DNA of 64,000 nt from Bigelowiella natans CCMP2755. Its lineage: Eukaryota; Protista; Cercozoa. This document shows, one piece after another, positions 1-64,000 of the stretch (positions are counted from its first letter, which is position 1; each line of letters starts with the position of its first letter). A program made the position numbers and the translations under genes. The notes under the pieces were generated by a model. That model saw only the letters and a list, made by a program, of their open reading frames with translations. It had not been told where the DNA came from and did no database searches. Location: contig ADNK01000501.1 in assembly GCA_000320545.1 (NCBI GenBank), positions 124,001-188,000 on the forward strand, in the 5' to 3' direction.

Positions 1-339
1 ATAATATATAGAAAGAGAGGAGTGCGAGGGGTGAGAGGAGGAGGGAGATGATAACTCTTTAGTTCTCTTCTTTCATTCTTTTGGTTTGCTAGGCTGGCCT
101 CCATCATTGCACGCACGCTCAACCACCTCTTCGTCATCGACCCATTTCGTTCCCCATTGGTGAGACCTGGGAGAAGATGCATAGCCTTGTATCAAGGGGC
201 AGAGAGAAGGAGAGGGAGGGGGAGAAAGAGAGGGAGAAAGAGGAAACAACTACCCCAATGAGAACTCAGTCGGACCATTGTCTTCAGTTGCATTTACCTG
301 ATCATAATTAATGAAAATATATTTAACAACGACGACGAC

Positions 340-376
<37 letters not shown>

Positions 377-2601
377 TGCCTACTAAACAAGTTGATGACT
401 GATCCACTTCGACTACCAGCATAACGAATTGGTTGATAGCGTATGGAGGCAGGTGCACGCCCTAATGATGTTAAAAGCAGTCATCATAAACGGTGAGAAG
501 ATGGAAGTGGGAAGATTATACAATTCATGCATGTTTTTGGGAAAAGTACTTAGCCGAGGTGAAGAAGATGGTTACAAAACAAAGTTTGAGATCCCATGCG
601 CATAAAATGTTGTTGGCCCTTATTCTTATTCTGTGCTACTACGAGTAATACTGCTGACACATGCATGCCCATAAAATCGCCAGCGGCGGACAAACAAATC
701 TGCGACAGCAGCACCTTCGTCTTATTGTGCACATCTCGCATTTGGAAGAAATCATCATTGGGAAAAAGAAGGCCTTTGCGGGAGTAGTGAGAAGGGGGAA
801 AAGGGGTCAATGTGAGGACCAACGACGTGTCCGGAGATGGAGGGGATAAGTAGACCGACGCCAACAATAACATTGTACCTGTGTCCCTGTGCCAATGTTG
901 AGGCTCATTACTTGCTCCCTCGTGGAGAGGGAGGGCCTTATATATATATATATATATATATATTAAATATATTTATATAGGAGGAGGAGGAGGCGGAGGA
1001 GGACGAGAGAGACCAACAAGCAGCGAAGGTAAGTACAATATAAACGCATGTTGGAACTACTCAACACTCAACACTCAACAAGCGAGAGCTTGCTTTTATT
1101 ATTTTTTAATGGAGAAATTGCAATGGCTGCAAGGGCAATACGATGACAAAAAATCAGCAACCCTCCCTCCCTCCCTCTATTACTCTTTCATCTCAGTCTC
1201 CATCGAGATAATACCGAAGAGAATACCTGGATTGCATGGATCGATTTGAGTTCTAATCGTTCCCCCAATATCCTTGCGTCAGAACAATGATTACACAACA
1301 TCGATTCAATGATGATTAGAATGATGAACGGCATATGATGATAATATGGGGTGTGTGACAGTGGTAGTCGCATAACACGCGCAATATCGACACCTCCTTA
1401 CAATTTAATCTGCACGCCATGTGGTAAAGTAGTGCATGGTTATGACTCTGTCTGTCATGTCACATTTCATTTCTAAGTGGCACTTGCTGCTGCTACCGTG
1501 AGAGTATGGGAAATGCAAAAGCGTTGGCAAGAAACTCGGGGTCCCCAAACCCCCCGACAGGGTGTAGCTATGTATATGCAGGGGAGCAGTGAAGAGGAGT
1601 GAGTCTGAGTCTATTGGCTCAATTCTTGGTTTAAAAACGTACGTTTCATGCAATTGGCTCATCTGTGGAAATTTTCCGGGAAAGCATCATGATTGAATTA
1701 GTTACCCGCATGTCGATCCTACCATCGTTGCGCTCTCTAAACACATGTCCTTGTTATGCAAAATAGAAGGAAGGAACACACACAGAGAGGGGGGGAGATG
1801 ATTATTGGTGCGAGCAAGCCAAGGCAACATGCGTCGACGTTGCATATTGATAAGTGAGAGAACACACCTTGAGTGAAAAACAACTCCTCCTGAATACCGG
1901 AAACATTCTCTTCCCAGAGATTTATCGGAGATCCGTGCGATATCATTGAACGTTCTAAGATTCCCCGTACACGACTACGACTGTGATTGTGTGTAATAAG
2001 TCCTTTGTTGAACGCCTATCCCCCCCCTTTTATAACCCTTATAAAAGAGCTCACCCTACCTTTGTAGGATCGGTTCCATCTCAGTGTTCAGATCGTCCCG
2101 AAATTTCTTCGTCTTCGCCGCTGATATAGCACCCTCTAGAGCTACCACGCCGCATTTCTGGAATATTTCCACTGCCTTTTGAAGCCGTCGTCTAGAAAGG
2201 CGCCCTAGGTGATGAGCGATAAGGATTAAAACCATGGAGCATATCAGTGGAATAAGACAAATTCAGGAGATTTTTTGTTCGAATGAAGATAGTCTGATTA
2301 GTGTTCTACCCTTTTCACGCTCCTTCTTCGAAACACGGAACACAATGCCTTTCTTCGAGCTACATCGTTGTTGCGAGTAACGCCATCCTCCCAATTCCTC
2401 TAATTTGCTTGTGTTGGATTGCCGACTGCTGTTCTTCATGCTAGTGTTACTGCTACCCTTCTCCAGCTCAGTAATCATCTTGTTAGATGACTGGGCTGCT
2501 TTCAGATTCGCTTCAGTCCTGCTCACCGGTAAAGCATTCGAGGAACCAAGAATGGCACAGCAGCAAACCAAAGCTCCGAGGGACACGCTGAATATTTTCA
2601 A
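1..2601 (-). CDS. Signal-peptide-bearing PhyH-like 2-oxoglutarate/Fe(II) dioxygenase (multi-exon; 3' end probably runs off the window)
   Basis: Spliced translation: MKIFSVSLGALVCCCAILGSSNALP (signal peptide) ... KAVEIFQKCGVVALEGAIS (2058-2208) ... RERNDGRIDMR ... RILGERLELKSIHAIQ|ALPLHEGASNEPQHWHRDTG (HxD motif, ~880-900) ... HLPPYAINQFVML|VNATEDNGPTEFSLG|SHQW. The last segment matches the PhyH-family 'NGpT...GSH' motif. Confidence 0.85.
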
Positions 2602-3019
2602 ACGAGTGTTTCAAGGATATAGTAGTCACAGGGAATCAGTGCATTACCCCAGTGTCAGGAACACCAAGTCTCTCTGCTCCAAGAAGTGTGCACCTGAACG
2701 TCATGATAATTATCAAAGTGCATTTCGCGGGGAGAGGATTTGGGCAGTCCCGCCAGACTGACACTCTCTGGAACGATATTTTCCCTTTGATTAGTGCAAA
2801 GAGACTACGTTTAAAAGATTTTGAGTTGCTTTCATCATTTTGATCCTCATGGTCGCGTTCAGCTAGTGTGCTCCGCGTATCTGCCACAACTGGGCCTCCT
2901 CCCCTTTTCCTTCGCCGACTCGGCATGAGAGAGGGCGGAGCGGAGGCTCTCCGATCGGAAGCGCTTCGTCGCGTGGTGTCTGTTATTTGGAATTGCGACT
3001 TCAATAGTACCATGGTCGC

Positions 3020-5133
3020 ATGCTCAAATTCCCCTTAAAAAGAACCATTTCGAGTGAATATGTCGCTGAGGCAAAATGCAAAGAATTTTCCCCCTGCGAC
3101 AATGATCTTACCATGTCGCTTGGGAATGATTTTGCCGAAACCACATTCCCCATCCCCTTGCCAATGGCTCTGCCTACAGAGCAAAGCCGGAAGCGATCTG
3201 TGTCACTGGGGATGGACACATCGGCTAAGAGCCAAAATGAAGGCCAATCGCTTCCTCCTAAATCTTCCCATCGGGTACATTACCATAGGAAAGCTGTGAG
3301 ATGGAGAAGGGGTTGCGGGCATCATCTTCCGCATGTCTGACCTGATACACATCCCTTACTTAATTCTATCCAGTCGATATCCGAGCATCATGCCACTAGC
3401 CATCTCAGCTGTACGAGACTTATTCTCCTACTGGGTATGATGATGCCAGCTTTGGGAGATCTGTCGCTGATTACCCGTTAAAAACATTACTCAACAAAGG
3501 GTGTCTGCATATTGTCAGGTACTCTGGTGCTTGTTGGAGCAGCTAACTTCGCCATGTTCAAGTCCATGTACAACGCATATGGGTACTCATAAATATTGGA
3601 CATTATTTACAAATGTCGTCGAGTAGTATGATGTAGTGACATACACCTCTAACTGTCATTCAGTGAGAAGAACGCCTACTTCGTCTCTCAAGGGGTGAAT
3701 CTACTTTACGTGGTATCTAAATATGACACAACTAAAATATGCCGCTTGAAACTAGCTTGAATCGAGATAGTCATATGTATGACGAATCGGTCCCTGTATT
3801 GTTGTCCTCTCTCCCCAAAAAGATATACGGAGGCTTGCTGGTCTACCCTCGACAAATATTCTGTGCGAAGGTAATTATAAGAATCATGGGTAGTAGTAGC
3901 AAGTATCTCCGCCAAGGGATGATATTTTGAATTTAATAGTACTAAGAAAGAATACAATCCTCCCAGCATACCTTTGGGAACGTTATCTGACTACTCTACA
4001 CAGAAGTGGCAATCAGATGTAACTGCATGTGCATCTATGTATTATCACATAAATATAATGTTCTCCCAGAAGGACTACGAGCCTATACGTCACCGAAGGC
4101 GAGGAAACGATAAGTCTCCTGCGCAGAGTTCAGATATAGACCCGAAGTTAAAGTTTCTTGTCATGGGTACAAACTAGTTTGAAGCAGGAGAAAAATAAAT
4201 ACTCATCCACATCATCATCGACAGGCATTTTAGATTGCTTCGGGACCTTCTTTACTGCAATGGGGGCCGTGTACACTCCGGGAGTATTCCAGGTAATAAT
4301 ACACAATAGTAAGTAATTTGGAAGATGAGCAAGAAATGATGGGCACGATGATTACTGATCTATGCCCAAGCGTCTTCATTAGAATCGCGGCAAGTAACGA
4401 CGACGACGACGACAGAGGATAGACTTACAATTTTTCTCATCCATTCTCTTAAAACATTTATGTTTTAATTATAGACGCTTTTAAATCAAACGTTGATTCC
4501 CTGCACGATGTTCTTCTCCTATCTAATCCTGAGGTTATCTGTAGTAAATAGTAATATTACTAATATATCAGTGCCAGCAGGCTAACAAGCTGCTGAAGGT
4601 GGTGGCGGTGGTGGTGGTGGTAGAGCGTGACACCTCTGCCCTCCCTCTTCCTTCTAATATTCTATTGTTATTCTTGAATAGGTCCCGATATAACCTCGTC
4701 CAGATGTCAGGAGCACTTGTCATCTTCTTAGGAGCTGCTGTTACAATATTGCCCGCGATTTTCAGCGAGACTGACAGAGCTAGTAAGCAGTTTCGCTGGT
4801 AATAAAAAGTGGGCTGCGTTGCTCGAAGATGTGTCGCTAAAGTGCCCAAAATGGGTTGTAGTGCGCGCGACTGTATGTGGTGTGTGCGTGTGTTCAACGT
4901 TTCGCGCCATAGTTCCACGTCGTCGTTAGCATTCTTCATATTGTCTTTCTGATTCGTGAAAACCACCGTATGAATGCGTTTCTATAGGTATGCTTGTCTT
5001 ATATACTTTTTCTCCAACGTACCGATGGCCATATCGTCGGTGAGTAAGTGAGTGAGTAAGCGAGTGCGTGGGTGAGTGATGAGGAATACTCGAGGGAGGA
5101 CATCTACATACACCCCTTCTAATACAGCAGATA

Positions 5134-5179
<46 letters not shown>

Positions 5180-7654
5180 GAAGAGAAATGAATTTCATTT
5201 TTATACGATTTCATGTCGAATACGTACATGTAAAATTAGTTTATAATCGTATATGTGCGTGTGTGCGTGAGTGCGTGTGTGTTGATATAAAATGTGCTAA
5301 TATTTGTATACAATAAATGCCAACTGTGTTCCATTCTATATGCAGGTTTACAAGGAAATGAGCTTCCGTAACCAGAAGATTGACGTTTTGTAAGTACAAT
5401 TCGTAGTTAGTAGTCGTGGCCATAGTCTCTTCACGCATATGCATTCGCACACTCTCACTTACTGATAAAACACACACATGCACAGCTACCTGACGCAGTG
5501 GGTGTCGATATTCCAACTTCTCGTCGGTTTCGTCCTCGCCCCGTTACAAAATCTTCCGGGTAAATCTACCAGACAGTACGTTACGTGTGTGTGTATAATA
5601 AATGGCCACAGCTCATTCTCCTCACCCTCCCTTTCCCTCTTGAATTGAGAAACGCTGCTTTGAGATTAGCCTGAGAAGCATCAATCAGCAGAAGAGTTGA
5701 GTAGCACTTCTCACGACAATCATTATTGATTATTTATTAGGGTTTGGTACAAGTGCATACGGAGATGCCCCTGACATTTGGACTCAACTTCGTCGCGTAA
5801 TAATACAAAGAGGGGGAAAACGTTAGCATTAGCAGGAAGAAGGGAGAAGGAGAGCAAGTGCGGGGGCACAAAGCGGACGCTGCTCAAATGCGATTGCGAG
5901 CTAATAGCTGTGCTTTCCTCTCTTCCTCTTCTTTCTTTGTTCTTCAATGAGCAGGGGAAAGACTGTTGGCTGGAGATAAGTAAACAGTGCGAAGCTAAAT
6001 CTACATTCTGGTCTCCTCCCCCACTCATCTCTCCTTACTCCACATGAAAATCATCGTCGTCATCGTCGTTGTCATCATACGATAAAACTACTCAGGCTGC
6101 TTCCCGGTTATGTTGGAATAAACTTCGTCTTCAATACTCTTGGATTGTAATATCATCTTTTTTTACTCGGTGAGGAGACATAATCTTCATCCACATACAT
6201 ACCCGACAGGTATTTAACCAAGAGGAGTAGTGCGGTGCTCACTTCGATCGCGTAAGATGCCATTCTTCTTCTTCCTTTTCTTCTTCTTCTTCTTCAACCC
6301 TCCCTTCCCGCATTTCCCTCCAATTTACCACCTTGCTCGTCTTGACGTAAATATTGCTACGAACCAGGCCATAGTAACTCCGTAGAAAAACAACCAATTT
6401 CTTATGCATCTCGACAGATACGCGCTCCTTCTCCCTGTCACGACGATAACGTTCTCCCTCGATATCCTGGTATTCTCTCTTTCTTTCTCACATCCAGCTG
6501 CATTATATATTAATACTTCATTCTCTCTTCCCCTCCCTCCTTCTTTTCCGCTCATTTCTGAAAAGGGGGCTTACCAAGAGAAGATTACAAAGTTTACTTG
6601 GATAGGTTGCTGAACTACTTCACAAAGGGAGGAAGGGAGGGATGAGGGGTGGGATGATGGAAAGGGTATGCTGCTCAATCTGATGACACGATGCGATGAA
6701 TTTAGGGCTGTCGTTGACCATCTCTGGATTTCTGCTTTACCGGTGGGCAACACCTCGATCAAGAGCAGCAAGAAAGAAGAAGGTGATTTACACCAAGGCC
6801 GCTCCGTTTCGAGATCGGTCGGGCTGCTCGGTTTTAGTTCTCACAGAACCGAGAACAATAGTATTGGGAATGGTGGTGTCGTTAAAGACGATGCCCTCCT
6901 CCTTTTGTCTGGTTTTTTTCTTTCTTCTATTTACTCGACGTCGAGACTAGTGTCTAGATTCGACTTCTATACACGTGTCTCCCCCCCCCTGTTCGTTGTG
7001 ACACTGATGCATGCATGCATTCAGCTGCGGCGATCGACCTCCGCCCCCAGCGACGCTAACGCAGAGGAATCTAATCGAGTAGTGGGCAAAGCAGCCGAAA
7101 AAGTAGCCAAAGCAACTACGACGACAGTGCCGACAGAAATCGTCGCAGGGCGACGACGCTTGCCCTCCCCTGAGATATCGGAGAATCATGCAGCAGTATT
7201 CTCTAGTGTTGCTCATGCTGGGGGGGGAAGGGTGGTTGAAGGAAAGGATTCCCCGACCATTCTCTGCGGTGGCGTCGAGAGACTCGGCGATGTTTTCAAT
7301 ATGGAGAGGGGGAGGAGGAATCCTGCCGTCGACGGAGATGATGATGCTGATAGCAGCATAGCTGGGGGGGGAAGAACATTGCCTGGAACACCGAAAATCG
7401 GTAAACATTTTAAGTAGGTCTACGCACTAAACAACCTTCAAACTGTCGTGAAAGCACTCTGCATGGCTGCAGCAATAGCAATATCAACAGGAATTTGCAA
7501 AAGACACACTGTTTTGTACCCTGCTGTATACAGCGTTTCGTCAACTGGGATCATCCTTAATCAAGCCTGTCTGTCTTATGTAAAAATTGAAACATATCTC
7601 AGGATTCCAGGAGAGAACTGGGGCCTTCAACATAGTAGAATTCACGGACACAGA

Positions 7655-7704
<50 letters not shown>

Positions 7705-7880
7705 TAAATTTCAGAAGATGTTTTTCGTCTCGTGATTATAAGTCATCGTGCATATGTGTTATCAGGGTACGATTCTGAGAGATCTCTAAACTTTGAGTAT
7801 AAACGGGACATCAATGAACGCAGTGCCATCATCACAAGGCAATATCACTATTTCACAGACCAAAATCGACTGCTTTATTG

Positions 7881-7925
<45 letters not shown>

Positions 7926-8022
7926 AACACTACCATATGTGCCCACTCTTATTCTTTTTGCAGGAAAGAAAGTAGGGAATCGAATTCGAACCAGCCGCAG
8001 TATGGAAGCTGTAGCTAGTTAA
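3020..8022 (+). CDS. CRT-like (chloroquine-resistance-transporter family, DMT superfamily) multi-pass membrane transporter
   Basis: Joined exons: GTLVLVGAANFAMFKSMYNAYG|EKNAYFVSQGVNLLY ... DCFGTFFTAMGAVYTPGVFQ|TLLNQTLIPCTMFFSYLILR|SRYNLVQMSGALVIFLGAAV ... VYKEMSFRNQKIDVF|YLTQWVSIFQLLVGFVLAPLQNLPG ... YVGINFVFNTLGL|YLTKRSSAVLTSIA|YALLLPVT. About 10 TM helices with CRT/CLT-type motifs and long hydrophilic termini. Start and last exons are less certain. Confidence 0.8.
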
Positions 8023-8557
8023 GGGCTGAAGCTATCGTCGTAACGTGGCGCAGTGTGATTTTTATTACATGTAGCTGCTTTGTAAATAACTGACATGCGA
8101 GACCTCAAGATAAATACGGCTAATATGCTAGTATGCTACCTGGCTAGCTGGCCAGGTGGTGTTATAATTGCTAACCAAATTTTAGGCGAAGAATGTCTAG
8201 TCTATCTAGCTAAGCTATTTAAGCATATAATGCTGTGTGGTCTAGTGGTGCGCTGGAAATAGCTGTACCTTCTAGCGTTGTATAGTTGTATACATGTTGT
8301 ACCATGCTAGCATGATGCCGGTTTTGCACGCAACTCGATCGGTAGCGGCTCTCTACATCGTGAGTTGTCGCATTATGCCTGCGTGCTAGCATTGCTAAGC
8401 TATATAGCCCATCTGCGGTGCGCATAGCTGAATAGTTTATTTCAACATGACACTATTTCTGATCGCTAGATCGACATCAATTGGCGAACCCATCTTCGAT
8501 CAATGAACAACAACAAGCGTCTACACATTTCAGTCAACTCCATTGCGTTCTTATTGT

Positions 8558-11176
8558 TCAATTTTTGACATCATCAACGAAGCGCCGTGTAGTCATCAAT
8601 GACTCATTTAACAAGTCGACCAAATAGTACGGCTTGTTTCTAATCACGCGGCGAGCATCGTTTATATCAATATATTTCTTGTGCATTTTCTGAAGGAGAA
8701 GGAACGCGGTTTGGGGATTCTTGTATTTGTTACTCTCCTTGAAATGCTTGGACGCTGATATCAAACGCAAATTCACACAGATTCACACACACACACACAC
8801 ACACACAAGTAGTGACCACAATACTGAATGAAATTGAAACTGGGAAGAAGCATCAACCATGAAAATGTGGGACGTACCGTACAGTTTAGTGAAATGCTTG
8901 TGCTTAATTCCGTCTTCTATTAGCTTCTCAAAGTTTGAATCTTTGAAAGCATATGCCCGCATCTTGAAGAATTTCTCAAATAATCTCCAGCGCCAAACGT
9001 TCAGCATTAGGTCCTCTTTCTATTAAAGAATGAATGAATTGTCAGCCCGTGAATAACATACGAAGAACAATGAAAAAAAAGGCAACACACATCTACCAAA
9101 AACCATACATTGGAGTCGAAGCCCTGCAGCTGGATCGGTTTTGTGGATGTTGTAAGAATGTGTAGTCTCGGGCTTAGATCCATTAAATCCGTGAAGAGCT
9201 TCTCTCGATCTTCGATTTTCACTTCATCTGCGCCATCGATGATCTGGATAGATGAATTTTGTTTAATAATGCCAGCAATTTAAGTTTTAGAGAAAGTAAA
9301 AGCGAGTTGTGACACACCATGAGTACGGGACGATCGGAAATTGTCAGAAAGAATCTCTTGATTCTCTCGTAAGGATCTAGCTTTCCAGCTTTCTCCGTGT
9401 ATAAATACTTCATATCGGGAAGATTCATGAGGTTTTGCACCACTTCATTCCGACTCTTTCCGCCTGAAACCTGTGTGTGGAGATCGTTGAGGAAAATACA
9501 GTCTTAATGCAGATATTTCAATTCGTGGGTGATTTAATACATCTGGTTTCTACCCAAAAGATGCCGTCAGGTCCTTCTACGTCATAGTGCTTCAGACGCC
9601 AGGCTACATACTTTGCTGCTGAGGTCTTTCCAACCTTGCTTGGCCCTGTGAGTTGCACCCAGCGATGACGCGTTGAGTTCTCTTGATCACGTTGTACAGC
9701 CGTGAATAGATTCCTTTGGAGCTGCAAGTAGTGATCAACCGCCCACTTTAGCTGTTTCAGGAAAGGGGCTGGATGAAAGTATTGCGGGAGAGCAGGAAGC
9801 CAGCTCTTTAGTTTTGCGGGGGGAGGAGAATACGGTTTGAACGAGAATCTGACGTCATGGTTCCCGTCTTTGGGCAGCAAAAGATACTTTTTGACCTCCT
9901 CATTCAGACGTTTTGCCTTTCGAAGTAGCTCCTTATGTTGACTCGTATGTGTTTCATGGCCCTTCGATTGTTTAGTATAGGTACTGGCCATATCCTTCAG
10001 TTGTTGCTTCGCAGCTTCAAAGGAGGTCAAAACAGCATCCCCACCTAACAACCTCTCGAAAAAGACCGTCTGGAATATTCGTACGGCTTTATCGCCCAAT
10101 AACTCTTCTTCGCTGCATACTATTATATGGTCAACCGCTTTTAACCGAACAAGTACTTGAGCTACCGCTTCGCTCTTGCACGCAGCCAGCATCAATATCT
10201 TCAACGAGCACGTCGGCGTTTTCTTCGCCTCCATTATCATTTTAGTAAACTCATCAGACTTCACATAAACAGCCTTTCCTTGAGGAACATCGTTTTCAAA
10301 TTGGAGGCCATGTTCACCATGACAGCCCACTAGCATCGCAAAGCAATCAGATCGTAAAGCTCTTTTCATATTTTCTTTGGAAGCTCTCCATCTGGACATG
10401 TGAAGTTGGCAGTCCTCGTTATCAGCGCCACATCCGCTATTGACGCTGACGACTTTGCTCATGTCTTCCATCATTTCGCCGTCTTTCTCTAGTTGCAAGA
10501 TGGAGTGCATGTTGTTCAAGGGCAAAGCAAATACGAATGCCAAGTGGGCGGGTACCTCGATATCATTGTCAAAATGAAGTTTAGACCATCTGCATTGAAT
10601 CTCTGGTCGGACAACATAGAGAAAGAGGGTGAAGGAGAGAGATAGAGAGGGAGAGAGATAAATAGAGAGAGAGAGAGAGAGAGAGAAGCGTGTACTGCAA
10701 TTGGACACAGCAGTTCAAATCGCATGCACACGTTCCTACCTCGTCGCTCGTAAGCGGCCGCACCCACGCTTCTACTTTCGCATCAAAATTACTAGCATTT
10801 TTAGCCTCTCGAAGCTGCGGACCTCGCTCCACCCACATCAGCTCAACATACCTGTACAATGGGGGATTGCTTACCGCTTACAACCAAGAAAATGAACATT
10901 GTGCGATGACGAACAATCTCGCCCATTTTGCACGGATGGAGTGGTAAACAATTATGCGGATAAGAAAAAGATGATTTGCAAGGCATGTGCTATGAATACT
11001 GTTGCGAATCTGTACGTACTCTTCGAAGGTTATCCCCCCCCTCTTCGTAGCTGATGTGGGTAGACTTTTCATGCGTTTACTTCTGCATTGGGCGCTCTCC
11101 GAAGGATACAGTTGCTGCAGAGAGAAACTAATATGAGCTCCTATCCGATCTCATTAGCATATCAATTTATTTCTTG

Positions 11177-11214
<38 letters not shown>

Positions 11215-11669
11215 CGATTCATGCCATGATGTTGAGAGTTCTCACCTCGATGTGTTTCATTACAGTCTTGAGCTGAATGAGCCTTTTGCTGTCATCGCCC
11301 GATGAAGGCTCACATATATCGAATGTGTAACTGAAGTAATCGAAATACAGAGGTTACCTCATTATGTAATGATGCGGTATATATGCTCATCCTATCATCA
11401 CGATCATGATGATTGTGCCCACCTCTTAGCTGTTACAATCTCCTCTCCATCTCACATCATAATTCAATTAACTCTCCATTTGCACATTAGCGCATGCGCA
11501 ACCTACCGTAGTATACGGTGCTTGCTGAAGAGCTCGTAGAACGGTTCCCAAGACCGGAAATCAGCCATTTCGACATTCCTGGAGTTCGTCTTGGAGACAA
11601 TTCTCGTTAGTTTATTCTCGCAGGCCTTTCTCCAGTTGTCATAGTCAACGGTATGCGTCATTGTGCTAC

Positions 11670-11726
<57 letters not shown>

Positions 11727-11764
11727 TAGTCAGAGATAGTCAACGGTATGCGTCATTGTGCTAC

Positions 11765-11804
<40 letters not shown>

Positions 11805-11832
11805 TCAACGGTATGCGTCATTGTGCTACATT

Positions 11833-11874
<42 letters not shown>

Positions 11875-12287
11875 GAGAAAGGGAGAGAGAAAGTTGCATT
11901 ATTTATATCGTACCACAGAACTAAATCGCGAGAAAACGACGATTACTCGCTGCTTATATATGACCCTGCTAGCGACTACCTCTACTCTTCGCTACTTACT
12001 ACTACAAACGCACCGATTGAACAAAATGACATCAAACTCGGCAGCCTCACTGTCTTGGTACGGCCACGTGTGAATGCCATTGGCAATCTCGAGGATGAAT
12101 TGCAATATCCTGCGCACATAAAGACGCAGTCACGTTCGTGTTCATTCCCAAAATCTGGGGTAATATAATCGGTATAAATACGATGTCTAGGCACCTCGCG
12201 CAGTCTTCAGTTTCCGACAGAATTTCGATGTCTACTGACATCACACGACGGCTGCGCCCCCTCCTCCTGGCAAGATAGTTATGGCGG

Positions 12288-12329
<42 letters not shown>

Positions 12330-13401
12330 TGTGGTTGTGTTGTTACAAAAAGACCCTTTCTTCCTCTGAAGCATAGTGGTACTAACTCGGAAATGCACGG
12401 GTTCTAGATATAATTCAGCTTCGCCTCTGACGAAAACCTGACAAAAGCATGTATATGAAGAGGGATTGTCAGCAAGAAATAAACGTCAATTTCGAATAGA
12501 CGCACCAACAAGAAAAGAAAAACGAAATGAGTTGTACCTGCTGCTCCAGTTTGAATGGAACCGTCATACCTTCTGGTATTAGATAAATTATGCGTTTGAA
12601 ATAGAGCTTGACGTATTTTAAAAATTCCATGATGATGACGATGATGATAATAGTCAACATTAGACACCTTTTCGAAGCCGTTTTGTACGCTCAGTATTGG
12701 ATGAAAGCTCAGAAACTACGCAATACGAAAACACACACACACACACGCACACACGCACAAATGTAATTATTCGCAAAAGCGTAGTTACTTTTGAGAGGTT
12801 CTTTTTCGTTTAACATCGTTACTAATGGGGAAATGTGAAATATCAGCGTAACTACCGATGCTTCCGACGAGAATATCATGATAGGAATGCGGCCTGAGGC
12901 GTTTAAAGCGCAGCGAAAACTTCCCCATCACTTTGTACTCTTTCCTCTCTCTAGATGTCGAATCTTTCATCATCGAAGGCACCAGATACTTGTCTGTGCC
13001 CCCGATCTTGCAGAGTATCATGAACCTATTTAAAGCAGAAGGAAACGAAACTTATGACATGGAATACATTTACATCGAATCGAAGGCGAGAAATCTGCTT
13101 CTCTCATCGCAATCGATGAGTAATATTACTCTTTTATGTAATTTAATTACAATACAACCACCCACATCTCTCGTGTTTTGCGCTTAGCATGAATGCATGC
13201 ATGTGCTACTTCTCCAGGATGTTGCGCCCATATTCGTATAGCCTCATCTTCTCCAGCTCCTCTGCTGTGACTTTGCTGTCTTCATCGTGGCCCTCCTCAG
13301 TGAGCAGTGGCTTTGGGCAACGCCACAGGTGTCTCAACACTGCCTCGTGGATGATGACTCCTTCATCAACAAACCTATGTGTGTATGTGTGTGTGTGTGT
13401 G

Positions 13402-13440
<39 letters not shown>

Positions 13441-14867
13441 GAGAGAAGGAGAAAGAGAGCCTACACATGTCGGATACTCGTTAGCTATCGTACTTCAAAC
13501 ACGCTGTGGTATGTACATTTAACTAAAAAGTTCTAGAAAGATTCGCCGGTGTGAGTCTGGGCACACGCTAAAATATGTGAAGATGTAGCAGTATGTTCAC
13601 TCACTCGTCGACTTCCTCTTGGTAACGGGAAGCCCTGAATTTGTAAATAGTAGTAAAAGATATTTCGCCACACCATCATCATCATTAATATCATTATCAT
13701 CATTATTATTGCCCTAAATTTGACAATAGTAGAAGATATTTTCCCACACTGTCACCACCGTCGCCATCGTCATTATCATCATTATAGCGCTGAATTTGTA
13801 AATAGCATAAAATAGTTCGCCCACCATCATCGTCATCATCACCACCATCGTCAGTATTATTGCTAGCTTGTCTTATAGGCGCATTACAGTGCTTGGTTCT
13901 TGTACAATGAATCGTGCAAGTCTCGATCATATAGCAGCTTCTTCACCAGATCAATTAGATGCTGTGGTCGCATAACGACGTGCTGCCATTTAGTGCATTC
14001 ATTGGCCAATCACTACTCAAATCTCAGGTATTTAAATTCAGATAATAATGCTCACGTCTCGCAGGCCGTCCTCATCGAAATATATCGCCAACCCCAACTC
14101 ATGATACCTGTGCAAGAGAACAATCCATAAAAATTAGAGACAAATTGCTATGGGGTGAGGTGAGATGGATGATGCTTCCTCATTCTGCAGCTTACTACTT
14201 TCGTAGCATCCATCGTACTTCTCTCTCGTCGACGATGCCGTGCTCACGACATTCCTCCTGGACAGCTTGCAAGGTGAATATGGCCTGTTCCTTGGAGATC
14301 AAATCGTCGCACACCTTGGTCCACGCGGATGGAACTTCCTCGTTTACCTTATGTAAGCATTGCCGCCAATAATATTTCGTGCAAGTGCGAATACGCGGTC
14401 CATTAGATATATCAATGCGCAGTAGTAGTGTTAGTGGTAGCAGTTGTAGTAGTAGGAAGTGACGGCAGCAAACATATCGTTTCCTTTATATATCTGCAGT
14501 ATCGTTCGTTATACCTTTTTGTCGTTCTTGAGCCTCTCCATAACCTCATTACGCAGCTCCATGATCGTGCTGTGTACTTCCCCATTACTCGATCGAAACC
14601 TCATTGACGATGATAATAGCAGCAGCAGCAGCAATAACGAAAACGACAATGACACGGTGATAACGTACAGGAATAAGCATAGAGAACACCGGCAAAATGG
14701 AACGAGAAAAGAAATCAATTTCCGACTAGAAAGCATGTATCGATTTGTACTTGCTATCAGCAGGAAAGAAGATCAAATCTGCGGGTTGTGCAGCGCCGTT
14801 TGGGCGCCATCTTTTGCATCGGGACCACGGAAAGGGATTGAATCCCTCAAAAACCTGAACAGGTGGG

Positions 14868-14910
<43 letters not shown>

Positions 14911-15415
14911 TTCGTATGCTGTTTGCTGGAGGATACCTCTCGCGCAATTCTTGTGACTTTTCGATCGACATCGTTGAGGGTTTTCAGTAGCTCCTTTATT
15001 TAAAAAATACGATTTGAATAAGAACGTAACTCTCTTTTTCTCTCTCTCTCTTTACCTCTCTTTATCTATCTCTCACTCTTTCTTTGTGTGCGCGTGTGTG
15101 CTCATTACCTCAGGTTCCTTGAATTCTTTCAGCTTATCGATCTTCGTTCCCACAAGCACAATTGGCGCTCCTGGAGCAAATGTGCGGATATTCTGAAGCC
15201 AGAATCTTAGGTATTCTTCAGCGTCCCGTTGCTGCTTCGCTGCTGTTTCCCCTGTTTTCAAAGATATCAACTATACAGAGGCTCCTTGAGCATCCTTACA
15301 AGGATAATCGCACTCGCCCCTCCCCCCTCTCTCTTTCATTCTCTTCCCTCAATCTTTCTCTTGCTACGCAACAATATATATGCTCGTTCGAATACCATGT
15401 TTACCTGTTACTATT

Positions 15416-15461
<46 letters not shown>

Positions 15462-18359
15462 TTCCCCTGTAACGAATATCAAATGAACAACAAAATGTAA
15501 TATATCACCGTTACCATGGCTCTTCTCCCTCCCGAGGAACTCCTCCAAGGAAAACACCACCATGTAGAGGCAGTTACGGTTCAGAAATATCACGTGCGAA
15601 GTGTAGAACACCTCTTGACCCGCGAAATCCCATACCGACACCTGCGCATGCATTCATTTAGAAGAGGGGGGAGAGAAAGAGGAGAAGGAAGAGAACAAGT
15701 AACAATTCTTTATGTGGGATTGCTCTCTGCGGACGATTACGTACGTCAACATTTCGTGAGAGATGATGCACATAATATGTGCATGCACATGTGCATTCAT
15801 CTATACTCGAATAGCTTCCGGATTGTCCAAAGATTCTTGTATACGCCCAGGATCTAATTCCTGATCATGATTTCAAGTCATGGCCAATAAAATGGAGCAC
15901 GATCTCTCCTTCACGGAGTTCAATGTTTCATCAGGCTTCTATCGAGGCTATTATTCACTCCTACCTTGATAAGCTTCTCCTCATTTAGACTCTCTCCTTG
16001 AATTCCCTTGGATTCTTTGATATCCTCGTCAGTGCCGTTGCCACTGTCCTTCACGTCTGCGCTTTGCTTTGGAGATGAAAGTGAAAGTTTTCCTTCTTCT
16101 GCTACTATCTGCTTGTTTGTTGTCGCTGCGTTATCGTCTGAGCTGCTACTACTTACAATTTCAGTTCCTTTGGCATTTATTTCTGTGGAAGGTTTGCCAG
16201 TTTTCTCATCCTTATTCTTAAAAGGATATTGGGATAATAAAGGTACCTACGGCACATAGCAGCCGATTTTAAGCATAGGAAATGATTATTACAGTTGTGT
16301 TTATTTCCAAACGGAATCTAAAATCGAAATTGTACATGTCCACCTTTGGATCAATAGCCTCCTCTTTCACTTTCTCTTTCTCCTCCTGCTTCTCCCCCAC
16401 CTTTGTATTCTTTTCATCCTCGCATTTCTTCTTCAGATGTGCCAATACCAGGGCTCGCTCATAATTGCCTCCTGCGTAGACGATAATTCATAAATCATCC
16501 ACAGTCAGATAGGAAAGATTCAAACATATCTACTGCGTTCCAATTAGGTCGCTCTATACCGAAAGTGACGTTCTTGAACACGGTGTTCTGAAATGAATCA
16601 TACGGCCTTTCCACCTTGCGAAAAAAAAATTGAAGCAGACCGTGAAAAACAGACACTGGTCTCTTAATGAATTTCCCTCTATGCTTTGCATCTGACACAG
16701 TGGCCGCAGTGACGTCTTGGACGGTGACATCAGCCACAACCTTAGTATGATTGTGCACACAGAAGAGCAAGAATGAGCTTGTGAGCTCAATGTGGTGGTT
16801 GTGCTAGATCTGTTCGCTATCACTACCGTTGATTCTGTGACGCGAAACTCTTCACCCTTCAAAGCCATGTGTAACGTCGTTTTACCAGTGTGCCCTTTGC
16901 CAACAAACATCACACGAGACCGTCGCCAGGGCATCGTGCTAGAAAACACCCTTTTCACGGCCTCCATAGGGAGGGGGATGTCGGCAATCTACAACACAAG
17001 CAGAAAATTCGTTGTAAAATCGAAAGTATGCAAAGAGAAGAAAGGTACATGGAGAAAACAAGATGCTGCATTTCAATTCGGGATAGTATGAACAAAATGC
17101 TCATCTCTCGCGTTCATTCCCTATTTTTTCAGGTGGTTGTGCTGCATGGAGATAAACACCACATATACTACAACGAGTGAATGACTGAGAAAGGCCCGTC
17201 ATAAATTCAGAAATGCATAAAGTAATATAGCATGATTCTCTAAGCGACTGGCGAACAACTCCGAACTCAATTTTTAATATTTGAATTAACGAAACTGATG
17301 ACACCTGTTTTAGATACTCCACAACTCTAAGTTTGTGCTGAGCAACTGCTTCATCGAGAGCCGTTTGTCCCCTATTATTTTTGGTCTCGAGGTTGGCGTT
17401 GGCGTTCTCCACAAGGTACCGCACCGCATCAACGTGGCCATTGTAAGCAGCCCAGAGGAGGGGTGTATCTCCAACGTTGTTCTTGGCTTCGACGTTGGCG
17501 TTGGCGTTCTCCACAAGGTACCGCACCGCATCAACGTGGCCATTGCAAGCAGCCCAGAGGAGGGGTGTATTTCCATACTTGTTCTTGGCTTCGACGTTGG
17601 CGTTGGCGTTCTCCACAAGGTACCGCACCGCATCAACGTGGCCATTGTAAGCAGCCAAGAGGAGGGGTGTACTTCCAACGTTGTTCTTGGCTTCGACGTT
17701 GGCGTTGGCGTTCTCCACAAGGTACCGCACCGCATCAACGTGGCCATTGTAAGCAGCCAAGAGGAGGGGTGTATATCCATTGTTGTCCTCGGCTTCGACG
17801 TTGGCGTTGGCGTTCTCCACAAGGTACCGCACCGCATCAACGTGGCCATTCCAAGCAGCGCTGAGGAGGGGTGTATATCCATTCTTGCCCTTGGCTTCGA
17901 CGTTGGCGTTGGCGTTCTCCACTAGGTACTGCACCGCATCAACGTGGCCATTCAAAGCAGCCAAGAGGAGGGGTGTATTTCCATTCTTGCCCTTGGCCTC
18001 GATGTTGACACTCTTCGCCTCCACGAGACGGCGCATCGTGTCAACATCTCCCGATATAGCCGCATCGAGGAGGATCTGAAAGAGAACGACAAGAATCTCA
18101 TTTGCGATGCCACCCTGCACTACCATTAGTGGTGCATGGTTGTAAGTGCGCACATGGTAGTTTACGTTGTGGTTTTTCACATGAAGAGTGCGTTGCCGAT
18201 GGTGGCAGAAGAGTGGGAAATTGTCATGTTGTTTGACCAGGTTATGTGTGCTCATCACCGCATCTCTATCACCACCTCATCATCGCAACCATCCTTCCTA
18301 ACGCAGCCATTCCTTCCATCCTGTCTGTTCTCCCCATCGCGAGTATGCTTCCCCTCCAT
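8558..18359 (-). CDS. Roco protein with architecture Ankyrin repeats - Roc GTPase - COR - EF-hand-like - CHAT (caspase-like) protease - STAND/NB-ARC-like P-loop ATPase
   Basis: Ankyrin exon 17308-18076. Roc G1 MFVGKGHTGKTT (16878-16901), G3 VWDFAGQEVFYTSH (~15600-15635), G4 IVLVGTKID. COR segments VNEEVPSAW, YHELGLAIYF, VVMRPQHLID, YLVPSMM. EF-like YTFDICEPS...GGITFEEYVELM. CHAT MLVGCHG (His 10319-10321) and LMLAACKS (Cys 10178-10180). Walker A LTGPSKVGKT (9623-9646), Walker B PVLM|IIDGADE. GT-AG joins from COR through CHAT can be made in frame. Confidence 0.8.
11641..11830. repeat. Three copies of a 30-bp sequence separated by (GA)n tracts, duplicating a splice acceptor and exon start of the Roco gene
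   Basis: atagtcaacggtatgcgtcattgtgctaca occurs at 11641, 11736 and 11801. Confidence 0.92.
17380..18000 (-). repeat. Six near-identical 102-bp tandem repeats encoding 34-aa ankyrin units
   Basis: gttggcgttggcgttctccac recurs at 17392, 17494, 17596, 17698, 17800 and 17902 (period 102). Each unit encodes NGHVDAVRYLVENANANVEAKxxxGxTPLLxAAx. Confidence 0.97.
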
Positions 18360-18854
18360 GAAAGGAAGGAATTTTGAGTTTTATGGTCTTGTGTGTGGGT
18401 GTCAAATGAGGCATTTCCTACCTAGGATTTCCTAGGATTTCCCGTTAGAATCGGCAAACGGCCTGTCCATCTTCCCATTCTGGACAAGCGACAACGTACA
18501 CTTTGATGTCTTCATAGGTGAATCCCCCTTGCCAGATACTAAATGGGCAAGTCGTACCAGGATTTCTTTTGAGGCGCAACGAATTTTCTGCATCTACTGT
18601 AGATCTACCTTACTACGCTCGTATCCAATTCCAGCAAATCAGACCCACAGTGAAACAAAGAACATGAAGAATGGCATAGTAACAGAAAGGTGCGACATGA
18701 TAATTTGATGTCGCACTTTGGGACTTGCCGACTCTACATTCGATGCCACAATGCCCGTGCACCAACTTTCATTTTTTCCCGACTGCGTATTTACCCGAGT
18801 GTGGGTTTTTTAGATTTTCGTTGATTTGCTTGACACCCTGGGGGTAGCCAAGTT

Positions 18855-21084
18855 ATGGCCGGCTTTGCCACAGCCGTCGCCGCTGCCACCACCACTACCA
18901 ACGAAAAGAAAGTAGGCGCAGTTTGGGTGGAGACCCGCTGAGATCATTTGAGATCATTTTGCATTCCTAACAATTATCACGTTTGTAGGATCCATTGTCG
19001 CAAGAGAATCTTTCCAACTACTACCCAGCTGGGACATGTCCTCCCGCCTGTTCTTTGCTTGGCCACCAGGTCCTGCTGGCAAACTCTGTTTTGTAAGTAG
19101 CGTTCATTCACGTACGAGATGATAACCTCACGCAGTTCCACACATCTGAAGTCTTTGGAATGCTATTTCTCGTGCTTGCGGTATGAACAGCGACTTGATA
19201 TATCCCAACGTAGAAGGTGATATGTTTCCTCGCTGATTGTGTTAGGTTATCCTGATTATCATTCGCTTTGTCGACGATGCTACGCCCGGCTTCGTGATAG
19301 CGATTATCATGATAATTGTTGCGGGTTTGTACTTGTTCTACTTGTGGGATTACGATAAACTCCGTACCCTGTCTGAGCTTGCGGCGCGTTACGCCCAAAT
19401 TGCTGAAAGACTAGAGGTATTTTTGATAGTTCTTTCTATAATATTAACAGCCATCATCAGCTTGATATGTATTCTACAGGCGGATTCAAAAGAACTCGGG
19501 CAGACCAACGAAGAGTGCAAAGATGTTCCTAGAGACAATGCAGCAAGAGAACAAAGAGCTTTCAGAGTCTCTTGACAAGTTTAAATCTAAGATGGGAATG
19601 TTAAAGGCAACGGAGGTTAAGAATCAAGCAGCAACAAACACAATGATATGCACTCCATCAATTTACATTGATTTAAAGTACACTTTAGTTCCTCTCTTCT
19701 TACTCGCTTTTCTTCTTTTCCTTCTATTTTGTGCTCTCTGATACGATGATAACTCAGGACGAGCTTGAGCGGGTGGAGCATGCGATTGAAGGAATGGTTA
19801 GCACCAGTAAACGCCTCAATGCTCTTGAAGAATCCCTTAACAAGACCAATGCGGCGTATATTTTAAGATTAAAGCAGGACGAGTTAGACCAAAAGAAGTT
19901 CCGCGCACTATATGAGGTGCACTTACAGTTGCTTCATTTTTCCTGCTTCTTCTTACCTTTCCCGTGTTGGGAAGGCATTGCAAATCAAGTGGTGTGCTTT
20001 TGGTTGTAGGTCATGGAAGCCTTCGAGGATGTGGACACGAAGGATCATGATGGGTACTATTAGCAGTAGAAGTAGTTGTAGTAGTAGTGGAAGTAGTAAT
20101 TGTTGTTGTAATAAGTATTGACAGAATAACAGACACTTAGAGGCTCATATTGAGACAAAGCACTCGCTCACTCCTTTATCTCCCTTTGGAGATAACGATT
20201 AGCTTCAGCAATTCGTTCTTAATCAAAACGTGCGCAGATCTCTCACAGGCCGCGAAATCGAGAACATGAAAAGGCTATTAAAGCGCCTGCCTTCTTTCTT
20301 TGAGATATATGAGGATACGGTGGGATAATATTGAGAAATGATTGCCATGATGATGTTGACAGATGATCGAGATGATGATATTTAAGTACCATTTAGACTG
20401 ATAGCGGAGTAGGAGTAGGATGATCATATCATAACAACAATCTTAACTGGCTTTTATCTTCTTCTAATGTTTCTCTTCATCAAAAAGGAAACCAAAGAGA
20501 AGAAGAAGCGACTCGTATTTGAAGTCGATTGGGAAAAGATCGACACGAATAAGGATGGGTAGGCTCTCACGCACTAGTCACAAACTAAGAGTTTTATTTC
20601 TTACCAACAGATATTAGCTTATAACCCTGCTATAACGGGCTATATTCGTTCAGCACATTGTGATTCTGGTTTTAATGGAGTACATCGTCATCATCCACAT
20701 TCTACATCTTCATCAGGGAACTCAGTAAATGGGAGTTCAGACGTGCGATGGACGTCATGCTCTCGGAACATTACACCATATTCAACGCCGTTTACTTAGA
20801 AGAGGCAAAAGAAGCCGTTAAAGACTACAATCTTGGCAAGTGGTGATGCATTCACCAAATCAATATCACACAATTAGTTTCTGTTCAATATCATTCAATC
20901 ACGTCACATCCTCCTCTCATGTATCCAACTCTTCTACTCTGTGCAACGATACAGGTGGGAGGAATCTGAATTTCTAGTGCGTCATTCGTCAGTCGGACAT
21001 TGGTTCGAAGATCCCAGCCAAGCCATTACAGCGGCAGCAAAAGTTGCGGAGAAGCGTAAAAGTGAAGGAAAAATTCATACTTAA
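18855..21084 (+). CDS. Membrane-anchored coiled-coil protein with two C-terminal EF-hands
   Basis: Hydrophobic segments (e.g. FVIAIIMIIVAGLYLFYLW) and a coiled coil (ELAARYAQIAERLE|ADSKELGQTNEECKMFLETMQQENKELSESLDKFKSK...ELERVEHAIE). EF loops DVDTKDHDG|SLTGRE and the canonical DTNKDG|ELSKWE. Stop TAA at ~21084. Confidence 0.7.
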
Positions 21085-21468
21085 GTAATGCGTGATGATG
21101 CCAACACCACATGCAATTGTACATGATTAGGTGTCCTCAAGCTGCGATGTATTATTCCATATCCATGTGCGACTGTAACATATGCGCATATGACCACATC
21201 TAGACATTGCGAAATTTAAACAAGGATAAGGCGGAAACATGCTGTATGCACGTGTACACCTAGACATATTATGTGCGCATATTTACAAAGCATGGCGTAT
21301 GATAGTCAACGTGCGCAATGAATATATAGCCATAAAGGCTCTATAGCGCACTGCCTATCAGCACATATGTTATCGTACGCTATATAGCCATAAAGGCTAT
21401 ATATGAAGATGTATAGACGTGTAGATCTATCATGAATTATCAGCAACAATAGCTCATATATGCATTCA

Positions 21469-22984
21469 TCAGGCCGTAACAACGTTGAAAATAAGAGCCA
21501 TTCTGTCTTTGATCACATCCTGTAAAAATAAGTCGGATCAGTTGCTCTTGAAATAATACTGAGGAAATGGAAATGATGTATATTTACCTGGGTATCATGA
21601 TACACATCTTCCCTGAAGAACACTACATCCCCAACCTTGCAAATGGAGGCAAAAACATTTGGAATTTCATTTCCCGAGTACCATCATAAATTGCCTCTTA
21701 AAGGATCAAAGGGAAACGTGGATGATCGTCACTTACTTCTAGATGTGGCATGCATGTGATCTTTTCGATATCAAAGTAGTAGTATCCGCTTTCTCCTTGC
21801 CAACCCTAGTAGCAGCAAATTAACTCTTAATTAGCAACAATGGAAGGGGTGCTGCTTGTATCATGTACAATATGGACCAAATGCTTGCTTTTATTAGTAT
21901 GCGAGAGGCGTGCATGCCGCAGCTTCTTGCACCTTCACAGTCGGCACAGTACATATCATCAGTGTAACGGTGAACAACTCACCCCATTAGATCTATATTC
22001 AGCGCTTTCTGTCGGCTGGCAAAATCGATACGCATCCCATGGCATCATCTGACGCAAAAACGAGTATTTACCATAGAATTTATTACAGAAACGATATAGA
22101 TAATGACACATCACCACGAGTACCTTGAGATTAGCGTGCTCAGGATCTTCTTTTCTCACAACTAGAAAGAATTTATGGATCGGACCTCCGTCCTGGTGCC
22201 ATCCATGTCGTCCCTAATATACGTTCCACACAATGAGAATTACGGGTTCATGAAGAATTTCAGGAAATAGTGCCACACCTGATGCATAGGAAGGCCGGTA
22301 TATTTCGTCAGCAAGACCCTCAATTCTTGGCTTTTCATGGAATCCATATATTCGGATATCTCGTTTATGTACTGAAATGGATATGGCCACGGGTTGATTC
22401 CGGAAAACTCTCCGCTTTGGATTGAAAATTTCTTTCCCAACTTCGAGTAGCGATAGTTTGCAGTTGTTTGGGACTGTATACGCCTCATTGTAGCTTCAAG
22501 AATTCTCATTGTGTCAGGGATTTCATCGTAGAACCACCGATCTGAAGGGCGGCAAATGACTGGTTCGATTGCAGTATTGCAACCGCAGCGATATCTGTCG
22601 TTAGGTCGAAAGTTCTCCACCACCTGAAGGATGTTCATTGGTATGCATATTCAGACCTAAGGGAGAACGCAGAATTTACTGATTTACCTTACGGATCTTC
22701 CTTGTCTGGTTTATTGGGACTAGATTGCGAAAAAGGACGAAACCCCTCTCCCCCACCGTTCTTACATCCTCTATATTTCCACAGCTTTTGTTTCGAAGGA
22801 GATCTAGGTTCTTGTCGACTAAACACTCTTTCTTCGTCATTAATCGTGGGCCCTTCCTCTGGAATTCGAGCGTGTAGTACTGATTTCGAAGACTGTCTTT
22901 GTGCCGGTCGTAGGCAAAAGAGATGAGTAATGCGAGGAGAGCATACTGCCAGATAGCAGACAGGAGAGGGAAAGAGGGTCCCAT
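21469..22984 (-). CDS. 2OG-Fe(II) dioxygenase (PhyH-like fold) with N-terminal signal peptide/anchor
   Basis: MGPSFPLLSAIWQYALLALLISFAY ... ERGFVLFRNLVP ... HGWHQDGG (HxD) ... VGDVVFFREDVYHDTQ|DVIKDRMALIFNV (distal His and 2OG-binding Arg). Confidence 0.78.
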
Positions 22985-23542
22985 TGACCTTTTAAGGGTT
23001 TTACTTACCTAGGCCCTCAAGGGAAGGAGGGCATGCTGCCGGCTTTTCCGTTCTGTGTGTTGTCGATGTTGCAGGTGAAACAAATCAAGTTTGGCATTTA
23101 TACCGAAAACATCGGAGTCCTCTTACAAGTAACATTTAAGTTATTTTCACATGCTAGATATATCTGAGACTATCTCTTTAAGAGCGAATGATCAGTGTCT
23201 GTTGCTAAGGCGAAAAATGAGAAACAGATCTAGGAAATACACTCCAGCAGATTCTATATGAAATTTTGACCTTGAAATTTTTCCTAATTATGACGAATCA
23301 CACGAAAAGAGCGATTCGATCTAGTACAAAATGGCATCTGTTTCTAAATGTATGGAAAACGAGGCGATTTTATGTTATAATGTTGATATTTTCCTTTAAA
23401 AAGTGCTTCTCACGCACAATCAGCCACGCTCTTCCCAAAGGAAGATCACATCTGCAACACCTTCCTCCCCTGACGTTCCCTCTCAATCTTCAAAACAGTC
23501 ACATAAAGCCTTTTCTCCCAGAACCAGGACAACTGAGAACCC

Positions 23543-24261
23543 ATGTCCAATATCCACGGCATATCCTCATTCAACAATCAAGGGGGTGGGGGCGGCCCAG
23601 GAGGCGCGCCGGGCCAGCCTCAAGCTCCTCAGGGTCAGGGAGGATATGGATGGGGTCAGCAAGGATACGCTGATATGGAGGCACCGGGTGTCATTCCAGC
23701 TGGCCATGTCTCGTTACTGCGTGTTAGTGGTGGAGCTTTCCCAGACCTCGTTGATTTGTTCTGTCCACGGTGAGAAGTCCTTACACGTTGCAGTGAAATT
23801 TGTACTAATATCTGCGTTTCAGATTTCGTTGGCTGTGTTTTACCACAATCGTATCGACCGTTCAAGTGATCATGCTCATAGTGTCTCTCATTGGTACAAT
23901 ATATATAACGTTTCGACCTAAGTGAAAAGAATTGAAAAAACCTCCTGAACTGAGAAATGAACACTGGGTTGATATTAGTCGGAGCCGAAATGTTCGGGGC
24001 TGCTTTCGTGAAAGGGAACGAGATGGGGGGACCAAGCTCGCAGACATTTCTCTACCTTGGTATTGTTGTATTAGAAATATTATTATACCTTATTACCTCG
24101 CTTCTTTTTTGGGGGGGAGGGAATCATTTCTTGTTTTTTTGCATGCAGGTGCAAAATATTTACCGAACATTCAAGCGGGGCAGGTGTATCGATTCGTGAC
24201 TTCTGTTTTCCTTCATGGGGGTATACTCCACCTGGCATCCAACCTCTTTTTCCAGGTGTTT

Positions 24262-24297
<36 letters not shown>

Positions 24298-25169
24298 GTG
24301 ACTTATAGAGTTCTAAGTTTAAAATGGTGGAATGAGACAGCCTAATCTATCAGTGCCGGGTTGGGTACATCTTCGAGCTAAGATGGGGCCTTGCCAACTA
24401 CATTGCCACGTACTTCTTGACAGGGATCGGTAGTAACAACTATGCTTCTAAAAAAAATTGTTATCATTAATTTAAACAACTCGATGATTGTGATCTTATT
24501 CAGGGGCAACATATTTCTCATGCCTGATGAGCCCGAAGACAATCTCTGTTGGTGCATCTGGAGCTCTGTTCGGATTGGTAATCATCGACCACATTGACTA
24601 GAAATGGCGACACACAAAGACAGCACAAAGATGATTAATTGTTTAGTAGGCTCCAAAATATTAGTTTTTGATTACGTCTCCTCATATCGCATAGATCGGC
24701 GCTGATATCTCCTATCTGATCATGAACTGGTCATTCCTTCCAAATCAAGAGAAGTATCAGGTAACACGAATTGCATCGTCACACTAGCTCATTGCAACAA
24801 CCCCTTACTTTCAATGCACTGATATCGTATTAGGAACTGTGCATTGTCATATGCATTCTGTTAATTAACTTCTTGCTGGGAGTGTCCGGTGGATCAGATG
24901 GAAACATTGACAACTCAGCGCACTTTGGCGGGCTTGTTTTCGGTTTCTTGATTGGATTTGCTTTGACGAATCTTTTGCAGCCAGAGGTCAGGCCAGTATA
25001 CGCATTTTCATATTTCCAGAAATCTCTGTGTATTTTCCGATTCTGAACTTATGAATCTGAAATTTAGGACCCGAAAGGTAAATTTTACCGAATTTTGGGG
25101 TGGGGATCCTACATTGGACTCTCCGTCATATGCCTCCCTTGCATCTTTCTTGTTGTACATGCTAACTAA
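23543..25169 (+). CDS. Rhomboid intramembrane serine protease
   Basis: GQVYRFVTSVFLHGGILHLASNLFFQ, E.RWG, ISVGASGALFG (catalytic Ser) and IDNSAHFGGLVFG (catalytic His). G/Q/P-rich N-terminus. Confidence 0.93.
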
Positions 25170-26182
25170 AGTATCAAAGTCGTACGACGCTATATCTAGA
25201 TAGCATTTCAAACTAATTCGTGAACCATGTATTAAGTCTACTTCAGCCCATTAATAACTATAGAAGCGTACCAACGACATCAATGCTTTATTTGTGTGTG
25301 CGTAATACTTGCTCGGGATAGCTTAATGTAGAGATGGATGCATGCGTCTGGGTCTGTATTCATTTGCATAGCATGCATTGCGAAACACTGAGCTAGCAAA
25401 TACATCGCATGCCGCCTATGCTAAATTATATGCACAAGCGCCTATGAGACTGATGCCATGCGAACAACGCTATTTCGATAGTGACTGCACTAGCTCGTAT
25501 GGAGCTAGAAATTCATCCAGCCAGACAAGACATTCTCCGCCACTGTTAGACTGATGCCTATCTAGCTATGCAACATGCTAGCATGGCACGTACTATAGAA
25601 CAGAAAATTGCAGACTGCCCATGTGTAATAAGCTAATAACGATGTCTCATTCGGCTATAGCTAGATAGGCGCTCGATCTACTAGATCTAGCTAGCCATGC
25701 GTGAGTACCACGCAGTGCAGCTTTACTTTCATCATGCGCCCGTAATAGCGGTGGTCTGTCGATGTACTGCTGTGACCTAACTATGCATGAGCAGCAGTGC
25801 AAAATAATCGTGCTTCGATTTGTCAAGGATCACGCTAGCTAGCTAGCTAGCTAGGCACGTACTAGACTAGCTGTGCTGTGCTCCCTAGAGCTAGAGAGCT
25901 AGAGGAGGAGGAGAAGAATTACAGTCTTTACCCATTACTAGATTACTAGACTACGTACCTAAGCGAGACGTCGCATACGCACAGTTAGCGCATGAACATG
26001 CACGCAACAAGCCATAATATATAGCATAGCTATAAAATATATATTATAGCTAATATTTTATGGTTGCATTAATTTTACGCGCACGCCTAGATAGCGGTCA
26101 ACAAACTGTCTATCCGTAACAATCATAGATGCTATGATCTTTTGAAGTTATCGGGTGCCAAAGCAAGCGTTGGTAAAAGATG

Positions 26183-28007
26183 CTAATCAGTCTTACCGGA
26201 GCCGAAGCAGATGCGTTTGTTCTCTTTCGAACGTTCCTCCGCTTCTCGTGCCAGGCGCATGAATAGATCTCTGCCTTTCTTTATATTTTCACGCTCATCA
26301 TCCAAATACTCTGTAATTCTCGTTTCTGCACGTTTTTTCAGCAACTCAGCGAGGCTGTCATAGTACAGAGAAAGGATTGGCCAATACTTGCCGGGAAGAA
26401 TCTTCTCCCAGCAACTAATAGCAGCCTGGACAAACATAGCGGACTGGCTGAAGTCCTCAGCCTTCTCGCAAGCTTCGGCGAGCATGGGATACAGCACATA
26501 AAGCATTCTATGACTGGGATGCATACCCCAAGTTTTAGTTGTTTGCAGGATTTTTTTCGCATGCTCCCGGTTCGCCTCTGGCGTTGATGATTTCACACCC
26601 TGCATCCTGTGAATGAAGTCTTTGATTTTCTCAGCAAGAACGCCATTGACCCATTTGGAGACCCGGCCCTTCTCCAAGACCACATCGTGTCCTTGAGTGC
26701 ATTTATGCCCCACCCGGACATTGTTCGCATCTGTCGTGGAGTTGAGATGCTCTGGTTTCCATCGCAAGGCTTCATCGGGAGAAGACGTCTCAAGGGGAAG
26801 GTTAAAGAGTCCCTGACAACCACGCTCGGGACAACAAAAGGCAGAAAGGTATTCTGTTCCCGTTTCTGCTTCAACCTTGCATCTCGTGCATGTGCATGCA
26901 ATTCCCCTGGTCACATTAAGCAGCTTCTGCCTCGTTTTGGAACTTTGATACAGGTCGGGCAACAAGGAAATTGTCAGCTCCTCTCCCTCAGAGACGTCCT
27001 TCACCACACGAATCTCGCACTTGCCGCTTCCAATTTTCAACACGCAATTTGGAGAGCAACTATGAGCGAATCTGGCAAGTCGAGGGAATACGCTGTAGTA
27101 TACTCCATTGTGCCCTGTGTGACAGAAATACTTGAATACTGCCACCAATCTCTCACATTCGTCTACACAGGATTCAATCCATCTCATGTCTCTGTCTGAA
27201 GGGGGAGTCAACAGTCCGTTGATCAAGTTTCGCTTGAAAATATCTGCTGCCGAGTGGATATCGTTGCGAAACGTGATGCTAAATTTAATCTTTTCGTTTG
27301 GAATAGGTATTCCGAGTGTGGCGCTCCGATTTGTATTGTTGTCTTGTGAAATTTGCCCCATGAGGCATAGAAGAGGGAATAAAAGATCTCGACTGACTTT
27401 AAGGGTGCGTGATATTCTCTGCAGGTCTGTAGCAAGGGTACAAATCCTCTTATGTCCCCGAATATAGTCTTGGTTCTTGCAGAGCTAATTTATTAACCAT
27501 AGAAGTGAAAACACACCGTAAGACGACGTTCAGCCAATGATTGTACTTGCAGTTAGATTATCTAATATACCGACGAGCAGTATGCTACTTGACCACATCT
27601 GCATTTAACAAACGGTTGGTTTGGCCGTGCAACTCGAAGACAATTCTGGCACAGGAGGGGCACGAACTGTTCCCGCGCATAGCTGAATGCCCTGTGGAGA
27701 GTCGAAACACGACGAGACATTCAAATTTTAGGAGCGCCACCATTGTTGATGGTTTGAATCATGGCAATTTTTCAATGCGTTTCTTACGCCGATTCCTGGT
27801 GTATGAGGGTCCCAGGGATGATCCGTCGTTTTGCGAAGACTTGAAATCCCTCAGGCCTGGTTCAAGAGTTAAACAGAAACTATTAGCTGCCTGATGACAG
27901 AACATTCGAAACTTTACTTGCCTGTAAAACTCCGAGGATATTACAGAGGACTTTCTTGTGCCCTCGTTCGGATTTTTAGGTACTGGCTCGAATATGGATA
28001 CGGCCAT
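26183..28007 (-). CDS. SET and MYND domain protein (SMYD family)
   Basis: N-SET GFQVFAKRRIIPGTLIHQE, MYND CQNC...CRCGQVAYCSS|LCKNQDYIRGHKRIC, C-SET RFAHSCSPNC...GEELTISL, post-SET CTCTRC and a TPR-like C-terminus. Confidence 0.88.
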
Positions 28008-28598
28008 GAAAAGCCTTCACGTAGCGTGCAGTTCCGACACAGTAACCAAAACAAAACATTTCAAACATGAAAACAATACTACTATAAATGCTTTACCCAA
28101 GTACTGGCAGACATAGGTGCAGGTTGTGACGGCAGGAATGCTTTCTAACCCCCCTTATTTCCATATCTGAGAAGATCAGTTTGGAGCTTCAACAGCACAC
28201 CACCGTTCAAAGTCTGTTCGCCATTTGAAAAAGGCATAGATTCAGAACAACGAAGAATCAAGCAGCAGCGCGGCAAATACAGGCGAGCGGTATTCGCGCA
28301 CCTGTCAACATCCCTTCCTCCGATCCGAGCACTGATCGCAATGGCGCTCTTGCCTCCTCGTCGCCGTCGTCGTCTTCGTTAGTTCCTTCCGTCCGTTGAG
28401 ATGATCTCGGGCAAATGTTGAGGAAAATCCCTGAATCGCATGTGAATCGTCAAGTGCGACAAGGATATCTTCATGTCGCATATCGACGATTGCGATCTCA
28501 AAAAGATATCTCAGTCGTCGACTTACCAGCTGCCCCCTCGTCCTCGTCAACTTGGTGTACAAGCTGTAGCAGCAGCAGCAGCAGCAGCGAATACCATC

Positions 28599-30769
28599 AT
28601 GGTCTTTGACAACCTCCATTGTGTGCGAAGTATCCTCCTGCTCTTTCTCGTGGCAGGTACGTTCATTCGGTTATGATGGGTGAAAATGCTGAGAGTGTGA
28701 CGTTCTGTGATCAGCTATTTACCCCTGCCATGGATGGAGCATGTTCTCGTCAGCTCAAGACGTTGTTGCAGATTCACATCAAGATACAGAGAAACAACCT
28801 ACTACCATTTCGCTAACCTGCTCCGATGACACTTGCCCCTGGTTCGTGATGATGAATTTTGTCGGTGATAGATAGACTTATTATGGGTTAATTCCTCGTT
28901 CGTATGCGTGCTTTCACGTTGCTCGAAGGTCGGCCGAAGATGACCCTGCAAAGCTCAAAGATCATCTTAATCAGATGCAGGTATCTTGATGACCTAATCA
29001 TATAGCTTCTATTAGGGTTTGATATAATATACATCTTTATACCATCAGTCGCAGCTGAAGAACTTATCCCAGAAACTTCACCCCAACGGTAGTATCATTA
29101 ATTATCCTTCCTCCTCAGTCCTTAGACAGCTTCTATGATTGTGTTTTATACTTCGGTCTTATAAATGCGAAGGTGTTAGCATGGACAGTCCTGACTACAT
29201 GTCGGAGGAGGTCAGTTTCTCACAATCATGGTGTTTCATTGTTTTGCATGTACATCTATCTTCTCTGCTTGGCAATCTTAAAAGCTGAGAAAGAATGATC
29301 CTCTGCCTGATCATTTCGTAGGAGCGATACGCGGAGATTCGAGAGAAAGAGCTTCAAGAAGGATTGAATCTGCTATCTAAAGAGTTAAACTTGCACTCAC
29401 ACTCAATTCGAAAAAACAGCTTTCCTACGAATTTTTACCGATTTTACATGTCCCAGTCTGCATTTGATGAGCATAAATCCCTACTCCTCTCCAACCAAAC
29501 CTCCCTTATCATCATCATTAGAGACATTGGTGTGGATGCTCTTGAGCTGATGAAGATGTTTTACACGATGTTCCACAAGAAAGGTAATATTATTCAGAGC
29601 TCGTTCGATATGCATAAGAGACGACTCATTCTCCATCTTATCATTCATCGATTACATCCACCATCATATCAACGGGTGTTTCGATTAGAAATATTAATAT
29701 GTGTTCTCTTCCAGAAAAGCAAAAACCTATCTTCCTCGTCACCTTTGGCCCTCCGGGTAGCGAATGCGCTTTTTCTATAAAACTGTATTATGAACGATTT
29801 CGAAACAAAGGCTGTGACTTCATTCTGGAAGCTTTGCAGAACAACAGCAATCGTCGTATCAACTGTTTTAATTCGTTTCCTAAAATATTTATTTCCCGAG
29901 AACCCAACACATTCTAAGGCTTCAATAATCTAAAAAGAGGAATTAAGTGATTGATTATCTACTTTATCTCCTTGTCGTAGGATCTGGAAAGTCTTGGATT
30001 TTGGAAATGGTATTGAGTGTGTTCTTGTTAGTATTGGGAGGAGGAGGAGGAGGAGGAGAAAGAAGAGAGATAACTATTATTAGACGTCTAGAGAAATGTG
30101 GACACGCAATCACGAGAAATCACAAAGATACTTCCAAACTCCGATTTATGTCAAACAAGAAATTTCTATCCATTGAAAAACTACTAATCGTGATGAACAG
30201 CTGCGCAAAGAACTACTCTGCACCTAATGAGTAGCGATTGTGTTGTTTTGGAGAACAAAATTGAGCGTTGTTAAATTGAGTATTGTTAAATTGAGAATTA
30301 TTGTAATCGCGACGACTACAGGTTGCGAGGCACTACAACTACGATCTGGAAGCTAACTTTATTCGAGTTCTGCAAGTATGCTATTGACGTTGCACAGCAG
30401 CGCGAGTTATTATCAATGCGACACGTTACTTTACTACCCGTCAATGCCCATAATACAGCAGAATAGAACGAGATAAATTACGCAATACTGTGTCGCTTTT
30501 CTTATTCAGGGTATTATTGGTTAAGATATTGCACTTGTTTGTACTTTATTAGGACGATATGATGAAGAGTATGTCGGCCTACAACAAAGCTATGGAGGAG
30601 TTGGGCGATCGGCGATCATCCTTCATCGATGAAAAAGGAGAAGTAAAAGAAAAACTATCTCCCTAACACTGAAGAGACGACGGCGCCAAAAATAAACACT
30701 TGAAACATTGATGATGATGACGATGATGCTAAGCACAAGATATTTCGTGGCCATTCGATCATTTCAATT

Positions 30770-30807
<38 letters not shown>

Positions 30808-32159
30808 TTATACATACTTATATACACTCATACCCGTCAATAACAACTTCTAGCTGAAGGCAGCCTTCTACGGAGAAGCCAACAACATCTATTGGAAATA
30901 CAGGTATTTGGCAGAAACGCCATCATGCGCTGTTGCATCCTTCGTGCATGCGGGAGAAGAGATCTTTGCTTTTGTTCAAAACCTCAACCGTTTTGTTACC
31001 TGTTTCTTCATCTTTCGATAACAACTCAATCCCAGGAACATGGTGATTCAGATGAAGAAAATGCTGTTAGATATTGCTTACAAGCAGGTTGGAAGTCCGG
31101 CATCATATAATCAATATCGATGTTTTCAACTATTATCACTCAAAGACGGCCTCCTTGCTAATTTCCCCACGTCTTTCTTTCCGACGATTTGTGTCAAAAT
31201 GACGACATCCTGTAGGAGCTCAACATTGTGTACGAAACCACCGGGTCTAAGCGTGCAGACAATCCGAAACAAACGCTATTCAATATCATGAATGAGGCCA
31301 GGGCGCGTAGGTTTGATGGATATCACACTGATGAGTCCTGCTATGATCCGATGCACTCACACACATACACACACCACAAAACAAATCACTTCAATTCTTG
31401 TATTGGTCTTATTTTAAATACAGTTGCTGCACCCACTAACCTCAGATACAAAATTGTGATCATATACCCCTACGTGAAGAACGAAACACTGGTCGATAGG
31501 TATTATTGAGAGGGGAGAGACGCGCGTTGTAGGCCCTGTTTCTGGTTGAAATATCCATGGTGAATAATAAGGCGGGAACAAGATGCGATTTCATTTCTTT
31601 TATGTCAGACTGAATGAGCGCAACAAGAAACAGAACCGTGTGCTCAAGCCCTCCGCCCTTGGGAATTTTGTGGGGAAAGCACAGAGCAACTTCCTGCACT
31701 ATTTAGAGTATGCCGACGCTGGTTACTTGTACGACAACAACATTGACAAATCCGACTTCGATGAGAAATCAAAGTAATCGCTAAATCTACAGCCACTGCC
31801 TTTATTAAGTCATCTCTCATCATTGTTGTTGTTGTTGAGCATTGTGTGTTTACGAAGGGCTCACGAACGATATTAATGCACTTTCTCAGGGATCTTCCGT
31901 GGTTGATGAAATATCATAGAAACGGAGAAAGACGCGACTATAAATGCCACCCTAACATTTGTAAATATGGAGTATGGCAGCGACTAATCGATGGACGAAG
32001 TCAGATTACGGTTTGCTCTGCACCAGATATCTTAGTTAAACACGTCAACTCATTGAGGAGCTATTGCACTCATTTGTTAGCTGCAAACCTCAAACACTTG
32101 CTCTTTTACCCCTTGATATGATGTTTATTCAGGTGTGTGAAGAAACGTGTGCGACTTAA
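28599..32159 (+). CDS. Zeta-toxin-like (PezT-type) P-loop kinase with a predicted signal peptide
   Basis: MVFDNLHCVRSILLLFLVA|AIYPCHG (signal peptide). KPIFLVTFGPPG|SGKS (Walker A across an intron), NIVYETTG, YKIVIIYPYV...LVDR|LNERNKKQNR and YLYDN, in the motif order of the zeta-toxin family. Cys-rich tail CHPNICKYG|VCEETCAT*. Confidence 0.75.
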
Positions 32160-32866
32160 GCATTACACCCAAAGGCGATCATAGCTCGTATTAAATTTAC
32201 TCGTGCACGCTATAGAGGCATAAATTGTACATGCTCACTGGCTTTGCATAGGACTTAATGTCTGATGTGTGCAATGACAGCTCACATATGCATGTACATA
32301 TCTAGATATGTCACAAGCTTTGCAACTTAATATTTGTACATCAAGTAAAATCAGACAGCAATAATATTTAGCAGCAGCACTATGACTTGCATGGCAACAG
32401 CGTTGTGCATGAGTTTGCAGAAATAAAATATCTGAGTGTGAATCACATTTACCTGCAAGCTTTTATCGCTTTATCGCAGCAGCAGCAATTGGATGGGAAG
32501 CGCGATTCCACGGTAGTAGGCGCTCCTTAACGCTAAATCACGGGCTTGCATGCATTATCATCCTTCAGGCTACTACATCGAGAAATGATTAGCTGCGTAT
32601 TGTCTCATTGATAGTCTCTGCACGCTTGCAGCGCATCGATCATCAGACACACACTAGCACGCTAGCACGCTAGCACGGGTTGCAAATGCTTTATCAGGCA
32701 GTCATCACGACAACAACAACAAGCTAGCAAGGCTAAACAAGGATTCATAGTGAATTGACAAACTTGTATGACAACAGTACAGTGTGTAGTGTCATATAGA
32801 TCTAGCAAGCTAGAGATGAGGTGTATTAGTGCTTCATCAAACAGTTAACTCTATCAGTTTTTGCCA

Positions 32867-33361
32867 TCACTGCAAATCAAATCCTGCTCGAGCCTCGATC
32901 GCCATAACTAGTTTCTCTGTGAGAGCCTGAAAGTTGGTAGACGAAATGCGGAAGAAGTAAGCATTGCATAATAGCTGAAATGGCTGATGTTCCCGGGTGT
33001 TGTGGAAACCTAATCTCAAACACCCTCCATAAACCCAAGCAAACCTAGCGGCGGGAAAGCGTGTTTGAATGCAGACGGTTTGATGTGTCAGTCGCAACGC
33101 AGCAAATCATCGTGCACCTTTTGAGAGCGATACAATGGAAGTTTCAACATGTTGAAACATGTCGCAGACGTCGGAAGCTGGCCCTAACCGAGGATAATGA
33201 TGATGATTTTCCAGCAAGAGAGTTTACAATAGCATGATGACACAAGATCATGCATAGACGTCGTCACAACACAACCAGACACTTCCTACTACCGCTTGGG
33301 GATTTCTTCCAAACATTCTCGAGAATAAACTCTTCGACTTTGAGTCTTGCACAACCAAAAC

Positions 33362-33399
<38 letters not shown>

Positions 33400-34293
33400 C
33401 ATTAGTTCTTTGAATTAGCAGCAGATAACTCTGCGACGCCACATATTCGGAAAGAGAGGATATCTTCCTCTACACAATAATCCTTATTAGTAGTACTAGA
33501 GGAAAGATGCTGTAGCTGCTGCTACTGCTTCTTCTCTTCGAGAATTACTTTGGAAAATGTTTCAGGCATTCAAGTTCAGAAGCGGGGGGGGGCGGGAACT
33601 AGGACACCGTGAGCTGCTGCAGCAGCCGTACCTTGTCTTGAAGGCTCTTGCAGAGGAACGAATCGTATCGTGAAAGGCGGTGAAAGATACTTGAAACCCA
33701 TTAGAGGAGGGTGAGAGCACGCGGTGACAAACCTGATCATGCATGGATGGATAATTGAGCATTACAGAAAATAGTTGTTATTAAGATTACTATCAAATTG
33801 CCATACCACGACTTGTAAATACGAAGGACCCACTGCACGCACACACGTACACACGCACACACACACAAACGCAAATTGGGTAAACAACACATTCGAATGA
33901 TGCTTTCTTACTTGAGTAACAGCCGTTTTTGATGAGGGCTGAAATTTTTGACCGAGGACCTTAAAAAGTCGCAATTTGAGGCAGCAGCATAGACGTACAT
34001 TTGATGTGAATAATCCATTGACGACGGAGTAAGCAAGAGTCATATTAGTATCTAAAAAGAGATTTTTCTCTCTTTCCCTCTATCCCCCTCCCTCTTTGTC
34101 CACCTCCCCGTGTACATGCATGTAATGCATCATCATCTTCCCCCCTTCTTCTTTTCTTCCTTTTGATGTTATTGTGGCTGTTGTTGTTGTTGTTGTTCTT
34201 CTTCTTCTCTGTGTGCTGCCTCACCAGAACCACGAAAGGACGCTTGGTGACGGGAACGAGCCTCGGGGATCCACCTATTATCAATCAGCAACG

Positions 34294-34332
<39 letters not shown>

Positions 34333-34343
34333 TATATAAAAAT

Positions 34344-34398
<55 letters not shown>

Positions 34399-35403
34399 AA
34401 GCTAAATATCTCAAGTTGGAACAACAACTTTTAAGTTATATATATGATATATGTAACATTCATACATCTGCTACTTGCTGCTGCTGCTACTGCTACCTGC
34501 GAGTGTCGTCTCAGATCATCCACGTCGATATCTTCATCCTCAGACCCAGAAAGCAAAATCTTGAGTTCCTAAGGGAGTGATAGTAATGATGATGATGATG
34601 ATGATGATGATGATTGTGTTTCAACAAGCAATGATGATGAGGTGGAAGAATCATATATCGTCGTCGCGACAACAACCACCGACATAATGGGTAAAGAGCC
34701 TTAGCCAGTCTTTGCTGATAACGGAGAATAGACCTCGAGAGAATGCTGCAGTCTATTGTTATTCGTTATTATCAAATATGAATAGAACGCTCACGCGTGG
34801 TGGTTGGGGGTAATCAACATGGATGATAATATATTCTTCTTCTTCCTCCTCTCACTCCTCCTCCTCCTCCTCTTGCTGCTGCTGCAGCCTCAAATGCAAC
34901 GTTTAAGGTGTAGTCATAGCCAAACTATTTCCATCCATCGTCCTCATCATAAGGTCTCCTCATATCTCTCTTCTCCTACAGCATACATGCATCAGCTGAA
35001 CCTGAGAGTAAATCTTCTTCGATAGATGGTAGTCGGCCATTGCAGTTATATACTGGACGCGGTTGGCCCTCGTAACCTACATTTCACGACAACAACAGCA
35101 ACAGTAGCAGTAGATCGGAGCAAACAATTATGGTTTAGAATATATACTTTTCAACATCATCATCATCGTCATCATCGTCGTTGTCGTCGTCATCATTCAT
35201 CTCAGTAATCATCGTCGTGGGCAAAACATTGCTACCCTTCCTAATAGAAAGCAGTAGTATCATGTACGTAGCTTATTCATTTCTCCTATCACAGGGAGGA
35301 AAAGCTTTTACCAAAGATAGATCTATTTCACTACACACGAGAGCGTCGTTTCAATGAACATCGCACCAAATCACCATCGCGATAAATGAATAAATAGCAC
35401 ACA

Positions 35404-35448
<45 letters not shown>

Positions 35449-35789
35449 CTTCCTACTCTACATGTGATTATCCCCCCCCCCCCCCCCCCCCCCTCTTTTC
35501 TCACTTACCCTCGTAATTCTTCACAAATAGCAGGTTTCTGTACAGTTGCCCGTCGAGAGACTACGATGTAGCACCACCAATCGCAATAATATCATCATCA
35601 GCAATATGTCAGGGGACATCGAAGCGAAGCAAATTTAAGTCATGGCACGTGAGGAGGTTGACTTCTTTTCGATTCCGTTTTCATCCCCCCCCCGCCCTTC
35701 TAGCATGGTACATGAGCATGCAAGAAGGACTAGGGGGTAACCACATCAATTTCCTTTCTTTTCCCAGCGATAGTAGCAGTAGTAGTAGC

Positions 35790-35821
<32 letters not shown>

Positions 35822-37542
35822 CATGATTGATGAACCTTAAGGTCATCGAAGTGGGGGGATCTACTTAACAGTAGGTTGAGGAAGAAGGAGGCAAATCTAA
35901 CGTCAATTAAATGACCCTCCATTAGCGCCTGAGAACAGAAGAAGAATGACGATGATAGCAACTACAACGAATCAACGATGAGTGCCATGTATGGCTTCAT
36001 TAGTAGTAGTGTCGCGTCAGCAGCTACACCATCAATAAGCATAAGCGCGCATGAAAAAGCACTATTGGTTGATTCCCACCTTTCCCAGTACTTTCCCTAC
36101 GAATTCAAACTGCTCGTGCCAGCTGTCCAGCAGCACAGACGCATCATTTGGATAGTACGTCCTACAAATAGAAAGGATGATGATGATGACGATGATGACG
36201 ATGATGACGATGATGATGGTGGTGATTATTGTTATTATTATAATTACGACTGTGGTCATGTATGCAAGCGATACAACACACAGCTGCAAGCTATATGCAG
36301 TAATAGTGGCTGCATCAGCAGGATGATTACCTGAGCTCCGTGCTTTTGAACAATCCATAATCTTCTCTAAACACCTAATATGATGATGATGTAGATGATG
36401 ATGATGATGATGACGATGTGGTGGTGGTGGTGAGGAGGCTAAAGACACATGAGTCGCTGCTTAGCCATTGCAGCAGTATACCTTGTTTCAAAAAAAGGTT
36501 TTGAACAAAAAGAGGAGGGGGATCATCGTTATCGTCATCGTCCATCGGTTAAAATGGAATAATAATGAAATCAATGCTGCTGTTATTGTCACTGTATGTT
36601 CGGGTACTCAAATCAGCATTTTCATGCATTTTAACGACGCTTATATGGAGAACACTATCTACCTACCTCCCGACAGAGACTTTCGAGAAATTCCTTGAAT
36701 GGCCCTCCCATATCGAGACCGGCTTCTACCTGCCCCCTGAAAGACAAACAGCATGCGTCGGTATGATAGATCGATGATGATGATGATGATGGTGATGACA
36801 TGTTGGTGCTGTTTTGATAAGCATTATTTGGATGGAGGAGAGGTTCAAACTGTTTTTGCTTCTAGGATCATTGATTGATTCTCCGACGTATGGGGAGGAG
36901 TAACAGTTAGCAAGTCCCCATTAGTGATAAATGGCATCACGAGAGGCGAAGAAGAAATTCAAAACTAGCAGCACTAACGCTCAGAGTAGTAGTAGTACGT
37001 AAGGACAGCACCTTTTGTCGATAAATCGTATGGCAATCCTTTGTTTCAGACCCGGTCCCATTGCCTTTATAGCTTCCCAGCCATCCTCAACCTTAATTAA
37101 GGGGGGGGGGGGGGGGGGGGGGGAGAGGGGAAAGCAACAATAGGCAATTATCCCATTACCCCTTACACGTACATTTGCAACTAAATGAGACGTTTCCTTT
37201 CCCTACTCTAAATGCGATGATGAAGAAGAAGAAGAAGCTGTTGTTTTTGACTCTCTTCCTCTTCCCCCTCCCCCCCCCCTCCCACTCCCCCAACTACCAG
37301 ATATGCGCGTCGTATGTTCACAGTAGGTATTCGTCTTTGCATAGAAGCAACTTCCTGCAAGCAGTGACGAGTCAGAACGTAACACCAGCACAGCAGAGAA
37401 ACCTCATATCAGAGAAGGAGAACAATATTTTCCCTTCAAGAATTATACATGCTGTCGGCTCAGAACACCCTTGACAATTCCACCACTGTCATCACTATAA
37501 GCACTTCCTGCTAATCTATCTTATAGCAATCAATATATATTT

Positions 37543-37588
<46 letters not shown>

Positions 37589-37620
37589 CTGATGTACAGT
37601 AAGACAGGTGTGAAATAATA

Positions 37621-37653
<33 letters not shown>

Positions 37654-38616
37654 TATAACAACGATAACACCACCTTCGCATCAGCTTCAAGGGCGTTCCG
37701 GAAGGCTGTTGCCCGTTGCTCAAACGTCAAGAGAAATGGCAGCTTGAAGACGGTTTCTGCCCAACAAAGAACTCTTTATCAGTGAACATGCAAATAATGC
37801 ATAAGGGGAGGAGGAAGAAGACGAGGAGGAGGAGGAGGAGGACACCACAGCCACTACAGCAGTAGCAAGAACCCTCGGGCACAATAGATCCATCGATTGT
37901 GTGCTTCTTACTCTACCTCTCAGCGCGTAGCTTTTCTCTCCTCTTAATTTTCCGCTTGCCCACCTTGAAGAGAATGAACGAAACAGGAAGAAATAGTGAA
38001 TTCGTAACTGGCTGTGAGGGAGCGTGCTCGGAGATGTATCTCGAGCGTTGCCATGAGAGAGAAGCACCAGCAACAAAGAAATTACACACAATCTGCTTAT
38101 ACTATGGCATGGCTAGGAGAAGGACAAGGACTCTTCTTACAAGTTCCATTGAGAGTAAAACTCATACTTGCACTTTGATTCGAGTTGCCATGCAGCCTAA
38201 CGACATCGTAGATGTTAAAAAATAACGACTCTCCCTTCGTCGTGATCTTTAAGCAACGTCATTAAGACAACACAACCTCTGAGCAAAACGCAATTCTGAC
38301 ATATCTTTGTCGCATCTGAAATGTGTATGCATAAACAATAATTGCTATCAATGGTGGCCATGAAAAGAGATGAAATAATATCGACATTCACGACGATAAA
38401 CTTCATCATCATCAGCGGCAGCGTTATAATCATCTTTTTCATCACCATCATGATGATGATGATAATATACCTGAGAAAGGAGTGCCATAGACACATTCGC
38501 GATCTCACGTTGAACCAAGCTGTATTGGTGAAATCTTGGTAAGTCGATTGCAGCTGGGCAGTTTGCTTTCTTTTTTTTGGCGAACCGCGTAAACTGTTTA
38601 CTGTGAGCTTCTTTCG

Positions 38617-38654
<38 letters not shown>

Positions 38655-40090
38655 TTGTACAACCTATTCCGATATTGGTCGGTGAAGTGGTAATAAAACA
38701 CCAAAGACTTGACGATTCGGACTACCCTTTCCAGGCTGTTTTTACATGACCACCACCACCACCACCACCACAGAAAGAAGAAGTTGATACTTGTTCAGCA
38801 TGCAAGAGCTATTACCTAACAGAGTCGCCATAGCTACTGCTGCTGCTACCACTACTTATGCAAAAAAAGTAGCTGATTGAAAGCGGTAACGTTTAAGTTC
38901 CTTATGCACAAAATATCGTGTGGCCATTGCAGGAACAAGGATAAATAAGGCCAGTATCATCAAGAGGAGGAGGAGGAGGAGGAGGAGGAGGAGGAGGAGT
39001 GAATGTATACAAAATATTATCATTGAATAATTAATGACCCCTCTCCTATCGGTACAGGGCAGTGCATATTCATAAATTCTTCCATTTCGAGACCCTAACA
39101 ACATCATACCAAGTTGTGTGTTGTCATGTGTTTTCGTTAGGAGGAAATCTCCTTTCAGCCTCTACTTCTCGTTACCACTGTTGGACTATCAATTTAAAAT
39201 CATCACTCTCTTCTACATTCTATGATTTTCATCCTGAAATACCGCGATTGCCGATGAGAAGCACCCAGCAAATATTATAAAAGCATCGTTTACTCCCCCT
39301 CCTCCTCCTTGAGAATGGTGGAAGTTGTCCTTGGTTTGAATAGTATCGACCCACTTTGTCACTTTAGTGTCACTCGGATCTGCACCCAACCGTTTAATCG
39401 CTCCTGCAATAGACTTTGAGAGGAACGAAAAAAAACCGCCCCCCCCCCCACCAGCCCTATGTCTCTTCCCTTGTTTCCCCTTGGCCTTTTTATGGTCTTG
39501 TTCCTCTTTCTCGTCTTCTTGCGAGATTTTCTGGTAGCCAGTCGCTGTTGACCTTCCTTTAATTCTCTTGCTGCCGTCACTATCGTTTCTATCGCCTCCC
39601 CGAGGTGTGTGATGCGAAGGAGGGGGGGACAGCGGGGTGATTGTAATCTCTAGGTACTGAAAGAATACTATCAGGAGCGGAGTGGTGTACGCTAAGGCAC
39701 CTAATCCATTAATTAATCATGATATTAACTGATGATGTTAAGTTGATAGCAGCGCTTGAAGAAGATACGGTGATTGATGATAGTTCCTTACTTTGAATGC
39801 CCCGGCGTCTACTGGGCCATTGTCGGCACAGCGTGGTCAGTAGATGTGCTATGGTTGGAATGAACGTAGGGTTTGCCTTATGGAACTTGGCTATGTAGCT
39901 ATACGTTCGAGCGCAGCCTTCAAGGATCTGCCCAATATTGAATATATCAGATACATTATGTAGAAGCACTGCAAGTGCTGGGGTTTCCTACGTCTGTGCC
40001 TTGAAAGTTGGCACGAATAGAACTTCATGTACATATATGAATGTGCACACACATGCATAAATTTGTATGTAAATAATTATGAGTACGAAC

Positions 40091-40124
<34 letters not shown>

Positions 40125-42289
40125 CTTTACCTCGAGCTCGGGCTTTTTGAACATATATAGCGTGGGATCATCACCACCAAAGTTTTCGAAGATAACCTGG
40201 GGAAGGAAGGGGGGGGGGAAGGTATACATTCATACGTTACTCCTCCCCTTCTGAAGCATACAGAGTACAGAATGCAAACCTTGAACGGCATGAATAAAAG
40301 TGTTGGATTCCGATCGGTTCCGGGAGTGAATGCAATCTCCAGCTGTTTTGACAGCCCTGCCCCAATTCCGAGGCTTCCCGAGGCTATCATTAAGGACTGT
40401 GATGTTGATTCTAAGAGAGCCCGTACGTGGCTCTCACCACAGTTCTCTGTGATGCTGGCAAGCATTCCAAAGACAGGCAAGGCTACTGGGACGGTAAGCA
40501 ACTTCTTGTGAAAGTGCTTTGTGAGGGAAAGCATATTTCCTAAGAAATGTGGAATGGAGAAGGTTGACAAAGACGAAGGGGGGAAGGGTCGGAGGACCAA
40601 AAAATGAGGCTATATATCAATCGTATGGTTCTTGAGTGATAGAACACCAAATAGGAATGCGATAGGAGGCGCAGTAATTCCATCTTTTTGCAGACGATCC
40701 AGTTCTCCATTTGTAGACATTTGGAGGATCGCAGAGACAATCTGTATCGTGAGCAAAATTGAATTTGTTGAACTTCACTTGAGATTTGTTGTTTTTGGTC
40801 TTGCCTTCTCGAAAGCGCCGTTCGTGCTTAGAGCAGATATTAAGCCTTTGCCCAACTTCAGGAAAATTAAAGGCGCTGATGAGAAAACAGGCATGTCAGG
40901 GAAACCTCTCCTCATTTGGCACATATCGAGCCTTCAACATGAGAGGGGCATAATTTGGAATGAAAAGAGATACCTGTCAAGACGTGAGATACAAGAGCAA
41001 ACATAGGCTCTAGAGCATCAATAGTCTCTGACAGCCACAGAGCTCGTAACGCAACCTGGGTCAATGCGATAGAAAGAATTCCGTTCTTGTCCTGAATAAT
41101 ACAGAGGGACAGCGAACTTTCAATACTTCTGCAAAATCAATTCGAGGAAACGTACTTTCTCGCGCTTGAGAGCTATTCCAATGCCAGCTGCAATACCCTA
41201 GTTCCAACCAAGGCGAATTAGTATCATGAACTGGAATCACTAGCATGTTAAAGAGGTAAAACCTTTTTCCCTCCAAAAACTGCTGCAACTTCGAATGCAT
41301 AAGATTTTATGCCTTCCTCCACCGTCTTTACACTATCAAACCCCATCATCTTGGGATTCAGGCATGTTGCTAAGAAGCGTGTCAGAATAGCTTTTTGTTT
41401 CAATTTCACTTTGACACGAGCGATAAGGTGGGCCACAAGGACACACAGCTTTGCACACATGCTTTGAAGGTAACGGTCGCCAATCATGGAACGATAAAAG
41501 TTTCCAGGGTGATCCTTTTTTGCTCTAGCAATTATAAATGTAGTTGTGGATACAAATCGCCGAATGTTGGCCTCGGTCTGCGAACGAACATTGTGTAGTG
41601 GAGATTAATTGAAAAATTACGAACGTTAAAGCAATCGAGCATATTATCAGAGTTAATTTACTTCCTTCGTTTCAGGATTGTCCATCTGGCGATACATCCG
41701 TTCAAGCAAAATCACGTGATTGATCATGCGCTGCAAAATCTGCGGACTCCCAGCATTTTGTCGTATCTTTGTCTGCATTATTTTATTGCCACTCATGAAA
41801 GAAGTACTTTGATTCAGAAAAATTAAATAATATTTTTTGCAGTCGCCAACCTCCTGCACGAGTTCTTTGAATATGCGTTGGTAAGATGAGAGTGCCAGCA
41901 GTTTGAAATTTATCCGCTGAAAAGTCCATTGTAACCACATGCTTTGAAAACGGTGAATATGTCATTTGTTGTCGATAATAACTTACCTCTTTATATCCCC
42001 TCCACAACGACTGAATTTTTATAGCAGAACAAACCTGATAATATCGATTTCTTCAGAGTCATCAATTGGGAACAGAAGAATTAGGGCAACCCGGACTACT
42101 TCTTCCTTGCGCTTTAACCTCTCTGCCCTTGCATTCGAAATGAGGTCTAATAACACATAAAGCTCCTTCAGAAGGGTCACGTCACGGGTCAGCTTCCGAA
42201 ATTGCGTTTTTCTGAGGTAATGATCGTATACCCTTCCTCCCTTTTCGTCCTCCACCTCCACCGAAGTCTATTTTTTTCCGATTAAACAT
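32867..42289 (-). CDS. HECT E3 ubiquitin ligase, UBE3B/UBE3C (Hul5)-like
   Basis: N-terminus MFNRKKIDFGG...NARAERLKRKEE with an IQ motif IQSLWRGYKE. C-terminal HECT [41 protein letters not shown] (catalytic Cys) and ALTEKLVMAIEARAGFDLQ*. Many short exons. Confidence 0.9.
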
Positions 42290-42739
42290 ATGCTGTAGGC
42301 CTCAGCAAGAAAGTCAACGGAAGGGACTCGCTTCGAGCCGAGTGCTCTCGTCGGTCGAACTCATTATCCTGGTTTCGAATGTTCAGATCGAACATTACTA
42401 AGAAGTTACCAAAATGTCGAGGAATGGCCTACGAAACATCCTTCAAATACAGCTCATTTGTTATTATTGATATTTGGAAGATTAGCCATGATTTTCGAAA
42501 GGAGTCAATAATATTTTCATGACGCCTTCCTGCAGAAATAGATTTTGGGAAAGCGCAACAGGTTCCCTCCAATTTCCTTTGGCTCAGACGTGTATGCTGC
42601 ACGCATCGCGCGTTAATTGATATAAATACAATTTATTTACATGTTACGACAAGTCGATTTCCTTCCCATCGTGTAAAATCACATCTACAACAGCACTGGC
42701 ACTGAACTGCTACTTTGAAATTAGTCCGAACAGTGCCGG

Positions 42740-45700
42740 CATGGATCCATTAAGGATGGAGGTGAATGCCTTTTCAACACTCTATGTTCGAAGGCTGACA
42801 AAATAAATAATCGAGATTTCGTTTCATAGAATTTTGATCTAATTACCTTCTTGGATTCGAATTGGAATCAGACATACATCAGCAGAAAAAGAGGCATGCC
42901 TCAATAATCATTCTTCTTTCTTCAGGACCATTTGGAAAGCAAGTGCACCAAAGTTATGGAGATTGATGAAGAGGTTAATACCATAATAGATTGTGTTGAA
43001 ATGCGTTTTAAGTTTCTACATACAGGAAAACATCGATCCTCTCGAGATGATTGAGGCTATGAACAAGGATAGAGAAACCGACGGCTATTTTGCTGAAGAG
43101 GGTAATTTCGACCAGAATCAGAATTGTCTTTCGGACCCGTACGGTCCTTCCTTGGTGCCAAATACCACGGGAAAATCAGATTCATCAGTCGATAGAGCAG
43201 CATCCACTGCGGTTCTGGGTATCAACGACAGGCCAAACTCGCCAACCGAAACCGAAGGAAGACAGGTTTTATAATCTTAATGAATGAGTCTTTGGTTGAG
43301 TACTTACAACATTATTTGCAATTCTAAGGAAACCTCGATGCAAAGTTCATCGGATCATTCGGACCATAACCACGAAAATAGGGACGAAATTGAACCGACA
43401 ACAAATCATAAGTCAAAAGATAGTGATACCGCAGGCAAAGACCCCAACAAATCCGATTCCAAAATTGGTGATGCCGAAGATGGTTCTCCAACTCAGGATA
43501 ATACTCAAGACGATTTTTTCAAGAACATTGACGACTCAACCTTGACTAAGAAACGTCAGCTGATGGATGAAAGGAAACGGAAATTGTTGCTCCTTTGTAA
43601 GCAAGAAGAGGAGAAAGCCAAAATGGAAGAAGAGGATCTATCGAATACTGAAGACAATGACCCCAATCATCCCGATTCCAATAGTAGCGATGTCGACAAG
43701 GACGTCGATGATTCTCCAACTGAGGATCATACTGAAGATAATGTTATCAAGAACACTAAAGACTCAGCATCGACTAAGAAAAGACAGCTAATGGATGAAA
43801 GGAAACGGAAATTGTTGCTTCTTTGCAAGCAAGAAGAGGAGAAAGAAACAATGGAAGAGGAGGAAAAAAAACGATTAACTGAGGAGTCTGGTGCAGTGAA
43901 GATTGGATCTTCGCGTTTCAACAAGAAGAAAAGAAAAGTTATTGTTGATGAGGATGATGAAGACAGCGATGATAGCGAAGAGGAGCCCAAGGCGAAAAGT
44001 CCAGAAAAATCTTCAGATGAAAATACTTTAAAATCAATCGTCATGGATGATGATGAAGAATCTGAATATGAAGAGAGTGGTGAAGAAGGTATGGACAAAG
44101 CGACAAAAGTGAAAGTTTCGAAATCCCAATTAGATCAAATCCAAGAAGAATCTCAAGCTCTGAAGGAGGAACTTGACCAAATAAATGGGGAGATTGCTAA
44201 CATGAAAACAGAGACCGAGAAGCAAGACAAAAAGTCGGAAAAGGAAGACACACGTGCTACATTTCGTAAGAAGAAATGGAACAAAAACGAAGATCTTAGT
44301 AAGACTCAGGCAGTTCTTCGCAAGCGATCAACAAAAAAACAGGTGAAGGTCACACGTAATTACAAAAAGATCAATCAGACTCTTGATGGAATTTTCAAAA
44401 GAATCAATGATCGTGCGCAAAATATCGCGCCATCGCGGGTCATGGTGAATTATGCTCGTCGATATGGTCGACTTCCCGAGATACCAGCGATCGAGTTTAG
44501 ATCGCCAACTGAAAAAGCAAGTAAGGAATCCCTATATAAGCAAATGACTGTACTGGAAGAAGATTTGGCGGACAAGCCCACTCTTGAAGGGTATATTGGC
44601 TGGGAAGAGCTTCAACAAAAGCGAAAATTTGAGAGTGAACAAACGAATAAAACGAATGCTGCAGCGGAACTTGCAGGATCAAAAGTAGAAAATGGACTCA
44701 GTACCGTGGATGCAGTCAAATCCGAACCTATTGAGAAAGAAAAAATTAAGCTAACTTTTGATAATGTTAAGACTTGTGATGGTTCTTCTTCTGACGAAGA
44801 AAGTAGTGAGGAGGAATTCTATATTTGTCCTCCCCCTAAATTGGGTGAAAAGAATCACAACAAGAAAACTAGAACACTTGCAGTGGCAGGTTTATCCCCT
44901 ATGGTCAAACGTAAAAATCGACAAGCTCTCCGCCAAAAACTTATTGAGAATACGAAACAACGCAAAGGGCCATCATATGAGTCCTATGAACCGTCTTGTG
45001 AATTTGCCCCGCCTGTAAAAATAGATGTGTCACTGGGAACGAATGAAGAAGCTGATGAAATGGAGGAGGAAGAAGAAGAAGATACTGGTATGATCAGTGA
45101 TGAAGAAGAACTTCTGCAGAAAATGCGAACAGACCAGGACGAGTTCGATGAGGACTGTGAGGAAGAGGAGGAAGGTGAAAACAATGATTCAGAGGAGGAC
45201 GAAGATATCGAACGAGGTGAAGAGAAAGAAGACGAGCAAGAAGAGGAGCAAAGTGAAGCCGTGACAAACAAAAGCGAACTTCCTGAGCCTACTCATATTG
45301 AAGCAACCAAAAAAACCATGCATCCAATTTTTGCTAAACCTAAAAATATTGTTCGCTCCAAAAGCAAAGCAGATTCGATGGAATTGCAACTTCGTCTTGA
45401 ACATACCCAATGCATTGATACAGACGTTCAGAATTCCAATAAGACAAAGGAGGATTTGAGTACGGAAAAATCCGAGTCGCAGCCCCTAAGTCGTACCCAA
45501 TCTTATGGAGCGGACATTGACATTGGGAACGACAAGGAAGATTCCAAAATACCAAACACGGTAATTACAGAATCACTTCATCTGGATCACACCCAATATG
45601 TAGATACGAAAGTTCAAACCGAAACTCAAAATTCCGAGATCGGAGCGCGGAAAGTTGGCCTTCCGGTGGACGTGACTAAAGCACCTTCTCCCTCAATTCC

Positions 45701-47212
45701 AGAGACACTACCCATTCCCGATACCCTACCTATTAACGAAAAGACGCAATCCTCAGTGGAATCAAGTTATGAAGAAACACAGACTTTAGAAATACCTTCA
45801 CAGGCAGACTCTGAGACCGAAGACTCTTTAAAGAGGCCTCTTCTATCTCAAGACATGAAAGCTGCTAGGAGAGAGTCGCTTGGCAGCGAGACCACGCAAG
45901 GGGGATCTAATGAACATGTTCTTAACCAGTCTCAAGGTGAGAGTGTTTCCAATTCCCAAGAAGATCAGCAGACTGATTTCAGAGCCAAAATCTCTAGCAT
46001 AGTAGAGGATGAAGCCGAGGAGTCAGATGATTGCAAAGGAATATTACCGGAAGATGAAGAGATAGATGATGAAAACGAGGAAGGAGATTTAGCTGATCTT
46101 GTGGCACCAGAGGACGAAATTCAAGCAGAAATGGAAGAAGCTGAAAGAATTCTTGAAGCAGATAGGATATTAGAAGAAGAACATATCGAAGAAGAAGCTG
46201 AGCTGAAGGCCCTTGAAGAACGATTTGTTAGAGGCGGCCAAAAAAACCACAAAAAAGCAAAACTCAAAGCACAGGAAGAAAATTTTGAGGAGGACGAGGG
46301 TGTTAAGTTGAAGTTTGAACAGATTGAGGAAGAGGAAGGGCGAAAACTGAATACGTGGGAGAAAAAACTCATTCAAGCTGAAGAGTTGTGCATTCAATCT
46401 GAGGACCGGGGCCTTATTTCTGACTCTGAAGACGAAGATGAAGATGAGATCAAAAGCCGGCTTGAGCGAAAAGTATCAATAATAGATTTTGAGGAAAGTC
46501 AGGGATCTCAGCGTTTGTTGACCAGAATAGAATCCGAAAGGTCATCGCAGGCAATTTTCTCTATGACTAGGAAGACAAATCTAGCAAGGTCTCGCTCTAC
46601 TGGTAGCAGCGCGTCTAACTTCGAGGCTTTCAACAAAAGCATCGCCATGGATAGACCGACTCTGAAACGCAAGCACTCTTTCATTGGCAAGCCGCTCACG
46701 GAACGTCAGACTAGCATATTAAGCAGACGCGCATCTTCCACGTCACTGTGCGCCTTTTCAGGGGGATCGAAGAAATCTAAATTGAGAAAGGTAAATGGAA
46801 TTTCACCTATGCTTTTATATGAACGCGTATGAGACTGATGTAATATTAATTTCAGATTCATAGAAGCTCGTCCAGGTCGTTCGTATTTGCTCGAGATTTT
46901 GATACAGCCTCTTTACCAGGTTCAGTCTTGTACTCTGCATCCCTTTTTTAAACTTGACACTTCCTCCGATATACGAAGGTGGCAAACCACCTCTATCTAG
47001 GTCCCTATCCAGACCTCCACTACAGCGCTCGGTTTCCTTGGCCACCGTACGCTCAACTGGGTCTTCAAATAGTTCAAGGTCAATTCATTAAAAGATCTTT
47101 TATTACAATTCTAATTATGTTTATTCTTTGCATTTACAGCAAATCATCTGATGGAGGTTCTCTATTTGCGGCATTAGCAAAGACGAGATATAAACGACCG
47201 ACGAGAAAGTGA
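42740..47212 (+). CDS. Large acidic, mostly disordered nuclear protein, Claspin/Mrc1-like
   Basis: A 3.5 kb open exon (43284-46790) flanked by short exons, with D/E-rich tracts and many SQ/TQ motifs. KISSIVEDEAEESDD...DLADLVAPED resembles the Mrc1/Claspin 'EAEESE/DE...D..ID' segment. The family call rests on motif resemblance only. Confidence 0.55.
43440..43865 (+). repeat. Internal ~75-codon tandem duplication in the Claspin-like ORF
   Basis: DPNK/HSDS...SPTQ/ED...TKKRQLMDERKRKLLLLCKQEEEK..MEEE is present twice. atggatgaaaggaaacggaaattgttgct occurs at 43563 and 43791. Confidence 0.9.
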
Positions 47213-47355
47213 CATCCTTCGTCTAATGATTTAACTATTTTTATTTAACTGGAGAACCGACAAAATTTGTGAATCTATGTTTTTCCTAGTATGATACGGA
47301 AAAAATACGGATTGCATGACTAGTGAGCACGCAGCACACATATCATGTTTATAGG

Positions 47356-48102
47356 TTTCTGGGTTTGCGCGCTGTCAGCTGTCTAGCTGTGCATCCAGAC
47401 ATGCACAAGTTCTAGAGTTGTGATGACCCATGCGCTGATGTGCATGCCAGCATTGCTAGATTGTCCTGAAGCATTTGCATGCTAGCATGTGCTAGTGTGC
47501 ATGTCTAGATGATGTGCACAACAAGACGTCATCTAGATCTAGAGATGGACGTGCAGTTGTTGCACGCAGATTCGAATTGTTGCGTGCCAGCGTGCATGAG
47601 CGCACGCACGTGACAACAATGCACTTGTGCAGCATCGCACACGCAGCCGCACGTGTGCGCACAGTGCCAACGATGTGCGATGTGCGTCCAGCGTGCATCA
47701 CAAGAATCGATTCAGAACACGACTTGCTAGCTTTTTGTGCCAGCTAGCCAGCGTGTCGAGCCAACTAGCGAGCTAGCGAGGCGGTGTCTGTCGCTTGTCT
47801 AGCTAGCTAGTTGTGGCACGAGCATGTGCCAGCATGTCCAGACGTGCTGGTGTGCCTGCGTGCTCATGCTTGATGCACATCGGGTGTCATGCGGTCATTG
47901 GGGCCGCTGTTGCACGACCGCCAGGTCGAGTCAGTTGCCACTCGCTTGACGACCTGCTGGCCTGACCAGCTGAGTGAACGAGTGAACGAAGACAGTTCCA
48001 CACGCTAGCACGGAGCGGTCAAAAGGATCGTGGATCGTGGGTCTCACATGCCTGGCCACACCAAGACACGATCAGACGAGTTGAATTGTGCAACGACGAA
48101 TT

Positions 48103-48138
<36 letters not shown>

Positions 48139-50030
48139 CACCCACTCAACGCCCAAGCTGGCAATGAGCCAGCAACAAGCAGCACGAAACAGACGAACAG
48201 ACAAACGTGACAATTGACTGCACTTCCAAAAAGTTGCAAGACACTCACAATGCACGAAACGCAGTGTCTCGAACTGACTTTGCTAGCTTTGGTGAGGCAT
48301 GAACAACACTCAATTGTTGTTTTGTCATCAAGTGACGTTGCGTGCACAGCTGGGCAGCAGTTCAATGGCACTCCAGCACTCATCATCATCTCTTCTCACG
48401 AAATCCGGCACACTAGACACAAAATGCTCCTACCCCCATGATGAACAATCCACCATCGTTTCAAAATGAAGTGGGATTTGCAGTAAAGAACATTTTCCAC
48501 ATGCCCAACATGCAAGAAATATTTTTCACAAATTTCATTCATTGCCATGTGTGTTTTCAATTGATTCCATGCAAACGAAATCTGCAAAACATTCCGATAC
48601 TTTTGGCATCATTTTCTTTCGAGTTGGAAGAAAGTCACGGCCAACAACATGACAGCATCGACGATTCATCTCCAGAGCAACATCCGATCACCCTCATTGC
48701 CATTGCATCACAATGGGCACCATGAGCAATTTGGATTACGGATGCCTCGGCCGCTTCATAGATTGTTGTAAGTGGATCTCCGACATCCCCGAACATCTTT
48801 GCATGTGGTGCAAAGAGAGCTGCTGTGGGGACAAGGGGGGAATTCCAGTGTTGCGGGCGGACATCTCGTGATGCAATCGAGATCATGGCACGAATAATGA
48901 GCAATGAACAATGATGATGAACTGCACGAGATGACCGGTGCAAAGCGAACCATTAAATTGACCACCATCAAAGGCCCGGCCGCACAAGAGTGTTGTTTGT
49001 AGAAAATAGATGGACAACGCTTTATCGAATGAATGGAATGTCCTTCTTGCAACAAGATGAAAGTTGCTCATGCCTGGGTACAGTTCAGTATGATTGCCCC
49101 GGTAAAGCGATTAGAGTGCGATAGCCGCTCTTCCGAGGTGTTCATTGGTTGCTGCAGGTTCTTTTGAGCAATTCGTCTGTGTGGAAGGAGAACGTGATTT
49201 GGGTGACGACGCAGAGTGAACTCGAAAAAACGATAACTTCCATTGCAGTAAATGATTGACACAGGAATTTGATGCAAGACGGATGCAATGAATCAATTAA
49301 ATTTGTTCAATGGTCATCCTCATGTAGCTGTGCAATGCAGCGGCTACAGCGCCAACATTGAATCTGTTGGTCTCCGCTACGATGTGTTTCATGCAGTCAA
49401 ATGCATGCTGCTTCGGTCTTGAATGGCACGCATTTCGCGCAGCAGTGCGTGCTCCTTCTCATCGCAAGTCAATCTTTTCGTTTCGTCATCGCGCATCACT
49501 GCGGTAGTGAGCTGATTCTCATCAAGCATTCAATGTGACTGCTGCAATGCAGATCTTCTAGCCTTGATGGGTGAGATTCGATTGAGGAGGAGACACTGTA
49601 ACTTTTCTCATTCGAATGCTTCTTTTTTGCTGAGAAACAACGGTCATCGCTAGAACGATGGACCGCTGCTGAGAAACACCAATGAAAAAATGGACCGCTC
49701 TAGCGCTGTTTTGAAACAGCAGTCAACGCGGTTTTGTCATTGCAAAATTTCAAATCGATTGTCATCGTCAAACATCTGTGATTGCGCGCGCGACCAATCT
49801 TCGTCAACTTTCCTTTCCCTTCCACAGCTAGACAGCGTGCGCCAGCAGTGGGCGTTGCGTTCGTTGCAAGCCGTGAAGCACATCAGCTGTTCCATGTTGT
49901 CGAAACATGCATGTCTGCAGGGCAAGCTTCAAAATCATGCGCGCGTTCGCTCCCACAGCAAAACCCCGTCGACGCACAGCACAACCCTTACATCTGAAAG
50001 TGCATTTGTTCGCCCGCGCACCAGGCAAGC
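47356..50030 (-). pseudogene. Degenerate gene or mobile-element relic with strong TpA depletion
   Basis: Broken minus-strand coding fragments rich in His/Cys (KRLTCDEKEHALLREMRAIQDR; ALFAPHAKMFGDVGDPLTTIYEAAEASVIQIAHG; FAWNQLKTHMAMNEICEKYFL; VPDFVRRDDDECWSAIELL) with stops. TpA is nearly absent except in CTAG. Confidence 0.6.
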
Positions 50031-50103
50031 TACTATGAGCTGGTGAGTTGGTTCGAATACAAACTAAGTTTATTGAACATATCCATTCGGCTCATGACTA
50101 AGA

Positions 50104-53096
50104 TTAACAGTGCTGCAACTTTAAGTGCAATATAATCGGACAGTGATCGCTACCCAAAAAGCCTTCTCGATCCTAAAAAGAATATCACTTATGCATATTT
50201 TCGAGAGAATTTATCAAATCCTACCTTCCCTCTGCCGCATGTCTCTGCACGAAGAATCATTTCTGAAAGTAGAAAACGCAAACGTGAACCAAAAGAAATT
50301 ACAATGCTGCGGGCTTTCATGAATTTAAATGAAATACCACCCAAGAATTGATTTCACAATTAATTTCTTCTTTTTTGTCGCAAGGAGATAAATCTGACAT
50401 TATCTTCGCCCTGTTCTAGGAATGAATCTTGGCGATGATTGGAACAGTAAAGGGCTCACGATTTGTAAAAAGTACAAACTCCTTCTTTTGTCAGTATGGG
50501 CAACCTTTCATCGCACTGGAGACTAGTGTGTAGTCAATTCGCATGCCTTTGTCGTAGTATAACGCTCTCTTCAAGCTCCCTACCCAGATGTTCAAAGATT
50601 ATATTACGTTCTAATTTGGAGAATTATCTTCCAAACCAATTGCTGGTGGGCTGCCTCTCCATGTAAAATCCTTGAAGCGATCCACTTTCGGGTGCAGGAC
50701 CCTGTAAAAAAGGCCTTTGTCAAGACTTGATGCACTATGTATACTATGCACTATTGTCGCGGAGAGGGAACGCGCGGTACTTCAAATCACCTGTAAGCGT
50801 CCAGCAAGTTCCCAACCCGCAGCATCTCTCTAAATCTCTCTTGCTCATGTGGGATTACCCCAGGCTAAAGATGATCACGACAATGGCAACATCGAGTCAA
50901 TATTAGATCCTTCTGCTGCACCGTAATCGCGATGTTGTCATTAATTCAACAACAGCCCCTTCCCTCCTCCCTTGCGTGTTAGTTTCTCATGAGATTGATG
51001 CTTCACCTGCCCGGTATTCCTGTACGTGGCCGGCTTTTGATGATGTCTCTGGATGCTGTAGATTGTCTCGCGGAAGAAGCGGATGTGACTGCAACATGTT
51101 GTGAAATGGCGAGGAAGAAAATGTATTGTGGGAGGAAGGAGGAAGAAAAATAATTTAAATTAAGTGTGCTAAAGAGAACAGCAAAGGATATAAATGCTTA
51201 TGGGGAAAAACAGTAATTCGTTATTTATGATTTCTAGCACTTCGTCATCATAATAAAGAGCCATAATAACGATAAGCTTATAAACCTTGCATCTCTGTCC
51301 TCCCGGCACACATTCAAGTCGCCTGCCCAGATTAGCGGAGGATGAGTGGAGCTGCTGCTGCTGCTATTCCGAGAGGAAATGGACTCCATTCCGGTGGCTG
51401 TCCTTGTCTTGAGAGCCTCTAGAACCCGTTTGTCCCACGTTTCCCGTCGCGAGTGACTGTTTTGTGTAATCCCATACAGTGCGGTAACATGAATTTTCTT
51501 TTGTGGCATTCAGACTATGAGTCCAAGTGCGTCTTCTCCATTGATGATTCGTGATCGACGCTATATTGCTCGCTACAAACCTGTGAGTTGTCCAACCGCT
51601 GTTGGGAACATACGTGCTCCAGATCTCAATCCCTTCCACTGTGGCAATGCAGATCCTGCCGTCAGGATCATGCCCCCCTCTACCTTCTCCTGGAAATCTG
51701 CACGAGACAAATATATCCGAACGGTAAATACACGTCGCATACCAAAGCGGGGTGATGACACGGTCTTCACGGGATTTTGCAACAACGATAATTTGCTTTT
51801 AAGTCCTCAAATTCGTTCAAAACTATCACTCATTTTTCTTCCCTCTGGACGAACGACGAACGAACACCGAGAGAGAGCTACGAGCTACTACTGCAACAAC
51901 CTGTGTTTAATCTTTGAAACGTGTAGCCCCTTCCTTATCATCATGGCGGTCCCAGCGTATTTCCTAAAGGTATGCATGAGCGTACATATTTTTGAGCGCT
52001 AAAGAGCATGGGACAGGGAGGTGATGCAGCCAATGGTTCCAACGTACTATCATTCATTGCTACTATTGGCCTGACCAGTCTGATAAGGACCAGTGGAAGT
52101 TGTATCGTGACAGCATTGGATCTCGTAAAGCAGCGGCGATCTGCAGATATGAACGAAAATAGTAAAGACGAAAATTAAAACGATGAAAGAGGGGAGATAT
52201 AGATGAATAAGTCCCGGCCCCTCATTTTAGTCTCTTCGCCCCCCTCTGGCAAAAACAACGTAAAATAGAGTGAGTTCTACCTTCTTCGCATCTTCAAATG
52301 CCTTCTTCGTCCTGCACATGTTCACCGCCATCGAAGCATCAGTTCCGTCCCATGTCAATATTTGGATTAGTATTTTAATTGGAATGAGATGCGATCGAAA
52401 TACACGGTAACAACGCAGAGGTGTGTGTGTGTGTGTGTGCGTCACTTGCTTGCATTTTTGCCGATGGTGTGAGTGGATTTCAAAGCGTTATGAAGGATGT
52501 GTCTGACTGTGTTCCAATTCGATTGCGTTTGCGTGGCCTGCCATCGTTACGCTTACAGCCGGGAGGACCTTCATTAGCAGCACCATCAACGACAATAACA
52601 GCAAGTGCGGTATTATTCATCATTTTTTCTAGCCATTTTCGTTCTTATTTCATCTTTGTACAGATGGACATCTGCGTTGTTGCAGCAGCTTTTGGTGCTT
52701 CTTCGTCTTTTTCTTCTTCTTCTTCAACTACTTCTACTATATACTACTACTACTACTACTACTACTACTACCACAGACCTTCCGCTGGAAGGTTGACCTG
52801 AGAAGAATGATATAGAAGTTGTGTTATTCACCAAGTGGCCGCGACAATGACGACGACGACGACGATGATAACGATGATAATTTATGATTAATGGATAATG
52901 ATGATGATGATGATGATGACATATCTTTGTTCAAACTTCTGTAGTTATAGTCACTCAACTGTTTTTTAATTGTAGCAATATCATGACCATGTACATGTTG
53001 GAAGGGAAGGAAATCAGGGAATATACTACATACTTCTTGGATGCATATCACATCGGGATCTTCTCTCCGCAAGAAACTGACGAATGCACTCCGATC

Positions 53097-53134
<38 letters not shown>

Positions 53135-55053
53135 CCCACAATAAAAGAAGGAAAAAAAAGGGGGTGGGGGGGGGGGAGGCGGAACTCGCATGTATTTGTA
53201 ATATCTTTCGATTTCGTGGGACAAACGTGCGTCTGATTCTAACTATCTGTGTTTGCCATCTTATCTTTTGTTCGTCGTGATCGGAATACGCTATAATCTT
53301 CATCTTTTCCTATTTAATAAAATACATCCAAAGCAAACCTGCTGGTTTATCAATCGGGTTCCGAAGCCATTGGCGTTCCAAGAAGCGAGCTGATAAATAG
53401 CAGGAAGTGGGGAATACGAGAAGGAGGTTGACGAAGGAAGGGAGAGCAAACAGACAACAGCCATGCTAGTGCATGAATCATGTCTCCTGTTTTCTCATTT
53501 CTATTGGGTTGTCTGGCATAGCAGCAACGATGCAGTGCAAATCCTCCTTCCTTTCCCCGCACACAAATATGTAGAGGGATTGAGCGAGAGAGGTTAAACG
53601 TATCCGAAATGCATCATATACAGATCTTGCACACATACAGCAACATACGTCACGGATTCCCCGCTCCTAACCCTTCTCCTCCTCCTCCTCCTTTCACTCC
53701 TCATTGTATTTACGACACGCAACGTGCTACTACTACTACTACTACTACTACTACAACAACTACTACTACTACTACTACTACTACTACCTTGAGTATAGAT
53801 TTGGTGGGCGCAGATGTTCCAGAGGCCCCCTTCTCCTTTTTCTCGTCCTTCAGCCTCCTCCTCGGCTCAAAGAATTTGGAACGAGCCTTTTTGGAAGAAG
53901 AACAACCCCCAAGACTTGGCCGTCCCTGGAGGAGATGATGATGGGAAAAGGATCGCTTTCGCGATAATAATGAAGAGAGTGTCTTGGTAGATGAAGATGC
54001 ACGGTTATTGCTCGCAGCGACAGCAGCATCCTCGCCCTTTTCTTTTGTGGTATTACTACTGTCATTGCTGTATTGCACGCTACCAGTCGCTCTGGCGGGG
54101 TTTTCCATCACCTCCACCTTTCTTCTTGTCTCTAGTAGTGTCGGCAGAGAAGAGAAGGATGAGGATTGGGAGATTGGGAAGGAGGGAGGCAGCGAAGGCT
54201 CTAAAGTTAGCGACTCGTCGTCCTCTTCTTCTTTTTCTTCGTTATCTTCTTCATTTCCCCCTCTCCCCATTCCTTTATTCTGTGTACTTCCACTTTTGTC
54301 CAATTTTCCGATTTGGCTCTTCTGGACAACTGCATCCTTGGCATGACCATCGTCGTCGTCGTCACCATCTTCATCGCCTAGACTCTGTGGCAACGAAGGC
54401 TGCAGTGTCAGAGAAAGATTCGGTTGTTCCAAATTGAAATTAAACTTTCTGCTGCCGTAGTCGAAGTTCTCGCTTGTACTTGAAGATGTAGGTTTGCCTA
54501 CTATCCTGCTCTCGCCCTTTTGATCGGATTTCTTCCGATGTGGTATTATTGCTGCCATGGAGGGGGATTTCTCTCCAGCCCTCCTTTTCGCAGCTGAGGG
54601 TTTTTCTTTCGCGTCTTCTGGTAGTTCCAATCGGCTGGTGCTGGTGCTGGTGCTGCTGGTATTGCTCATAAATGCCATCAGAGAACGCTGTCGCATCCTC
54701 TTTGGTGTTCCCCCAGCCTTTTTCCGTGGGGGGCAAGTTTCTATCTTTCTCCCAGCAGAATTATGGTTCTCCTCCATTAAATCTGATGAATAATCGATCA
54801 AAACGGAGTCTCCTGATTTCTCCTAATCATTTATTGCTGTGTAAATATTTACCTATTCTTCTCGTGGATTTTGGAATAGGCTTGGACTTGAGTGTCGTTG
54901 TGGCTGAAGCTTGTGGTGAGGCTTCGCCTTTGGAGAATCGAAGTCGCATTACTTTCCCCAAAAGGCCTATCTCATCTCCTGTTAAAAATCTACTCTCAGA
55001 AAATATGACGAAAGCAAACATCAGTAGAAACATATCATGCACCAATACTAATC

Positions 55054-55097
<44 letters not shown>

Positions 55098-55655
55098 CTC
55101 ATTTCATGCGTGGCTTCTCACATATTACCATCAGCCAGCACCCTATGCTCCCCAGAACGCAGGAGTTCCCATGGTACCAGAGGCCCATGAGAATGTGGAA
55201 TACCATTTATTTTCATGCGTCTATATCCTAGAGGATTCATGCCTGTAGCCTCTATTAACCACGACCCATCATCTGGCCTCTGCTTGACGTTCCCAGCACT
55301 CTTGCTAACAAACTTCCAATTCTTGATCGCCTCCTTATTACCGCAGGCTTTCAGGATCAGTGCCTCCCTACGTCCAATCGGGATCGATGGAACCGGTCCA
55401 GATTTGCTCGTGGCAACGTCGCTATCAATAGCAGCTTCCGTAGGATGACTGCTTGCAATGAGGTCGCACACTACCTGATCAGGATTCTGAGGAGAAACAA
55501 GCCTGGCATTTTCGGATCTCACGTGCACTGAAATCGGGAACCAAGATAAGGGAAAATCTAATGTCAACCTTGCGCAATTTCGAAGTCATTAAGCCAGAAA
55601 TTATTAGCGAGCACTCGTTGGCCGACGTACCTTCTCCGAGATCGCGCGAAGCCAT
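50104..55655 (-). CDS. Exonuclease III/APE-family AP endonuclease with N-terminal FHA-like domain and PIP box
   Basis: EEP motifs LASWNANG, PDVICIQE, KYAGTA, DGRICI...STYVPNSG, PLIWAGDLNV, LLDAYR, FTWRG, GMRIDYTLVS and GSDHCPI. N-terminal IGR...VSK...GMNP (PNKP/aprataxin-type FHA). QRSLMAFM at ~54670-54690. Confidence 0.9.
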
Positions 55656-56081
55656 TGCTATTCGGCCTGAGAAGACTCTCCCAATAGAGGGTTTTCATCC
55701 TGAGACATACTACATTCACAGTTTAATAGCGAAAACATCCTACATATACTTGTTCTTCTTCGGGAAAGAAAGAAATATTGACAATATTTGGCTTCCGACA
55801 ACGATATGTCATTGTCGCAACAAAATAACCACATGAAAAGATAAAAATGATGGTTTTTAATACTTGCGACACGAATATTTATATGTCGTAGGAGCGATTC
55901 TCGGATTCTTCATTCGACTGAACAGATCAGATCTCCTGGAGAGGCAGGGAAAGCAGATTATGTTTCGTCCTACAGTAGTGCAGCTCTTTTGATTTGGTTC
56001 CACAAGGCTCTCTCTGGCAGACTCAACACACAGATTCCAGCAGCATTTTGACACTCAGAACGAAGAACTCATTCGAGAGTA

Positions 56082-57130
56082 ATGTCAGCATCCTCGCCAT
56101 CCTATGAGGACGACGGGCTGAAAGTATCTCTATGTGTTCCAATGCAACAAATGAAGAAGGATTTTTCTTCAAGGATGTTAGAGACGGAAGATTTACGTGG
56201 AGCTTTCAAGGAGGCTAAAGAACTTAAGGAGAGTATCTCCAAAAAACTAGAGATGGTATAGAAGAGAGAAGAATAATGATCTTCCAAGACATCTCAGAGA
56301 CCTTTGTATCTGCCTTATATTTTCGGATTTTTTGGACATGTCGAGCATAACCTTCAAAATATAATAAGTGATATGGTAACTATAAGGATGCCGAAGACCT
56401 CTCTTTATTCAAATTGGTTTCTGTTGGTCCCAACGAATTAATTTCGACGACACAGGTAATTTTAGTATCGTTCTTGTCACATTTTCGGATTCGATAGATG
56501 CCTCTCTCATTAATTCCCTTAATAGGACCGCTTCGCAATCTCATCTAGACATCGATCCACCAATCAAGCTCTCACAGCTGAAAAATTGGAGAATGTTCTC
56601 CAGGTTTAGACAAAACATTTTGAGACTTTCTTATCCTGAACACAATAATACCGATTTACAGGAGAATGAGCGACTTAAAGCCACAGTAGCAAGCCTCTCA
56701 AAGTCCATAGTGATGCTAAGGTTGGAACACATTGAATTTACGATATACTCCCTCACTAATGTTACCGCGGCGCATCACAGGAGAGCTCTTGTAGCACAGG
56801 CCCAGGAAAGAGAGGTGTCGGTGACCAAACATAGGAAGAATGAAGTAATTGATATCTCAGAATCAACCGAATCGGTACTTTTAATGATGAAGATCTTGTT
56901 TGGAGGTCCGAAGTGGTAATTTAAGCTTTATTTAGAATACTCGGAACAAGGTTCTTACAGGTCTTGAGATGGAACTTAACCAGTTGGAGAAAGTTTTGTC
57001 TATCGATACTACTTCACTGCTACCCGCGAAAGAGGAAAAGGACGATAACACGTCCCCTTTCAGTAGAAATAGTCACCGCAAAGGAGTCACCGATCGGGCT
57101 GATGAACTTGAGGTTGAGGACTTTGTCTAG
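56082..57130 (+). CDS. Hypothetical coiled-coil protein
   Basis: Joined exons MSASSPSYEDDGLK|MLETEDLRGAFKEAKELKESISKKLEM|DAEDLSLF...AEKLENVLQ|ENERLKATVASLSKSIVMLR|RALVAQAQERE...LEMELNQLEKVL...EVEDFV*, with GT-AG introns. Confidence 0.55.
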
Positions 57131-57530
57131 TTTGCAGCAAGCAAGAAAGGAACAAACTCTCTAAGTGATGATTTTCGTCTTCCACGTAGCATAGCAGCAA
57201 CATCAACAACACGCAATGCATACGGGGTATTGTGATAATTTGTGCAAAAGAACATAGCGTACAAAGAGGCAGCATCGTGAAATCAACAAGCATGCGTAAA
57301 GTATATATTTATTTTAGCCATGACGTACGTGTAGCATTATCTAACTATGTATCATGAAGCCGCTGAGTGGCACAAGCATGTAGAAAGACGCATGCGAAGT
57401 CTAGATATTTGTTGCTGCGGTGTGTATCAAAATGACACCTGTCTAGATGAGTTTCCCTATTATTTTCGAAGTGACCTAGAGCCAATCTAGCAATACAACC
57501 TACCCGCATAGAGCCAATAATACAAGCGTA

Positions 57531-57616
57531 CAAGCGTGGCATCAAAGCCCTCTAGCCCTGTATTACATGTCTATAATCTGTATCAAGCGTGGCATCAAAG
57601 CCCTCTAGCCCTGTAT
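57531..57616. repeat. 33-bp direct repeat in a convergent intergenic region
   Basis: caagcgtggcatcaaagccctctagccctgtat occurs at 57531 and 57584. Confidence 0.9.
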
Positions 57617-58012
57617 CAAGCCATGCATCTATAGTTTGCGTGGGGCTTGATTCTGTTGCTGTGGTACATTTTGTAGACTTTACATGTGAGCGATGAGTAA
57701 TGACAGGATGCATGGACTACTCGTCTTATTTTGTGGTGAACAGCATGTCTAGACGTGCAGTCGGAAATATATCTATCTGTAGCCACGCTTGCATTGCAGC
57801 CCGAAAGCCATGCAAATGTCTTGTTCATTTGTACACGCTATTGATAATCCCCTTTTTACATATTTTTTACATTACTTGGATTTTCTTCACAGCTACACAA
57901 GCTCCGATGAATCTAATCATAAAATTAAAGCACCTGACAGAATCTAACGAATGAACAGCCACATTTATACTGACTTTCGACACGAATGGGCATGTGCCAC
58001 ATAAAACTAAAG

Positions 58013-59379
58013 CTAGCATTTGATTGTGAAAGCAACAAAGGCAGCTGGCGACTCTTTCCCCGTCGTTCTACTCTTAGAACTGCTCTTCCTGCTGCCCCGT
58101 GTATTTCTTTTGGATGGTCTCTTTTTGCTACCACCATCACCTCCACCTCCACCATCTCGGCTCTTCTTACGACTGCGACCGTGAATCCCAGAAAGCAGTA
58201 GGGTGAAAACACCGTGACCCGCTGACGGAGAGATGGAAGGTTTGTGGTTCACGCAGACGAGCTTTGTCGAAAGTAGTTTGGGCATTATTCCAAACGTTGG
58301 CGAGTGGGAATGCCACGTCCGTGTCGGGAAATGGAAGGACCAGATGTCGGTGAAAGTGTGCTCTATTGAAGGGGGGGGGTTAAGAGGAGGTGGGATTGAG
58401 TAAAGAAGATGAGCAAAGAAAATCGATTACAGCGTGATATGTGGTTATTATAAAGGCACAATCACAACGTGGCACTTACTCGAGCCATGTATAGGATCAT
58501 GTCCGCCAATGATGACAAGGCGATCACCCAAAATCGCACTGATTGATCAAATATGATAACGGGGAAGGGTGGAAAGAGATGATAATACACGTCAATCTCA
58601 ACATTATTTTCACTGCAAGCAGAAAAAGAACATAAACTGATCTTCTTGACTAGGTTTTGGCCGTCGCATAAGGCCTCTCCCTCTCTCTTCCTCCTGCTCT
58701 TCCTCCTCCTTCCTGCACTTCTTCATTGCTACCTTGAATGGGCCATCCTCGCAGGCGGCTTCGACTCACCCTCCTTACCATTATAATTTAACCAAACACC
58801 GTAAGAAGAAAAAGGAGAAGAAGAGAGATAGAGCATGTGACTACACTGTGCGATGACACATACTCTCAGTGTGATAAGATACTAATATTACTTGCAATTT
58901 CAACTGAGTCCAAGCGAAGGTCTACGAATAGGATATGTGTATGGGCGAGAGATGATAAATAAGATCAAACACTACTTAAATGCTGCTAGCGTACGAAGCC
59001 AATTAAAAATCAGAATAAAGAACACACTGATGATTCCTGTTCAAATAGTATATTTGTTTTTTCTTCAGAATAATACCACTTAGAGCATCCCGTATACGTT
59101 CATTTTTTATACAATTTCTTTGAAATATGATAAGTTGTTGCACTAAGACAGCACTCTCGCAAGCAGTAGGACGAAATACATATGCTGGTGTTCATAACGA
59201 GAACAAACATACCCACTACTCACACTACGATTTAAGGTGGGGTGAAGCAATAACCATTAGATTGAGCACGTATATTTCGTTCAATATTTGGTTTCCATTG
59301 GTACCTGACGCATCACACAGAAAATGTACGACGAACACACACGCTCGGGACCATCATGATCATCCATAATCTCGATTAT

Positions 59380-59415
<36 letters not shown>

Positions 59416-60361
59416 TACTACGACTGCTACTTTTACTACAACCTCCAAATAGTACAAGGTGGCGGCCATACAAGTTTGCCGTGTGGTGTGCAAGCGCTGG
59501 TGCTTCCCTGCACCTACACCGCACCCATCGACCCATTCGGAGGTGCAAGCGATACACATCCGCGAGAATCTATGATGATTGTGAAATAATTGACAACCGT
59601 AAACAGCAACAACGAGAACAACAACAACGACAACGACGACAAAAATGGATGTAGAGAGGGATTCAAGAGGATATAAATTAAGAAGCAGCAGCGACGAGAG
59701 AGTCATACTCTATAAATGAACATACGTCATCATTACAAATGAGACTCCATTCCCCGACCTCAATCTTATTTTCCGTTATTAACACAACCAGTACTCCTTC
59801 CCTCCACCTTAATCCTCCTCCTCCTCCTCCTCTTCATCATCATCATCTTTTTTTACTACTTCTACTACTACCTGGTTGTTAGAGGTCCCCCCGTGAACAA
59901 GTAAATATTCCCCAGAAATACCGACAGCAACGTGATGCATGCGTGGTGCAGGTGCAGTACCTGTCGTCAATAGGCTCACCTATTATCATCATATCAGAGA
60001 GGGAGAGGGAGGGAGTTGATAATCAGATTTCTTCCACTTCGTGCCGTTTGGTTATGAGTCATCGTCACTATCTACATCAACATTATTTTACATTGATCCA
60101 ATGTGCACTACTGCTACTACAACTATTACTACCCAACGGCCGTGAGTGAGCGAGAAGAGGAATGTATTTGTCGATAACTTTCGCGACCTAGAACTTCCTC
60201 CAAACACTGCAACCTAGCAGCGATGGAGGTTATGATGATGATGATGATGATGACGACGATGATTGAAAGTAACACTGTGATTTTGTAAAGAAAAGAAGGA
60301 GACTGAGAGAGACAAACATAGAGACAGACAAGTAGATAGAGAGAGAGTGATAAAGAGAGAG

Positions 60362-60402
<41 letters not shown>

Positions 60403-60665
60403 GCGCGACGGACACTAGCAAACTTTTGACATTGATTACAAGTACTTATATTCCATGTAGAAAACAGCAATTACTGTGGAGTTAATGAGGTTGGCAGTAG
60501 CAAAGTGCAGTGATTGTCCTGGGAAAGGGGGCAACCTGTAATCATGATAAGAATATCAAGCTACTTAATCATAATTGTAATCATAATTGTTCAAAATAAC
60601 ATGTGTTAACGTAATATATTCACATGGAAATGGATGCTTTGCTAGCTAACGATATCATTTTTAAT

Positions 60666-60703
<38 letters not shown>

Positions 60704-61765
60704 TGCTTGTTTTCATCTTCTTCCTCTTCTTCCTCTTCTTCTGGTGTGTTTTTGTCTACGTGGTCCAAAGAGATCCAGATGTTGACGCGCGGGTGATATC
60801 TACGATGATTACATGATGTTTGAACGGTAGAGAGGAGATTCATTGCGCTTCACGAAAGATGCAGATTATACATAATTCAATGTTCTGAATATCAAGCTTC
60901 TCTACATCATCAGAGAAAATGAAAACTGAAGATAGGTTTTTATTTCTTCCTCCAACTCAAGTTACAGCAATAATAAGAACAAAACAAAAGCAGCTTTATA
61001 ACCGAGCATAGTTGTTTCTCCCGTAGTGCTCATTAGTATAGGTCCTGTTGTGCGTCATTATTATTTGAAAATGGAGGCGAAGGGGTGTCCGATTTAGCTT
61101 CGAATGTTGAGAATAAACAAGAAATGCACAAACGAAAAGTAATAATCGTTCCACGTATGAGCGTCCTCTGGTATGACTCAAGCTTGAGGGAATGCACAGC
61201 AGTTTCCTTCTTTCCCCCCCTTCTCTCCCTCTCTCTTGATTTACATTTTCCTATTATTACCGCATGGGGATGGCACTGCTGTATGCCCGGCCTGGAATAC
61301 AATAAAACAGATAATGTCACGACGCACTTTATTGATATAGGTGCAGCTAATCTAGTTGAGGAATAAATGAGATAACTCACTCGCTTCTTCTTCATTTTCA
61401 AATAATGCTAATCATAGCGAGGAGAGTAATACCCCTAATGACGGAGCCTCGCCAGCTATCTTAGGGCATGACACACGCACCTAATTTTAAATCCATTTCG
61501 AGATTTTACATATAATCATCGTCATCATCATAATTATCATCATCAAGATTAGCTTCCTTCATCGGTACAACGACTAGATGATAACGTTCACCATCTGATT
61601 GAATGCATCATACTCGGAGGAGGATTACCTCAACTGGCGTCGTCACACTAGCTGCTGGGCGCGAGCAACCGTGATGAGGCGTTCGAAGTAAGTCTGGTGT
61701 CGCCACGATAAGATATCCAAAATTGGAACTCTGTTCAAAGTGATCGATATTTACGTACATATAAA

Positions 61766-61796
<31 letters not shown>

Positions 61797-64000
61797 GTAT
61801 GTATAATATAAAATATATATAAACTTCTTATATTGAGAGGGTCTTCCTTCTCACAGCCAATGCAAATCAAACTAATTCTATTCTATATTGCACCGCTACT
61901 TTCTAAATCTACCAAAGTACTACCTTCAACTGTTGCATGTCGAGTCGGTCCAACTTAGTGCAGAGCTCTACCATGGTGAGCTATAGGAGGAAGAAGAGAG
62001 GAGAGGAGGGGAGGAAGAGGAGGAGGAGGATATTTAGGAGAGAACAGTAAGAAAAGATGATGTGAATCACTCAAACATCAATTGTAAGAATAATCAGGTG
62101 GTACTGCAGCACAACATTTGCAGTAATACTACACGCATGCCATCAAGTTCACTTTTGGTCTGAATCAAACAACCGGAATTTATAAATCTGACCGTATTGT
62201 TGTGGAACCCAAACAATAAGCTTCTGGCTCGTTAATCTTATAAATTCGGACTGCTATTCTCACATGTGATGTTGTCAAGACCTTCCTCCTCTTTCCACGT
62301 TTTCTTCCTTCATTTTCTTCTTCTTTGCATCTCTCAGACGGACTGGTTGCAGCAGTACCGCTTCTTTTCTCGTCTAGCTCCATTCCACTCGTTGCACTGA
62401 TACTCTGCGATTCAAACAACGACGGTACTTGTTGCTGCTGTTTCTCTTCATTTTGGTGCTGCTGTGCTACGGGCTCTTTCCCCTCAGGGCACGGGAATAT
62501 GTGCTGCATCAATTTCTTTCTCTTACCACGCTTCTTAGGATTCAGTGGCTGCTGTTTATGTTGTTGTTGTTGCTGCTGCTTTGGGATTGAGGAGGCGGAA
62601 CTCCGCGTAGCCATCGAGCTGTATTCGTATGAATAGTTTCGTTTGCATGCGTGTGGTGTAATCAAGGCAGTGGAAGTGAGAACTCAAGCTCGAGATGCGA
62701 CATAATGAGTACATCGGTGGGTATTAAAACGTCGTCCAACACAGATTGATATAATCATATCTAAATATCATAGAGTCACCCGTTTGTGTTGGCGGATGAC
62801 TGTGAGCAATCGCTGAGACTGTCTATGCTTGGATCCATCCTAGAGACAGAAGCACCTCCTCGTTTTTTCTTCCTCTTGGAACTTGTTGATAAATACGATG
62901 AGGATTCCGCTTTCGTATCTTTGTGACTGATGCTTCCTTCATACTCTGTGTCCACATCCGCCTTGGATTTCGATGGTGGTGGCGGAAGGAAGGGAAGAGG
63001 GGGAGAGAAAGGAAAAAAAAGGGGTAAAAAATGTGATCTCATTCCATGAAAGAACTGAGTTGTTGCTGCAACTGTTTCCAACAATTGGATATCACCTCGT
63101 CTCCACTAGTTGAAATAATAGCAGATGATGTTACATCTCGAGCTCTCGGTTTCTTTTTTTTCGTCTTGGAGATCTTCATTGGCACCGCATATCCAACGGT
63201 AGCTTCAGCTTTCGACGCCAACGCTGTGATTGGTAACGATTATGATGATAATGCCGTTGATATCTTGATGAAATGACTGCGGCTATATTGGCAACTGATA
63301 TCGATGACGATCAACGTAGTTTGAACAAACCTTTCTGCTGCATCTTGCTCGTGGGAGTTGATGATGATGATGGTTTTCTTGAGCCCTTAGAATCTATTAT
63401 CAACAGACGAGCAAAATGAGGTTATATTGTCGGCTCTCTTTTCTTCCAATGTATGAGTAAAGGTTTCGCCCGAGGACTTTGACGCTTTCACCATGAATCC
63501 CAGGATCATTCTACTTATAACATATTCAGTATTACCATTTTGAAGTTTTTCTGCTTCAATCGACGGGGAGTGAGTTCCAGGTTCCTGATTTTGGATCTGG
63601 TCGCTATCCTCGGGGATCACGGTAATACCTATCGTCAAAAATCTCTAGTTAACGCAGAAATCTTGCTTCCAGGTAGGGATGAGATGAATGACAAGATTAG
63701 CTATCCCGTGCATCGTCACCTCCCATTGGATGATTCCTACTGCGACGGCCCACCGCCCGAGTATCTGCCTCGAGTTCAGACACATCCGCATGTCCACCGT
63801 CCTTGAGTAATAAGTAGAACGTATGAGGTTACAATAAAATATTCAACCCTCTCTTCACATATCTCCATGCTCGTTCTCTATCTCTATCTGTCTATATTTG
63901 TTATCATGTCTATGTGCGCGCGCGCGAGTGTGTGTGTGTGTGTGTGTGTGCGTGTCTGATCTGGAGTACTCAAGCTACCTCTTCCTCATCCGACGAAGAT
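58013..64000 (-). CDS. Kelch-repeat protein with a long low-complexity N-terminal region (5' end outside the window)
   Basis: Kelch-type exons MYRLHLRMGRW...APALAHHTANLYGRHLVLFGGC, PPARMAHS|AILGDRLVIIGGHD, TFTDIWSFHFPTRTWH and GNIYLFTGG. Upstream S/K/Q-rich ORFs at 62180-63640 lie on the same strand. Confidence 0.65.

Follow-up and report, generated by a model that had tools for sequence, protein, structure and literature searches.

Bigelowiella natans expresses, from a single gene, one polypeptide that joins an ankyrin array and a Roc-COR GTPase module to a CHAT domain with an intact His-Cys dyad and a STAND-like P-loop domain. The gene runs from position 18359 to 8558 on the minus strand of the window, the 64,000-nucleotide stretch of DNA analysed here, and consists of 32 exons that encode 1750 amino acids without an internal stop codon. 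All 31 introns follow the GT-AG rule and measure 73-348 nt. The features are given below, all on the minus strand.

8558..18359, minus: whole gene, Ank-Roc-COR-EF-like linker-CHAT-truncated STAND (reading frame, splice sites, spliced transcripts, JGI model)
18276..18359, minus: exon 1 with the start codon; an in-frame stop lies just upstream
17305..18075, minus: ankyrin exon, about seven repeats, six of them 102-nt units that are 93% alike
14751..16988, minus: Roc GTPase, exons 3-11, with motifs G1-G5 (Pfam Roc E 3e-16 on P0183, above cut-off)
12014..14599, minus: COR domain, exons 12-23, COR-A and a divergent COR-B
10740..11665, minus: helical linker, two EF-hand-like helix-loop-helix units lacking the calcium ligands
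9833..10555, minus: CHAT domain, predicted caspase-fold cysteine protease (alignment profile, paralogue model, paralogue Pfam match)
10319..10321, minus: predicted catalytic His1287, invariant in 10/10 paralogues and aligned with SAVED-CHAT H375
10178..10180, minus: predicted catalytic Cys1334; His-to-Cys spacing of 47 residues, equal to that of SAVED-CHAT H375/C422
9109..9800, minus: STAND/AAA+ nucleotide-binding domain, with Walker A at 9646-9623, Walker B straddling 9323-9235 and the sensor-1 strand at 9159-9148
8558..9019, minus: short helical C-terminus and stop codon, with a degenerate GxP position at 8722-8714

A preliminary description, made from the DNA letters, had proposed that these domains belong to one gene, and the RNA data confirmed this proposal. 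Two transcriptome contigs from two samples, L038 (4785 nt) and L039 (5203 nt), both begin in exon 1 and reach the final exon, and the COR-to-CHAT splice junctions are present in Logan RNA contigs from three studies, in which the record offsets agree exactly with the exon lengths of our model. Transcript 5′ ends lie 8-13 nt upstream of the ATG, which does not begin a Met-Gly myristoylation start, and transcripts also support the stop codon after the NTPase. The JGI model Bigna1/86167 (identical to P0183) comprises exon 3 to the last exon and thus already placed Roc and the ATPase in one model. All motifs quoted in the preliminary description sit where it had placed them and share one reading frame of the minus strand, and neither a stop nor a CTAG-rich spacer separates COR from CHAT: CTAG density is 2.0/kb in this gap compared with 15/kb past the stop codon and 2.6/kb in the window. 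Several of its splice joins, proposed from sequence alone, had to be corrected: the CHAT exon begins at 10555, so that the WSKLHFD peptide is intronic, and the direct ETEDCA-STMTHT join is interrupted by an exon at 12109-12014. Acceptors at 10600 and 10589, a 42-nt intron at 16656-16615 and an exon start at 16216 were likewise ruled out by RNA. Expression was nearly nil in one raw RNA run (X24). Public annotation obscures the family, as JGI divided each of two paralogues into two models and Pfam missed the CHAT domain.

For profile and fold searches, the database proteins P0183, P0186 and P0001 stood in for the window protein, and the window exons were searched singly. The CHAT domain, a predicted protease, was confirmed as CHAT by its modelled fold. 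Its alignment profile matches the SAVED-CHAT structure 8tl0 (E 3e-6), and the CHAT model of paralogue P0001, which is 79% identical, aligns with 8tl0 at a Z of 22.4 (rmsd 2.4 over 200 residues), far above the Z of 13.0 that the same model reaches with separase. The His-Cys dyad is invariant across paralogues. The window's CHAT exon gave no Pfam CHAT (PF12770) match and the CHAT/P-loop exon no NB-ARC match; eight more distant paralogous loci pass the PF12770 cut-off, and the assignment in the window draws on the paralogues, the alignment profile and the predicted fold.

The Roc and COR domains of the preliminary description were borne out by profile matches, which include COR-A (Pfam E 2e-12 on P0186, above cut-off), and by the mapped motifs G1 (16901-16878), G3 (15632-15615) and G4 (15150-15136). 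Between G2 and G3, Roc carries an insertion of ~200 aa that is charged and of low complexity. COR-B gave no Pfam match and is suggested by a low-confidence COR model, the best Foldseek matches of which are all Roco/LRRK COR domains. Roc-COR would provide a putative GTP switch and nucleotide-dependent dimer cycle. The linker that follows had been described as an EF-hand; its helix-loop-helix units are EF-like only, modelled as two helix-strand-helix units at a pLDDT of about 70-77 within a COR-linker model of mean pLDDT 47; Pfam, PDB sequence and ESM Atlas searches found no EF-hand in it, and the acidic loop positions are absent from the window protein.

Of the STAND switch that had been proposed, the STAND/AAA+ fold with Walker A and B was retained. 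The domain matches Cdc6/Orc1 (Z 14.8) about equally with ZAR1 (13.8) and CED-4 (13.8); its Pfam scores for AAA_22 (E 1e-4) and NACHT (E 7e-3) lie below cut-off, and homologous domains within the family score above cut-off for NACHT/NB-ARC. The sensor-1 Arg, GxP, full winged helix and MHD are absent from this region, KNP stands in place of GxP with only about 50 residues to follow, and the protein stops shortly after the NTPase with no repeat sensor C-terminal to it. Because the domain is truncated, lacks these motifs and a sensor, and has a degenerate Walker A in paralogue C2840, it does not qualify as a canonical NLR switch.

Seven colinear loci in B. natans share the Ank-Roc-COR-CHAT-STAND layout. 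Two of them carry stops, namely tandem copy B, which has a stop in a Roc/COR exon and five additional ankyrin repeats, and C1548, in which the stop lies within the CHAT exon; C2356 looks recombinant. Broken copies, changes in repeat number and recombination are signs of birth-and-death evolution. The linker is common to kinase-tailed relatives, and the tail switches at the phase-0 intron after 10740. The same Roc-COR-linker chassis carries a kinase in paralogues C2592 and C777, which like the more distant CHAT loci are known from match coordinates, and in an Amorphochlora homologue; chassis identity between CHAT-tailed and kinase-tailed versions is 58-62%. The CHAT-STAND cassette lies behind several unrelated fronts, including NB-ARC-TPR in one ORF of 2253 aa. 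One chassis thus has two alternative tails, a TKL kinase and CHAT-STAND, and CHAT-STAND also ends an NB-ARC-TPR receptor.

Most likely, a chlorarachniophyte LRRK-like gene exchanged its kinase for a resident CHAT-STAND cassette at the phase-0 intron, and the resulting architecture most likely converges on bacterial Roc-COR-CHAT. Topology tests did not discriminate between orders of events within Bigelowiella (AU p 0.18, P0199 left out) and did not reject descent of CHAT from bacteria (AU p 0.23); the B. natans CHATs cluster together, apart from bacterial CHATs, in a tree that is not decisive. Roc-COR with CHAT was found only in Bigelowiella by protein searches that were word-limited and missed bacterial Roc-COR-CHAT too, and a metagenome scan found no relatives.

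Substitution patterns show core domains under purifying selection (dN/dS 0.11-0.5 among paralogues) and ankyrins with relaxed or diversifying change. Roc is the most constrained part of the protein (0.11-0.12), with all G motifs intact, and CHAT has a dN/dS of about 0.25 at a dS of up to about 1 between paralogues retaining the whole architecture. The ankyrin repeats, also named in the preliminary description and confirmed in the gene product, vary mostly at hairpin and helix-1 positions. The window units differ by 18 nonsynonymous and 2 synonymous changes, an excess that is significant against an omega of 0.25 (p 3e-5) and not against neutrality (p 0.12). Ratios in four other paralogues are 0.4-0.9, and the ankyrin ratio does not exceed 1 when the paralogues are pooled.

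The preliminary description had not recognised this architecture. The Roc-COR-CHAT core is known from bacteria: a Runella zeae Roc-COR-CHAT protease cleaves gasdermin (bioRxiv 2021.06.07.447441), and AP-GTPase conflict systems carry variable C-terminal effectors that include caspases (Kaur et al. 2021, PMC8195603). The new elements are its presence in a eukaryote and the extra STAND domain, neither of which we found in the literature searched. Among 80 sampled bacterial Roco ORFs, five end in CHAT, none of them followed by STAND. The bacterial LRR-Roc-COR-CHAT proteins share the order of repeat sensor, Roc-COR and CHAT, whereas the B. natans protein has ankyrins, a eukaryotic host, an EF-like linker before CHAT and STAND after it. 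Gasdermin profile PF04598, which is of the mammalian type and may miss bacterial or fungal-type gasdermins, had no match in the genome.

Roco kinases (LRRK1/2, DAPK1, Dictyostelium Rocos, Amorphochlora P0201, C2592 and C777) resemble the window protein in the ankyrin-Roc-COR chassis, and those of chlorarachniophytes share its linker as far as the tail-switch intron, but their output is a TKL kinase instead of a protease and an ATPase. Brown-algal LRR-ROCO and NB-ARC-TPR proteins are candidate immune receptors, and some of these ROCOs have a C-terminal peptidase domain, IPR009003 (PMC3341825, PMC11378527). In both lineages the Roco family has expanded and its N-terminal repeats vary, and the one-repeat-per-exon ankyrin arrays of four paralogues resemble Ectocarpus ROCOs (PMC3341825); the brown-algal repeats are LRRs rather than ankyrins, and the window protein differs further in its CHAT-STAND tail and in having all its repeats in a single exon. 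The same two-domain cassette occurs in CHAT-STAND (CHAT plus NB-ARC/NACHT/AAA_16) proteins of protists and bacteria. Among the long homologues, CHAT was found in 32 of 37 and a STAND match in most, ESM Atlas clusters match at a TM of 0.63-0.66, and the Roc G3 motif is absent from all 150 best homologues; the window STAND is shorter and more degenerate than theirs. As in NLRs and apoptosomes (ZAR1, CED-4, Apaf-1; Z 12.5-13.8), the effector lies directly N-terminal to a STAND-fold ATPase, whereas the window protein lacks the C-terminal sensor, GxP and MHD and has its repeats at the N-terminus, behind the GTPase.

On balance, we lean towards a defence receptor of the Roco (AP-GTPase) class whose output is a protease, and for which an immune or cell-death role is inferred. 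The variable ankyrin face would bind a foreign or altered-self ligand, and binding would shift the GTP/GDP cycle of Roc together with the monomer/oligomer state that COR mediates, a shift that may unite or free the CHAT domains, similar to the oligomerisation of SAVED-CHAT. The truncated STAND domain might act as a nucleotide-bound latch or an oligomerisation aid for the adjoining CHAT, and not as a sensor-driven NLR switch. Active CHAT would then cut a substrate, leading to defence or cell death. More tentatively, and with somewhat less than even confidence, the protein may be an inflammasome-like eukaryotic receptor whose caspase-like protease is under the direct control of an LRRK2-type GTPase switch rather than an NLR ATPase, after the kinase was swapped for a mobile CHAT-STAND effector cassette. 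If so, a unicellular alga would possess a plug-in sensor/effector immune repertoire convergent with bacterial Roc-COR-CHAT-gasdermin.

In LRRK2, the way in which Roc-COR governs the output domain is still debated. The B. natans genome couples nearly the same chassis to a kinase at some loci and to a protease at others, with one intron as the point of exchange, and this natural tail pair would permit a direct test of the GTPase cycle as a general activation switch with a simple cleavage readout. The gene family is also a concrete candidate for a role in innate immunity or regulated cell death among Rhizaria, a group in which we know of no characterised case.

A non-immune signalling switch, that is, a GTP-gated protease in development, stress or the cell cycle that parallels the LRRK2/Dictyostelium Roco kinases, or separase-like cleavage, is unlikely but the most serious alternative. 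The descent of the chassis from a conserved cNMP-Roc-COR-kinase gene in Amorphochlora, the presence of separase among CHAT relatives and the ankyrin test against neutrality are consistent with it, but the lineage-specific expansion to seven loci, with its broken copies, repeat-number change, recombination and tail swapping, is a better match to conflict genes than to core signalling, and an NB-ARC-TPR receptor bears the same tail. We consider it improbable that the protein is a guard or integrated decoy, in which the Roco front would mimic invader-targeted kinase-tailed paralogues and tampering, not the GTPase cycle, would free a STAND-driven CHAT oligomer: the sensorless cassette behind several fronts and the similarity of the chassis to its kinase-tailed version point that way, but the strong constraint on Roc with its intact G motifs, the truncation of STAND and the degenerate Walker A of C2840 argue against it. 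A tolerated chimera or pseudo-enzyme, a transcribed exon-shuffling product with its protease uncoupled from the GTPase, would agree with the stops in two loci and with introns retained in some transcript assemblies, but is very hard to reconcile with the invariant dyad and the constraint on CHAT.

Least credible of all are two genes, or chiefly a short CHAT-STAND transcript joined to the rest merely by read-through, as full-length contigs run through the region between COR and CHAT in both samples, where the preliminary description had looked to transcript ends as a sign of two genes, and transcriptomes yield single COR-to-stop ORFs of 783-1040 aa, with the junction itself recurring in three studies. 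Contigs are 1.4-3.3 times deeper at the CHAT exon than at COR, a step that we attribute to 3′ bias, and contigs break near 10390; a minor additional short isoform may exist alongside the full-length transcript.

The gene model, built from coordinates and then corrected against RNA, places the ankyrin, Roc, COR, linker, CHAT and STAND-like parts in one gene, of which a tandem copy lies on the next contigs.

18359-8558, minus strand: single intron-rich gene of 32 exons encoding 1750 aa, with GT-AG introns throughout and no internal stops
G000:C3237:1-7886 and C3238 (genomic pieces L026 and L027): recent tandem duplicate of ~13 kb that covers this gene

Splice junctions from COR to the CHAT exon are present in Logan RNA contigs from three studies, and a Logan contig of ~2 kb extends from the Roc/COR boundary as far as position 10387 within CHAT, its internal offsets agreeing with the model exon lengths at single-base precision. 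Transcriptome contigs L038 and L039 each span the first to the last exon; COR, linker, CHAT and ATPase share a single frame in transcriptome proteins of 783-1040 aa; and the JGI model Bigna1/86167 (P0183) joins Roc through the gene end, with the ankyrin exon absent. These RNA contigs are assemblies, and Logan contigs blend alleles of two near-identical copies, but because the exon layout is identical in both copies, mixed-copy contigs still support a single gene. Because of the spanning transcripts, the COR-CHAT junctions and the JGI model, the two-gene alternative is refuted, and separate transcripts are hardly credible. The preliminary description was thus right to propose one gene; its CHAT exon boundary was misplaced (the exon begins at 10555), and its COR-CHAT joins overlooked an exon at 12109-12014.

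RNA contig depth rises 1.4-3.3-fold over positions 10404-9334, with breaks near 10390, adjoining a CAG at 10394-10392, and one RNA contig departs from the window sequence at 9334. These features could reflect 3′ bias, an additional isoform or an unassembled copy; a search of the genome found no third near-identical locus. Within introns at 11866-11703 (period 65 nt) and ~13820-13640, the splice acceptor and first bases of the following exon are tandemly copied, and the last copy is the one used by RNA. L037, a transcript of the paralogue G000:C3059, reads from the ankyrins to STAND with one COR intron kept that the MMETSP version P0179 splices; intron retention was also seen in L039.

For domain assignment, we searched window exons individually and used database proteins as stand-ins for the whole protein. 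The ankyrin, Roc and COR-A domains each scored above the Pfam cut-off, and the top structural matches of the COR region were Roco and LRRK COR domains, in agreement with the earlier assignment. The linker before CHAT had been labelled EF: a weak predicted model does contain two helix-strand-helix units, but no EF-hand profile match was found and the acidic loop residues are absent. The linker is termed EF-like here, and it probably does not bind calcium. The window's CHAT exon gave no Pfam match, and eight paralogous loci passed the Pfam CHAT cut-off. A ten-paralogue profile matched SAVED-CHAT (8tl0) alone in the PDB (E 3e-6), the AlphaFold model (mean pLDDT 81) of P0001, a paralogue with 79% identity, superposed on SAVED-CHAT with Z 22.4 and rmsd 2.4, and neither His1287 nor Cys1334 varies, their spacing being that of H375 and C422 in that structure. 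The CHAT assignment is thereby borne out, and the protein is a Roco protein with a predicted CHAT protease. The domain after CHAT, described as a STAND switch, has an AAA+/STAND fold, with Cdc6/Orc1 (Z 14.8) tied with ZAR1 or CED-4 (Z 13.8) for the P0001 model, and its Walker A and B motifs are intact; it is truncated, however, and lacks the sensor-1 Arg and GxP. Because only ~50 residues remain after it, there is neither an MHD motif nor a sensor. The protein is not an NLR, but it may work like one or like an inflammasome.

The architecture is common, exon for exon, to seven colinear loci: the window gene, its tandem copy, C2356, C3059, C2355, C1548 and C1834. In the tandem copy the ankyrin array is five repeats longer, and the exon at the Roc/COR boundary (counterpart of window 14854-14751) contains a stop codon; L038 derives from this copy, which thus remains transcribed. 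The window copy is intact, and none of the Logan RNA contigs carries the stop allele. C1548 has a stop inside its CHAT exon. C2356 looks recombinant, with its front near C2355 (COR dS 0.06) and its tail near C1548 (CHAT dS 0.27, against 0.81 with C2355). Comparison of the paralogues shows purifying selection on Roc, COR, linker, CHAT and STAND (dN/dS 0.11-0.5). The window ankyrin units carry at least 18 nonsynonymous against 2 synonymous changes, chiefly at hairpin and first-helix positions, the usual binding face of ankyrin repeats; this ratio far exceeds the core rate (p 3e-5) without significantly exceeding neutral (p 0.12), and ankyrin ratios in other paralogues are 0.4-0.9. In C2356, C2355, C1548 and C3059 the ankyrins, encoded one repeat per exon in a tandem exon-intron unit of 255-530 nt, vary at binding-face positions, and this layout matches the LRRs of Ectocarpus ROCOs, likewise one repeat per exon (PMC3341825). 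As a gene family it is genuine, transcribed and subject to selection.

The preliminary description did not recognise the architecture. Its Roc-COR-CHAT core is already known from bacteria, where a Runella protease cleaving bacterial gasdermin carries the label Roc-COR-CHAT (bioRxiv 2021.06.07.447441) and the C-terminal effectors of AP-GTPase proteins, at least 24 in number, include caspases (Kaur et al. 2021; PMC8195603); for a eukaryotic Roc-COR-CHAT or any Roc-COR-CHAT-STAND, we found no description in the open-access literature, and protein searches of limited sensitivity found none outside Bigelowiella. Five of 80 sampled bacterial Roco ORFs end in CHAT and, unlike the B. natans proteins, none of the five has STAND after it. 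Brown-algal ROCOs are proposed immune receptors, a few with a C-terminal peptidase domain (PMC11378527). In a CHAT tree, Bigelowiella domains cluster across differing front ends, apart from bacterial Roco CHATs, which favours convergence, with a closer link not rejected (AU p 0.23). On a Legionella MAG contig (L048), a bacterial Roco ORF at least 1998 aa long carries two TKL-type kinase domains at its C-terminus, as in a eukaryote-like arrangement.

The Roc-COR-linker chassis also occurs with a TKL kinase tail in the transcript protein P0196 (locus C2592; 58-62% identical), which diverges from CHAT-tailed sequences exactly at the phase-0 intron preceding the CHAT exon, and at locus C777, too, kinase exons come after chassis exons. 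Because an Amorphochlora amoebiformis homologue is cNMP-Roc-COR-linker-kinase, the kinase tail probably came first, though the Bigelowiella tree itself does not decide between the two orders. CHAT-STAND in turn ends a 2253-aa NB-ARC-TPR open frame (C590), forms a tandem pair (C3401) and, in other organisms, stands behind LRR, SPRY or receiver domains. It behaves as a portable effector. The C590 frame (L033, L034) is intronless and adjoins a second NB-ARC-TPR ORF and another CHAT-STAND exon; C1201 resembles it. With kinase and protease tails naturally swapped on one chassis, Roco activation can be put to a direct test.

What the data establish directly are the anatomy, the expression, the dyad, the selection and the exchange of tails. 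Taking Runella Roc-COR-CHAT and SAVED-CHAT as analogues, we lean towards a defence or cell-death receptor. The variable ankyrins would bind a ligand, the nucleotide and oligomer state of Roc-COR would then shift, CHAT domains would thereby be assembled or set free, with the truncated STAND serving as a latch or helping oligomerisation, and defence or cell death would follow once a substrate is cleaved. A profile search of the genome for gasdermin, a weak test, gave no match. A non-immune GTP-gated protease is a less likely but serious alternative. A STAND-driven guard or decoy arrangement is improbable, and an uncoupled chimera is very improbable.

Two other ORFs of the window are intronless, in an intron-rich genome: an A-rich 1182-aa ORF at 43284-46832 (plus strand) without a Pfam match, and a 392-aa SET-domain (SMYD-like) ORF at 26183-27361 (minus strand).
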